Shown piece after piece: positions 1 to 50,732 of a stretch of DNA of 50,732 nt. This DNA comes from Escherichia phage atuna. The notes beneath the pieces were generated by a model. It was not told the DNA's origin. It did not search any database and saw only the letters and a program-made list of their open reading frames with translations. A program made the translations under genes and the position numbers. The stretch lies in sequence record NC_049819.1, one strand, 5' to 3'. Positions within the stretch are counted from its first letter, which is position 1. Each line of letters opens with the position of its first letter.

Positions 1-279
1 TGCTGCACGCATACTATCAGGAATGTCAACCTTAACCTGCTTGTCAACTTCTTTTTTAGCAACCTGGATATGTTTAGCCAACAAAGCATCACACTCTTTT
101 TTAGTGTACGTTTTCCCCAGGATAACATCTGGTCCGGTGATTCCTGCGCAAACCGTCCATACCCCCGCAATATCTTTGTATGGCTTGTATCTTACCCCTT
201 CGATCTCTTCAAGAAGTGGAGAAGTCAAGGCAACCGCAACGCCAAAGGCCGCAGCCGCTACCCTGTTCTTTATGCTCAT
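1..279 (-). CDS. Endolysin, N-terminal 93 codons (GH24/T4-type lysozyme with hydrophobic SAR-like N-terminus); ORF runs off the window start and continues in frame at 50520-50732
   Basis: ATG at 279-277 on minus strand; translation [49 protein letters not shown] contains Glu/Asp/Thr lysozyme catalytic region; no stop before position 1. Confidence 0.8.
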
Positions 280-494
280 TACTTGCCCCTGATCTCAATA
301 GCTTTTTGAATATCACCTTTTTCGATCGCCTCATGGAATTTTTTACTATCACGCCAGCGAAGGTAAGCGCCCCATGCACCGAATGCAGCCATTAAAACAA
401 AGCTGGCAATAGCAATGGTTAACTGCCCTGTAGCGGCGCTTGCGATAGATGAACCGCCAGATCCGGCGGTAGCTGCGTTAATAAAATCTTTCAT
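279..494 (-). CDS. Holin (pinholin-like, 71 aa)
   Basis: Small protein with weakly hydrophobic Gly/Ala/Ser-rich segment then strong TM segment [21 protein letters not shown] and charged C-terminus; stop overlaps endolysin start (TAATG); position upstream of endolysin. Confidence 0.55.
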
Positions 495-562
495 TTTTAT
501 TCTCCATATTAATTAAAGTCAATATATTGACCGCATGATAAACGCACATGGTAAAAAATTAA

Positions 563-592
563 ACAAAAAAAAGAGGCGACAAACGCCGCCCC
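563..592 (-). terminator. Putative intrinsic terminator (GC dyad followed by T8 on minus strand) between phosphoesterase gene and lysis cassette
   Basis: Plus-strand A-run 563-572 followed by GC-rich dyad gaggcgacaaacgccgcccc; stem is imperfect. Confidence 0.4.
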
Positions 593-639
593 TTTGCAAG
601 TTTTTGATTTAATTTGTCATTGATTTAAATAAAAATTCA

Positions 640-1755
640 TCAATTCATCATTTCTGGATAGTGAACAAATCGCCCGACTTCTCCATGCTCTTTGTCGTAA
701 ATGATAACCGCTGCACGGCGTCGAGATCTCCAGCCACCTCGCGCGGCGTATGCGTCTTTTGCCGCCAGGGTGCTATGCACCTCCACGATGCCAAGCGACG
801 TTTCTGTCACGGTCTGGTGATGCCAGTGCCCTACGTGCGCATACATCGTTTTTGAGTTTCCGAAGTCCTCCCGCCAATCTGACGCGCACATCATTAGCAA
901 AGTCTCCGGTTTACGCACTGTGTGCCCGTGATGGTACGCAAGGAAAGTTTTTCCGTATTGCGTGTGGTGAACAACGCGAGGAGAAACATCAACGTAAACG
1001 CGCGGCTCGTTCTCATATGCTGCCGCCATTGCTGCGCGTAGCCAAATCATTCCTGATTGGTCGTGATTCCCCTCTACGATCTGGACCTCAACATGTTTAT
1101 GCTTTAACAGCATTTTATTAATTGCGCGGCGCATTGCACGTATTGCAACGTAAACCAATTTTGCATATCGGCTATCTTGATCAAGTACGTGACCGCTTGC
1201 AGGTGTCACCGCCTCCAGGCCGTCGCTATGCAGCATATCACCACCAATCAGGATAACAGCCTTTTCGCTGTCCGGTGCGCACATCAAAGCATAGTCGATA
1301 AAGTTATTCATGACGCGCTCTGCCGTCGCAGTATCCCAATTTTCGCCGCATTCGTGCTTATGGGCCATAGCGCCTAAGTGCATGTCAAAGATCGGATACA
1401 ATGAAAGCGTTTCATTATAATTACGCTCCTGCAATGGAACTGGATCTAATCGCGGCACTTCCTCGCTAAACGCCTCCATAGCTGCGCGCATCAGTGCCTC
1501 TAATTGCTCTTTATCCTTGCTGGTTTTGGTCCACTTGAGGATTATATTTCCTTCTTTGTCAGTCATTACTGACTCACCATGAACACCAAAACCAGGCGCT
1601 CCGATGGTCGATAACTGTCCTTGCTTTGCAAGACGCGCCGCGCGACGCTCAACGCTTCTCACATTCATTCCGTACTCTTGAGCGATCTGTTTATATGTCT
1701 TACCTGCCGCCCGTTCGATCTTGAATTGCTCATCTGTAATTTTTACATTTTTCAT
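640..1755 (-). CDS. HTH domain fused to calcineurin-like metallophosphoesterase (Mre11/SbcD/PP-lambda fold)
   Basis: N-terminal HTH-like KQIAQEYGMNVRSVERRAARLAKQG; phosphoesterase motifs DMHLG, GDMLHSDG, GNHD, HHGH, GHWHH; start chosen at internal Met (MKNVK) with upstream AGGT; longer ORF to 1905 possible. Confidence 0.6.
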   Translation of the reverse strand: MKNVKITDEQFKIERAAGKTYKQIAQEYGMNVRSVERRAARLAKQGQLSTIGAPGFGVHGESVMTDKEGNIILKWTKTSKDKEQLEALMRAAMEAFSEEVPRLDPVPLQERNYNETLSLYPIFDMHLGAMAHKHECGENWDTATAERVMNNFIDYALMCAPDSEKAVILIGGDMLHSDGLEAVTPASGHVLDQDSRYAKLVYVAIRAMRRAINKMLLKHKHVEVQIVEGNHDQSGMIWLRAAMAAAYENEPRVYVDVSPRVVHHTQYGKTFLAYHHGHTVRKPETLLMMCASDWREDFGNSKTMYAHVGHWHHQTVTETSLGIVEVHSTLAAKDAYAARGGWRSRRRAAVIIYDKEHGEVGRFVHYPEMMN

Positions 1756-1849
1756 TCTGCTACCTATCTCATCACTATATGGTACATAACTGTAACAGCG
1801 ATGATAACGGGTAACGGTAGAACAAACAAGCGCCACATGATAACTATCC

Positions 1850-2092
1850 TCATTTATAATATTTGCGAGGCTCTCGGATTTTAGCCATTGCCTCTTTGAA
1901 ATCAATTTTTGTTGGAACTGCTGGAACTCTTACCATTTTTCGCGGCCTTTCCTTGAGGAAAGTCATCTTGTCGCCGCTAATTATGCTCACATCTGCAATA
2001 TCAAAGTATTGCGCGATCTTCTTTATATCGTCGGCTATTCCGAATTCTTTAGCGTGATTCCATACCGCATCTCTACCTTGCTCAACCTTCAT
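1850..2092 (-). CDS. Hypothetical protein (80 aa)
   Basis: ORF; start at internal Met MKVEQ overlapping stop of upstream small ORF (ATGA-type coupling). Confidence 0.4.
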   Translation of the reverse strand: MKVEQGRDAVWNHAKEFGIADDIKKIAQYFDIADVSIISGDKMTFLKERPRKMVRVPAVPTKIDFKEAMAKIREPRKYYK

Positions 2093-2261
2093 GCTTATAA
2101 TATGCCTCCGCTTGTTCAATTGGCGCGTGACCGTATGCAACTTTCAGTAAAAACATTGCGATCTCCCAATCAAACTGGAATCCTTCCTTTGAACCGCCAT
2201 CCACTGAACCTTTTGCTACTTCTTGAGCAAGGTTAAAAGCGCGTTTATCGAATACCACCAT
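2082..2261 (-). CDS. Hypothetical small protein (59 aa), not in supplied ORF track
   Basis: ATG preceded by GAGGAAATAAAA Shine-Dalgarno; lies directly downstream of a promoter-like motif module; translation MVVFDKRAFNLAQEVAKGSVDGG... Confidence 0.35.
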   Translation of the reverse strand: MVVFDKRAFNLAQEVAKGSVDGGSKEGFQFDWEIAMFLLKVAYGHAPIEQAEAYYKHEG

Positions 2262-2318
2262 TTTTATTTCCTCATGTTTGCTTCGTTGAAATAATTATGC
2301 CCGACACTAGGCCGGGCG

Positions 2319-2338
2319 TTTTAACAAAAAGTGCTATT
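2319..2338 (-). promoter_or_regulatory. Conserved intergenic motif copy (exact AATAGCACTTTTTGTTAAAA on minus strand) + hairpin + ATAAT
   Basis: Exact 20-mer; followed on minus strand by hairpin cgcccggcctagtgtcgggc and ATAATT 23 nt after TTGTTA. Confidence 0.55.
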
Positions 2339-2594
2339 AGTGGATCATTCCGTGCTGAAAATTCCACGAATCGACAAACTCTTGCATGTCATTTCTGATT
2401 TGTTCGTGCCATTTTTCAAGCGGGAGTTTTCTTGTCTCCTCAAAGCTCATATCTAATGCGCTTGAAAATTCCCACGGATCGCAATCAATCATCTTTTTCA
2501 CGTTAGGGTTTTTATCAAGTGCATCGCACACCATAGCGCGAAATAACAACCACTCGCCAGTTTCATTTAAATAAACGCTTCTCTCTTTTTCCAT
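2337..2594 (-). CDS. Hypothetical protein (85 aa)
   Basis: ORF with stop embedded in conserved motif. Confidence 0.45.
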   Translation of the reverse strand: MEKERSVYLNETGEWLLFRAMVCDALDKNPNVKKMIDCDPWEFSSALDMSFEETRKLPLEKWHEQIRNDMQEFVDSWNFQHGMIH

Positions 2595-2598
2595 CGTG

Positions 2599-3351
2599 TT
2601 AGCTCCGTTTGCGTGCGCGACGTTCGGTTACAGAAGGGCAAATATCGCTGATCTTAACGTATCGCGTTTTCTGCTCCTCGCCTTCTTTAAGTTTGCGCAT
2701 GACAAAAATCACGCTTCCCTTGTTGTTGCCCTGCACAGGCTCGCCAGTCAATCCAGACACAAAGGCGATTCTTCCGGTGCGGGAGTATTCTACTCCACCC
2801 TCTTCGTAAACCTCGCCAGTGATCCAGATGATTTCAGCCGCGTTTTTCTGCGCCTCATAAAACCATGCTGTAGAGTTGTCTGCTGGCAACAAAACATCAA
2901 TTTGGTTGTTGTGCTCCATTTGCTCAATTGCTTTCTTGATAAATGGAGTTGGGTTGCTGTACGGCGGGTTAAGCCACACGTGCTTGTTGCTACCCCACCA
3001 ACGCTTTAAGCAGTTTGTCTCCTTGCTATAGAACTTCTCGCAAACTGCGTTTTCCTGGCTTGCTGCCGCGTCGAGATCGTATTCACCAAATTCTGATTCC
3101 ATCCACTCCACGATCTCTTGAGGTGTGCTCCACATATCGCGCACAACGTCCGGCGTAGTGCTTCCAGCGTATCGGTTTCCGCTTACCTTATAATATTGAT
3201 TTGGCTTTACTGCCTGGTAATGGCCTCCAGTTGCAAGGGCATTCCCTATAAACGTTTCTCTCTCCAACTGCTCAAAGCTAACGAATGCGTTATGGGTGTC
3301 TTTATCTAAAATATCTTTAGCCATTTTCATTTCTCCGCTATTAAAAGCCAT
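2599..3351 (-). CDS. dam: DNA N6-adenine methyltransferase (phage Dam-type)
   Basis: WLNPPYS catalytic motif (N/DPPY) in 250-aa protein; position next to helicase/VRR-NUC as in T1-like phages; GATC specificity is inferred, not seen. Confidence 0.7.
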   Translation of the reverse strand: MAFNSGEMKMAKDILDKDTHNAFVSFEQLERETFIGNALATGGHYQAVKPNQYYKVSGNRYAGSTTPDVVRDMWSTPQEIVEWMESEFGEYDLDAAASQENAVCEKFYSKETNCLKRWWGSNKHVWLNPPYSNPTPFIKKAIEQMEHNNQIDVLLPADNSTAWFYEAQKNAAEIIWITGEVYEEGGVEYSRTGRIAFVSGLTGEPVQGNNKGSVIFVMRKLKEGEEQKTRYVKISDICPSVTERRARKRS

Positions 3352-3389
3352 CTCGTGTTATTGAATTATGGCGCAATCCATCGCGCCAG

Positions 3390-3409
3390 TTTTAACAAAA
3401 AGTGCTATT
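3390..3409 (-). promoter_or_regulatory. Conserved intergenic motif copy (exact) + hairpin + ATAAT upstream of methyltransferase gene
   Basis: Exact 20-mer; minus-strand hairpin ctggcgcgatggattgcgcc then ATAATT at 23-nt spacing. Confidence 0.55.
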
Positions 3410-3824
3410 TAAGCATGTATTCAATAGCCAACTTAAACTGATTGAATCCGTAGGCTACCGCAGCGAATCCTCCTAAGCTGCGAACGCGACGCAAAAAAGC
3501 CTTTTGTTCATCGCTGACTGGTGATGCTTTCCCCTTGCCTGATTTATTCACTCGTTTGATCTCAATCGCTGCAAAGGGGTATTTTCCGTTTAAACCAATC
3601 AGGATGATGAAATCGCTTACTCCCTTAACCAAGCCGGACTGCTGATCAATCATCGCCGTTGCTTTAGACTTCTCATTCTCGTTTACCGTATGCCACGCCA
3701 GCAAATAAGGATGAGCATAAGTCAACCACTGAAAACTATCTATCTGGTGATTAACTTCCCTTCTCGTGTCGGTTGGATCCCTTTCGTAAAACTCAAGATA
3801 ATCGCCTTTATCAGTTATAGCCAT
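3405..3824 (-). CDS. VRR-NUC domain nuclease
   Basis: AIEIKRVNKSGKGKASPVSDEQKAFLRRVRSLGGFAAVAYGF resembles VRR-NUC E-x-K core; 139 aa. Confidence 0.55.
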   Translation of the reverse strand: MAITDKGDYLEFYERDPTDTRREVNHQIDSFQWLTYAHPYLLAWHTVNENEKSKATAMIDQQSGLVKGVSDFIILIGLNGKYPFAAIEIKRVNKSGKGKASPVSDEQKAFLRRVRSLGGFAAVAYGFNQFKLAIEYMLK

Positions 3825-5821
3825 TAAACAAACTCCCGTTTTGCAATGTTATCCTCACCTTTGCCGTTTTTGCGATGCGTTACGCGTACAGGAGGCATGA
3901 TGTGATGAGCGTATGACATTATTTTACGCGCATTTCTATAGCTCGCCACCATACCAGCAATCTTGCGATCCGGTATGTGCTGCAATGCTATTTTTCTCCA
4001 TATCGTCCGGCAAATGTTGCTTTCTGACTCAGGGAAAAATCTTTCGTATGCCTTGAACGTGTCGCCGTTGGCCTCAAGCTCATAGCAAAAAACAATTCCT
4101 TTCTGGTTTTTCGTCATATCAACGCGGAAAGATTTAACGTTGCACCAATCGTTTTTGGTGTAGTGCTTGCCGCTTAACTTCTCGTTAGGATCGACAAGAG
4201 AAATATCGCAACAACGGCAAACTCTCGCCACTACGTCGTTTTTTGTTCCGCAACCGCGCTTGATTATCTTTTTCGTTCTCGGATCTACCTGGTCCTCGCA
4301 AATTCTGTAAGTCCAAAAATGCTCGCATCTCTTCCCGTTATCGTCTACGTGCATACATCGGCGAGCGTAAAAGCTGTTTAGCGTTCCACATATCGGACAA
4401 GTCTTAGGCTCTTTCCCGTTTGTAAATCTCTTTTGGAATTGCGCTTGCTCAAGGATTGGATCGAAATACAAATCCCCTAACTCATCCATAGTACCAGCAA
4501 AATCCAATACAAGATGGTCTTTTTTCTTGAATCCCTGCTCAATGTGCCATTGCTTAAGCAGTCGCATACCGCGCCCCAAAAGCTGGATAAGCAATGTTAG
4601 AGATCCTATCTTTCTCAGTATTACAGAAGTATCCCAAAACGGAACGTTAACGCCAGTGGTAAGCGCCTGTACCTGGAAGATGTATTTTACTTTTCCCTCG
4701 TATGCCTCCCTCAGCCACTCTTTACGCTGATTGTCTCCAGTCTTGCCAGTTATGATCCTGTATTCAACGCCTGGCGGCAGTGCGGCGGCGGCCTCCTTGC
4801 AGTGTCTTTCCCCTGCGCATGTAACTAAAACTCCGTTCCTGTCTTTGCATATCTCATGGACTTTAGCCATGATTTTCTGTGTCATTGTTGCGTCTTGATG
4901 GATCTTTTCTTCCATCTTGCGCAATGTTTTAGCGTCAAAGTCTGAAACGCCATCCTCGCTACTGGCTTCGAACTCTGAAAGGTCATACCCCAGGTCGCCT
5001 ACGTCGCCGAAATTTGTTGGCACTACAGAACCGAATTTGATTAAGTAGTTTGTGTCTATGTTAGTCACCTGCTCACGCCAGAATCCCTTTTTGTTCTTAT
5101 CTTCAACCAGTATTGGAACCACGCCGCGAAATTCAGATCCAGTCATACCGAATATTCGCAATTCGTGCCCGTATGCCTCGCGACACCTGCGCATCATTTC
5201 CATGATTATTACCGTGTACTGTGTGCGTCCTGTTCCGAACATTGGATCGCCATTGGAATCAAATTGCTGTTCTTCTCCAATCAGTACAGGCAAATCCTTC
5301 TTAGTGGTCATCTGCTGGTAAGATTCATTATTTTCTATCGCGTCGGCGAGATCCTCCCAATCCACCTGGTGACATTCATCAATACCGATAACGTGCGGAA
5401 CATAATCACCTAACGACTTAAACAATCCGTTTACCACAGTGCCCTCAGAACCGACTACGATCGGAAAGTATGCGCTTTTTGTTTTCAGTCCGGCGCAATA
5501 GATTGAGTTTGGCACGCCAAGATTGCTGATCTCTTCTGAATCCTGATCAACAATTTCAGCCTGACGAGCAAGCACCATCATTTTCAATCCCATTTTGCGG
5601 CATTGCGCCGCAACCATCGCAAACATCAATGTTTTGCCAGCCGACACAGAAGCCTTAACAAAGAAAGGATGCTCATAGTTTTTCATGCGCTTTGCGATCT
5701 CGGCATACGCAACGCACTGATAAGGATAAGGCACTATATTGCCAACCGTGAATCGCTCTTGGATGCTTTTTATTACTGCCTCGCCTAACGCTGATATTTG
5801 TTTTTCGATATTTGGAATCAT
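3824..5821 (-). CDS. ATP-dependent SF2 helicase (DEAD/DEAH-like)
   Basis: Walker A SVSAGKT and motif II IDECHQ in 665-aa protein. Confidence 0.8.
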   Translation of the reverse strand: MIPNIEKQISALGEAVIKSIQERFTVGNIVPYPYQCVAYAEIAKRMKNYEHPFFVKASVSAGKTLMFAMVAAQCRKMGLKMMVLARQAEIVDQDSEEISNLGVPNSIYCAGLKTKSAYFPIVVGSEGTVVNGLFKSLGDYVPHVIGIDECHQVDWEDLADAIENNESYQQMTTKKDLPVLIGEEQQFDSNGDPMFGTGRTQYTVIIMEMMRRCREAYGHELRIFGMTGSEFRGVVPILVEDKNKKGFWREQVTNIDTNYLIKFGSVVPTNFGDVGDLGYDLSEFEASSEDGVSDFDAKTLRKMEEKIHQDATMTQKIMAKVHEICKDRNGVLVTCAGERHCKEAAAALPPGVEYRIITGKTGDNQRKEWLREAYEGKVKYIFQVQALTTGVNVPFWDTSVILRKIGSLTLLIQLLGRGMRLLKQWHIEQGFKKKDHLVLDFAGTMDELGDLYFDPILEQAQFQKRFTNGKEPKTCPICGTLNSFYARRCMHVDDNGKRCEHFWTYRICEDQVDPRTKKIIKRGCGTKNDVVARVCRCCDISLVDPNEKLSGKHYTKNDWCNVKSFRVDMTKNQKGIVFCYELEANGDTFKAYERFFPESESNICRTIWRKIALQHIPDRKIAGMVASYRNARKIMSYAHHIMPPVRVTHRKNGKGEDNIAKREFV

Positions 5822-5878
5822 CTTAAACCTTTAAAAAATGCCATTTGGAGTATATAATAGACTCATTACAATAAACTG

Positions 5879-5898
5879 TTTTAACAAAAAATGCTATG
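5879..5898 (-). promoter_or_regulatory. Conserved motif variant (TTTTAACAAAAAATGCTATG on plus) in divergent helicase / HTH-gene intergenic region
   Basis: Minus-strand reading gives motif then TATTAT 22 nt after TTGTTA, upstream of helicase; on plus strand the motif abuts the SD (GAGG) of gene 5909. Confidence 0.5.
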
Positions 5899-5908
5899 AG
5901 GTGACTAG

Positions 5909-6385
5909 ATGAAAGATGCACGAATTGCAGTATCTACTGGTGAGATCGACAAGCGCACTATTAACGGTAACAACGGAACGCGACGAGGTAAAGACAAAAA
6001 GCCACGAAAACACCGAACCGGATTTCTTATCCTGCGAGATGAGGTAAAAGCAAGCCTGAAATCTCGCCTTGACATTCTGATCGAGTATTACGGCGGTGTT
6101 CCTGCTATGGCCCGACGTCTGCGCGTATCTCAGCAAGTCGTTAACCAGTGGCGAAAGCGTGGTATGATTTCAGCCGCTGGAGCACAAAAGGTGCATAACG
6201 ACTACAAATATAATGGGTGCAAAGGATACCGCGCATCATTTTGTCGTCCAGATCTGCGGTTTGATTCTAACGGCAAGCCTCTTACTACCCGTTGCGACAA
6301 ATACGAAATGTTGCGCGTAGTCAAAAATTCAGACTACGAACCAGGCGGACGATTCTACAAAGGTGATAACAGCACGAATAGCTAA
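5909..6385 (+). CDS. HTH DNA-binding protein (Cro/YdaS-like motif)
   Basis: VPAMARRLRVSQQVVNQWRKRGMIS helix-turn-helix-like segment; SD gagg upstream. Confidence 0.5.
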   Translation: MKDARIAVSTGEIDKRTINGNNGTRRGKDKKPRKHRTGFLILRDEVKASLKSRLDILIEYYGGVPAMARRLRVSQQVVNQWRKRGMISAAGAQKVHNDYKYNGCKGYRASFCRPDLRFDSNGKPLTTRCDKYEMLRVVKNSDYEPGGRFYKGDNSTNS

Positions 6386-6392
6386 TGATAAG

Positions 6393-6428
6393 GCCCAGCG
6401 AAATGATAATATTTGCTGGGCTTTTTTA
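6393..6428 (+). terminator. Hairpin + T-run between HTH gene and primase-like gene
   Basis: gcccagcg...tgctgggc dyad followed by TTTTTTATT, then SD gagg and ATG 6441. Confidence 0.45.
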
Positions 6429-6440
6429 TTGAGGTTTGCC

Positions 6441-7370
6441 ATGAATACTGAAAACTTTATGACCTATCAGAAAGAAGATGTTTTACCATATATGAAGGGG
6501 TTATGGCGTGAAGCACTACAAAGCATTTGCGGACTGCATAGCGATGTTTTCAACAAAAAGCATCAGCCTTGCCCACACTGCGGCGGCAAGGATCGTTTTA
6601 GATGGACTGATAAGCTAAATGAAGAGGGCGACGGCGGCGCTATCTGCAACGTATGCGGTAACGACACGGGGATCGGTTGGTTAATGAAATTAACTGGCGA
6701 ACCTTACAGCGAGGCCATCAATATTTTGGGTCGCTTCCTCGGAAAAGTGCCGCAGGATTACAGGATCAGAGCAAACAAACGCGCTTCGCGTTCTTCTGGT
6801 TACTCGTTCGGGAAACAGGCAAGTCATGAATGCTGCGAAAAAGTGATGGCAAAAACATTAAAATTCGATCGCACACCTTTAAGCGTTTATGAGGGGATAT
6901 ATCCGACGGAAGGTTGTCATTATGATTGCGGCGTCAAGGATGGTCGATACATTCACGCGCTACCTTGTCACTTGGTGCATGATGACGGGCTTGATGATGA
7001 AATGTGTAACGTGCTTTTCATTGATGAGGATGGAAAGGATTGGTTTTTAGCTCGCGACTACACGCGCGGATCTGTTGTTAAAACAGGTAGCACAGATAAG
7101 ACGATCTATTTGTGCCTTGATTGGGTTGATTCCCAGCATGTTCATTTATCAACTGGTCAAGAGGTGTGGGCTTGCTTTACTCCTTCAAATCTTGAAATGG
7201 TTGCGCATAGATATAAAGGAGAAAGAAGAATGCGAGTAGTCTGCCGGAAAGATGATCGTGATGTGATAATCGCGGCAGAGGAAAGAGGTCTTGACATAAT
7301 GATGCCTGTTGACGATAATTTTAAACAGGGCGTAGAAAGAAAACTCTACAAGCCCGAATCACTACTATAA
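6441..7370 (+). CDS. Putative DNA primase-like protein with N-terminal zinc ribbon
   Basis: CPHCGG...CNVCG zinc-ribbon; start moved from 6363 to ATG 6441 (SD gagg; upstream region forms terminator hairpin); position between helicase and tail fibre. Confidence 0.5.
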   Translation: MNTENFMTYQKEDVLPYMKGLWREALQSICGLHSDVFNKKHQPCPHCGGKDRFRWTDKLNEEGDGGAICNVCGNDTGIGWLMKLTGEPYSEAINILGRFLGKVPQDYRIRANKRASRSSGYSFGKQASHECCEKVMAKTLKFDRTPLSVYEGIYPTEGCHYDCGVKDGRYIHALPCHLVHDDGLDDEMCNVLFIDEDGKDWFLARDYTRGSVVKTGSTDKTIYLCLDWVDSQHVHLSTGQEVWACFTPSNLEMVAHRYKGERRMRVVCRKDDRDVIIAAEERGLDIMMPVDDNFKQGVERKLYKPESLL

Positions 7371-7386
7371 AACTCCGCTAGTATTG

Positions 7387-7411
7387 CCCCGCTTATGCGG
7401 GGTTTTTTTTT
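7387..7411 (+). terminator. Rho-independent terminator after primase-like gene
   Basis: ccccgcttatgcgggg stem followed by T9. Confidence 0.75.
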
Positions 7412-7442
7412 GCATTTGAAAATGCTATTATCTGAATTGTCA

Positions 7443-7460
7443 TTAGCAAAAAGTGCTATT
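7443..7460 (-). promoter_or_regulatory. Conserved motif variant (TTAGCAAAAAGTGCTATT on plus) abutting tail-fibre SD; second partial copy at 7416-7430
   Basis: Sequence match to the 3' half of the motif, in inverted orientation relative to the downstream plus-strand gene. Confidence 0.4.
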
Positions 7461-7476
7461 TAGGAGGATTTTACAA

Positions 7477-9687
7477 ATGGCGATTTACAGACAAGGCCAA
7501 GCGTCTATGGACGCTCAAGGTTATGTAACTGGTTACGACACAAAATGGCGCGAGCAATTAACATTGATTCGCCCAGGTGCAACTATTTTCTTTCTTACTC
7601 AACCTTTGCAAGCTGCCGTGATCACAGAGGTGATTAGCGATACAAGCATTCGCGCAATTACTACTGGCGGCGCGGTAGTCCAGAAGACAAATTACCTGAT
7701 CTTGCTTCATGACTCGTTAACGGTTGACGGGCTTGCGCAGGATGTAGCGGAAACTTTGCGTTATTACCAGAGCAAGGAAACAGAAATTGCAGAAGCAATA
7801 GAGTTTTTTAAAGATTTTGATTTGGATGGCTTAAAGGATCTGGTGAATCAAGTTAAGGAATCTGCGCAACAAGTAGCAACAGATCGCGCAGCCACTGAAC
7901 AATTAAAAAATGACACTCAACAGATAAAGGATTCTGCTGTTGCTGAAACAAACCAGATTAAAGCAGACACTGACGCGATCAAAACTCAAACGCAACAGAT
8001 TAAAGATTCAGCTGTAACCGAAACTGAAGCCATTAAACAAGAGGCTTTCGGTGCTCGCGATCAGGCTGAACTGGCGCGTGATGCTGCTGGAAATCATGCC
8101 GTTGATGCAAATAATGCAAAGGCTGGCGCTGAAACTGCGCGTGATGAAGCTCGCCAGTGGGCGCAACAGGTAAATCCTGAAAATCTATTGCATAAGGATC
8201 AGAACCTTAAAGATCTTTCTGACATTGATGAAGCTCGCAGTACTCTTAGCATTGATTCATTTTTTCAGGATTACGTGCATACTATCTTGTACTCTAGAAA
8301 TAGAGAATATAGGCTCGTTATCAGAAATGATGGTCTTCTTGTTTTCCAGAGGGATGTATCAGGGTCTGGGTCATTTGAAACTGTTCCTTTAGCTATTTCT
8401 TCTGGTGGCACTGGAGCTATTGACGCAAATGGCATCAGAAACAATATAGGACTTGGCGAAAAACATGCACCAAAGTTTTTGAGTCTTAATGTTGAAAACG
8501 AAACGGAAAATGCAACTACTGCAAACGCAGGTATATACCATTCAAAACTAAAGAATACACAAGGTGAAGATATTGGATCTTCTCAGTCTTATTTTGAAAC
8601 TCAAGTAGGCGTAGGAAAGCATACAATAGGCGTATTTCATAATGGGGCATCACAGTATTATCAGTTTAATGAAAATGGTGCTTTTTCAGGAGCGAAAAGC
8701 ATTTCCTTAGCTCCTGGGGCTGGTATTTATGTAGATGGGAATGAGCGAAATGCGTCGCAATTGTTTTCAATTCCAAGTCCACCAATCAACACATGGACTG
8801 GTGTAAGTCGTTACAACTGGTATGACGATTACGCTATCGCTGGTTTAATCAGAAGAGGAGATACACACGTTGAATCTTTTGGAATAGAATTGTATCAAGC
8901 AGGGATACAGTCCTATATGCACAAGTTTTACCCTGACGGCAAAACGCATTCTGCTCAATACACCGGAAGAACTCAACAAATGGGGTGGGACGATCCAAAT
9001 TATTGGGGTAATGCTCTTGTTTGGGGTGAGGTTGTAACCAATAATGATGGCGGCTGGAGTCCTGGGTTATCTTGGGCTACACAATCAACTGGTGGATACC
9101 CGATTCGTGCAACTTGGGGTCTTATCGCACAAGGTAATAATGCATGGCCACTTTGTTCTCTAAGGCTTCGTGGTGATGGTGGTTTTTTCTGCAATTTCCA
9201 GTTTAATCCGGCATCAAACGATATAACTACATGGTCATCAAGTGGAAATTTCATTTTCCAAAAGGCAGCTAACTCTGACAGGGATTTAAAGCACGATATA
9301 ATTTATACAGATGGAAAAGAAAGCTATGATCGCGTTATGCAGTGGCTGCCTACCATGTTTAAATACAATGGAAGCAACATCCAGCGATTCGGGATGATAG
9401 CTCAGGATCTGTTAAAAATAGATCCTGAATATGTAAAGCTAATACCTGGAGGGGACATTTTTGCAGATGTTATAGGCGTTAATGATGAAGGTGAAGAATA
9501 TGTGGATCGTCAGATTGTGGTTGACAAAGCAGATGATACACTAGCTCTTGACAATAACGTTATCATGGCTGATATGGCTTGCGCTATGGTCTACATGGGA
9601 AACAAAATTGAGAAAATGGAGAAAGAGATAGAGGATCTAAAAAAAGCGGTAGCGAAATTAATAAACAATCCAACAGATACAGAATAA
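7477..9687 (+). CDS. Tail fibre protein with C-terminal intramolecular chaperone (peptidase S74-like) domain
   Basis: ATG 7477 after AGGAGG; C-terminal [30 protein letters not shown]...[13 protein letters not shown] resembles self-cleaving chaperone domain of T5-type fibres; coiled-coil ending. Confidence 0.75.
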
Positions 9688-9717
9688 AAAAATCCCCGCT
9701 TGTGCGGGGATTTTTAT
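9686..9717. terminator. Bidirectional terminator between convergent tail fibre and ssb genes
   Basis: A7-atccccgcttgtgcggggat-TTTTATT. Confidence 0.75.
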
Positions 9718-9719
9718 TA

Positions 9720-10172
9720 TTAGAAGGGTATATCGTCGTCAAAGTCAATCGGAGGCTGATTGCTTTGCTGTGGTTGCTGTTGAGTATTTTGTTGCTGTTG
9801 CTGTTGTGGTTGCCACCAGCCTCCTTGCGTTCGCTGTTGATATTGTTGCTGGCTTTCCCCACGCTGGCTAAATAGCAAGTTTGCAAATCCGCCAGGCTGC
9901 ACGGTGCTGTAAATCTTTCCGTTGTATTCTCGCGTTTCAACCCGCAAGGTGTCGCAGGAAACAGAAATAACCTTACCAACCTGGAACGCCTCAGCATACC
10001 AACCATTCAGGCCGTCTGTTTTCGCGTTAAAGAAAAATACATAGTTTGTATACTGCCAATTGCCTTCACGGTCTTTATATCGTTCGGAAAGCTCAACAAC
10101 ATATAGCGTGCTGCCGTTAGGCATTTGCTTTACTTTTGGCTCTTTTCGGATCTCACCTGTAATAACGTGCAT
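9720..10172 (-). CDS. ssb: Single-stranded DNA-binding protein
   Basis: Gln/Pro-rich tail ending DFDDDIPF (canonical SSB C-terminus); start at internal Met MHVITG preceded by AGGAG. Confidence 0.85.
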   Translation of the reverse strand: MHVITGEIRKEPKVKQMPNGSTLYVVELSERYKDREGNWQYTNYVFFFNAKTDGLNGWYAEAFQVGKVISVSCDTLRVETREYNGKIYSTVQPGGFANLLFSQRGESQQQYQQRTQGGWWQPQQQQQQNTQQQPQQSNQPPIDFDDDIPF

Positions 10173-10215
10173 TTTGTTTTCTCCTATGACAAAAGGGGCG
10201 CAAGCGCCCCGTTTA

Positions 10216-10884
<669 letters not shown>

Positions 10885-10945
10885 TTATCTGGTTGGCGAA
10901 TTATATCACCAACCATTATAAAAGTTTAGCTATTTATTTAGTTTG

Positions 10946-12001
10946 TCATAGATACTGCCTGAATTGAGCGCGGACCCAATCAGGAGTATCAAGATCAATT
11001 TCTGGTTGCCCGTTTGCATACGAAGGCCATTCATCTAACTGTTGGCAAACGTTGAACTTGTTGATCACGCTCATGTACTGGATACGCCCGATCTTCAATT
11101 GCTCAATGTTCATGCGGAATGCGAGCGGCAAGTAAGGCTCTTTCTTCTCTTGAGCAAGCAATCTCACAATTACTGGCCTTTCCTCGTCTGGATACGCCTT
11201 TTTAAATAAATCATGCTGCAAAGCCATTTTGAGATAATAGCCGTGATTGTAAGCCAGGCGCTGGAAGTCAACCGGATTTGCGCTAACCGTTGTTTTATAG
11301 TCAGTGATAATCACAGCTTCTGGATAGATGACTTCTTCATAAATCGGTCGGCCTTTTTCGTCGTAACCGTTAATGATTGTGGCCTTTACATCCTTGTTTA
11401 CGTCAACGTGATCAAGGCGCACTTTAACTTTTACGCCATTGATGATCCCGAATATTGACATTTCACGCTGCGCGGTTGGGCTATTCATGCAAGCATTATG
11501 CTCAGGTATTGCCTCAAGTACGCGCCGCATCGCTACACAGGCATCATAATCTTTCGCGTCGATTAGCTGCACGCCGTCCGCTGCGGCCTGGCATTCTGCC
11601 ATCATTTCGATAAGCCACCACACATTGAGATCCTCACCGCACTTGTACAGCATTTCCAGCAATTCAGGGTATTGCTTACCCGTCGTACCTTTCAGGCCAA
11701 AAGATTTCAGCTTTGAGGCTAACGCCGTTTGACTTGTGATCAGATCTTTAAAATCATCCTGCGACGGTGCGCGGCGATATGTTTTTTCGAATAACTCCTT
11801 GCTTTCAAAATTGGTATGCGACTGCGTACCGAAAACAAGTGCCTTAGTTTCCTGGCGAGGCTTGTACTTCCAGTACGCCGGGCAAGTGCTGTAAATCTCC
11901 GCCAAGCTGGAACCGCTGACGTATTCAGCCGTCCACGCGTTAGGATCATGATAAAGCTCATTGCTCATTTCTTCGCTAGTGTAGGCGTTAAAATCACTCA
12001 T
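10946..12001 (-). CDS. Recombination exonuclease (PD-(D/E)XK, RecE/YqaJ-like)
   Basis: 351 aa; VIITDYK-type D-x-K segment; first gene of exo/annealing/SSB cluster. Confidence 0.55.
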   Translation of the reverse strand: MSDFNAYTSEEMSNELYHDPNAWTAEYVSGSSLAEIYSTCPAYWKYKPRQETKALVFGTQSHTNFESKELFEKTYRRAPSQDDFKDLITSQTALASKLKSFGLKGTTGKQYPELLEMLYKCGEDLNVWWLIEMMAECQAAADGVQLIDAKDYDACVAMRRVLEAIPEHNACMNSPTAQREMSIFGIINGVKVKVRLDHVDVNKDVKATIINGYDEKGRPIYEEVIYPEAVIITDYKTTVSANPVDFQRLAYNHGYYLKMALQHDLFKKAYPDEERPVIVRLLAQEKKEPYLPLAFRMNIEQLKIGRIQYMSVINKFNVCQQLDEWPSYANGQPEIDLDTPDWVRAQFRQYL

Positions 12002-12140
12002 CTTTGATGCTCCTTGTTGCTTTGTGTGTGCATTGTAGCCATTTGGTTGATTTAGTCAATAGTTGTTTTGTTTTTTCTGTTTTCTAAACGTTCTTAGATT
12101 GCAAGAAAACAAATTTGAAACGTAAGTCAATGATTAATAT

Positions 12141-12350
12141 GTGTTATTTTTCTTGTTCCATTGTTCTCTCAGATACGCCGGATTATATACATACACATGA
12201 ATGATGGCACATACAGATACTCATAAAGAAAAATCACCACAAACAACCAAAACCACAAGAAACACAGATAACAAGAAAAAACAAATATACATACATAAAT
12301 AAATAAACTATTGATTTTATATGTATATATCTATTTTATTGATTGTTTAT
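12141..12350. repeat. A+C-rich strand-skewed low-complexity element, copy A (homologous to 42196-42510)
   Basis: Shared blocks tttttcttgttcc, cacatacagatac, gataacaa, acataaataaataa with copy B; plus strand almost devoid of G over ~150 bp. Confidence 0.6.
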
Positions 12351-12428
12351 TGCCCTTACGTTGGCTAAAATTTGCGCTAAATTTACGCCGTCTTAAATTC
12401 GATAACGCCGAAAAACAAAAAATAACAA

Positions 12429-12446
12429 GTAGCACTTTTTGCTAAA
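12429..12446 (+). promoter_or_regulatory. Conserved motif variant (GTAGCACTTTTTGCTAAA) + TATAGT upstream of lipoprotein gene
   Basis: Motif then TATAGT 21 nt after TTGCTA, then SD aaggag and ATG 12502. Confidence 0.5.
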
Positions 12447-12501
12447 CGCGCGCATTAAAATCGTGTATAGTTGAACCAACAACAACAAAGGAGATGAAAA
12501 G

Positions 12502-12771
12502 ATGAAAAAGTTAATTGCAGTTATCGCCACCGTAGCCGCTCTGACCGGATGCGCAGCGTCGCCTACTGGCGGCTTCAAAGAGATCGATTGCACGGCAAAA
12601 TTTAACGTTAAAACATTCCCTGTTAACGGATTCCATGAGGTCAAAATTAATGCAGTCCGCGAAAACAGATTCAGCCAAAAGCAATACAGGTTGAGCGTTG
12701 ACAATAAAGAAGTTAAGTTTATCAACCGCTGGCAAAATGAAAGTAAATTTATTGATTTGAGGTGTAATTAA
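12502..12771 (+). CDS. Outer-membrane lipoprotein, candidate superinfection-exclusion protein (Cor/Llp-like)
   Basis: Signal peptide with lipobox LTGC (MKKLIAVIATVAALTGC); small size; location beside tail-fibre genes. Confidence 0.55.
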   Translation: MKKLIAVIATVAALTGCAASPTGGFKEIDCTAKFNVKTFPVNGFHEVKINAVRENRFSQKQYRLSVDNKEVKFINRWQNESKFIDLRCN

Positions 12772-13049
12772 TGGCGCAATATGGTTATGCAATATATGAC
12801 GATCGAGGAAGGGAAGTTACAGGACTTTTAACGCCTGTTTTCTTCCTTGATAAATTCACTCAGCCATCAGGTAGCAAGACTTACCAAAACAGGCCACCAG
12901 GTAAATCATTGAAAGCAATATATGTTGGCATGAATTCCTGGCGTGGTGGCGACCCTGGCGCACCAAACTTAGGGGTAAGTGGCGACACCGTTACATGGAG
13001 TGGGCTTTCTGGATCTGATTCAAGATATATATATACTTTTTGGGGGTGA
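12771..13049 (+). CDS. Hypothetical protein (92 aa)
   Basis: ORF, start overlaps previous stop (TAATG). Confidence 0.4.
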   Translation: MAQYGYAIYDDRGREVTGLLTPVFFLDKFTQPSGSKTYQNRPPGKSLKAIYVGMNSWRGGDPGAPNLGVSGDTVTWSGLSGSDSRYIYTFWG

Positions 13050-13051
13050 TA

Positions 13052-13666
13052 ATGTACGGGATGAGTATAAAAAAATCAGACGGATCGTTATGGTTAAGTC
13101 CAGATTTCACTCCAGTTAATCTAATTGATCGGGCCGTAATATCTGCTAATACCGGAACCGTTTTTACTTCGTCAATTCCTGTTGATAGGGTATGTTTTTT
13201 CTTTGTTAGATTGACTGCTAAATCATACATATCATTTACGCAATTTAACAATGGTGGAAGGCACGCAATAAGAATTGATAGATCTGATAATCAAGGGGAG
13301 GTTATTGTTTATGCTTTTAGTAACATGGTGACTCCTCCAGGTAGTCACGGCATAGCGTTTTATAACGCTCATGGTGAAATGGTTTATCATGGAAAAATGA
13401 GGCCGCTTGATGCAAAGCAAGTTGGTGTGAGCGGGATCGCGTTTGATGTTAACCTGGGCTACCCTTGCGCAATAATGCCATCACTAACAGCGTTAAACTC
13501 TGTACCTAATCCGGCTTTAGGTGGATTTATGATTTTTGAGTCTCAAGCTGCCGCGTATGGTAACGGGATCTACTCTTTTTCTAGGCAGGTTGCACAAACC
13601 CCTGGACCTGTTGGTATTTACACCGCTTCATCTGTTTTGGTTATAAATGCATCACACTATGATTAA
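13052..13666 (+). CDS. Hypothetical protein (about 204 aa)
   Basis: ORF; ATG 13052 chosen over TTG 13040. Confidence 0.4.
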   Translation: MYGMSIKKSDGSLWLSPDFTPVNLIDRAVISANTGTVFTSSIPVDRVCFFFVRLTAKSYISFTQFNNGGRHAIRIDRSDNQGEVIVYAFSNMVTPPGSHGIAFYNAHGEMVYHGKMRPLDAKQVGVSGIAFDVNLGYPCAIMPSLTALNSVPNPALGGFMIFESQAAAYGNGIYSFSRQVAQTPGPVGIYTASSVLVINASHYD

Positions 13667-13669
13667 AAT

Positions 13670-13696
13670 TAAAGGGGGCTACGCCCCCTTTTTTTT
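13670..13696. terminator. Bidirectional terminator between convergent genes
   Basis: gggggctacgccccc stem followed by T8 on plus and T/A-rich run on minus. Confidence 0.75.
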
Positions 13697-16600
13697 ACCA
13701 GATTCCGGTAATCCTTCCGACTTCAACCCTCAATACTCCGTTTGCATCTTTTACCTTCAATCCTTCGTTGGTGAATTTAGTAGCTCCCTCTCCTGGAGTT
13801 GAACCGTAGTTTTCAAATGTTCCGTTTTTATCAAGCCTCCAACCTTGCTGATTTTGAACAAAATTGTTTGACTGAATAAAGTTTCCAATCATGGCATTAG
13901 TTATTGAACCATCTTTCACAAGTAAGCTATTGATGAAAACCTGGTTATTCTCAACCACGAAAGGAAGCGTATATGCCCCGCCGCTAGAACTTGTCATGAT
14001 CGCGAATCTGTTAGCGTCAAACAGAATCTGTGATATTAATCCTTGCGGTGATTGCGTTAACTGCATAACCATTCCGGCGCTGTACTGCTGACCGTTATAG
14101 GTTAGGCCCAGCTTCATTGAATATTGAGCACCAACGGAATCAACGCCAGCCCATGAATCAAGTTTTTCAGTAAGTGCCGACTCAAGATCACCAAACTTTG
14201 CCGTTAATGCAGTATCGGCAGAAACGCGCGCCTCTGTTTCGCTTGCAATCGCTTCCTCAACTCTCGTTAACTGCCCCTGTATATCATCACCAATCTGTGA
14301 TTTTAATTCCTCTATAGCTGTTGCTCGCGTTTCTGATTCTGTTGCGATCGCCTGATCAAGTCTTGTTACTTCGCTAGTTATCTCCTCATCAAATTCTGCT
14401 TTTAATTGCGTTAACGCTATCACCCTTGCTTCTGTTTCATCAGCAATCATCTGTATAGATTGCCTAAATTCAGCTTTCCGTTTCCCATTCTCCTTTTTCA
14501 TAACTCTAACATCAGAATCATTTGCCAAAGCGTTCTGAATGATTGATTGCGCCTGGTCTTTGATTTTGTTGGCGCTGTCTATGGCGTTCTCTTTGATTTC
14601 TTGACCAGCTTCGGTATCAAAAATCTTGTCCAGAATGTCGCCTAAAACAGAATCAACATCATCTGACGCCATGCCGCGAACAAAGTCAGTCCAGCCGGAA
14701 ACATTGCCGATCCTGTCAACGCTACGGATTCTATACCATACAACTTGCCCCGCTGGTAACGTGCCATGCCAATACTCATATTGAGGATACGGGATCAGCG
14801 TAAGCAAACTTGAGTTTTCCACCGTTCCATCTGGCGATTGGTGAAGCTCGATGTAAGCCGTATCTCCTGACCCTTCCGGCATACCCCATTTGACACGAAT
14901 GCCAAAAACTTCATTATCAGAAGCTGTAAGATTAATCGGCGCTCCTGGCTCGCCAACTTTACCTGTCAGGGTTGCGGTTGCAATCTTTGACCACGGGGAA
15001 GTGTTACCGCTTGCAGAAACAGATCTAACCCTTACTTGGTAGTTACCAGAATAAATTCCTTCTACCTCTATCTCTTTGTTAGCTGTCTGCGGCGTATTCA
15101 GCCAGTTGCCATCACCTTTTCGCCATTGCATTTCATACAGTGACGCATAAGGCACTTTATCCCACGACACAACCATAGTCTCAACGCTGACACCCTGCAC
15201 GACGCGAGAATAAGATGAGATTTGCACGTTCTCAGGAGCTGCCATTACGTCAGGCTGAACAATTGAAGTCGGCCTGTCATCAATGTTTACTCCATAATCA
15301 ATCTCGTCGTATTTGTTCGGATCGTACTCTACAGCCGTTATTGAATAGGTAAACTCATTTTCGTCATCACCCTTGCTGATAGTTGTCACAACGTATTGCT
15401 GCAACGCAAGGTCAGTACGGTCAATCGCAAAAACAGTATCAGGCTTAACATCAAAACCAAATCCAATATTTAACTCAATGGTTTTTCCGTCTGCGCTCAC
15501 CTTTGAGATCGTTCGCTTAACTGGCTTGCCGTCCGGCTTGTTGATGATAATAAAATCACCAGGACGAGCATCAACCTTAAACGGAACGAAAACCTGCAAT
15601 CCTGAAACTTCCATCACTCGGCCCGATAGGTTTAACGTTAGGTTGCTGCTCTGAAAATTATCAGCGATAGCAATCACATCACCTATTGATGGAATCATCC
15701 CCTCCAGTCCAGTAGCAAAGTTTACAGTAGTGCTTCTAAGGTTTGTTTTCAAAACCCACCGACCGCGACGATTCGCCTCGCTCCTGCGTGTACACCCGAT
15801 CGCTGTAATGCTTGTTGGATTGTATCCAAATCGTAATGCCGCCTCAGTATCAAAAACCCCCTCTACGTCCTGTTGATACATGTTTTGTTCGTCGTCAAAC
15901 GTCACGTTACACTGCGTGTACATGCTTTTTTCGCTTGCGGTTGTGTACTGAAAATCACCGTTGATGACGTTTTCATTAGTAAACACGTATGATGGATCGC
16001 GCGGCTTATCAATCACGATTGATAAGCTCTCACCATTCCAAAAGCTCATTCCGCGAAAGATTGAGCAAATGTCACGGATTAGCTGATAAGCCTCAACCTG
16101 ATTCTGGATCACCACATCGCATAGGTAGCGAGGCTCTGTACCGCCCTTACCGTCTGGAACTTTCTGATCACAGTAAACGCCTGCCTCGTATAAGCTCCAC
16201 TTGTCGATCTGTATTCCTAACTCTCGCTGGTCAAGTCCATAACGCTGATTCGTCACCAGATCATAAAGAACCCATGCAGGATTATTTGACCACGCTTTTT
16301 TAAAAGTCCCATCCCATGACCCGTGATATTCTCTTGATATTGGATCGTAGTTGCTTGGCACATTAATAATCTTCCATTTCTTTTTTATAGAAATGTTAGG
16401 GATTTGTGTAGGAAACAATTCGCTGTCAAATTCTACAAATACAAGGCCAGTCAGAGGATAACGGAATTTTGCATCCACAACCTCAGCGTAACTTTGCAGT
16501 TTGATTTTATCAGTCACCTTTGAAGATGTGCTATCTGGAGTCAGTCGCTTGACTCTGATTAAAACGCGCTCCTCAAACTTAGGAAGATCAATCCTTCTGC

Positions 16601-17120
16601 TGCGGTCATATCCTGATCTTGTCTTGCCATCAATTACATCTCTCATAACCTCGTTATAAGAACCGCCATCAACAGCCATATCTACGGCATATTGAACCCT
16701 TACACCAACAAGATCGCCGTTATCCTCCTGTTTTATGCCAACTGGCATCAGAATCTTGATTCTGATTGCAGAAAGATTTTTATTTGTTACAGAGATAATA
16801 TAGGGATTGTCTGTTGTAATATCTCGCGAAACTGTCACCTCGCTTGATGTGTCAGTAAACCCCTGGATGTAATCTTGCGTCTGTGTGCCTGGCCTATATT
16901 CAGCCGTTACCCCCTCATAGTTAACAGTGCCATCGCTGGCAATAACCGGAACATCATCAAGATAAAGATCACGCAACGTGAAATCTGGATCGCACTCGCC
17001 ATCAGATACAGCCAGCAAAACTTTAATCTTGTTTATCGAGATCAGGTTATCTTCCATCTCTTTTGGCACGTATGGCTTTTTGCTTCCGCCCTTACTGCCG
17101 CTTATCATATATTTAGCCAT
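13695..17120 (-). CDS. Central tail fibre / host-specificity protein (lambda J-like)
   Basis: 1141-aa protein downstream of I-like gene; start at Met MAKYMISG with upstream AAGG; size and position typical of J. Confidence 0.75.
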   Translation of the reverse strand: MAKYMISGSKGGSKKPYVPKEMEDNLISINKIKVLLAVSDGECDPDFTLRDLYLDDVPVIASDGTVNYEGVTAEYRPGTQTQDYIQGFTDTSSEVTVSRDITTDNPYIISVTNKNLSAIRIKILMPVGIKQEDNGDLVGVRVQYAVDMAVDGGSYNEVMRDVIDGKTRSGYDRSRRIDLPKFEERVLIRVKRLTPDSTSSKVTDKIKLQSYAEVVDAKFRYPLTGLVFVEFDSELFPTQIPNISIKKKWKIINVPSNYDPISREYHGSWDGTFKKAWSNNPAWVLYDLVTNQRYGLDQRELGIQIDKWSLYEAGVYCDQKVPDGKGGTEPRYLCDVVIQNQVEAYQLIRDICSIFRGMSFWNGESLSIVIDKPRDPSYVFTNENVINGDFQYTTASEKSMYTQCNVTFDDEQNMYQQDVEGVFDTEAALRFGYNPTSITAIGCTRRSEANRRGRWVLKTNLRSTTVNFATGLEGMIPSIGDVIAIADNFQSSNLTLNLSGRVMEVSGLQVFVPFKVDARPGDFIIINKPDGKPVKRTISKVSADGKTIELNIGFGFDVKPDTVFAIDRTDLALQQYVVTTISKGDDENEFTYSITAVEYDPNKYDEIDYGVNIDDRPTSIVQPDVMAAPENVQISSYSRVVQGVSVETMVVSWDKVPYASLYEMQWRKGDGNWLNTPQTANKEIEVEGIYSGNYQVRVRSVSASGNTSPWSKIATATLTGKVGEPGAPINLTASDNEVFGIRVKWGMPEGSGDTAYIELHQSPDGTVENSSLLTLIPYPQYEYWHGTLPAGQVVWYRIRSVDRIGNVSGWTDFVRGMASDDVDSVLGDILDKIFDTEAGQEIKENAIDSANKIKDQAQSIIQNALANDSDVRVMKKENGKRKAEFRQSIQMIADETEARVIALTQLKAEFDEEITSEVTRLDQAIATESETRATAIEELKSQIGDDIQGQLTRVEEAIASETEARVSADTALTAKFGDLESALTEKLDSWAGVDSVGAQYSMKLGLTYNGQQYSAGMVMQLTQSPQGLISQILFDANRFAIMTSSSGGAYTLPFVVENNQVFINSLLVKDGSITNAMIGNFIQSNNFVQNQQGWRLDKNGTFENYGSTPGEGATKFTNEGLKVKDANGVLRVEVGRITGIW

Positions 17121-17168
17121 GACTTTTAACCTTTTGTGCTGTTTCTTGGTTTGCACATTATAAATGCA

Positions 17169-17193
17169 CAAAAAAACCAGCGCAATGCTGGTT
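17169..17193 (-). terminator. Hairpin + T8 between HNH endonuclease gene and J-like gene
   Basis: accagcattgcgctggt followed by TTTTTTTT on minus strand. Confidence 0.5.
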
Positions 17194-17197
17194 AAAT

Positions 17198-17674
17198 CTA
17201 CTTTCCGTGGTTTATGTGGAATTTGTTTAAAACTTCAATCTCTATCCTCTTTTCTGCCGCATCCTGAAATGAATCAAAGTAAAATTCATGCCTAACACCA
17301 TCAATCTTTGCTCTTGCAATCCATTTTCCGCGACTAAAGTTTACTCCAGTAATTCCCGTCTTGCTGTTCCTGTAAAGCGACTTATTCTTGTTGTTAACAC
17401 TCATTCTAACAAGTCTTAAGTTTGAAATATTGTCGTTCATTGTGTTGTGATCTATGTGATCAACTTGCATTCCATGCGGTATTTCTCCATTATGAATTTC
17501 CCAAACTATCCTGCTCCTGTAGTATCTTTCTCCATCAATTGATATTCTAACCCTTTCTCCACTCTTCTTGCTTTTGCTTACGCTTCCTGCCTCACTTCCT
17601 TTCTTTATCCTTCTTCCTACGTCTACAGCCCAAAATAACTTACCGTCATTATAATAAAAAATATCACGCCACAT
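17198..17674 (-). CDS. HNH homing endonuclease with AP2 DNA-binding domain
   Basis: HIDHNTMNDNISNLRLV (HNH) and GITGVNFSRGKWIARAKIDGVRHEFYFDSFQDAAEKR (AP2-like); ATG 17674 after AAGGAGGTG. Confidence 0.8.
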   Translation of the reverse strand: MWRDIFYYNDGKLFWAVDVGRRIKKGSEAGSVSKSKKSGERVRISIDGERYYRSRIVWEIHNGEIPHGMQVDHIDHNTMNDNISNLRLVRMSVNNKNKSLYRNSKTGITGVNFSRGKWIARAKIDGVRHEFYFDSFQDAAEKRIEIEVLNKFHINHGK

Positions 17675-17717
17675 GATCACCTCCTTAATTAATTGTAAAG
17701 CGAAAATCCGTTTTCGC

Positions 17718-17737
17718 TTTAACATATTGTGCTATTT
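17718..17737 (-). promoter_or_regulatory. Degenerate motif copy (AATAGCACAATATGTTAAA) + hairpin immediately upstream of HNH gene
   Basis: Motif with TTTTT replaced by AATAT, followed by aaagcgaaaacggattttcgcttt hairpin and SD. Confidence 0.45.
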
Positions 17738-18332
17738 ATGCTTTGTCCTCTGCGTAGCTGCCAGCCGACCAGATCGCGCCGCCTACTGTCCTATATCCAT
17801 ATGGCAAAGGAACCGGATAGCCTGCCGCCGTGGTATTTACTGCGCCGCCGAAAGCGTAAGAAGGCTTGTTTTCTGCTGATTGGCTTTGCAGTTTCATTCC
17901 GCCCTGCTGCGGCGAAATCATTTGCATGACACCCCCAAGCGCGATAGCACCACCCATCATAAATGCGGAAGATGCAAAAGCGCCCATAGCCGCAAGGCTT
18001 GCACCACCAGTAATGAACGCAGTAGCCATAATTACAGCGCCAAAAACAACATTGAACAGGCCGCCGGACTTAGAACCAGTTGGAACGGGAATTATTCTAA
18101 CCTCTCGCGCGCACTTCCATGATTTTTCATCATGCTGACCAATGTTTTTACCGTCAACGAATATAGCATACTTCATGCGCGATCCAACTTCGCTTTGCAT
18201 GTAGTCTTTGAACCCTTCAACCTGGGAAGATAACGCGCGTATTGCTTCGGGGTATGAGTCAACCGCCATTTTGTGAAAGACGCCAAATCTACGCCCCAGG
18301 GAACCAGATAGCTTAATTACTTTCAATGTCAT
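17736..18332 (-). CDS. Tail assembly protein (lambda I-like)
   Basis: 198 aa, Gly/Ala-rich hydrophobic C-terminal half; position between K-like and J-like genes. Confidence 0.6.
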   Translation of the reverse strand: MTLKVIKLSGSLGRRFGVFHKMAVDSYPEAIRALSSQVEGFKDYMQSEVGSRMKYAIFVDGKNIGQHDEKSWKCAREVRIIPVPTGSKSGGLFNVVFGAVIMATAFITGGASLAAMGAFASSAFMMGGAIALGGVMQMISPQQGGMKLQSQSAENKPSYAFGGAVNTTAAGYPVPLPYGYRTVGGAIWSAGSYAEDKA

Positions 18333-19044
18333 ATTTCAGATCCTTATGTCGGCAAATTTTTACAGTGTGCTCCTGATACCATCCAGAATACAAGTCAATG
18401 CGAGATAGCTTTCCAAACGCATGATGTAATAGCTGGTTGTTTCCCAAATATATACCCGCATGATTCCAGACTGGCGATGATAGTTGCATGATAACCATAT
18501 CGCCAGGCTTTGGAGGCTCGTTAGTTTCAATAAATCCCTCTTTTAAATAATTATCCTGGTAAAGATTTTCACCATATTCTGACTTCCACCACTCGTAAGG
18601 CTTTCGGAAGTCATTCAATACTACTCCGTGCTGTTTATGCCACGCCATGATAAGACCCCAGCAATCGAACGACCCAAGCGACCACGGGCGACCGATAAGC
18701 GGCCTCTCCTGCGGCTCGACAATTCTCATATCACCTTCGGGCCATGACACTATAATCCACGACACACCCATTTCATCGCACATACATGAGTCGTGCGCGC
18801 TCGGTATCGTGCTAGCACCATCCCCGCAATGGGAATGCACCACCGCGATTAATTCGCCTTTGTCGAGCGATTCAGCGTATTCTACAGCGTCCATTTCAAA
18901 ATGATTTTCTGGATCGTCATGCACGTTGGTTATGCGGTGATATTTCTGTACCCGTGACTTTTGAGTTATGACGCCGCAAGCCTCTTTAGGGTATTCCTCT
19001 TTAACGTGCTGCATTATTTCAAGTTTAATTTTTGCACTAATCAT
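18313..19044 (-). CDS. Tail assembly protein (lambda K-like; JAB/MPN + NlpC/P60 domains)
   Basis: HSHCGDGAST...SAHD metal-site-like motif and Cys/His/His NlpC/P60 triad (CWGLIMAWH, HAGIYLG, HHAF); start ATG 19044 after GGAGGA overlapping L stop. Confidence 0.8.
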   Translation of the reverse strand: MISAKIKLEIMQHVKEEYPKEACGVITQKSRVQKYHRITNVHDDPENHFEMDAVEYAESLDKGELIAVVHSHCGDGASTIPSAHDSCMCDEMGVSWIIVSWPEGDMRIVEPQERPLIGRPWSLGSFDCWGLIMAWHKQHGVVLNDFRKPYEWWKSEYGENLYQDNYLKEGFIETNEPPKPGDMVIMQLSSPVWNHAGIYLGNNQLLHHAFGKLSRIDLYSGWYQEHTVKICRHKDLKYDIESN

Positions 19045-19805
19045 TATTGATTCCTCCGTAGCAGTGAAGCAACAGCGCAACCGCCGAAATCCAATTCGTT
19101 TTGCTGACCGAACCTCAATTTGCAAGCCGTTACAGTTCCGGCGCAATAGTCTTGTGATGGATCTGTTACTGGCTTATTGTCTTTATCGAACATTGCCGAT
19201 CCGTTATAAGAGCAACCCTTTCCGCTCCTGTACCACCCCCTTTGCGCCCAATAGCAAACGCTTTGAGTGATGCGCGGCGGGATCATTAATCCATCCATAT
19301 CGTAAGGCGATGTCAGATCAAATTTCGCCACCTCTCTATTATACTGGCTTGGGCGCTCAATGTAATAAACCAATTTTCTGTAAGCGCCATCTTTGATTGC
19401 TCCGCCTTCTCCTATAAATTCATTTGCCGTAATCCAGAAAGTCACCTTTGCTTGCATCATGCCATTGTAATTTCTGATCATGGCGCTAACCCTGCTGTCA
19501 AGGTTTGACACTATAAGCTGAGGCTTATCTGCCCTGCCGTTACTTGTGAAGTTAATCCCGCTCACACCGAAAGGCCGCGCTCCGTAAACCTCACCCTGGA
19601 AAATAATATCTTTCGGCGGCAAGATTCCGGTTTGCTGCGCTTGCATTAATTCTTCGGCAGTATAAGAGATATTCTCATTGTGAAATCGGTAAATATTTGC
19701 CCCGAACTTCGTCCCGTCAATCTCTACAAGCGTTATAATTTCTCCTGGGTACAAACTTTGTAGGCAGTTCTCAAATTCAACTCTACCTGATTCTTTATTA
19801 GCCAT
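19044..19805 (-). CDS. Minor tail protein (lambda L-like)
   Basis: 253 aa; synteny M-L-K-I-J. Confidence 0.65.
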   Translation of the reverse strand: MANKESGRVEFENCLQSLYPGEIITLVEIDGTKFGANIYRFHNENISYTAEELMQAQQTGILPPKDIIFQGEVYGARPFGVSGINFTSNGRADKPQLIVSNLDSRVSAMIRNYNGMMQAKVTFWITANEFIGEGGAIKDGAYRKLVYYIERPSQYNREVAKFDLTSPYDMDGLMIPPRITQSVCYWAQRGWYRSGKGCSYNGSAMFDKDNKPVTDPSQDYCAGTVTACKLRFGQQNELDFGGCAVASLLRRNQ

Positions 19806-19867
19806 TTTCTACCTCCTTTTTGCTCATTGTAACATCAAGAAAAAAGCCGCACAAAGGCGGCTTTAAA

Positions 19868-20224
19868 TTACTGCATTGATGTAAATTGCTCCGTAAAAGT
19901 GGCTTTTACTTCCTGAACGGTTGGCGACAGTGGAGTAAGGCCGACGCTGCCGCTTTTCACCCTGAACAATCCAGGGCTTCCATCAGGCATGATCCACAAG
20001 AAAGGTTTTAGCCTGTGCTCATTCAGGAAATTGACAACATCTCTGTAGTCAAGCCCAACGTAAACAATGCTAAACTCTCGCCGGATTGTGTTAAAACCTC
20101 CAGATGCTACCTGTGTGTATCCGTTACCGAATGCAATCTCTCGATCGTTATTCGATGACGTCATGGCCCCGCCGCCATTCTGAACCTGCGTACACCACTT
20201 AAACTGATCCAGCTTCATTATCAA
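19868..20224 (-). CDS. Minor tail protein (lambda M-like)
   Basis: 118 aa, start overlaps tape-measure stop (ATGA). Confidence 0.55.
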   Translation of the reverse strand: MIMKLDQFKWCTQVQNGGGAMTSSNNDREIAFGNGYTQVASGGFNTIRREFSIVYVGLDYRDVVNFLNEHRLKPFLWIMPDGSPGLFRVKSGSVGLTPLSPTVQEVKATFTEQFTSMQ

Positions 20225-22902
20225 CCTCGCTTGCTCATAACAAATTCGTAAACCTCTCCGCCCTGCATACAGGAACGTTTAATCATATCAGTAAAGATCA
20301 TCTTAACGCCAGTTTCGATGCCCTTCGGATCGCTGCCGTTATTGATGCTAACATCAATCCCACCAATGTTAAATTGAGGTGCTCCACCAGTGACAGCGCC
20401 ACCGCCAGTATATCCGGAACTACCAACCGCGCCGCCGTTAGCATAGCCTCGCATCATGCGGTACAAGTTGCCTACCCCGATACGCTGCGTCGCCTCCTTC
20501 GTCATGACAAATTCACCTTTATGGACAATTCCGGCTGGCTCATACTTCCCGCCGTCGCCAGTGTATCCACCGCCAGCAAATCCGCCAATGTTCTTAAGCA
20601 AGCTCCCCATCGTCCAGGTTTGACCACCCATCAGGCCAGATAACGCATTAAAGACAACCATTTTCGTGATCATCTGAATAATCATTTTGATGATAGCCGT
20701 CGAGAAGTCTTTAAAGTTTGCCTTGCCAGTAGCGATAAAATTCGCTAATTGGTTTGTAAGGCCGTTTAACGCCTCGCTTGCGATCTGCTGAACATTGCCA
20801 TAGGCATTGTTTGCATCTTCCGCGAATAGCTCCCATGCGTTTTTTGCTCCTGCCAACCAGTTGCCTTGAACCTCATCCTGTGTCTGATAATACTGCTTAA
20901 GTTTCGCCTCCATTTGCTGAAAAACTTCATCGCTAACGCTTCCTCCTTGCGCCTCGTAGTCGGTGCGCAGCTTGCGTAACTCTAGCTCACGCTCGATCTG
21001 CTTTTCAGTGTAGCCAAGTTGCTTAAGGCCAAGCACATCAATAGCCGCCTGCGTTTCACGGATAAACTTAATGCTATCTTGCTCCAGCTTGTTTTTGCGC
21101 TCCTGCAAAACAATCTGATCCCCTAATTCAGCCTTTTGCCTTGCCATTTCAAGAACGGCTTTTTGCTCGTTTAGTAGCGCCTGTTCCGCTCCTGTCAATT
21201 TACGCTTGCTCTGCGCACCCTCCAGGATCTCGATCTGCTTTTCGATGCTCCATAAAGATTTACGCTGGCGAGAAATAACATCGTTAACAGTGCGATGCTC
21301 TTTAAGAGTTTCCAGTTGCGCTTTTAAAACGTACAACTCTTTATCAAGCTGCTCAGTAGGGCCGCGAACTATTCCACCTTTAGCCTCTTTCTTTTTCTGC
21401 TCCTGCTTCTTGATCTCCTCAAGCTCTTTGCGTCTGAACTCCACGTTTTCAGCCGCGCGCTTTTTCAGTTCTTCATCAGCCGAACGCGCCACGCCCTTCT
21501 GATCTTCAATGGCTTTGTTTAAAGCCTCCTGTGCTGCTCTCACTCTGTTCAAGGCAAGGTTTTCTTTGTCGATTCGCTCCGCTCGTTCAGCCATGTCCTT
21601 ATTCGCATCTTTTACGACCTTTCCAATGTCTTCATAAGTGTTAAGTGCAAACTTAAGCATAGGATTAACATAGCCAAGCTCTTTACCTAACAGGCCGCCG
21701 GACGGGGAAGCGTAATCACGCTTCGCTTTCAAAACTTCATACCACGAGTCGCCCAACTCAAGGACTTTGTTTTTGTGGTTTGCAATTTCGTTATTCAAGC
21801 TGACAAAGCTAGACGCGCCTTTGTACTCGTTGACTTTCTTTTTTGCATCATCATAAGTCATGCCAACGTCAACCAGTTTTTTAATCGCCTCGCTCGCGCC
21901 GTCTTTCGTGGTGATGTAAGCCTTTGCCAGATCTTCTGCGCTTTCGCCTGTCTTGTCGGAAAGCTCCTGGATTCCGGTAGCAATCTTTTCGGCAAAATCA
22001 CCAGTCAAGCCAGTTGTTTCCTGAACGGTTTTTTTAATTGCCTCAAACTCTGTCTGTGTTTTGTAGGCATTATATGCAGCAATTGCCAGCGTGCCGGAAA
22101 GCAAGCCAAAAGCCACGTTTACCGGATTCAGGAAAGATAGCAACGCTTTTAAAGCATTGGATGCGCCACCAAAAGAATCCTTAATCTGTCCGCCCTGCTG
22201 GATTGCGACCAGCCAAACAGGCATACCAGAAGCAAGTGAAGTCACCACGTCTGTGATCTGCATTGGCAATAGCTTCATTGCTTGATTGTATTGGCCTGTA
22301 GAAATCCCAAGTTTTTGAATCTGCTTTTCCTGCTCTTTCAGTCTTGCGATGTAAGGTGCTGCCTCCTGGCTAACTCCAAGCTGTGCCGCTTTCATTTCCA
22401 GTAATTCAGACTTGCTTTTTCCGGCTGCTTCTTCCTGCTCACGCAAAGCCTGGATGAATTTTTTAGCCTCTTCCGCTGCACGCGCTTTGTTCTTTGATTC
22501 CTCAAGCGCCGCGCGGCCTTCCTCTGTCATCGCTTTTTTGGTTGCGATCAGCTTGTTTTGCTGTGTCTCAAGAATTGCCCCAAGCTCAAAAAAAGTCTCA
22601 TCAGGAACAATACCCTTTTTCCATAGCGCATCAAGCTGTGTCGCTGCCTTTCGCAGCTTATCCATCTTTGACGCGGTGGGATCAATTGACTCCTGGATTT
22701 TCTTAAATTCTGCTTTCTGGCGCGCCAATTCTTCGGCAAACTGTTTAGCTTGCTGTCGCGCCACAACCTCAGAATCAACAAATTCATTAACGCTTTTTTT
22801 TGCGTCGTCGTTTGCCTTCTTGAATTGCTGCAATGATTTAACAGCATTATTGACCTGCGACACGTCAACGCCTAGCGTTAGGCCAGCGTATTTCTCAGCC
22901 AT
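20221..22902 (-). CDS. Tail tape measure protein
   Basis: 893 aa, long coiled-coil Ala/Glu/Lys-rich N-terminal two thirds, Gly-rich C-terminus; position. Confidence 0.8.
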   Translation of the reverse strand: MAEKYAGLTLGVDVSQVNNAVKSLQQFKKANDDAKKSVNEFVDSEVVARQQAKQFAEELARQKAEFKKIQESIDPTASKMDKLRKAATQLDALWKKGIVPDETFFELGAILETQQNKLIATKKAMTEEGRAALEESKNKARAAEEAKKFIQALREQEEAAGKSKSELLEMKAAQLGVSQEAAPYIARLKEQEKQIQKLGISTGQYNQAMKLLPMQITDVVTSLASGMPVWLVAIQQGGQIKDSFGGASNALKALLSFLNPVNVAFGLLSGTLAIAAYNAYKTQTEFEAIKKTVQETTGLTGDFAEKIATGIQELSDKTGESAEDLAKAYITTKDGASEAIKKLVDVGMTYDDAKKKVNEYKGASSFVSLNNEIANHKNKVLELGDSWYEVLKAKRDYASPSGGLLGKELGYVNPMLKFALNTYEDIGKVVKDANKDMAERAERIDKENLALNRVRAAQEALNKAIEDQKGVARSADEELKKRAAENVEFRRKELEEIKKQEQKKKEAKGGIVRGPTEQLDKELYVLKAQLETLKEHRTVNDVISRQRKSLWSIEKQIEILEGAQSKRKLTGAEQALLNEQKAVLEMARQKAELGDQIVLQERKNKLEQDSIKFIRETQAAIDVLGLKQLGYTEKQIERELELRKLRTDYEAQGGSVSDEVFQQMEAKLKQYYQTQDEVQGNWLAGAKNAWELFAEDANNAYGNVQQIASEALNGLTNQLANFIATGKANFKDFSTAIIKMIIQMITKMVVFNALSGLMGGQTWTMGSLLKNIGGFAGGGYTGDGGKYEPAGIVHKGEFVMTKEATQRIGVGNLYRMMRGYANGGAVGSSGYTGGGAVTGGAPQFNIGGIDVSINNGSDPKGIETGVKMIFTDMIKRSCMQGGEVYEFVMSKRG

Positions 22903-22941
22903 TTTAAAACCTCCAGATATTAAAAAAGCGCCTTGCGGCGC

Positions 22942-23268
22942 TTATGTTTTGTTTGAATGAATCATTTCTAGCGCCTTTTGTTCCATGATGCGCAAATCAT
23001 TTAGCGCCATCTCCCGATCCTCAATCTTGTAAATGTCAAAAAGCATAGGCAAAACGTTATAGTCGAACCCATACACACTGCCGCTAGTCGATCTCCATTG
23101 CGTCTGCATAGCGCAAAACAGATCCCAAGATTGAAACATTGATTCATCAAAAATTACCTCCGGCGGCTCCTCCCCTTCGTAGTCTGAACGGGATAGGCCG
23201 ACGGCCTCTAATTGTGCGTCAGTTGGCGGCTTGAGGTAAAACAGGTAAACCGCCCGCTTTAGTTTTTT
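22942..23268 (-). CDS. Tail assembly chaperone, -1 frameshift extension (T-like part of G-T fusion)
   Basis: Frame open from slippery A_AAA_AAC (23268-23262) to stop at 22942 in the -1 frame relative to G gene; no SD/ATG of its own at the 5' end. Confidence 0.5.
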   Translation of the reverse strand, partial: KKLKRAVYLFYLKPPTDAQLEAVGLSRSDYEGEEPPEVIFDESMFQSWDLFCAMQTQWRSTSGSVYGFDYNVLPMLFDIYKIEDREMALNDLRIMEQKALEMIHSNKT

Positions 23269-23576
23269 ACCCGCTGCCCCGCAAGTGCTTTCATATAATG
23301 ACCAGTCAGCGATAATGACGCAGAAGGGTAATAATCCAGCAATTTAGCAACGTTTTCCTCGTTAAATTCATCTTCCAGATCCCAACCGGAAGCAAGGAAG
23401 GTGATCATTTCTACGTCGCTCATCGGCTTTTCTGCCGTGTATCGTTCGTGAATCTCGCTTGCCTTCTTGTGGCGCACGGTAAAAACAATAACTTGCTCAT
23501 CACCATTTGGAAGCACAAAAGAAACAGGCAGCTTAAAATCAGGCAGTGGCCCTAACGTTAGCTTCATCTTTGCCAT
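23259..23576 (-). CDS. Tail assembly chaperone (lambda G-like)
   Basis: 105 aa, acidic; directly upstream of tape measure; ends 2 codons after slippery heptamer. Confidence 0.55.
   Translation of the reverse strand: MAKMKLTLGPLPDFKLPVSFVLPNGDEQVIVFTVRHKKASEIHERYTAEKPMSDVEMITFLASGWDLEDEFNEENVAKLLDYYPSASLSLTGHYMKALAGQRVKN
23262..23268 (-). other. Programmed -1 ribosomal frameshift slippery heptamer A_AAA_AAC
   Basis: Heptamer in G frame as gtA AAA AAC immediately before stop; -1 frame continues open into downstream ORF. Confidence 0.55.
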
Positions 23577-23590
23577 CTCAAGATCTCCTT

Positions 23591-23609
23591 ATAGCACTTT
23601 TTGTTAAAA
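23591..23609 (+). promoter_or_regulatory. Conserved motif copy (ATAGCACTTTTTGTTAAAA), inverted relative to flanking minus-strand late genes; abuts SD of G-like gene
   Basis: Exact 19/20 match; plus-strand reading is followed 35-40 nt later by bidirectional hairpin aaggggcgcaacgcccctt + gtttt. Confidence 0.5.
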
Positions 23610-23675
23610 GTGGAATTGATTTATTTGATAGATTGATTTTACAGGAATGAAAAAAGGGGCGCAACGCCCCTTGTT

Positions 23676-24338
23676 TTAATTGATGTCGGAAGATAAGAAC
23701 GTAAATCTACCTTTCAGAGATACGGAAAGGGAAACAGTTTCCATTTCGTTCATAGTGGTTTGCGGAATGTCATTAAAGGACAATACGCCAGCCCAGCAAC
23801 GCATCTCTTTAGCTTTCGGAACATACATACGTAAAGCGGTTACGTCGCCGGATTCCTCAGCCTCGCGTAAGATCGGATAAATCGGATTATCATATTCATG
23901 CGCGAAAGTGTAGGTAAGAGAAACCGCGCTCTTGTAGGTCGGTAACTGCTGCTCCTGGTCATCAGCCAAACACTGATAAGTGTAATACTGTTGCTCGCCT
24001 CCGTCCTGCGCAAGATCCTGTACGCAAGGAATCTCTACCCATGATTTTACTTCTCGGAAGGTTGCTGTATTAGAACCAGCCGGAAACACGTTCTGATCGG
24101 TTGTGTCTACACCTTCAAGGGTAACACTTTCATTGTCGGTAACGGCCTTAACGCGCAACACGCGGCTAACCAACTTACCCCACGAAGACGTTTCAATCAG
24201 AACATAAGCACCCTTCTTGATATTTTTTGTGTCGGTCGCTGTAAATACAGGCTCATTAGCGTTAGTGATAGCCGTAGCCTGAATCGGATCGCCCATATTA
24301 ACGCCGATGAAAATTTGAGAACCATTAGGCAAGTGCAT
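23676..24338 (-). CDS. Major tail protein
   Basis: 220 aa, position upstream of G/T chaperones. Confidence 0.6.
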   Translation of the reverse strand: MHLPNGSQIFIGVNMGDPIQATAITNANEPVFTATDTKNIKKGAYVLIETSSWGKLVSRVLRVKAVTDNESVTLEGVDTTDQNVFPAGSNTATFREVKSWVEIPCVQDLAQDGGEQQYYTYQCLADDQEQQLPTYKSAVSLTYTFAHEYDNPIYPILREAEESGDVTALRMYVPKAKEMRCWAGVLSFNDIPQTTMNEMETVSLSVSLKGRFTFLSSDIN

Positions 24339-24340
24339 GA

Positions 24341-24742
24341 TTATTCCTCCTTTGTATCAAGCCTAACACTGAAACGGATCGGCAAGAACCAACCTGTTTC
24401 ACTTTTTAGTAATGTGTGGACGTTTGCCCCCTCGCTAATATAGCCAGTTTCAATCATTCTACCATCATAGAAAAATCTCGCAATCTCTTTAGCCAGCAAA
24501 CGCGCTTTATCAGTGCCACCGCCAGGAGGAATGACAATCCCAACCTGAACCAAACCGATATAAGAAACACATTTTCTATCAAGAGATATGCGATCCGTGT
24601 CTGCTTCCATGTAGTTAAATTTTAACCACATAGAACCATCTCCAGGCGGCACAAAATCAACGTTTTCATAGGCTATCTTAAATCGTGATTCATATTCAGC
24701 CGCCAGCGCCTTTCTTGCCGCCAACATTAAATCATAGTGCAT
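24341..24742 (-). CDS. Tail completion / tail terminator protein (positional)
   Basis: 133-aa ORF between neck genes and major tail gene. Confidence 0.35.
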   Translation of the reverse strand: MHYDLMLAARKALAAEYESRFKIAYENVDFVPPGDGSMWLKFNYMEADTDRISLDRKCVSYIGLVQVGIVIPPGGGTDKARLLAKEIARFFYDGRMIETGYISEGANVHTLLKSETGWFLPIRFSVRLDTKEE

Positions 24743-25184
24743 TTTTTGCCCTCGAATCCTTTATTGCCTTAGCCATATAAGATCGCAGCTTTACCGCCAC
24801 GATTCCAAGTACGCCGGACGGCGCTTGTTTTGAATGACCGTATTCAAGCGCGTTGGCGTAAATGAGCATGTTTGAAAAATAGATTGACCGCACCGCGCCA
24901 CCGCCACGCATGATTGCATATATTGCTCGCTTACCTTCTGCAATGGTTTTACCACCATCGCGATCGTATTGGTTGAGCGCATATAGCGGCGGCTTGTTTG
25001 CTGTTATCTGCCAGTTGGCTTTATATCGGCCCGTATCAACTGGCGAGCGATTTACAAGATCCTCGTGGACGTTTGTCGCGAACATTTCAACGCAATCAAC
25101 AAGGCCGCTGCTTACTGAATCAATCCACCTGCTTATATCACCGTGAAATTCCCTGATCTTATAATTATCAGCCATGCACAGCAA
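24732..25184 (-). CDS. Neck / tail-attachment protein (positional)
   Basis: 150-aa ORF; start uncertain (Met1 or Met4). Confidence 0.35.
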   Translation of the reverse strand: MLCMADNYKIREFHGDISRWIDSVSSGLVDCVEMFATNVHEDLVNRSPVDTGRYKANWQITANKPPLYALNQYDRDGGKTIAEGKRAIYAIMRGGGAVRSIYFSNMLIYANALEYGHSKQAPSGVLGIVAVKLRSYMAKAIKDSRAKNAL

Positions 25185-25548
25185 TCCTCCTTAATATCGG
25201 ACGATAAGCCGCTGTGATGTTAGTCTGCCTGACTGGTCTTGCTTCAACGACAACATAACGTTCGCCATCAATTTCAATCTGATAACCATTTTTGATCTCA
25301 GTTTCATTGGTGAATATCCCCAACTTGTCGGTTACTCGGATTGTTTCACCGTCAACCTCTCTAGTCCTCGGAGATCTAACAAGCCCCTTTATCATCACTG
25401 AAATCTCCGGCTTGGTAACTTCCTCTCCGCCGATAATCTCAACTCCGCCCTGCTGCGTGATGCACTTAAACATACCGTTAGCGTCGCTGAAAAAGTTAAT
25501 CCCAGCCGTAGCCATTCTTGCAATCTCATTGTAGTTCATCGGCAACAT
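25168..25548 (-). CDS. Head closure protein (positional)
   Basis: 126-aa ORF in head-tail joining cluster. Confidence 0.35.
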
Positions 25549-25955
25549 CTCCGGCGCAATCCAGTTACAAGGCCAAAACCGCCACCGTGCTTACGGTTTA
25601 ACACTTCGTACATTTTTCCCCACGGCGTTTGTCGGATCTGCTTTCCGCTTGTATCGGAAGAGATTCGATCAAACGTCTGACTAAACTCACCAGTCAGAGT
25701 GAACGAGGCGACGCGGCGGGAATAGCTTTCTACGCTTTCACCTTCCTGTTTCATTGCCCCGTCTAAGGTCATAAGGTGAAGAGTGTAAAGCGCAACCGCT
25801 TTCGGGTATGAGTTTTTAAACCTCTTTTTGCAAACAAACTCTTTAGCAAGCTCAATCCATGCCACAATTAAATCGGGATCAACTTGTTGCATTGGCGGCG
25901 CTAACTTTACGATTTGCTGCATGATTTCAGCGTCTGTGTAAAATTCATCTACCAT
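25536..25955 (-). CDS. Head-tail connector / adaptor protein (positional)
   Basis: 139-aa ORF downstream of capsid gene. Confidence 0.4.
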
Positions 25956-26001
25956 TTTGTTTTCTCCAGATGTGACAAAGGGCGCATAAGCGCCCCAATT
26001 A

Positions 26002-26316
26002 TTAATATTCGCCGCCGTCCTCTAGCTCTTTGCGGCTCTTGCCCTCGGTAGGATCTTTTTTGCGCTTCTTCTCCGCTTTCGCCTTGATTTGCTCGTTAAT
26101 TTCTGAATTGTCTTTAACTTCCACATCACCGCGAGCGATCAGGTATTCAACTGCGGAATCATTAATGCGATCGGATTCAATTTCAATTTCATCACCAGGA
26201 TGATAACGCTTACCGTCCATAATAATCATGCAAACGCCAGTTACTTTAAGTTTTAAAGTTTTGCTCATTTTGTGTACTCCATAAATAAAGAAAGGGGAAC
26301 CATTAAGGCTCCCCAT
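26002..26316 (-). CDS. Hypothetical structural protein (104 aa)
   Basis: ORF with basic C-terminus immediately downstream of capsid gene. Confidence 0.4.
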
Positions 26317-26325
26317 GTTATCTAA

Positions 26326-27297
26326 TTAATCAGCTTTTTTCAAGCCAGTAATAAGCACCATCGTAAAAGGACGATAAATCGTAAGGCCAGTACACTTGGA
26401 AGTGCAAGGAACCTTGAAATGTAGGTCTTTTGGCTGCGCCGGAAGCATGTTAAACGCTTCTGGAATCTCAATGCTCATGTTCATTGGATCTTTTTCGTAA
26501 ACCAAGCAACCTTTCGTACCTTTGCCGTCAATATCCTCAAGCTCTGCGATAGAGTCGATAGTGATACCGCCGTTTTGCTTCTGGAAGTATTCCAGATAAC
26601 TTTCAGTGGTATTTTCCATTCGAACCGTCAGGACTTTGCGCATGGACGGCGGGATCAGGATGTTAGTCGCGCGGTGCTGGCCTTTTGTTACTTCCTCGAT
26701 CGTTTCGATTGCGGCCTCCAGTTCATCGCTTGCTACCTGCGGGAACTTGGTATTGCCGTCATTGCTCATCCAGCCTTTGGATGCAATTTTCGTAAGGTTA
26801 GGATGATCGAAAACGGAAACGATCTTATGAGGCTTGGAACCTTTGAACACCAGGAAGTTAATCAACTGATCATGCGCATTTTGCGCAGCGTTAGCCTTGC
26901 GAGTTGACAGGCTCTTGCCAGTTCGCTGACCTGCTTTAATCTCATCAATGGAGATCAGATAAGCGTTACCCAGGCGGAACACTTTGCCAAACTCAGAAGT
27001 CATCAACGCGTCCACAGTCGGCAGATCATCGGTGTAGTCGGCGATAATTTTCGCGTAGCCAACCTTATCAAAAGTCTGATATTCGAAAGTCTTGTCAGTA
27101 TCAGAAAGCTCGTTTGTTACAGGGAATACGCGAAGCGCGGAACCTGCCGGATACTCTTTCTCGTATGCGGTAGAGCGGATCTTGTGTAGCTCTTGAGCGG
27201 TCCAAATACCCATATCAGAAGCGTCGGTCTTAACACCCTGAATCTGCAAATGATTCGCTACAATCGTAGCATCTAGTTCATCATATTTTTTAGCCAT
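26326..27297 (-). CDS. Major capsid protein
   Basis: 323 aa; preceded by strong SD GGAGG; position after scaffold/decoration-like genes. Confidence 0.6.
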   Translation of the reverse strand: MAKKYDELDATIVANHLQIQGVKTDASDMGIWTAQELHKIRSTAYEKEYPAGSALRVFPVTNELSDTDKTFEYQTFDKVGYAKIIADYTDDLPTVDALMTSEFGKVFRLGNAYLISIDEIKAGQRTGKSLSTRKANAAQNAHDQLINFLVFKGSKPHKIVSVFDHPNLTKIASKGWMSNDGNTKFPQVASDELEAAIETIEEVTKGQHRATNILIPPSMRKVLTVRMENTTESYLEYFQKQNGGITIDSIAELEDIDGKGTKGCLVYEKDPMNMSIEIPEAFNMLPAQPKDLHFKVPCTSKCTGLTIYRPFTMVLITGLKKAD

Positions 27298-27343
27298 TTT
27301 GTTTCCTCCATAAAAAAGGCCGTTAAATGTAACGGCCTAGATG

Positions 27344-27361
27344 ATAGCACTTTTTGTTAAA
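27344..27361 (+). promoter_or_regulatory. Conserved motif copy inverted relative to capsid gene, with partial inverted partner at 27370-27386
   Basis: ATAGCACTTTTTGTTAAA then cgtgcaatg then tttttttATGCTATTAG; located between hairpin/T-run/SD of capsid gene and preceding stop. Confidence 0.45.
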
Positions 27362-27387
27362 CGTGCAATGTTTTTTTATGCTATTAG

Positions 27388-28170
27388 TTATTCGCCAGCG
27401 GTTTTCGTAAATACAATATCAAACTGGTCAGCAACTCCAGAACCATCATTAGCAGTCCAGTTGACGTTAACTCTACCTCCTACACCAGTAGGAACAACAA
27501 GACCTGTGCGGCTAACACTGGCAACACTTGGATCTTGTGGATTTGTAATTGTCCACTGACCAGTTTTGTCATCAGCCCAAGTTGGAACAACTGTTACCTT
27601 TAATTGAACGTTATTGATCGTCTCTGTTCCCTCTATGTATCCATTTTCAGCCTCAATGATCGCACCAGTGAGAAGATATTTTCTATGATAAAGCGGCGTT
27701 ATTCTGACTCCGACTATGTTTATTGTTTCATCAAACTTGTAGAAGTCACCAGTAAAAATCCAGCCATCGACGATTTCATCGCCATCACTCTTTGCTACAA
27801 AACCATCATTGTTAACATAAACAAGATCCCCATGCTCAGGGGGAGATTCAATTGTTTGAGTTACACACCATACAACACCTCTTGTCAAAATGTTGATGGC
27901 GTCTCCTTCCTTGTAGTCGGAATACCCGTCTTCCTCGTTAACTGTCGTTGTTATGTTGCTTCTTAGCGCAACACCCGCAACCACAGCACCACCCTCTTTG
28001 TGGTCAACAAATATGTTGTAGCCGTCGATTCTCTCCTTAAAGAAAACAACCTTACCAGCAATGATCGATTCAGAACCACAAACGCCAGTACCATCAATAT
28101 TGTAGCGAGTAGAATCAACCAAACAACCAGGGCAAGAAAGACCCATAACAGATGAATAATCTTTAGCCAT
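27388..28170 (-). CDS. Capsid-associated structural protein (decoration-like), paralog of 28221-28730
   Basis: N-terminal similarity to neighbour (MAK...S..YNIDG.GVC); position before capsid gene. Confidence 0.4.
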   Translation of the reverse strand: MAKDYSSVMGLSCPGCLVDSTRYNIDGTGVCGSESIIAGKVVFFKERIDGYNIFVDHKEGGAVVAGVALRSNITTTVNEEDGYSDYKEGDAINILTRGVVWCVTQTIESPPEHGDLVYVNNDGFVAKSDGDEIVDGWIFTGDFYKFDETINIVGVRITPLYHRKYLLTGAIIEAENGYIEGTETINNVQLKVTVVPTWADDKTGQWTITNPQDPSVASVSRTGLVVPTGVGGRVNVNWTANDGSGVADQFDIVFTKTAGE

Positions 28171-28220
28171 TTCATTTCTCCTTACATAATAAAAAAGGCG
28201 CTCAAGCGAGCGCCTTGATT

Positions 28221-28730
28221 TTAGCTTGGGAAGACCTGAACTTCAAACAAAGTCAACATATTATTGCCAGTTCCAAAAGTGGTTTTATCGCCAGTGTAAA
28301 CCCAGTTTGTATTGATAGCGCCAGCACTTTTCACCTTGCCAGAGTTTTCATCAATTTTTACAGGCTCACGATATTCTGGCTTTTTGCTTTTATCGGAATC
28401 ATCGCCAATCATCCAGACACGGCCCTCAGTCATAACGTTGATTCCGCCGCCAGCCTCATAAACCATTCGACCATTATCAGCCGTAGTTTGAAAGTGCGAA
28501 CGAACGCCAACGCCATAAGGAACATCACCACCACCAGAAATAGCGTCGATCAGCTTATTACCCATTGAGTCAACGCCTTTTAGCTTAACAGCCACGCCAA
28601 CCAGGATTGGGATGCCGTCTTCCTTGTCAAGAACGCAAGCGCCGTCGATGTTATATGCTGACGTGTCGGATACCTGACCAGGAAGCGCACGCGCCATAGT
28701 GTCAAAATAACTTGCTCCAATTTTAGCCAT
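28221..28730 (-). CDS. Capsid-associated structural protein (decoration-like), paralog of 27388-28170
   Basis: Shared N-terminal motif MAKIGASYFD...SAYNIDGACV with neighbour. Confidence 0.4.
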   Translation of the reverse strand: MAKIGASYFDTMARALPGQVSDTSAYNIDGACVLDKEDGIPILVGVAVKLKGVDSMGNKLIDAISGGGDVPYGVGVRSHFQTTADNGRMVYEAGGGINVMTEGRVWMIGDDSDKSKKPEYREPVKIDENSGKVKSAGAINTNWVYTGDKTTFGTGNNMLTLFEVQVFPS

Positions 28731-28742
28731 TTTAATTACTCC

Positions 28743-29858
28743 TTATTTCAGTTTCTCAAAACGAGCGTTAGGATTCAGCTTAGAACCTGCTTCATCCTGT
28801 TTTTCATTCGCGAAAGAGTCACCCTTAATGCTCTTACGCTGCGCCGCCATTTTATCAGAGTTTTTGGCGATGTCGAAAGCTGTTTCGATATAGGCATCAG
28901 TTTTATCGGAAACGTCATTGCCCATAACTTCTTTGATGTATGCAACCTTGATTGCTTTCGCATCCAGGCTGTCGCACTTGATGCCTAACTCTTTAGCGTC
29001 TGCCACTAATTGAGCATATTGCTCGGCATCTTCTTTGGCCTTCTTGACTGCGGCATCAATCTGATCCTGAATGCCATCTACTTTGGTTTGCAGCGCATCG
29101 CGCTCAGCTTCCAGGCCATCCGCCTTTTCTTTCTGTGCTTTGGCATCAGCTTTAAGCGTTTCAATGTGATCCGCAACTGCTTTCGGCACATCAAATTCTA
29201 CAGCGCCATCCAGTTTAATTTTTACAGTCATGATTTGATCCTCTTTGTTGTTAATAACGTCGTCACTATACGGAAAATCTTGCTGGCTATCAAGGTTTAA
29301 TTTTGCAATACCGGCTCGACCTCGGAAAACTAAAGCGATGTGGTTTACCTTGATTTCAGTCTGGATTGCATCAAACTTAACCCAATCAGGAGAGTCAGGT
29401 TTCCAGTCTTCGCTAACATCCTCATCGAAAACGTACTCACCAGTTTTATTATTGCCCCAGCCTGGTTTATCAATATCAACCGATGTGTAACCAACTGAAA
29501 TTTCCGCCGTGTCTCTCTTCTTCGCGCTTTCGATTGCTCGTTTTGAGTAAATGCTTAACGGAACCTCTACGCCGATCCCGTTCGGCACACCAGCGCCAGC
29601 ACAAGAACCAACCACAACCTTTTCTGCGTTTTCTGGCGTTACCGTGACGTGACCAACCGTGACTGGCTTCCCTGCGAAGGTGGCGAGTGAGTCGGCCTTG
29701 AATACTTCGGACGCCGGACGAAATTCTCTGCGCTCACCGAAAGGAGTCTGATAGACTTGTAAACCAATTCGCGCCACGATAGGGCGATCAACTAAAAAAC
29801 CGTTATCATCAAAGTGCGCCTTTACTTTGGCGCTATCAAATCTTTGTTTTGCCTTCAT
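28743..29858 (-). CDS. Scaffolding protein, possibly fused to prohead protease
   Basis: 371 aa with long coiled-coil (KADAKAQKEKADGLEAERDALQTKVDGIQDQIDAAVKKAKEDAEQ); position between head-morphogenesis and capsid genes. Confidence 0.45.
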   Translation of the reverse strand: MKAKQRFDSAKVKAHFDDNGFLVDRPIVARIGLQVYQTPFGERREFRPASEVFKADSLATFAGKPVTVGHVTVTPENAEKVVVGSCAGAGVPNGIGVEVPLSIYSKRAIESAKKRDTAEISVGYTSVDIDKPGWGNNKTGEYVFDEDVSEDWKPDSPDWVKFDAIQTEIKVNHIALVFRGRAGIAKLNLDSQQDFPYSDDVINNKEDQIMTVKIKLDGAVEFDVPKAVADHIETLKADAKAQKEKADGLEAERDALQTKVDGIQDQIDAAVKKAKEDAEQYAQLVADAKELGIKCDSLDAKAIKVAYIKEVMGNDVSDKTDAYIETAFDIAKNSDKMAAQRKSIKGDSFANEKQDEAGSKLNPNARFEKLK

Positions 29859-29868
29859 TTAACACCTC

Positions 29869-30624
29869 TTAACTGTTCCAATCTGGTATGGCCCAACAAC
29901 GACAACCGAAAGGCTCACCAGGAAAATCATGTTCAGAATCTAGCGCAATGCGCTTACCTTCCCATTGTACATGCTGCAATCGTTCTCTGTCATCAAGCAT
30001 ACCATGCCAAAAATAATGAGTTACTTTTGCATCATAAAGACGCTGGCGCATAAGCCTACTATTCCAAGCGCCTATGATATTTTCAGCCCTTGTCTTACCC
30101 CAAGAGCTATACACTGCGAACCTCTTACCAGCCAATTCATTAACCTGACTATCTCTCATTCCGCGAAAGTTTGCCGATCTGATATTGGTTGACCAGTCAG
30201 ACACGATGTTTCCAAATAGCTTTTGAAGAGATGCGATCGTCATGTCATGCCATTGACCGTATAGCGTCCTATACCAACTCTCATTCGCATTGGCCCCAAT
30301 AGCCATAAGGATGATAACGGCGGAATTTGACTTACCTCCCGTTGATTTCGCTACGTTAATAAATTGCTTTGCGTTGAATTTATAAACAGCAAGGCCGATA
30401 GCCGGAAGTGATGCGGCGATGCCAGCTATTAGCTTTAACGCGAAGCTACTAATCTCATCCTCTGCGGCGTTGATTTCTTCGGTGTCCGCGTCAAATTTCA
30501 TTTCCTTTGTTTTGCTGCGCATCAGCACAACAAGATCCCTTATCGCCTCCTGAATTGAGCGGCGCAATTGCCGCTCGCTTGCTTCAGGAAAGCGCCATTG
30601 TTTAACGACGCCTTTCACTATCAT
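29869..30624 (-). CDS. Head morphogenesis protein (Mu F / SPP1 gp7-like, positional)
   Basis: 251-aa ORF immediately downstream of portal, start overlapping. Confidence 0.5.
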   Translation of the reverse strand: MIVKGVVKQWRFPEASERQLRRSIQEAIRDLVVLMRSKTKEMKFDADTEEINAAEDEISSFALKLIAGIAASLPAIGLAVYKFNAKQFINVAKSTGGKSNSAVIILMAIGANANESWYRTLYGQWHDMTIASLQKLFGNIVSDWSTNIRSANFRGMRDSQVNELAGKRFAVYSSWGKTRAENIIGAWNSRLMRQRLYDAKVTHYFWHGMLDDRERLQHVQWEGKRIALDSEHDFPGEPFGCRCWAIPDWNS

Positions 30625-31919
30625 TGATTGCTACCCTCGGTTGTTCCTGGCTCCGGCTCTACGTCCTGCTCAGGTAATTTAATGTTATTGCCGTCTTTTA
30701 GTTTAACGTTAGGCGCAATGGCTCGCAATGTGTCGCGCGCCTCCTCTGTATCCATGAATTGACCGTCAATAGCCTTGCTCAAAGAATCAATATTCTTGTT
30801 CAAGATCTCGGCCTGGTCCTTTTCGCTTGGAACGCTTAACGGCGCAAACTGAATACTCCATTCTTCCTCTTGAATCAGGAACGGGATCAGAAATTCAAGG
30901 ATTGGTTTGTATTCTTCCTTTCGCTTTCGGTCGATCAGCTTGTAGAAGGTTTCAAGCGCCGTGTTTTGGCTCGCGCTAACACCGCCAACGTTCTTGTTTT
31001 TGAGGATGATTTCATGGATGCCGGAAAGAGATACAATGCGATCCATCTTCTTTTCCAAGAACGAATCGACGGCAGAAATATCAGAATTTAAAACATCATA
31101 TTCCTCATCTTCCGCATCAATGCCGATCGCACGGCCTACGCCACCCTCATCATCAACTTGAGCAAGTCGCAAACGTGCGGCACTAACACCATCATCATCA
31201 TCACAAAGATCAGCAAGACCTTTAACTTTCCATACCGCCTGTTGCTTACGTCGCAACAATTGAGTTGCTAAGTTTTCGCAGTAGTTATAATCACAAATAG
31301 CCTCAACAAGTCGCTTATTCAGGATCGACTCACCCCACCCATCATTTGATTGACGCCGCTGATTCGGTAGCCGCTCACCGTCGATGATACAGACTCGCGA
31401 ATAGTGAACCTGGTATTCTGGCAAGTCGGCACCAGGTGCAATGGTGTAAATTAATGGCTCACCATATCGTACCTTGCGTGGATTAGTTTCTCGCTTTTCT
31501 ACGCGAACCTGAAAGCGATCGTAAACGCGAACATCTTCAAGGATTGCACCAGGCGCTACAGGTGACTTTAACGACCTGCCATCCTGAACGATTGCCACGA
31601 TTGCCGCGCCACCAAAAAGACGCGACCAGCAAAGCGCATCAATGATTTTATCGTTTAGTCGCTTCTCATCCCACAAAGATCTAAAACTCTCCTCATCTTC
31701 CACGCCATCAATATTAAATCCAGGTGTCACCATTTCTTCTGGAACAACGTCGATAATTCGTTTTGCTAGGCCGTCGCGAATGTAAAAATCAGCGTGCGTG
31801 GTGTATTCGAACCCTTGCATAAAGAAAGGCAACTCCACACGCCCATTGCCATTGCTACCCTTGAAAATCTCGTTGTATCCATCGGCCTTAACTAGCCTTG
31901 TTTTTTCACTCATCGTCAA
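30621..31919 (-). CDS. Portal protein
   Basis: 432 aa, acidic C-terminus, position after terminase large subunit. Confidence 0.7.
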   Translation of the reverse strand: MTMSEKTRLVKADGYNEIFKGSNGNGRVELPFFMQGFEYTTHADFYIRDGLAKRIIDVVPEEMVTPGFNIDGVEDEESFRSLWDEKRLNDKIIDALCWSRLFGGAAIVAIVQDGRSLKSPVAPGAILEDVRVYDRFQVRVEKRETNPRKVRYGEPLIYTIAPGADLPEYQVHYSRVCIIDGERLPNQRRQSNDGWGESILNKRLVEAICDYNYCENLATQLLRRKQQAVWKVKGLADLCDDDDGVSAARLRLAQVDDEGGVGRAIGIDAEDEEYDVLNSDISAVDSFLEKKMDRIVSLSGIHEIILKNKNVGGVSASQNTALETFYKLIDRKRKEEYKPILEFLIPFLIQEEEWSIQFAPLSVPSEKDQAEILNKNIDSLSKAIDGQFMDTEEARDTLRAIAPNVKLKDGNNIKLPEQDVEPEPGTTEGSNQ

Positions 31920-31970
31920 ATCTCCATAATAAAAAAAGGCTGGAAAAATCCAGCCTTGATTATATAACTT

Positions 31971-31990
31971 TTTAGCAATTAGTGCTATTT
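31971..31990 (-). promoter_or_regulatory. Motif variant (AATAGCACTAATTGCTAAAA) + TATAAT + hairpin/T-run upstream of portal gene
   Basis: Minus-strand reading: variant motif, TATATAAT, hairpin aaggctggatttttccagcctt, T7, ATTATGGAG, ATG. Confidence 0.5.
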
Positions 31991-33553
31991 ATTGCGTAGA
32001 CCTGCCAGCTTTTTCATCCTTGCCACCGGATCATCTGCCAAATTCATTTCGACGTTAACAGCATCAACTATATTATCGACAATATCATCATGGGGATGAG
32101 AATCATCAAAAGTGAATGCTGCAACCTCTGCCAGTATCTCAGGCAGCATGGGGTGATTTTCTGGCAGTGCCACACGTCCGGCCCTCATCACTGGCGCGGC
32201 GTCCATTGCTCGCGTTACCTTGTCATTGCTTCGCTGAACGGGATTTATATCAATCGGGATCTTCTTTTTGGCCCCCTGAATTAAACCCGTGCCGCTGGCC
32301 TTGTCCTCAATGTGGATACGTCGCAAGCTGCCACACTCCTTATTGCGCTTCCAGCACTGGTTAACGAAGGCAATAAAATTTAATTCAAGATCCGGCGCTT
32401 CCCACTTTCCGCGAATGCCATCAATGAAGTAAACGCGATTCTTATACATCCCCCAATAACAAAAAACTGAATAGTCGTTAAGCTCTCCGGCCTTCTGTGC
32501 GGTATCTCCAGTGATAAATGTGTATTCAAAGCGATCCGGTTTAGGAAGTGCGCATTTTTCGCCGCTGCCGTAATACTGGAACCACTCTGTTTTAAACACG
32601 TTCCCGCCCAGCGCGATTGGTTGCTGTTGGTATTGGCTGGCGAACGTGTAAGGATCTGCATTGCGCAATGCAAGCAATTCCTCCGCGCTTTCCTTTGCAG
32701 GCCAAAATGAATAATGAGCAACGCCATCTATCATCACTGGCTTACTTGATAGCACATCACGATCAAATTCAGGCTTCAACCAATCAGGAAGCGTTTCGCG
32801 GTATTCTTTCGTAACCAGCGCCGGAATGCTCACGACTTTAAACTCAATACCACCCATCCCGCCATTAAGCATGAACCAAGTGGAATCATTAACGTGTAGT
32901 CGCTGTTGCACCATAACAATTGGCGTGGTGTCTTTCATTCGACGCGATCGCACTGTGTTTTTTAACCGCATGTGAATAGCCTCGCGCTTGACCTTAGAAA
33001 GCATATCATCCGGCTTGTCTGGATCGTCAAGAACCAGCATACCAGTAAAACCATCGTCCATATAGCCGCCACGCAAACCTGTTACCTGGCCGCCAATAGA
33101 TCGTGAGTTAACTTGCAATTTAACCTTGCCGCCTTCGGTGACTATCAGATCTTTAGCGCTCGCCTTTGCCAGTTTTCCAGGCCATAGCTCTTGCCACTCA
33201 GGAGAACCAATAATCTCCTTTATCCTGTTGCTGTTTTGCTGGACAAGGCCATCACTAAACGAAAGGTTAAGGTTTCTCACCTTCCGGCTTTTCAATGACG
33301 CGTAGGGTGACATGTGGATCGAGAAAATCTCAGTCTTACCGCTACCTGGCGTAATGTTGAAAATCACATTCTGCGACTCTCCATTGATGATCTTCTCTAC
33401 CTCACTGCACAATAAGCTAAAATGCCAGTTGCTCTGGAATTTTTGCCCCTGTAATAGTTGGAACCAGATCCTGATCATCTTTTCGAATGAATGCTCACTG
33501 ATTTCTTTAATGGCTCGCTTTTGCGCCGCCGTCAAATCTTCCCATATGATCAT
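31985..33553 (-). CDS. Terminase large subunit
   Basis: 522 aa; Walker A-like PGSGKT; position after small subunit. Confidence 0.75.
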   Translation of the reverse strand: MIIWEDLTAAQKRAIKEISEHSFEKMIRIWFQLLQGQKFQSNWHFSLLCSEVEKIINGESQNVIFNITPGSGKTEIFSIHMSPYASLKSRKVRNLNLSFSDGLVQQNSNRIKEIIGSPEWQELWPGKLAKASAKDLIVTEGGKVKLQVNSRSIGGQVTGLRGGYMDDGFTGMLVLDDPDKPDDMLSKVKREAIHMRLKNTVRSRRMKDTTPIVMVQQRLHVNDSTWFMLNGGMGGIEFKVVSIPALVTKEYRETLPDWLKPEFDRDVLSSKPVMIDGVAHYSFWPAKESAEELLALRNADPYTFASQYQQQPIALGGNVFKTEWFQYYGSGEKCALPKPDRFEYTFITGDTAQKAGELNDYSVFCYWGMYKNRVYFIDGIRGKWEAPDLELNFIAFVNQCWKRNKECGSLRRIHIEDKASGTGLIQGAKKKIPIDINPVQRSNDKVTRAMDAAPVMRAGRVALPENHPMLPEILAEVAAFTFDDSHPHDDIVDNIVDAVNVEMNLADDPVARMKKLAGLRNK

Positions 33554-34122
33554 TAAAGTTGCTCCAGAATATCAATCACAGCCTCTTTCACCTCATCGGC
33601 AGTTACTGCGTCAATGCTTGCATTAGCTGCCGCGCTCGCTTCAACGCTCACTGTTGCTGGCTTCTCTACTCCGATCTCTTTACCGATAAATCCAGCGTTA
33701 ATCATGTTATTTGCCGCAAGCTGGAATTTTTGCTCGTAAATTACTTTATCAACAAACTCCATCACATCGCAGAATCCAGGCTCTTTACGCCATTTGCTTA
33801 CAGCCGCCTCAGTAACGCCGAGATACAAGCTGAATCCGTTAACCGTGAAAACGCGAGGCTTGTAAACTCTGCTCTCGTACACGTCACCCTGAAAGGAAGC
33901 AGTTTCAGCCGCCTGGATGTGATTCTCTTCGGCCCAAGTGAAATAGCGGATCGCCATATCAAAAACCTGTTCCGGCGTGTACTTGTGGCGGTTGTTTAGC
34001 GTAACAATATCTCCATAAGTTTTATTGTATAACTCTTTGAAATTTAATGCCTTTACAGCAGGCTCAACATTTTTAGCCATTGTTAATCCTCCTTTTGTTA
34101 GATGCCTGATTATACCAGACAA
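33553..34122 (-). CDS. Terminase small subunit (positional)
   Basis: 189-aa ORF overlapping TerL start (ATGA); preceded by SD AAGGAGG. Confidence 0.5.
   Translation of the reverse strand: MSGIIRHLTKGGLTMAKNVEPAVKALNFKELYNKTYGDIVTLNNRHKYTPEQVFDMAIRYFTWAEENHIQAAETASFQGDVYESRVYKPRVFTVNGFSLYLGVTEAAVSKWRKEPGFCDVMEFVDKVIYEQKFQLAANNMINAGFIGKEIGVEKPATVSVEASAAANASIDAVTADEVKEAVIDILEQL
34109..34117 (-). promoter_or_regulatory. Extended -10 promoter element TGGTATAAT upstream of terminase genes
   Basis: TGnTATAAT on minus strand about 25 nt upstream of SD; preceded by terminator hairpin. Confidence 0.5.
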
Positions 34123-34128
34123 TGGGCA

Positions 34129-34158
34129 ATAAAAAACCCGCCGTTCGGCGGGTGATTT
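34129..34158 (-). terminator. Rho-independent terminator upstream of terminase promoter
   Basis: cacccgccgaacggcgggt stem followed by TTTTTT on minus strand. Confidence 0.65.
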
Positions 34159-34383
34159 TTAAGCTGTATATTTTACTTTTCCATCTTTGGCTCGAATGGA
34201 ATTTAGGATCTTGCTGCCGATCATCAGGTATTGACCACGTACAAGCCATTTCTTTTGTTTTTCGCTCCAGATTGCAGAAGCGTACCAGCCTTTATTAATA
34301 ACGAACTTATAAGCAAAGCGCATGACAACGGAAAAGATAATGATAGCCATGATAAAACCAATGCAGAAAGATAATGCGATCAT
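34159..34383 (-). CDS. Small membrane protein (74 aa)
   Basis: N-terminal TM segment IALSFCIGFIMAIIIFSVV. Confidence 0.45.
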   Translation of the reverse strand: MIALSFCIGFIMAIIIFSVVMRFAYKFVINKGWYASAIWSEKQKKWLVRGQYLMIGSKILNSIRAKDGKVKYTA

Positions 34384-34547
34384 TGTAAAGCCCTCACAAG
34401 GTTAATTGAAAATTGATGTGTTTCAGGATTAGCGCCCGATTGCTCTTTTGCTTTTGCTACTGCTTCCAGTTCATCAAGAGCATCAACTACGCATTCATAT
34501 TCCTGTTTGCATGATTGGCAATTACGCCCCATTCGCCGGATCGTCAT
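34380..34547 (-). CDS. Small Cys-containing protein (55 aa)
   Basis: Start at internal Met (MTIRRM) overlapping upstream stop; CQSCKQEYEC motif. Confidence 0.35.
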   Translation of the reverse strand: MTIRRMGRNCQSCKQEYECVVDALDELEAVAKAKEQSGANPETHQFSINLVRALQ

Positions 34548-34755
34548 CTTCACTTTGTAATTCATCAGCGACAACCTCACGCTTAATGCTGGTAATGTTG
34601 TGAATCGGGTAAGCAACATTTCCAATAGAAATGCAAGTTTCGTCACCGTCTAGCTGATCCTCTGTAACTTCTACTGTAAAGCTGTTAACAAAGCTATTGT
34701 AGAAAGGATGAATAACGGTATCACGGAAAGAAACGGTTAATTTGTATTTGATCAT
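34522..34755 (-). CDS. Hypothetical protein (77 aa)
   Basis: ORF preceded by T-run and SD GGAG. Confidence 0.4.
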   Translation of the reverse strand: MIKYKLTVSFRDTVIHPFYNSFVNSFTVEVTEDQLDGDETCISIGNVAYPIHNITSIKREVVADELQSEDDDPANGA

Positions 34756-34917
34756 TTTGAATCTCCATTAAAAAAGGCGATACGTCTTACGGATTATTTT
34801 GCATTGCAAAAACCTCCTGCATATCGCCGTTGTTGTGTGACTATCGCGTCACGCGTTCGGACTAAGCCGCTCTTATGTAAACGACGCCATGCTAACCAAT
34901 CAGGAAAGAGTTGTCAA

Positions 34918-35148
34918 TCATTCCCTGTCGAAAGCGTTCCCCCAACGTCCACGCAAGTAACCACATAGCCAAATGAATTGAGTGATCGTCAACATTGGCG
35001 CGATTGGCTGGTAGTGTTCTGCAATGATGCCCTTCATTACTTCATCAACATACTTCCCGCGCTTTTCCACATCCGCTTTCATCGCCTCGCCGCACTTTTT
35101 AGCCTGGCGTTTAGCTGCGTTGAATTGCGCCTCATTCATGCCGAACAT
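34918..35148 (-). CDS. Hypothetical protein (76 aa)
   Basis: Start at Met MFGMNEAQ overlapping upstream stop (TGATG). Confidence 0.4.
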   Translation of the reverse strand: MFGMNEAQFNAAKRQAKKCGEAMKADVEKRGKYVDEVMKGIIAEHYQPIAPMLTITQFIWLCGYLRGRWGNAFDRE

Positions 35149-35276
35149 CAGTATCCTCTCCCCTTCCATTCTTCCGCAAGTTTGAAATAGTTCATAGCTT
35201 CTTCCACATCTCCGCGCTCCAGTGCCTCTTCTTGCTTCTCTTTGCACCACTGCGAAGGTTGTTTGTACTCATCCAT
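35148..35276 (-). CDS. Hypothetical small protein (42 aa), not in ORF track
   Basis: ATG preceded by AAGGTGA SD; translation MDEYKQPSQWCKEKQEEALERGDVEEAMNYFKLAEEWKGRGY. Confidence 0.3.
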   Translation of the reverse strand: MDEYKQPSQWCKEKQEEALERGDVEEAMNYFKLAEEWKGRGY

Positions 35277-35346
35277 TAAATCACCTTACCAGAAAAATAG
35301 CTCGTTAGAATGCGATTGAGGCGCTCTAACTGCTATGCGTTTTTAA

Positions 35347-35661
35347 TTAAAAACCGTCGAGAATCTCTCGAAAGTTGTTTAGCGTCTTAACTTTGGCCTT
35401 ATCCCACGTTACAGATCCTGCATCTTCCCACGGGGAACCAGGGCCGTGATTTGTCATATCATCAATCAAGCAAGAGATCTCATCAATAACAACATCTTTT
35501 AAATGCTCGCGGTACTCAATATCTTCCACAGGCTCAAAAGCCTGAATGACGCCGCCTAAAACCTGTTGCTGGGCCTTTGCCTTGTCCAAATCATCGTGGA
35601 TGAAACGATGCTCTTTTTTGTTCTCGTTAGTTCCTATTTGGTAGTAGTGAATGTAAATCAT
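35347..35661 (-). CDS. Hypothetical protein (104 aa)
   Basis: Start at Met overlapping upstream stop (ATGA). Confidence 0.4.
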   Translation of the reverse strand: MIYIHYYQIGTNENKKEHRFIHDDLDKAKAQQQVLGGVIQAFEPVEDIEYREHLKDVVIDEISCLIDDMTNHGPGSPWEDAGSVTWDKAKVKTLNNFREILDGF

Positions 35662-35921
35662 AAACCTGATTCCTCCATAGTCTCGTTTATGCGCTTCCAG
35701 TTTTCGACTTGCTGATCTCTGTATCCGTTCTCTCCGAACCATGCGGCAGTTTCCGCTTGCTCAGTCCCAGCAGGATCAAATGCGTGTTCTAGCTGGCTGA
35801 AAACTTCACGCGCCACTGGCTCATAAATTTTAACTGTGGCCTGTAAACCGTCATTGTCTCGCCAACCGAAGGCCGACAACATAATGCGCGCTTGCTGCTC
35901 TGACAGGTTAATCGTGATCAT
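35658..35921 (-). CDS. Hypothetical protein (87 aa)
   Basis: Start ATG overlapping upstream stop (ATGA). Confidence 0.4.
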   Translation of the reverse strand: MITINLSEQQARIMLSAFGWRDNDGLQATVKIYEPVAREVFSQLEHAFDPAGTEQAETAAWFGENGYRDQQVENWKRINETMEESGL

Positions 35922-36130
35922 TCTTCTACTACCTCGCATTCGTCATGGTTAACACTAATATTGTCGCCAGCCTTGATAAACTCGCTGTTACGCGGCGCAA
36001 TAACACAATAAGATCCGTCGCTGAAATGTCCGTCAACTTCCAGCACATCACCAACAACCAAACCGCATTGCTCAAGAGTGATTGATCCGTCTCCGTTGAT
36101 AGTGTCGATTTTGGTGATTTTGATTTTCAT
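35918..36130 (-). CDS. Small acidic protein (70 aa)
   Basis: Asp/Glu-rich; first gene downstream of a motif module. Confidence 0.45.
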   Translation of the reverse strand: MKIKITKIDTINGDGSITLEQCGLVVGDVLEVDGHFSDGSYCVIAPRNSEFIKAGDNISVNHDECEVVEE

Positions 36131-36187
36131 TGCGCTTTCCTCTGTTTCGCTTCAATAAGGGCACTTTATCAAATGCCCCTGCGGAAG

Positions 36188-36207
36188 TTTTAACAAAAAG
36201 TGCTATT
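36188..36207 (-). promoter_or_regulatory. Conserved intergenic motif copy (exact) + hairpin
   Basis: Exact 20-mer; hairpin ggggcatttgataaagtgccc follows on minus strand; leader GAAGCGAAACAGAGG. Confidence 0.5.
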
Positions 36208-36496
36208 AGCTCAGATAGTAAAGCTCATCGCGCGCGAAGTCATCAAAATCTAGCTGTGTCAGCGGTCGATCCTCTCGCGCCGCTTCCTCTATCATGTTGA
36301 TCAAAAAATCGCCCATCGCTCCTAGTCCGCCATCCGGCATATAGCAAGCTGCGAAAGCTCGCGCCCATGAACGAGCATTTTTGAATCCGGCGCGCTTCAT
36401 TGTGACTGGCGAGTGTTTAGAGTCGTTCCACTTGTTACACTGCGCGATGTTTTCAAAAGCGTTAACCAGTAGTTTGCGGTAAGTTTTGTTTGCCAT
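36206..36496 (-). CDS. Hypothetical protein (96 aa)
   Basis: ORF. Confidence 0.45.
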   Translation of the reverse strand: MANKTYRKLLVNAFENIAQCNKWNDSKHSPVTMKRAGFKNARSWARAFAACYMPDGGLGAMGDFLINMIEEAAREDRPLTQLDFDDFARDELYYLS

Positions 36497-36507
36497 TTCA
36501 GATCCCC

Positions 36508-36690
36508 TTATTTTTGTTTAAGCCCCATCAGCATCTTGCGAACGCCGTCCTTTTTCCCGTCAGAGTAGCCAGTAATTGAACCAGCGGCAAACACCATCAA
36601 GTTGCCCCAAAAGGCCATAATGCCCTCATAGTTAATGGTTAAATGGCTGCCGAAAAGGATCAGGAAAAGAACAATAATACCAGTTTTCAT
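36508..36690 (-). CDS. Small membrane protein (60 aa)
   Basis: Start at Met MKTGII preceded by GAGGTG; two hydrophobic segments. Confidence 0.4.
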   Translation of the reverse strand: MKTGIIVLFLILFGSHLTINYEGIMAFWGNLMVFAAGSITGYSDGKKDGVRKMLMGLKQK

Positions 36691-36697
36691 TTTCACC

Positions 36698-36946
36698 TCA
36701 GTAACAATCATTAACGTGAATCAGTACGGAAAAACGACACTTGCGTAAGCTGTGGCGCTTCTTGACGTACATATAAGCATCACTGTAATACTTAAATTCA
36801 GTGGCAATGATGCCGAAAAAGTCGTCTGTAACATAGTGCCAATTGCCTCCTAAGCTGCGTCGCTGCACATGATAAGTAGAACAGTCGCGGCAAAATACGA
36901 TCCGGTATTCCGGCTTAAACAGTCGTTTCAATGCGTTAAAAACCAT
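36698..36946 (-). CDS. Hypothetical protein (82 aa)
   Basis: ORF. Confidence 0.4.
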   Translation of the reverse strand: MVFNALKRLFKPEYRIVFCRDCSTYHVQRRSLGGNWHYVTDDFFGIIATEFKYYSDAYMYVKKRHSLRKCRFSVLIHVNDCY

Positions 36947-37045
36947 AGTAGCGCCCTCATGCTATAAAGAAAAAGTAGCATTGATAATACCGCAATCATT
37001 GCGGAATGAAAATCAAAAGGTGGCTTAGGATTCGTTGCGTTATTG

Positions 37046-37426
37046 TTATTTCCCAGCATTGCGCGCAATCCTCTTGTATCCATAGTAGAAATCATCGCCT
37101 ACGCCACGGAATTTTAACGCGTTACGCGCCAGGCGGCGGATTCGACGATTATCCAGTTTGCCGTAATTTATTGGCGCTTTAATCGTCTTGATTGGACAAC
37201 CGCGATGATTAGTGATTCGCTTAAGAGTGGCAACAATACCCTCAAGCGCACGGATAGCGAAGCCGTCGAATCCAAGATCTTTATTGATTAGATAGCCATT
37301 GATACCAGGGATTCCGAACCTTTTGCTATCAACCTTAACAATCTGGCCCTTCTTCATTCCGCTATCGGGAATTGCATAAGTAACTAAGAATTTAGTGCCG
37401 ACGCGGATTTTTCGGATGTTAACCAT
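37046..37426 (-). CDS. Hypothetical basic protein (126 aa)
   Basis: ORF downstream of a motif module with TATAAT. Confidence 0.45.
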   Translation of the reverse strand: MVNIRKIRVGTKFLVTYAIPDSGMKKGQIVKVDSKRFGIPGINGYLINKDLGFDGFAIRALEGIVATLKRITNHRGCPIKTIKAPINYGKLDNRRIRRLARNALKFRGVGDDFYYGYKRIARNAGK

Positions 37427-37482
37427 TGTAATTTCCTCTTGCTTGTTGATGTGCGCATTATAGCGGGGCAGATAACCCCGCG

Positions 37483-37502
37483 TTTAGCAATTCGTGCTAT
37501 TT
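37483..37502 (-). promoter_or_regulatory. Motif variant (AAATAGCACGAATTGCTAAA) + hairpin + TATAAT
   Basis: Minus strand: variant motif, hairpin cggggttatctgccccg, TATAAT 22 nt after TTGCTA, SD agagg, ATG 37426. Confidence 0.55.
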
Positions 37503-38087
37503 AATCTGTGTGTGCTTCCATTTGACCGTATTGACGATCTCGTTTACAGCCATTTCCGGCTTGCCGTCCTGCAATTGGAAGTCATAGTGATGGATTCGAT
37601 AGTGATAACCGCTCAGGTCAATGTAGTCTCTCGAATCGCCAGCAAACGTGAAGCCGTCGCGATGCAATCGGCAAATATGCACTTCATGCCCTGCCTTAAC
37701 CAGCGGTTTGATTTCTTCGGGGAACCCGCCATCACTGATCACAACCGCCAAATCTCGGTACATCTCGTGAATCTCTTCAACCATTCGACGCCCGAAATAG
37801 TGATCCCCAAAAACTGGCTTCATTACATCCTCGCTAATCCAGATCATGAATTGTCGAGGTGACTTGCCGCCTAAGATAACTTGAGGCTTTTCTTTTTGCT
37901 CTCGGTCGTTGTACAGGTCCATAAATTCATCGTATCGAGTCGGGCCAAGCATAGAAAAAGCAATGTCGAACATAGGTTGCTTGAATGATGCCTTAACCGC
38001 TGGGTAACGATGGCCTGTTAGGTAAGCTGCAATAGTGTCCTTCCCGCAACCTGGAGGCCCATTAAGGATGATAATGTCTCGTTTCAT
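37497..38087 (-). CDS. P-loop kinase, dNMP-kinase-like (GKDT-type Walker A)
   Basis: ILNGPPGCGKDT Walker A with GKDT signature recalled from phage deoxynucleoside monophosphate kinases. Confidence 0.6.
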   Translation of the reverse strand: MKRDIIILNGPPGCGKDTIAAYLTGHRYPAVKASFKQPMFDIAFSMLGPTRYDEFMDLYNDREQKEKPQVILGGKSPRQFMIWISEDVMKPVFGDHYFGRRMVEEIHEMYRDLAVVISDGGFPEEIKPLVKAGHEVHICRLHRDGFTFAGDSRDYIDLSGYHYRIHHYDFQLQDGKPEMAVNEIVNTVKWKHTQIK

Positions 38088-38089
38088 GA

Positions 38090-38281
38090 TTACTCTCCCC
38101 TTGCTTTCAAGACGGTAATTTCTGTTGTCTCGCTTAAAACCTTGAAATTTCTATTCTCGCTTTTGATCGTCATATTGACAATCATAACCTGACCGCGCTC
38201 TATCATGTCGGCAAGCTCTCGAAGGTGACATGCAGTTTTGGCAATCTCTTCGCTTTTTTTGTCAAATGGTGGCAATTGCAT
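38090..38281 (-). CDS. Hypothetical protein (63 aa)
   Basis: ORF. Confidence 0.4.
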   Translation of the reverse strand: MQLPPFDKKSEEIAKTACHLRELADMIERGQVMIVNMTIKSENRNFKVLSETTEITVLKARGE

Positions 38282-38425
38282 TTATTTTTCTCCATAGCGT
38301 GAGTTGATATTACGCAGCATTTCGCGTCTATGGCGCTTCTTGCGCTGTTTGTTCACAAACTCCACATGCTCATCGTACCCGCGACGCTTCTTTTTGGTAA
38401 TGATTTTTTCAAAGTTACGCATCAT
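38282..38425 (-). CDS. Small basic protein (47 aa), not in ORF track
   Basis: ATG preceded by AAGGGGGAAATG SD; stop abuts next start; Lys/Arg-rich. Confidence 0.3.
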   Translation of the reverse strand: MMRNFEKIITKKKRRGYDEHVEFVNKQRKKRHRREMLRNINSRYGEK

Positions 38426-38662
38426 TTCCCCCTTTATGTTTTCTCAACATGGCGCACTGCATGAATGCGCCATAGCAAGAATCACCAATCAAATTTCTGT
38501 TTGTCTCTGATAATCTCGTAAATTGCTAACCACACCCAAACAAACCAGAAAGCGAGAACGATTTTATCTTCTTTGTCTGTCGTGTCAGAATATTTCACCA
38601 ACGCGCGGAACGTAAACAAGCCTGAAATGTAAAGAAAAACAACCAAAAAGCAAGTAACCAAA

Positions 38663-38926
38663 TCATTTATTTTCTCCTTCTACTACCAGAGTGTAAAGCA
38701 GAACAGGCTCTACCATGTCGCGGCGGCGCGGCTCTCGTGGCGAATCGGGCCATGCACATTTCCCGTTTGCCACAACATGACCTACCAGGTCACTAAGTTT
38801 TGAGATTCCATCTCGACGGATAACGTTATACCCAATATCCTTGCCGTCAATAGAATGGATAGCGAAGAAGCTAGGCGCACCATCAATAATGTCTACCGCT
38901 TTAAAAAACTCGATCTTGTTAGCCAT
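38663..38926 (-). CDS. Hypothetical protein (87 aa)
   Basis: ORF downstream of a motif module. Confidence 0.45.
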   Translation of the reverse strand: MANKIEFFKAVDIIDGAPSFFAIHSIDGKDIGYNVIRRDGISKLSDLVGHVVANGKCAWPDSPREPRRRDMVEPVLLYTLVVEGENK

Positions 38927-38982
38927 GATTTAATCCTAGTTTGTTGTTGATGGGCCTACTATACCGCAGGCCGTAAAGTTGA

Positions 38983-39002
38983 TTTTAACAAAAAGTGCTA
39001 TT
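38983..39002 (-). promoter_or_regulatory. Conserved intergenic motif copy (exact) + hairpin containing ATAGTA
   Basis: Exact 20-mer; ATAGTA 23 nt after TTGTTA on minus strand; leader CCCATCAACAACAAAC. Confidence 0.55.
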
Positions 39003-39297
39003 TGCGCGCCATTTTGCGAAGCTGGCGGCTGGTTAGTTTGCGCGGATCGACTACGTGACTGGCAACAATTCGGCCTCCTGCAATCAATACTTTATTCCAA
39101 TGGTTATGGTTGCTTTGTTCTGTTGCATGCCATCTAAACATGAAGAACGCAGGAGAAATTCTGCCACGCAGAGAAGGCCTACACTTCCCGCGAGCGTCGC
39201 GATACATCGCGATTGAGGTGTTGCCTTTATGGTTTACGTGGTAAAGGTGAACCCCCATCTCGTTTGTGAATTTATAAATCGCATTGCGTACTAACAT
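38998..39297 (-). CDS. Hypothetical basic protein (99 aa)
   Basis: ORF downstream of a motif module. Confidence 0.45.
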   Translation of the reverse strand: MLVRNAIYKFTNEMGVHLYHVNHKGNTSIAMYRDARGKCRPSLRGRISPAFFMFRWHATEQSNHNHWNKVLIAGGRIVASHVVDPRKLTSRQLRKMARK

Positions 39298-39353
39298 CGC
39301 CGTTTCCTCTTTCGTTGTTGATGGGCTTACTATACCGCAAGCCCGATAATCTG

Positions 39354-39373
39354 TTTTTGCAAAAAGTGCTATT
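39354..39373 (-). promoter_or_regulatory. Motif variant (AATAGCACTTTTTGCAAAAA) + hairpin containing ATAGTA
   Basis: Near-duplicate of module at 38983, including hairpin gggcttgcggtatagtaagccc. Confidence 0.5.
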
Positions 39374-39560
39374 CTTTAATCTCAAAGCAATCCGTATCAT
39401 CTTCAAAAATCCACGGATCGCCATTATCATCAATCATAGATATGTTGCCAAAACTGGTTAAAGATGCGCTGTATGATTTCTCAATGGTGAAGCATTCGCG
39501 AACCTCTTCATCTTCACTGCCCTTAAATACAACAATCATTTGATGCATAAAGTCAGCCAT
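39369..39560 (-). CDS. Small acidic protein (63 aa)
   Basis: Asp/Glu-rich ORF. Confidence 0.4.
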   Translation of the reverse strand: MADFMHQMIVVFKGSEDEEVRECFTIEKSYSASLTSFGNISMIDDNGDPWIFEDDTDCFEIKE

Positions 39561-40097
39561 CTATAATTTCTCCACGCCGTGAGATTGTATGTGAGCGTGT
39601 GGCTTGTCGTATTCCGTGACCTGATAGGTTGTGATCCCCAAGCTGCGGAAGTGCTTAACCACGTTAGGCGAATCGTCAAAGGCGCAAACAATGTTGTCCA
39701 GGCCAATAGCGCGCAAGGCTTCTTCTTTAATAACCGTATCCTTTCGGTTGTCCTCCTGGCGGCGCATGATGATTTCGTCAAACTTCACGCCGTTCTCATT
39801 CAACCATTTGCAGGTTTCATAGCGAACCTCGTCGCTGCGTCCGGTCAAGATGACGATGGCAAATCCAGACACCCATAAACCGTTAATAACCGCGATCGTG
39901 CTTTTAATCGGTGAATCTCCGGCGGCGGCCCTGTTAAACTCGCGCCACGATTCCGTAAGGTGCAAGTTTTCAGTTGGCAGCAAATGCAAGCGATGCGATC
40001 CGTCCGATAGTGTGCCGTCCAGGTCAACGATAACAATCGGCTTACTGGTCATTAATTCGTACTTCTTGCCCCACAGTTCGAAAGTGTATTTTTTCAT
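39561..40097 (-). CDS. HAD-superfamily phosphatase (nucleotidase / polynucleotide phosphatase-like)
   Basis: Motif I VIVDLDGTLSDG (DxDGT), downstream LTGR and FDDS motifs; ATG after GAGGCG. Confidence 0.65.
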   Translation of the reverse strand: MKKYTFELWGKKYELMTSKPIVIVDLDGTLSDGSHRLHLLPTENLHLTESWREFNRAAAGDSPIKSTIAVINGLWVSGFAIVILTGRSDEVRYETCKWLNENGVKFDEIIMRRQEDNRKDTVIKEEALRAIGLDNIVCAFDDSPNVVKHFRSLGITTYQVTEYDKPHAHIQSHGVEKL

Positions 40098-40303
40098 TGC
40101 ATCGCCTCAATCTTTGCCGCCAGTTTATTTAACACGTTCGCCATGCGGCGAGCGCTCTCTGCCGAAAGTATTCCCCGAAAGTCTGGCATCCGCCCATATT
40201 CGAAAGTGCCATCTATGAAGATCTGATTTCCACGCTGATAAACGTCGATAGTGTCTCCGTAGTCGTCGGTGAATTTATATTTTGCTGTTTTGTTCTGGTC
40301 CAT
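40094..40303 (-). CDS. Hypothetical protein (69 aa)
   Basis: ORF. Confidence 0.4.
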   Translation of the reverse strand: MDQNKTAKYKFTDDYGDTIDVYQRGNQIFIDGTFEYGRMPDFRGILSAESARRMANVLNKLAAKIEAMQ

Positions 40304-40305
40304 GA

Positions 40306-40665
40306 TTAATCCTTAAACGCGTGAGCAATTTTGCTGTTAACCTTCGCTTTGATAATCGCGACGCAATAATCAGCCAGTCCGCCGCTTGCAATGCGCGATT
40401 GCTGATTATTAAATTCAATGATGGCCTCGCCAGTTTCGCCATCAATGAATCGCTCGCGTCCCCAATTGTCTGATATGCGAGCTACACGGGAAACAGCCAA
40501 GTAGGGATCGTCAATCCCGTAAAATTCCTTGACGGCCTTTTTGGTTAGCTCGTCCTTTTTCGCTACGATTTTCATCGCCACATTGTGACCAATCTGATCT
40601 ACTGACTGGTTGCGTTCGATGATATGGCTTACGCGAAAATCAACGTCTTTGTAGCTCTTGAACAT
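40306..40665 (-). CDS. Hypothetical protein (119 aa)
   Basis: ORF. Confidence 0.45.
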   Translation of the reverse strand: MFKSYKDVDFRVSHIIERNQSVDQIGHNVAMKIVAKKDELTKKAVKEFYGIDDPYLAVSRVARISDNWGRERFIDGETGEAIIEFNNQQSRIASGGLADYCVAIIKAKVNSKIAHAFKD

Positions 40666-40892
40666 TATTTGACTTCCTCAAAGGTTGCGATAAGGTCTGC
40701 GTAAGCGCAAATTGCGTTGCCGTTTTGACCGTTCAGGAACATACGGAATCCTTGATTGTTATTGACGTAAAACGATCCGGTTGATGTTCTCATTTTCTGC
40801 GCGGAGTAGATATGCCCCACTGTGAACATAAAGCCGCAACCTGGCGCTACACTGACACACTTCATTTTTTTCTGGATGATTAAACTTTCCAT
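40665..40892 (-). CDS. Hypothetical protein (75 aa)
   Basis: Start moved to ATG (MESLII) after GGGA SD; the ORF-track TTG start lies inside the promoter motif. Confidence 0.4.
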   Translation of the reverse strand: MESLIIQKKMKCVSVAPGCGFMFTVGHIYSAQKMRTSTGSFYVNNNQGFRMFLNGQNGNAICAYADLIATFEEVK

Positions 40893-40946
40893 CGCGTTTC
40901 CCATCTCGTTGAAAGTAGGGCCATTATACCTGGCCCCACATTTGAG

Positions 40947-40966
40947 TTTTAACAAAAAGTGCTATT
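40947..40966 (-). promoter_or_regulatory. Conserved intergenic motif copy (exact) + TATAAT
   Basis: Exact 20-mer; TATAAT 21 nt after TTGTTA on minus strand. Confidence 0.55.
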
Positions 40967-41151
40967 TAGAATTTTACCTCTTCCACAAGCTCAACCATCT
41001 TGTAACCAAGACGATAAGAGTCACCGAACAACAAGATCCCCATAAATTCATCGTGGCTTATTGACTCTTTGCCAACCGTTCTAAGCTCTCCGTTGTGAAT
41101 AACAGTATCGCCGATCTTGATTTCTGATTTATGGACTAATTTCGTTTTCAT
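40966..41151 (-). CDS. Hypothetical protein (61 aa)
   Basis: ORF. Confidence 0.4.
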   Translation of the reverse strand: MKTKLVHKSEIKIGDTVIHNGELRTVGKESISHDEFMGILLFGDSYRLGYKMVELVEEVKF

Positions 41152-41166
41152 TTATTCACCTGTTAA

Positions 41167-41352
41167 TTAAAAGAACGCTACATAGTTTGCAATGCCTTTG
41201 GCGTCGTCGTTTGGCATTGCTTTCACAGCCAGGTCATAACCCGCCTCTACCTTCTGCTTTGCTGTTTCTTCGTTGTAGCCCCAGATAACCAGGATTTTAA
41301 CTACGTTTTCTTTGTTCAGGACTTTAAGGTCTTTGGTGATGCGACGTGCCAT
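41167..41352 (-). CDS. Hypothetical protein (61 aa)
   Basis: ORF downstream of a motif module. Confidence 0.4.
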   Translation of the reverse strand: MARRITKDLKVLNKENVVKILVIWGYNEETAKQKVEAGYDLAVKAMPNDDAKGIANYVAFF

Positions 41353-41409
41353 TTTTGTTTCCTCAATCTCGTTTCGATGAGGCTATTATGCCAGGCTTTG
41401 CGCCTGGCG

Positions 41410-41429
41410 TTTTAACAAAAAGTGCTATT
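41410..41429 (-). promoter_or_regulatory. Conserved intergenic motif copy (exact) + hairpin + ATAAT + leader CATCGAAACGAG
   Basis: Exact 20-mer, hairpin cgccaggcgcaaagcctggc, ATAAT 23 nt after TTGTTA. Confidence 0.55.
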
Positions 41430-41685
41430 TAATATCTGTTGTGACTTGCTGGTGCATTACGTTCTTTCCGCTGTTGTACGTGCTATCCGTTGCGCCTTTG
41501 CAATTGGTGTAATAGATCGCGCGACCGTTATCATAGAATCTGTATGCTGTGCATCCGTCAACAGTGAACAGGCGGCCGACTTTGAAATCTGACTCCACGC
41601 CTACGACAACCGTTGATTCTGATGCCTTTTCGCATCCGGTCAGGAGTGTCATTGCCACCAAAACACCGATTAACGCCTTTTTCAT
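41425..41685 (-). CDS. Lipoprotein (86 aa)
   Basis: Signal peptide with lipobox LTGC (MKKALIGVLVAMTLLTGC). Confidence 0.55.
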   Translation of the reverse strand: MKKALIGVLVAMTLLTGCEKASESTVVVGVESDFKVGRLFTVDGCTAYRFYDNGRAIYYTNCKGATDSTYNSGKNVMHQQVTTDIK

Positions 41686-42146
41686 TGTTCATCCTCCAGG
41701 AAAGTTTTTTTGATCATCGCGTGAAAGTCAGCGACGGCCTTTGATAATGTTTCATACTCTTCCGGCGCATAGTTTGCCAGGTTTGGCGACATATCAATGA
41801 TCGCCTCTGCAACCTTGCGCTTAGCCTGGCGCACCGCCCTTTCCAGTGCCTCTTTGTTGTAAACCTTGCGACGGCCTTCAACAATCCGCACCTCGTAGAA
41901 AGTGCTACCGAAGTTTTCATCTTCCGGCCCGTAAACGCCACGGGTAACGGATACGCGCCCCCGCTCGGCGACTTCTGGCACTCGACTCATGATCTGGCGA
42001 ATGTAGGCCGCCGGATTGCTTGCCGACTTCTTGCCGAACATGTGGACCTGCAAATACGCGTCAGGAATCTTGATCGTCTCTTCCTCGCCATTAGCCAGCA
42101 TAATAGCGGCACGGCGCAGCGTGTCAGTGAATGATTGCTCGCTCAT
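41682..42146 (-). CDS. Hypothetical early protein (154 aa)
   Basis: Start at ATG (MSEQSF) after CAGGAGGTAG; first gene of leftward early arm. Confidence 0.5.
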   Translation of the reverse strand: MSEQSFTDTLRRAAIMLANGEEETIKIPDAYLQVHMFGKKSASNPAAYIRQIMSRVPEVAERGRVSVTRGVYGPEDENFGSTFYEVRIVEGRRKVYNKEALERAVRQAKRKVAEAIIDMSPNLANYAPEEYETLSKAVADFHAMIKKTFLEDEQ

Positions 42147-42174
42147 TTCTACCTCCTGGTTGTTAGGTGTGGGC

Positions 42175-42203
42175 ATTATCAATAATGCTATTTAATGTGT
42201 CAA
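42175..42203 (-). promoter_or_regulatory. Sigma70-type promoter (TTGACA-N17-GATAAT) for leftward early arm
   Basis: Exact TTGACA, 17-nt spacer, GATAAT on minus strand about 30 nt upstream of SD of gene 41682-42146. Confidence 0.6.
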
Positions 42204-42510
42204 CTGTTTTTTCTTGTTCCCGCGTGTTTTATCAATTTTACATGGTGGCACAATAACAATATAGGCGTTATTTTTCCTTATAAATCAATGTTATCATTGC
42301 CTGTTATCTAAGTTTTCTCGCGGAAAGTGCCATATAGATATATATACCCCTACATACCCATACACACATACAGATACACAAAAACTATATACCCCCACCA
42401 AATACCACAATAACCAAGATAACAAAAGAGAATATATAGATACATATAAATAAATAATCCTTATTTTTCAATGTATTATATAGGTATTGTTTGTTATTTT
42501 TTGTTATCGT
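42196..42510. repeat. A+C-rich strand-skewed low-complexity element, copy B (homologous to 12141-12350, with about 100-bp extra segment)
   Basis: Shared blocks with copy A; sits in the 640-bp non-coding region between divergent early arms. Confidence 0.6.
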
Positions 42511-42741
42511 ATTTTGCGGAAGGTCAACAAAAGAACAGGCGGGAACGTAACATAACAACCACTGACAGCCAGGCGGAAAAGTGAGGCAAGAGGGGAAGGT
42601 TTCACTATCTCCCATGCAACCAATGATTAAACGTGATTGCTTTTCTCATCAAATTTGCAAAGGCAATCATCATTTTGACGTGATTTGATTACGAATGATT
42701 ACTTTTGATTATTTCGATCACAATCCTGGCGCTAACCGTCA

Positions 42742-42761
42742 AATAGCACTTTTTGTTAAAA
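42742..42761 (+). promoter_or_regulatory. Conserved intergenic motif copy (exact) + leader CATCGAAACGAA for rightward early arm
   Basis: Exact 20-mer about 60 nt upstream of ATG 42821. Confidence 0.55.
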
Positions 42762-42820
42762 CTCAGGCCACCTGATCGGGTACATTACACACATCGAAAC
42801 GAACCGCTCAGGAGATAGCA

Positions 42821-43093
42821 ATGAACATCAGCAAAACCACTTTCAACTTCGCTAAGCGTCACGGTCTGGATCTGACTGTTGAAGATTTTGGCGATGTTCT
42901 GCAACTCTGCATTTGGGAAGCAGATAACGATTGCGAGTGGCTTTGCTCTTATCGTATCAACTACGATTGCTTGACCTGGCACGGCAATATCTATCTGCCG
43001 CAAGAAGTGAAAGAAGAATTGCCAGCGACTATCAACAACGAGGTTTTCTTGCGTCAGGTGCTGAAATTTATCAGTGAGGAGATCAAGAAGTAA
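42821..43093 (+). CDS. Hypothetical early protein (90 aa)
   Basis: ORF with SD caggagatag. Confidence 0.45.
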   Translation: MNISKTTFNFAKRHGLDLTVEDFGDVLQLCIWEADNDCEWLCSYRINYDCLTWHGNIYLPQEVKEELPATINNEVFLRQVLKFISEEIKK

Positions 43094-43359
43094 TGGCGGT
43101 GATTACCGAAAATGATTTGGATCTGGCGGAGGCATTTTGCAGGGCCGCCAGGGCTAACCTGGATGTGGCTACTAAATTTCTTCCGGCGCGACCACTCTTT
43201 TCGTGTGCGCCCGTGAATAAACCGACTCGCGTAATGATCGTGATTGAAGGTGATGGCCTGTACGCTGAAAAGACGTTTCACATCAGCAACATTAAGGGCC
43301 GTGCTGATTTTATCAATGATGTTTGCTTATTGCAGGAGAAGAAAAAATGTTGGATGTGA
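43093..43359 (+). CDS. Hypothetical early protein (88 aa)
   Basis: ORF, start overlaps previous stop. Confidence 0.4.
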   Translation: MAVITENDLDLAEAFCRAARANLDVATKFLPARPLFSCAPVNKPTRVMIVIEGDGLYAEKTFHISNIKGRADFINDVCLLQEKKKCWM

Positions 43360-43556
43360 TCAAGAAAGCACATGAGATGGGTATGGATGTTTCAATCTGC
43401 GACGCTTCCGCGCGCCACCCGTCAGCGCCTGAAAATATGGTTGTTGTCATCGTGCATAATCACCGCTATGAGTGCCGTGCGATGTTTGAGAAACAGGATA
43501 AAGAGTCTCAACGCTGTTTTATCAACGAAGTCTGTGATCTGTATGGGCGTATCTGA
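43347..43556 (+). CDS. Hypothetical early protein (69 aa)
   Basis: Start at ATG after GGAGAAGAAAAA. Confidence 0.35.
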   Translation: MLDVIKKAHEMGMDVSICDASARHPSAPENMVVVIVHNHRYECRAMFEKQDKESQRCFINEVCDLYGRI

Positions 43557-43557
43557 A

Positions 43558-43770
43558 ATGTTCAAGAAATTGTTATGGCTGTACCGCTCCAGGCGCAACA
43601 AGGGATATTGCAGGGGCACGGAAAGGAATCTTGACCGCGCTTATAAATACTGCCTGTTGTTGCTCGCCAGTCTGCCGGAAAACAGGAAGGAATATATTGC
43701 ACTGCGAGAAATAACAATGCGGATATATAGTTACCGCAATAAACTATACGTCTTTAAATCTTTACGATAA
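43558..43770 (+). CDS. Small basic protein (70 aa)
   Basis: Translationally coupled (TGAAATG); the longer overlapping ORF 43372-43770 is rejected. Confidence 0.35.
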   Translation: MFKKLLWLYRSRRNKGYCRGTERNLDRAYKYCLLLLASLPENRKEYIALREITMRIYSYRNKLYVFKSLR

Positions 43771-43782
43771 GGAGTAATAACC

Positions 43783-44046
43783 ATGAAAATTAATGCACCT
43801 ATTCCAGTTAAGCGCAAAGCACGTTTGCTCAATAACGGATGTTACGCCCTGCGGCCTGCATTTAAGGATCGCACATTTCCGGTTATCGTTAACGTGTCTC
43901 ACGTAAGCCGTAGCGGAAACCTGGTATTCGTTAAAGGTGAAGATCTGACGGCTCTTGGATTCTATGGCGGTGTTCACGGCGAAGCGCTCGGATTCTGGCT
44001 TGTGGATCCGTTAACTGGAGAGCGTGAAATCGAATTCCTGGACTAA
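43783..44046 (+). CDS. Hypothetical early protein (87 aa)
   Basis: SD TAAGGAG upstream. Confidence 0.45.
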   Translation: MKINAPIPVKRKARLLNNGCYALRPAFKDRTFPVIVNVSHVSRSGNLVFVKGEDLTALGFYGGVHGEALGFWLVDPLTGEREIEFLD

Positions 44047-44065
44047 ATAGCACTTTTTGTTAAAA
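44046..44065 (+). promoter_or_regulatory. Conserved intergenic motif copy (exact) + hairpin with TGGTATAGT + leader CATCGAAACGAAAC
   Basis: Exact 20-mer starting in the stop codon of upstream gene; TATAGT 22 nt after TTGTTA. Confidence 0.6.
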
Positions 44066-44123
44066 ACGATGCGCTGCTGATTGGTATAGTAAGCGCATCG
44101 AAACGAAACAGAGGATTTTCAAA

Positions 44124-44351
44124 ATGTCAGTAGTCGCCAACCAGAAAGCAATCGACCAGACAAACGACAAACGTTTTGCGATTTTCATCACTCGCAACCA
44201 TAAGCGCTACGCTGTTAAGGCTATCCCTGGCGGTTATGCTACATACATGGAATTGAGCGGCGGCTGGTATCGTTGTGAGAATCTCTCAAACTTCCTGGTA
44301 TGGAATGCGGAATTCCAGGGCTTTGATGATATTTCTTCAATCACTTACTAA
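44124..44351 (+). CDS. Hypothetical early protein (75 aa)
   Basis: ORF with SD cagagg. Confidence 0.45.
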   Translation: MSVVANQKAIDQTNDKRFAIFITRNHKRYAVKAIPGGYATYMELSGGWYRCENLSNFLVWNAEFQGFDDISSITY

Positions 44352-44365
44352 CAGGAGATCAAAAA

Positions 44366-44773
44366 ATGGTATCGCAGTCTCTTAAATTCATTGGCGAAAA
44401 CACCAGTCACGCATGGACTTTCACAAAAGGCGCTGAATACGCCGTATTGCGCGATGAAAAATATGGCGATGAGTATGTTCTTGATGATTATCGCGAACCT
44501 CTTTACATCTCGCGTGACGATGATAACCGATTCTATGGCACTGGCTTTGAAAGTTACGCTTTCCGACCAGTATTTGAAGAGGAATTACGGCCTATTTACC
44601 GCGTAATTGCAACTAATCGCGAGAATGGACGGGCCACCCTTTGTTATGCAGGCCATTTTAAAAAGAGAGCGCAAAATTGCTACAATGGCCTGAAAGATAA
44701 AGAATCAATTATTCGCGATCATCGTGTGACGCTCCAGGAGTTGCGGCCAATCACTATCGACACCACGGAATAA
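44366..44773 (+). CDS. Hypothetical early protein (135 aa)
   Basis: ORF with SD caggag. Confidence 0.5.
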   Translation: MVSQSLKFIGENTSHAWTFTKGAEYAVLRDEKYGDEYVLDDYREPLYISRDDDNRFYGTGFESYAFRPVFEEELRPIYRVIATNRENGRATLCYAGHFKKRAQNCYNGLKDKESIIRDHRVTLQELRPITIDTTE

Positions 44774-44792
44774 AAAGCACTTTTTGTTAAAA
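44773..44792 (+). promoter_or_regulatory. Motif variant (AAAAGCACTTTTTGTTAAAA) + hairpin with TGGTATATT + leader CATCGACAACAAAC
   Basis: 19/20 match, same architecture as 44046. Confidence 0.55.
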
Positions 44793-44848
44793 GTCGTATG
44801 CGGTAAGTTGGTATATTTACCGCATCGACAACAAACGAGGATTTAAAG

Positions 44849-45046
44849 ATGGAAAATCAGGTTGATGTTAAAGTTGTTAAGCGCGACAAGTCTCACGAAA
44901 AAGGTTTGTTTAAGAAAGGTGCTGAAATCACCATTGACCTTGATGATATGGAGGCGTACCACTCAGGGCTAACTTGGAACGTGCGCAAATGTGAAAACGG
45001 CCTGTTCAAGTTAAATGGCTTTGAAACATACATGGAGATCATTTAA
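44849..45046 (+). CDS. Hypothetical early protein (65 aa)
   Basis: ORF. Confidence 0.45.
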   Translation: MENQVDVKVVKRDKSHEKGLFKKGAEITIDLDDMEAYHSGLTWNVRKCENGLFKLNGFETYMEII

Positions 45047-45327
45047 TGGCATACGAAAAGAATGATTTCAATAGCGCAAGAGAAAAAATCAAGGCGGCGC
45101 GAATTAAACAGCGCGCCTTTAGATTCTGGCTTGACTATCGCGATCTAAGAAAAGAGATGGATACGCTTATTAAGACTGGTAGCGCATTCTGCTCTAATAG
45201 AACGGTTTGGCGAAATATGAATGCGCAGTACGGCCAGGGTAAAATTCGTGTATTTGGCGGCGCTGTTGATGCTTATGTATTTAGCGCAACAAAGGCTGTA
45301 AGTTTTAACGTAACTGGGATCGCATAA
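45046..45327 (+). CDS. Hypothetical early protein (93 aa)
   Basis: ORF, TAATG coupling. Confidence 0.45.
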   Translation: MAYEKNDFNSAREKIKAARIKQRAFRFWLDYRDLRKEMDTLIKTGSAFCSNRTVWRNMNAQYGQGKIRVFGGAVDAYVFSATKAVSFNVTGIA

Positions 45328-45539
45328 TGGCAAAGCAATTAAAACTTAAATGCGTAGAAACTTATAACTCAATTTGGAAATTTACGCGCGGAAAAGAATA
45401 TCCACTAATGGGAAATCTCAAAGAAGATCCTCATGTAATTTCAGATAATGGTCTTCACCTTTATTTAATGGAATACAACGATGGGTATATTGGCGCTGGT
45501 GTTACAGGTCATAAATTTAAGCTGAAAAATAAGAAATGA
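45327..45539 (+). CDS. Hypothetical early protein (70 aa)
   Basis: ORF, TAATG coupling. Confidence 0.45.
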   Translation: MAKQLKLKCVETYNSIWKFTRGKEYPLMGNLKEDPHVISDNGLHLYLMEYNDGYIGAGVTGHKFKLKNKK

Positions 45540-45647
45540 GGCTATTTATTTTCAAAAACGCTTGGATGGTGGCGGTTGCAAATGACCATTACGGCGGCGA
45601 CGGAAAAAGAGCGCCACGTCATTCATATTTCAATTGAGGATATTTAA

Positions 45648-45875
45648 ATGAAAGCAAAAGTTTTAAACATTATGGCAACTATTGACGCTCATCACCGCGT
45701 GGCTGTAAAACTTGATAAGTCCTGCGGAATTAGCCAAATCACTATCACCGAGGGCAAAGGCGGCTATCTTATTGGTATCCATCCAGGCGGTAAGGTGCGC
45801 AAATACAATAAAGATCAGGTAAAAGAATTACTGGAAGAAAACGCTTTCTATATTCAAAGTTGGCGCTCTCTTTAA
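45648..45875 (+). CDS. Hypothetical early protein (75 aa)
   Basis: ORF. Confidence 0.45.
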   Translation: MKAKVLNIMATIDAHHRVAVKLDKSCGISQITITEGKGGYLIGIHPGGKVRKYNKDQVKELLEENAFYIQSWRSL

Positions 45876-45883
45876 TTAATCTG

Positions 45884-45904
45884 GCGGCGTTTTGCCGCCT
45901 TTTA
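45884..45904 (+). terminator. Hairpin + T-run (possible attenuating terminator)
   Basis: ggcggcgttttgccgcc followed by TTTT, then SD gaggtgg. Confidence 0.45.
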
Positions 45905-45917
45905 AATGAGGTGGAAA

Positions 45918-46034
45918 ATGATAGATAAAGCTATTGATTTCTTTTTTTATTCGATTATTGGCGCGGTTGGTTTTTTGGTTACTGCTGCTGGCCTGGCTAT
46001 TATCTTGGCTGTTATTAAGGGAGTTATGCGATGA
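45918..46034 (+). CDS. Small membrane peptide (38 aa), not in ORF track
   Basis: ATG after GAGGTGG; hydrophobic FFFYSIIGAVGFLVTAAGLAIILAVI; stop overlaps next start (ATGA). Confidence 0.3.
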   Translation: MIDKAIDFFFYSIIGAVGFLVTAAGLAIILAVIKGVMR

Positions 46035-46255
46035 GTCAGGACGGTTTTTTTGAGCGCCTTCAAATGGCAGAAGATGCCGGACTAAATAAAGAGGCGGCGC
46101 TTGAAGTGGCATATAAAATTAAGACTCTTGATGAGGCTTTAGGTGATATGGATATGGATCTTGAATCAAGCGCAATATTTGCAGATCCCACTATGATTGT
46201 TAATGATTGTGGATGCGATTTCGATCCTAGTTGTCCGCGCTGTTTTCCGTTTTGA
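46031..46255 (+). CDS. Small acidic protein (74 aa)
   Basis: Asp/Glu-rich, C-terminal Cys cluster CGCDFDPSCPRC; coupled to downstream methyltransferase-like gene. Confidence 0.45.
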   Translation: MSQDGFFERLQMAEDAGLNKEAALEVAYKIKTLDEALGDMDMDLESSAIFADPTMIVNDCGCDFDPSCPRCFPF

Positions 46256-46265
46256 GGTAATGACG

Positions 46266-46976
46266 ATGTATAAAGGTTTAATATTCTCCCTATTTGATGG
46301 ATCTGGTAAAGCCGTTAAAGATTGGGCTGATAATGGATATAAGTGCATTTGCTTTAATGCTGACGGTGGCGATCACGGTGATTACCAGTCAGTGCGCATA
46401 CAGCATGAGAATATCGAATACGTTAACGTCTGGATTGATGAAAGATTTTACCACCGCGCGCGCTGGGAGGAATGGGGCATTCCTGACTTTATTATGGCAT
46501 TTCCGCCGTGCACCGACCTTGCAAATAGCGGATCTCGCCATTGGGCCAAAAAACGCCTTGAGAATCCATCGTTCCAGGATGAGGCCGCCGACACTTGCAG
46601 AATCGCGGCTGATATAGCTGATTATTTCGGTGTTCCTTACATGATCGAAAATCCGGTTGGCAAGTTGTCAACGTTATGGCGAAAGCCTGATTATACGTTC
46701 CATCCGTGCGATTACGCTGGCTATCTGCCGGAAGATGATAAACATCCCGACTTCCCTGATATTATTCCGGCACGGGATCGCTATTTTAAGAAAACGTGCC
46801 TCTGGACTGGCAACGGCTTTGTTATTCCTCCTCGCGCTTTAATCCTGCCGAAAGAGGAAGACAAAGATAATCCAGGCTGGGCCAAAACTGGCGGTAAGTC
46901 ATCGCGCACAAAGATGATCCGCTCCCTCACTCCGCGCGGCTTTGCTCGCGCCGTCTTTGAGTCAAACTCAAAATAG
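46266..46976 (+). CDS. C5-cytosine methyltransferase-like protein (compact, about 237 aa)
   Basis: Motif I IFSLFDGSG, motif IV-like FPPC (catalytic Cys), motif VI-like ENPVG; no obvious large target-recognition domain; start ATG 46266 chosen for SD spacing. Confidence 0.55.
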   Translation: MYKGLIFSLFDGSGKAVKDWADNGYKCICFNADGGDHGDYQSVRIQHENIEYVNVWIDERFYHRARWEEWGIPDFIMAFPPCTDLANSGSRHWAKKRLENPSFQDEAADTCRIAADIADYFGVPYMIENPVGKLSTLWRKPDYTFHPCDYAGYLPEDDKHPDFPDIIPARDRYFKKTCLWTGNGFVIPPRALILPKEEDKDNPGWAKTGGKSSRTKMIRSLTPRGFARAVFESNSK

Positions 46977-46991
46977 CACTTTTTGTTAAAA
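46972..46991 (+). promoter_or_regulatory. Conserved intergenic motif copy (exact) + hairpin + CATAAT + leader CACATCGAACAAAC
   Basis: Exact 20-mer overlapping stop of upstream gene; ATAAT 23 nt after TTGTTA. Confidence 0.6.
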
Positions 46992-47045
46992 GCCAGGTGT
47001 AAAAACCTGGCATAATCACATCGAACAAACAAAGGAGATCTGATC

Positions 47046-47432
47046 ATGAATGTTATCTGTAATGAAACCAACGTATTGATGAAAGGCCGTTTTAAAACGG
47101 TTTATCAGAAGATTGCAGGAAGTGATGATGTGATCGAGGTGGAAGAGTTCCAGGTTAAGACGCTTGTTAAGGGTAGCCGCTGGCTTCCAGCAAACCGAGA
47201 TGATTACCGCGCCATTAACACAAAAACCGTTCTTTGCACGTTTGTAGATCATAACATGCCGTGCAAAAAGCACTTTAAGCAGGGCAAGCGATACCAGATC
47301 GAGAAAGGGCGACCGCTTGGAAGCGTTGCGGGTTATGTTTTTGATGAGTGCGGCGACCGCTGGAACCTGTACCGTGAAGAGGTCGGATTCTCTGCTGGCG
47401 GCTGTTATCTGTTTGAGGGCAAATATCTGTGA
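47046..47432 (+). CDS. Hypothetical early protein (128 aa)
   Basis: ORF with SD aaggag. Confidence 0.45.
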   Translation: MNVICNETNVLMKGRFKTVYQKIAGSDDVIEVEEFQVKTLVKGSRWLPANRDDYRAINTKTVLCTFVDHNMPCKKHFKQGKRYQIEKGRPLGSVAGYVFDECGDRWNLYREEVGFSAGGCYLFEGKYL

Positions 47433-47650
47433 TAAACAGTGAAAACCGTTACAAAGTAACGCATTCTACCACAAAGACTTTCAAGCCTGGCGATATAGTC
47501 AGGCCCATCAAAAAAACGGCGGTAGGTTGGCTGATTGGTTTTTCATATCATAAGGCGCTTTACTTTACGTTTAAGGATGGGATTACAGGAGAATGCTACA
47601 GCGACCGCCAGCCTGATCGACTTCTGGTTGCAATAGAGCGGATCAAATAG
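47429..47650 (+). CDS. Hypothetical early protein (73 aa)
   Basis: ORF, ATGA coupling. Confidence 0.45.
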   Translation: MINSENRYKVTHSTTKTFKPGDIVRPIKKTAVGWLIGFSYHKALYFTFKDGITGECYSDRQPDRLLVAIERIK

Positions 47651-47665
47651 CACTTTTTGACAAAA
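47646..47665 (+). promoter_or_regulatory. Motif variant (AATAGCACTTTTTGACAAAA) + hairpin upstream of P-loop NTPase operon
   Basis: Variant creates exact TTGACA; hairpin tgggccgttaaaatttacggccca follows. Confidence 0.55.
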
Positions 47666-47718
47666 CGGGGTAGTATTGGGCCGTTAAAATTTACGGCCCA
47701 CAAAGGAGAAGCTAACGA

Positions 47719-49299
47719 ATGTTTTCATTAGAAACGAACAAATTAACTCCACAGCAAATAATCGCTATGGCTGAAAGCCAGAACCTTTCACCAGTTCGCG
47801 TATCAATTCAGGCTAACGGCTATCGCCAGTCGTCCAGCTTTTGGGGCGACGTGAAGGATGTAAATAGCGGTCACGATCGCTACCCCGTAATTTCTCTTGG
47901 TAATGATATTGATGTTGTCGGCAAGCTATCACGCAGTATTGCGCGATCCGTTCAATTCCCTGAATCATCGGCTTACATGCACTTTATCGGCTGCATTTCT
48001 GCCGCCATGCTTGGACGCTTTACGGTTGACTATCACGGGACCGATCAGCCGACTGCGCTTTACGTAGTTACAAGCCAGCCGCCGTCAACTGGTAAATCTG
48101 CGATCAACAGTATGGCTATTGCTCCGATGATTGCGGAAGTTGAGAAGATCAACGAGCAACGCCGCAAGGAAAGAAAGAAAATACAGGCAAAGTTGGCAGG
48201 TCTTGCAAAGGAGATGAAAAGCGAAAGATCAGGCGCTGATATGGAATCTCTATACCAGGAAAAAGAGGATCTGGAGGAGAAGCTGGAAAAGATGTGTGAT
48301 ATAACTTTCCCTGTTTCAGATACAACTCCAGAAGGCTTGGCAAAAATCAACAACAAGCAAGGTAACTTTGCCGTAATATCTGACGAAGCAACAAGTATTA
48401 ACAGTCTGTTAGGCTTGACCTATGCCAATAGCGAAAGGAAGACTAACAGTGAGCTAGTGCTTAAGGCGTGGGATAATGGTCACGTATCAATTGCCCGTGC
48501 TAATGCTGACAATAACATGAGTTTTCGCGCGCTTGGATGTATGAGCGTTATAGCCCAGGATGAAACGATAAGCGGAATCATGGATGCTGGATCTCGCGGT
48601 ATCGGTGTGAGTGAGCGCTTTTTGTTGGTCCGTGAGGAATCATTCTTAGGCCGTCGCTCATTCATTGATGAAAATGGTGATTCTACCTATGAGGCGGTGG
48701 ATCCTGAATTGAAGGCCCAATATTATCAATTGGTGCATAACATCATGAGCGAATCAAATATATCGCTGAAAATAAGCCGTTCAGCTATGCGAGTGCTCAA
48801 CATTGCTCGCCAGGATATGGAACCGCATCTTGCAGACGGCGGAAAGTATTCTCATACAATGTTACGCGGTGCGCTGGGTAAAATGGATAAACAGGTGATC
48901 AGGCTTGCTTCCGTCCTGCATGTTATCCGCAACTGGTTTAATCCTGCCGGATACCCGCAGAAGTCGAAAGAGATCGACGTGGAAACAATGCAAGAGGCGC
49001 TGATCATGTTTCAGGAATTGAGCAAAACATACATTAGCGCCGCCAATGCTTCTGGTTATGCTGGTGATGATGCTGAAATGGGTAAATTGATTGAATTGAT
49101 CACTAGACACGGCAAGGCTAATAAAGGGATTCTGAATATCCGCGCCCTGTACGAATCAGCGAGAAAGGTAAAACCTTTCGTTGGTCAGGCTGGCGTAATG
49201 AAGAGGATAGAGGGGCACTTGCTGCCAATGCTGGAAGAAAGAAATTATGTTTGCGTGATTAATGGTGTTATTTTTGTCAATCCAATACTGCTGGGATGA
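47719..49299 (+). CDS. P-loop NTPase-like protein of unknown function (526 aa)
   Basis: Degenerate Walker A PPSTGKS and Walker B-like FAVISDEAT; internal coiled-coil; largest early-arm gene. Confidence 0.55.
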   Translation: MFSLETNKLTPQQIIAMAESQNLSPVRVSIQANGYRQSSSFWGDVKDVNSGHDRYPVISLGNDIDVVGKLSRSIARSVQFPESSAYMHFIGCISAAMLGRFTVDYHGTDQPTALYVVTSQPPSTGKSAINSMAIAPMIAEVEKINEQRRKERKKIQAKLAGLAKEMKSERSGADMESLYQEKEDLEEKLEKMCDITFPVSDTTPEGLAKINNKQGNFAVISDEATSINSLLGLTYANSERKTNSELVLKAWDNGHVSIARANADNNMSFRALGCMSVIAQDETISGIMDAGSRGIGVSERFLLVREESFLGRRSFIDENGDSTYEAVDPELKAQYYQLVHNIMSESNISLKISRSAMRVLNIARQDMEPHLADGGKYSHTMLRGALGKMDKQVIRLASVLHVIRNWFNPAGYPQKSKEIDVETMQEALIMFQELSKTYISAANASGYAGDDAEMGKLIELITRHGKANKGILNIRALYESARKVKPFVGQAGVMKRIEGHLLPMLEERNYVCVINGVIFVNPILLG

Positions 49300-49691
49300 T
49301 TATGTTTTTGCTTGATCTGTATAAATGGTGTGAGTCATACGACTGGTTTAACAGGCAGCACATAGCCAAATTTATCTATCAGCATAGAGAATGTGAGCGG
49401 CTCGCACGGGCCGCCGGACTTACTCCGCGAATGTTCTCCAGCCTTACATCTAAGGAATTTTGCGCAAGAATGATGACGGCTGGCTATATAGATGGGGTCT
49501 GCGGTAAATACTGGTCCAAAGGATCGTCAAAGCGGCCTTTCGGATTCGAATTGTATAGCCTGGATGGTATGCGCAACGACTGGGTCAGGGATATGGCTAG
49601 AATAGGGGAGATGGGCGATGATGAATTGTTCCAGGCAAAAGCTAATAGACAAGATCTTGAAGCACTGCGCCGTAAATTCAATATCACATGA
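49296..49691 (+). CDS. Hypothetical protein (131 aa), coupled to P-loop NTPase gene
   Basis: Start overlaps upstream stop (ATGA). Confidence 0.45.
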   Translation: MIMFLLDLYKWCESYDWFNRQHIAKFIYQHRECERLARAAGLTPRMFSSLTSKEFCARMMTAGYIDGVCGKYWSKGSSKRPFGFELYSLDGMRNDWVRDMARIGEMGDDELFQAKANRQDLEALRRKFNIT

Positions 49692-49807
49692 GGATTTTAT
49701 TCATGCTTTACTTACGCTACTTTATTCAGATATGCGCGCTTTTAGCACCACTGAACATGTTTTATGCAATGATGATGGTGTATTACTGGTTACGGTAAAG
49801 CGTATGG

Positions 49808-49827
49808 AATAGCATTTTTTGTTAAAA
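49808..49827 (+). promoter_or_regulatory. Motif variant (AATAGCATTTTTTGTTAAAA) + hairpin + leader CATCGAAACGAAAT
   Basis: Hairpin cgcccggcctagtgtcgggt is the inverted counterpart of the hairpin at 2300-2318. Confidence 0.55.
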
Positions 49828-49888
49828 CGCCCGGCCTAGTGTCGGGTATATTTGTTTCATCGAAACGAAATAACCAAAAGGTAAAATT

Positions 49889-50113
49889 ATGTCCAGCAAG
49901 TTTTTAGTAGTTCGCGTATATAATCATGACAACGGATCTTCTGCTGAAATCCCGACAATTTATGACAGGGATTTTGGATGGAGTGAGCAATCGGCTGTTG
50001 AAAATGAGCGCAAGATTGCAGAAATGTATGGCGACACTTGCAGCATTGAAGTAAGGCAGTACGACGAATCGAACAAGCCAACAAACGAAACTCATATGTG
50101 GCCCGACGCATAA
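49889..50113 (+). CDS. Hypothetical early protein (74 aa)
   Basis: ORF with SD aaaagg; last gene of rightward arm. Confidence 0.45.
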   Translation: MSSKFLVVRVYNHDNGSSAEIPTIYDRDFGWSEQSAVENERKIAEMYGDTCSIEVRQYDESNKPTNETHMWPDA

Positions 50114-50135
50114 AAATAAAGGAGGCATTAAGCCT
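50103..50135. terminator. Bidirectional terminator between rightward early arm and spanin gene
   Basis: A-run, aaggaggcattaagcctcctt hairpin, T-run. Confidence 0.7.
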
Positions 50136-50523
50136 CCTTTTTCTTTTCTCTCCAGTAAAGACAAATCAGCACAATTAACACAACCACGCATATGATTACC
50201 GGATCGTACCATCTGCCGTTATTACCCTGCACGACCTGAATTTTGTCTGCCTTGATGGTATTGGCCTGAATGGTTGATGTTGTGAAATCCTTCTTGCTGG
50301 ACGTGTCCACCTTGTCAACCGCAGATTCCTTTATTGTGGTTTTCTGTTTTGTGCTGGCGTCCTGCTTTGCTGTAATGCCAACTGTCTGCTTCACGTTCTC
50401 CGCGCCAGCCTGTGCTGTGATTTCCGGCTTACTGCCGATTAATCCGGTCAGTGGCGTAACGCTTGAACATCCAGACAAGATCACCGCCATTGCGATTGGT
50501 GTAAGTAAAAATTTCTTCATCAT
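50128..50523 (-). CDS. Unimolecular spanin (outer-membrane lipoprotein with C-terminal transmembrane anchor)
   Basis: Signal peptide with lipobox LSGC ([19 protein letters not shown]), Ser/Thr/Lys-rich linker, C-terminal [19 protein letters not shown] then basic tail; start overlaps endolysin stop (ATGA). Confidence 0.7.
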
Positions 50524-50732
50524 TTCAGATCCATTGTGCAATATTTGTATTCGACCTTGCGCCTGTTAAGTAAGCCTTTAGACTTCTCGCGCCTTCCTGT
50601 TTTGGGGTTATGGTAATACGTCCAACGATAAAGCTGATCGCAAGCCTCGTTTAATTTCCCCTGGTTGATGAGTTTCAGCATTGTTGAATTTCTGAAAGCT
50701 CCCACGCCTGCATTATAAGTGAATGAGTACAT
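50520..50732 (-). CDS. Endolysin, C-terminal 70 codons (continuation of ORF at 1-279 across the window junction)
   Basis: Translation [36 protein letters not shown] matches C-terminal lobe of T4/P22/P21-type lysozymes; in frame with 1-279 when the window is circularised. Confidence 0.8.

What the first reader, a model, noticed from the sequence alone, without database searches (positions are those of the whole stretch)
47646..49691. Early-arm operon encoding a 526-aa P-loop NTPase-like protein plus coupled 131-aa partner, function unknown
Largest gene of the early arm. It has a degenerate Walker A (VVTSQPPSTGKSA) and a Walker B-like hhhhDE (FAVISDEAT) separated by a charged coiled-coil, and it is translationally coupled (ATGA) to a 131-aa ORF. 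It has its own motif-type promoter with an exact TTGACA. It is separate from the identified helicase and primase genes, so it could be a replication initiator or helicase loader, or an ATP-dependent host-takeover or anti-defence factor. I could not assign it to a known family from the sequence alone.
Basis: inference. Interest (0 to 1): 0.65.

Follow-up and report, generated by a model that had tools for sequence, protein, structure and literature searches.

The report
T1-like phage MCM-type helicase operon
The 526-aa gene is the DUF3987 (MCM-like AAA+) DNA helicase found in essentially all T1-like phages and already labelled "DNA helicase" in close relatives; its small coupled partner is an uncharacterised winged-helix protein, so the finding is ordinary apart from the partner's open role.

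Summary
Both ORFs, the ATGA overlap, the Walker-like motifs and the TTGACA box are in the sequence as described. The window is very probably Escherichia phage atuna (Drexlerviridae, Warwickvirus).

The gene occurs in 924 phage records, including T1, and is 100% identical to an annotated "DNA helicase" in phage Kalemo. In distant relatives it sits in one operon with primase, an SF2 helicase, an exonuclease and SSB.

The 131-aa partner is restricted to T1-like phages and always lies next to the helicase. It has a predicted winged-helix fold, and its "YdbL" label is unsupported. Its role is unknown; loader, origin binder or coupling factor are guesses.

The "promoter" is the known 21-nt T1/TLS repeat element, not a canonical -35/-10 promoter.

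Low interest.

The parts
47645..47665 (+). Copy of the T1/TLS-type 21-nt direct-repeat element (AAATAGCACTTTTTGACAAAA). It contains the TTGACA box at 47657-47662.
   Evidence: Six early-arm copies. Twenty copies genome-wide within 3 mismatches against 0.53 expected, oriented with transcription. Same consensus as the TLS repeat aaATAGCACnnnTTGnTAAAA, which lies about 76 nt upstream of start codons (PMC11447400). Here it lies 74 nt upstream of the ATG.
47685..47690 (+). -10-like hexamer TAAAAT, 22 nt downstream of the TTGACA box.
   Evidence: In register with TAnAnT in all six aligned early-arm copies. The spacing is too long for a canonical -35/-10 pair, and the scan finds no sigma-70 promoter here. 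Promoter function is inferred, not shown.
47678..47699 (+). Hairpin GGGCCGT / ACGGCCC (7-bp stem) that encloses the -10-like hexamer. No T-run follows it.
   Evidence: Read directly from the sequence. Not called as a terminator. Function unknown.
47704..47708 (+). Shine-Dalgarno sequence AGGAG, 10 nt before the ATG at 47719.
   Evidence: Sequence.
47719..49299 (+). CDS of 526 aa: DUF3987 / superfamily-6 (MCM-like AAA+) helicase.
47719..48009 (+). N-terminal helical region (residues 1-97). No OB-fold or zinc domain of the MCM type.
   Evidence: Secondary structure of the model: only helices H11-21, H25-33, H36-41, H66-78 and H82-97. No Pfam hit. Function unknown.
48076..48099 (+). Walker A / P-loop QPPSTGKS (residues 120-127). 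The first Gly of GxxxxGK[ST] is replaced by Gln.
   Evidence: Q120, P121, P122, S123, G125, K126 and S127 are invariant in 28 homologues. The motif follows strand E115-119 in the model.
48094..48291 (+). Long charged antiparallel helical hairpin (residues 126-191) inserted between Walker A and Walker B.
   Evidence: H126-168 and H172-191, pLDDT 84-96. The Pfam DUF3987 profile aligns collinearly across this stretch (residues 81-430 against profile positions 3-350), so the insert belongs to the family.
48367..48387 (+). Walker B FAVISDE (residues 217-223).
   Evidence: Strand E217-221 followed by D222 and E223. E223 is invariant, and D222 is Ala in 5 of 28 homologues.
48547..48564 (+). VIAQDE (residues 277-282), at the end of the strand that follows a beta-hairpin. 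This is the sensor-1 position of the AAA+ fold.
   Evidence: I278, A279, D281 and E282 are invariant. Strands E255-258 and E267-270 form a hairpin in the pre-sensor-1 position, followed by E273-279. The assignment rests on topology and on known MCM motif order; it is an inference.
48610..48621 (+). SERF (residues 298-301): candidate arginine finger, R300.
   Evidence: E299 and R300 are invariant. The motif lies immediately before strand E301-305, as the MCM 'SRFD' arginine-finger motif does. The MCM comparison is from established knowledge and is an inference.
48865..48867 (+). R383: candidate sensor-2 arginine in the lid domain.
   Evidence: R383, G384, G387, K388 and D390 are invariant. R383 lies in helix H380-387. 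Inference.
48979..49296 (+). C-terminal winged-helix domain (residues ~421-526).
49296..49691 (+). CDS of 131 aa (conserved start probably ATG 49302, giving 129 aa): small winged-helix protein restricted to T1-like phages, translationally coupled to the helicase.
49617..49631 (+). Conserved acidic motif DDELF (partner residues 108-112). In the shorter homologues it lies at or near the C-terminus.
   Evidence: D108, L111 and F112 are invariant and E110 is nearly so. Function unknown.

Best explanation
The 526-aa protein is the DUF3987-family, superfamily-6 (MCM-like AAA+) ring helicase of this T1-like phage. It most likely assembles as a hexamer, with ATP bound between subunits. The proposed catalytic residues are Walker A K126, Walker B D222/E223 and a trans-acting R300 finger. 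It would unwind phage DNA at the replication fork. It would work with the phage's own DnaG-type primase (6363-7370) and its SSB (9720-10223, whose tail ends DFDDDIPF like the E. coli SSB tip). DNA synthesis would be done by the host Pol III, because the phage encodes no DNA polymerase. The 131-aa product is made by translational coupling, so in roughly fixed proportion to the helicase. It is a small winged-helix protein specific to T1-like phages. The most plausible role is as an accessory of the helicase: binding DNA at the loading site, or bridging the helicase to another replisome component.

Shown here: family membership, fold, motif conservation, distribution and gene linkage.
Inferred: hexamer formation, fork function, polarity, and any role of the partner.
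For: Family and fold:
- Pfam DUF3987, 151 bits against a cut-off of 27.
- PHROG 2373 'DNA helicase', E 3.6e-244.
- C-terminal winged helix as in MCM and as described for DUF3987.
- Invariant Walker A, Walker B Glu, SERF and R383 across homologues of 36-100% identity.

Literature:
- DUF3987 is classified as SF6 putative replicative helicases, and phage N4 dns is an essential member (PMC4889955).
- The PriCT-DUF3987 protein AgaPH is a 5'-3' helicase that depends on Walker A/B and binds its primase-polymerase (PMC11724360).

Distribution and linkage:
- 924 phage records, including T1 at 58% identity.
- Counts per host genus nearly match those of the primase.
- In relatives of 36-39% identity the gene lies in one operon with a DnaG-type primase, SF2 helicase, DUF3799 exonuclease and SSB.
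- The window has a primase, SF2 helicase, Erf, exonuclease and SSB but no polymerase, and the SSB tail is host-like.

Partner:
- Winged-helix fold.
- Adjacent to the helicase in T1, SECphi27, tiwna, Ec_L1, VAC11 and LeonhardEuler. In NPat an HNH endonuclease gene is inserted between them.
Against: - No experiment on this protein, or on any Drexlerviridae orthologue, was found in the searchable literature.
- The T1/TLS literature names the primase and the SF2 helicase as the replication pair and does not discuss this gene.
- In this phage the gene is not next to the primase. It lies about 7 kb away across the genome ends, with the lysis cassette in between.
- The Walker A lacks the first glycine, and Walker B Asp is Ala in 5 of 28 homologues.
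- The MCM-type N-terminal OB/zinc domain is absent.
- Polarity is unknown: MCM moves 3'-5', AgaPH 5'-3'.
Confidence: 0.75

Rival explanations
1. Self-loading initiator-helicase. The protein recognises and melts the phage origin itself through its C-terminal winged helix, possibly with the partner's winged helix. It would then act like SaPI Rep, P4 alpha or papillomavirus E1, and the SF2 helicase or host DnaB would do most of the fork unwinding.
For: It has a C-terminal winged-helix domain, and a second winged-helix protein is coupled to it. The SaPI5 primase-helicase (7ola) and the SCCmec Cch helicase appear among the fold matches. No DnaA-, DnaC- or lambda-O/P-like initiator turned up among the annotated genes of the relative tiwna or the ORFs scanned here.
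Against: No iterons or origin-like repeats were found in or beside the operon. The only repeat-rich non-coding stretch is 5 kb upstream, at 42183-42820. This reading overlaps the best explanation rather than excluding it.
Confidence: 0.12
2. Recombination or repair motor. An AAA+ translocase would act in branch migration or recombination-dependent replication, like MCM8/9, ComM or RuvB, rather than as the fork helicase.
For: MCM8/9 and ComM are among the structural matches. In relatives the gene sits beside recombination genes: DUF3799 exonuclease, AAA_24 and SSB. T1-like phages carry Erf and a RecE-like exonuclease.
Against: The same operons also hold the primase, and without this gene the phage would have no ring helicase. 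The family is linked to primases generally, and N4 dns is essential for replication.
Confidence: 0.08
3. ATP-dependent host-takeover or anti-defence factor.
For: It lies in the early arm among many small genes of unknown function. A neighbouring 128-aa gene may be the Mokosh type I trigger reported for SECphi27.
Against: It is a core gene present in more than 900 phages, with strongly conserved catalytic motifs. It gives no PADLOC hit. Its family and fold are those of replicative helicases. In distant relatives it is embedded in replication operons.
Confidence: 0.03

Closest known systems
DUF3987 (Pfam PF13148) helicases: AgaPH (PriCT-DUF3987) of Seonamhaeicola, phage N4 dns, Mycobacterium phage Corndog SF6 protein
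   Same: Full-length match to the family profile. Walker A with a variant first position, Walker B DE, and a C-terminal winged helix. Genetic linkage to a primase in relatives.
   Different: There is no PriCT or AEP primase domain; the N-terminus is a short helical region of unknown function. In this phage the gene is separated from the DnaG-type primase, and a lineage-specific winged-helix gene is coupled downstream. No biochemistry exists for this orthologue.
Archaeal/eukaryotic MCM (superfamily-6 replicative helicase)
   Different: Only 11-19% identity, and the Pfam MCM model does not match. It lacks the N-terminal OB-fold/zinc domain. A long helical hairpin occupies the position between Walker A and Walker B. 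The polarity of the one characterised DUF3987 helicase is 5'-3', opposite to MCM.
MCM-like helicases of bacterial mobile elements: SCCmec Cch (5dgk), Bacillus cereus prophage BcMCM, SaPI5 primase-helicase (7ola)
   Different: Much weaker structural similarity than to MCM itself. Different N-terminal domains. These are not DUF3987 members by sequence.
Small winged-helix DNA-binding proteins (MarR, ArsR, PadR, E2F/DP, cullin WHB), as the comparison for the 131-aa partner
   Different: No sequence family match. It has an extra C-terminal ~55 residues with the invariant RPF and DDELF motifs, and invariant C12/H22/H30/C33, which could be a metal site (untested). The 'YdbL' label in GenBank relatives has no support: no Pfam family matches it, including the one that covers E. 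coli YdbL.

Membership tests
DUF3987 (PF13148) / PHROG 2373 | Score above the curated Pfam gathering threshold over most of the profile | tested here: met
   151.2 bits against 27; residues 81-430 on profile positions 3-350 of 364. PHROG 2373, E 3.6e-244, full length.
DUF3987 (PF13148) / PHROG 2373 | [quoted passage not shown] | tested here: met
   QPPSTGKS and ISDE. K126, S127 and E223 are invariant in 28 homologues; D222 is Ala in 5 of them. The motif definitions come from PMC11724360.
DUF3987 (PF13148) / PHROG 2373 | [quoted passage not shown] 2016) | tested here: met
DUF3987 (PF13148) / PHROG 2373 | Association with an AEP or DnaG primase, fused or encoded next to it | tested here: inconclusive
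   Not adjacent in this window: the primase at 6363-7370 is about 7 kb away across the genome ends. Adjacent or close by in relatives of 36-39% identity (L005, Akira).
DUF3987 (PF13148) / PHROG 2373 | ATP-dependent DNA unwinding by an oligomer | not testable with these tools
   Needs purified protein. Shown only for AgaPH.
MCM family proper (PF00493) | Sequence match to the MCM AAA+ model | tested here: not met
   No MCM family among the Pfam hits at E up to 0.1. No PDB sequence hit with the single sequence or the profile.
MCM family proper (PF00493) | AAA+ core of the pre-sensor-1 beta-hairpin clade | tested here: met
MCM family proper (PF00493) | N-terminal OB-fold / zinc-binding domain | tested here: not met
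   Residues 1-97 of the model are helices and loops only.
YdbL (label given to the 131-aa partner in GenBank relatives) | Match to the Pfam/NCBIfam family that contains E. coli YdbL | tested here: not met
   No Pfam or NCBIfam hit at E up to 0.1. The predicted fold is a winged helix.
Winged-helix (wHTH) fold, for the partner | Three-helix bundle plus beta-hairpin wing | tested here: met
DnaC / lambda P-type helicase loaders, for the partner | AAA+ ATPase domain (DnaC) or sequence match to the lambda P family | tested here: not met
   131 aa with no P-loop and no Pfam or PHROG match to loader families.

The most novel reading that the evidence does not exclude
The 131-aa winged-helix protein could be a loader, origin-recognition factor or replisome-coupling factor specific to T1-like phages. 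It would serve an MCM-type (SF6) ring helicase that works inside an otherwise bacterial replisome: phage DnaG-type primase, phage SSB with a host-like DFDDDIPF tip, and host Pol III. T1-like phages would then be a simple, genetically tractable model of how an MCM-like helicase is loaded and coupled to a bacterial polymerase.
Probability: 0.25. Interest if true: 0.45.

Novelty: already known. Interest (0 to 1): 0.15.

Why it matters
It matters little as a discovery. The gene family, its fold class and its likely role are published, and the same protein is already annotated as a DNA helicase in close relatives.

Three things are useful:
- A correction for annotators. T1 and TLS papers still treat the SF2 helicase as 'the' replication helicase and leave this gene as hypothetical. 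The partner carries an unsupported 'YdbL' label.
- A clearer picture of the T1-like replisome: an MCM-like helicase, a DnaG-type primase, an SSB with a host-type tail, and a borrowed host polymerase.
- A defined open question: what the coupled winged-helix protein does.

Tried and rejected
- NCBIfam and PADLOC scans of both proteins: no hits.
- Sequence and profile searches of the PDB with both proteins: only chance-level hits, so no solved structure of a detectable relative exists.
- Sigma-70 promoter scan upstream of the operon: nothing at the TTGACA box.
- Search for paralogues of the helicase N-terminus, its C-terminal domain, or the partner elsewhere in the window: none.
- Search for iterons, tandem repeats or inverted repeats in or around the operon as an origin signature: nothing convincing. 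GC skew only follows transcription direction.
- Profile comparison of the partner with the small genes that flank DUF3987 in distant relatives (L004, L005): no similarity. Those genes are a different set (AP2, HTH-like, DUF551).
- Literature check for defence-system triggers in the close relative SECphi27. The RAZR trigger Gp77 is the Erf recombinase and CapRel senses the capsid; neither is this gene.
- Rfam scan of the whole window: no match.
- Fold search of the partner against AFDB50: library unavailable.
- Supplementary tables of Kazlauskas et al. 2016, to see whether T1 was listed: not held.
- Literature search for classical T1 amber-mutant work on genes 1 and 2: nothing retrievable.
Full report
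**What is there.**
The window carries ORF 47719-49299 (+, 526 aa) and ORF 49296-49691 (+, 131 aa), which overlap in ATGA. The 526-aa ORF is the largest of the + strand arm. The partner protein is 100% identical over 129 aa to 'YdbL [Escherichia phage atuna]', which sits on a contig of exactly 50,732 bp. The DNA is 98-99% identical to Warwickvirus phages such as tiwna, tonijn and FritzSarasin. The window is therefore very probably the genome of phage atuna (Drexlerviridae, Tempevirinae, Warwickvirus; taxonomy).

**Checking the motifs.**
VVTSQPPSTGKSA is residues 116-128 and FAVISDEAT is residues 217-225. I aligned 28 homologues of 36-100% identity.
- Q120, P121, P122, S123, G125, K126 and S127 are invariant.
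- S221 and E223 are invariant; D222 is Ala in 5 sequences.
- Also invariant are I278-A279-x-D281-E282, E299-R300 (within SERF), and R383/G384/G387/K388/D390.

The AlphaFold2 model built on this alignment is confident (mean pLDDT 88.5, pTM 0.86). Its layout is:
- The P-loop follows a strand, E115-119.
- Walker B ends strand E217-221.
- A beta-hairpin (E255-258/E267-270) precedes strand E273-279.
- SERF comes just before strand E301-305.
- A helical lid contains R383.
- The C-terminal domain (~421-526) is made of helices plus a beta-hairpin.

**What family it is.**
- The protein is a clear member of Pfam DUF3987 (E 5.9e-44; 151 bits against a cut-off of 27; residues 81-430 collinear with the profile). 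It also matches PHROG 2373 'DNA helicase' (E 3.6e-244).
- The C-terminal domain matches the winged-helix domains of ORC2, Cdc6, Stn1 and cullin.
- Foldseek independently returns only MCM subunits in its top 50 (E 1e-5 to 2e-3).
- No solved structure is detectable by sequence.

By topology and by the known MCM motif order, VIAQDE sits at the sensor-1 position, R300 in SERF corresponds to the MCM 'SRFD' arginine finger, and R383 corresponds to sensor 2. These assignments are inferences. So the Walker motifs do sit in an NTPase fold, and that fold is the helicase-type AAA+ fold.

**What is already known about the family.**
- Kazlauskas et al. 2016 (PMC4889955) linked DUF3987 to MCM by profile comparison and placed it in helicase superfamily 6.
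- The same paper noted the C-terminal winged helix and frequent fusion or adjacency to AEP or DnaG primases. It named phage N4 dns, which is essential for replication, as a member. It proposed that these proteins are phage replicative helicases.
- A 2025 study (PMC11724360) showed that a PriCT-DUF3987 protein, AgaPH, is an oligomeric, ATP/dATP-dependent 5'-3' helicase. Its activity is abolished by Walker A or B mutations, and it binds its primase-polymerase.

**Distribution and context.**
- tblastn finds the helicase in 924 phage records, 909 of them nearly full length. These include T1 at 58% identity and a 100% identical protein in phage Kalemo. Under the matches the records are annotated 'DNA helicase', 'putative helicase' or 'DUF3987 domain-containing protein'.
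- Counts per host genus are close to those of the phage primase: Escherichia 293 against 315, Klebsiella 420 against 469, Shigella 37 against 37. It is a core gene of T1-like phages.
- In relatives of 36-39% identity the gene lies in a single operon with replication genes. One contig has DUF3987, a DnaG-type primase, an SF2 helicase and a DUF3799 exonuclease (L005). Another has DUF3987, an SF2 helicase, DUF3799, AAA_24 and SSB (L004). Salmonella phage Akira has DUF3987, two small genes, then the primase and the SF2 helicase.
- This window holds the same set dispersed: SF2 helicase 3824-5821 (-), primase with a T7-type zinc ribbon 6363-7370 (+), SSB 9720-10223 (-), Erf 10216-10869 (-) and a RecE-like exonuclease 10946-12001 (-). 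No DNA polymerase was found.
- The SSB ends in DFDDDIPF. To my knowledge that is the E. coli SSB C-terminal tip, which fits a replisome that borrows host Pol III.

**The partner.**
- The 131-aa product matches only PHROG 2794, of unknown function. It has no Pfam, NCBIfam or PADLOC hit. The 'YdbL' label that propagates through GenBank relatives is therefore unsupported.
- The alignment of 21 homologues indicates that the conserved start is the second ATG (49302), 2 nt after the helicase stop.
- Invariant residues include C12, H22, H30 and C33 (a possible metal site, untested), R80-P81-F82, and an acidic DDELF motif. In the shorter homologues DDELF lies at or near the C-terminus.
- The gene is in 833 phage records and directly follows the helicase wherever both coordinates were visible. 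In Klebsiella phage NPat an HNH endonuclease gene is inserted between them.
- A profile search of 5.8 billion proteins finds 172 clusters; all 120 listed are short proteins of 111-132 aa, many on ~45-52 kb contigs.
- Distant DUF3987 loci carry unrelated small genes instead.

The partner is therefore a lineage-specific accessory of the helicase module. Calling it a loader, an origin binder or a coupling factor is speculation.

**The 'promoter'.**
TTGACA (47657-47662) is part of a 21-nt repeat, AGCACTTTTTGTTAAAA.
- It has 20 copies genome-wide within 3 mismatches against 0.53 expected, oriented with transcription.
- It is the element already described for TLS, T1 and related phages: aaATAGCACnnnTTGnTAAAA, 21 copies, about 76 nt upstream of start codons, function undecided (PMC11447400).
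- In the six early-arm copies a TAnAnT hexamer lies 22 nt downstream, in register. In this copy it is TAAAAT at 47685-47690, inside the loop of a 7-bp hairpin (47678-47699).
- The spacing is not that of a -35/-10 pair, and the consensus scan finds no sigma-70 promoter here.
- The repeat may act as an UP-like or factor-binding element with a -10. That is an inference.

**Verdict.**
It is an NTPase with a replication role, but it belongs to a known family and is most likely the ring helicase itself, not a loader or an anti-defence factor.
- The best mechanism is a hexameric SF6 helicase acting at the phage fork with the phage primase, phage SSB and host Pol III (confidence about 0.75 for the helicase, much lower for any specific role of the partner).
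- The rivals are a self-loading initiator-helicase, a recombination motor and an anti-defence ATPase. DNA-synthesis phenotypes of mutants and simple biochemistry would separate them.
- Novelty: already known. Interest is low. The only open point of some value is the role of the coupled winged-helix protein.

Noticed in passing
window 42183-42820: A ~640-bp non-coding, AT-rich (GC about 0.40) divergent region lies between the minus-strand arm and the first + strand early gene. It contains short repeats: ATACATACCC/ACATACAC (42340-42380), an AT-rich block (42434-42510) and about six TGATTA(C) units (42622-42715). It is a candidate replication origin or regulatory region. A comparable ~670-bp unannotated gap is present in phage tiwna.
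   Followed up: partly
window, 20 sites on both strands (e.g. 2319, 3390, 23593, 36188, 42745, 44049, 46975, 47649, 49811): The 21-nt repeat AGCACTTTTTGTTAAAA has 20 copies against 0.53 expected and is always oriented with transcription. It is the TLS/T1 direct-repeat element of undecided function. In the six early-arm copies a TAnAnT hexamer lies 22 nt downstream, which suggests a non-canonical promoter architecture.
   Followed up: partly
window 47046-47432 (+), 128 aa, PHROG 2684: This gene lies two genes upstream of the helicase and is the homologue of SECphi27 gp13 (128 aa). [quoted passage not shown]
   Followed up: partly
window 9720-10223 (-): The phage SSB (PHROG 44) ends in ...PPIDFDDDIPF, which from memory is the same tip as E. 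coli SSB. This suggests it recruits host SSB-interacting proteins, in keeping with the lack of a phage DNA polymerase.
   Followed up: no
window 10216-10869 (-): This Erf-like annealing protein appears to correspond to the SECphi27 Gp77 described in the RAZR paper: Erf-like and encoded next to the SSB. Gp77's 24-mer ring was shown in 2026 to activate the RAZR defence RNase (PMC13017515). I did not compare the two sequences directly.
   Followed up: no
phage database hits: About 20 records named 'Campylobacter phage' (e.g. A143, A134; host given as C. jejuni) carry T1-like genomes whose helicase is 88% identical to this coliphage protein. This probably reflects mislabelled or contaminating coliphages. 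Separately, the helicase is annotated 'NADPH-flavin oxidoreductase' in Citrobacter phage Brooksby, and the partner is annotated 'YdbL' in many records. Both labels look like annotation errors.
   Followed up: no
helicase residues 441-525 (window 49039-49293); Klebsiella phage KL 6230-6508; Rogunavirus records with two matching places: The C-terminal winged-helix domain of the helicase also matches a separate PHROG (7327, unknown function). It also occurs as a stand-alone or second copy in some related phages (43% identity in phage KL, in an unannotated stretch). There is no second copy in this window.
   Followed up: partly
window 50118-50140: A perfect 9-bp-stem hairpin, AAAGGAGGC-ATTAA-GCCTCCTTT, has T-runs on both sides. 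It lies between the convergent + strand arm and the minus-strand lysis cassette and is probably a bidirectional terminator closing the transcription unit that contains the helicase operon.
   Followed up: no
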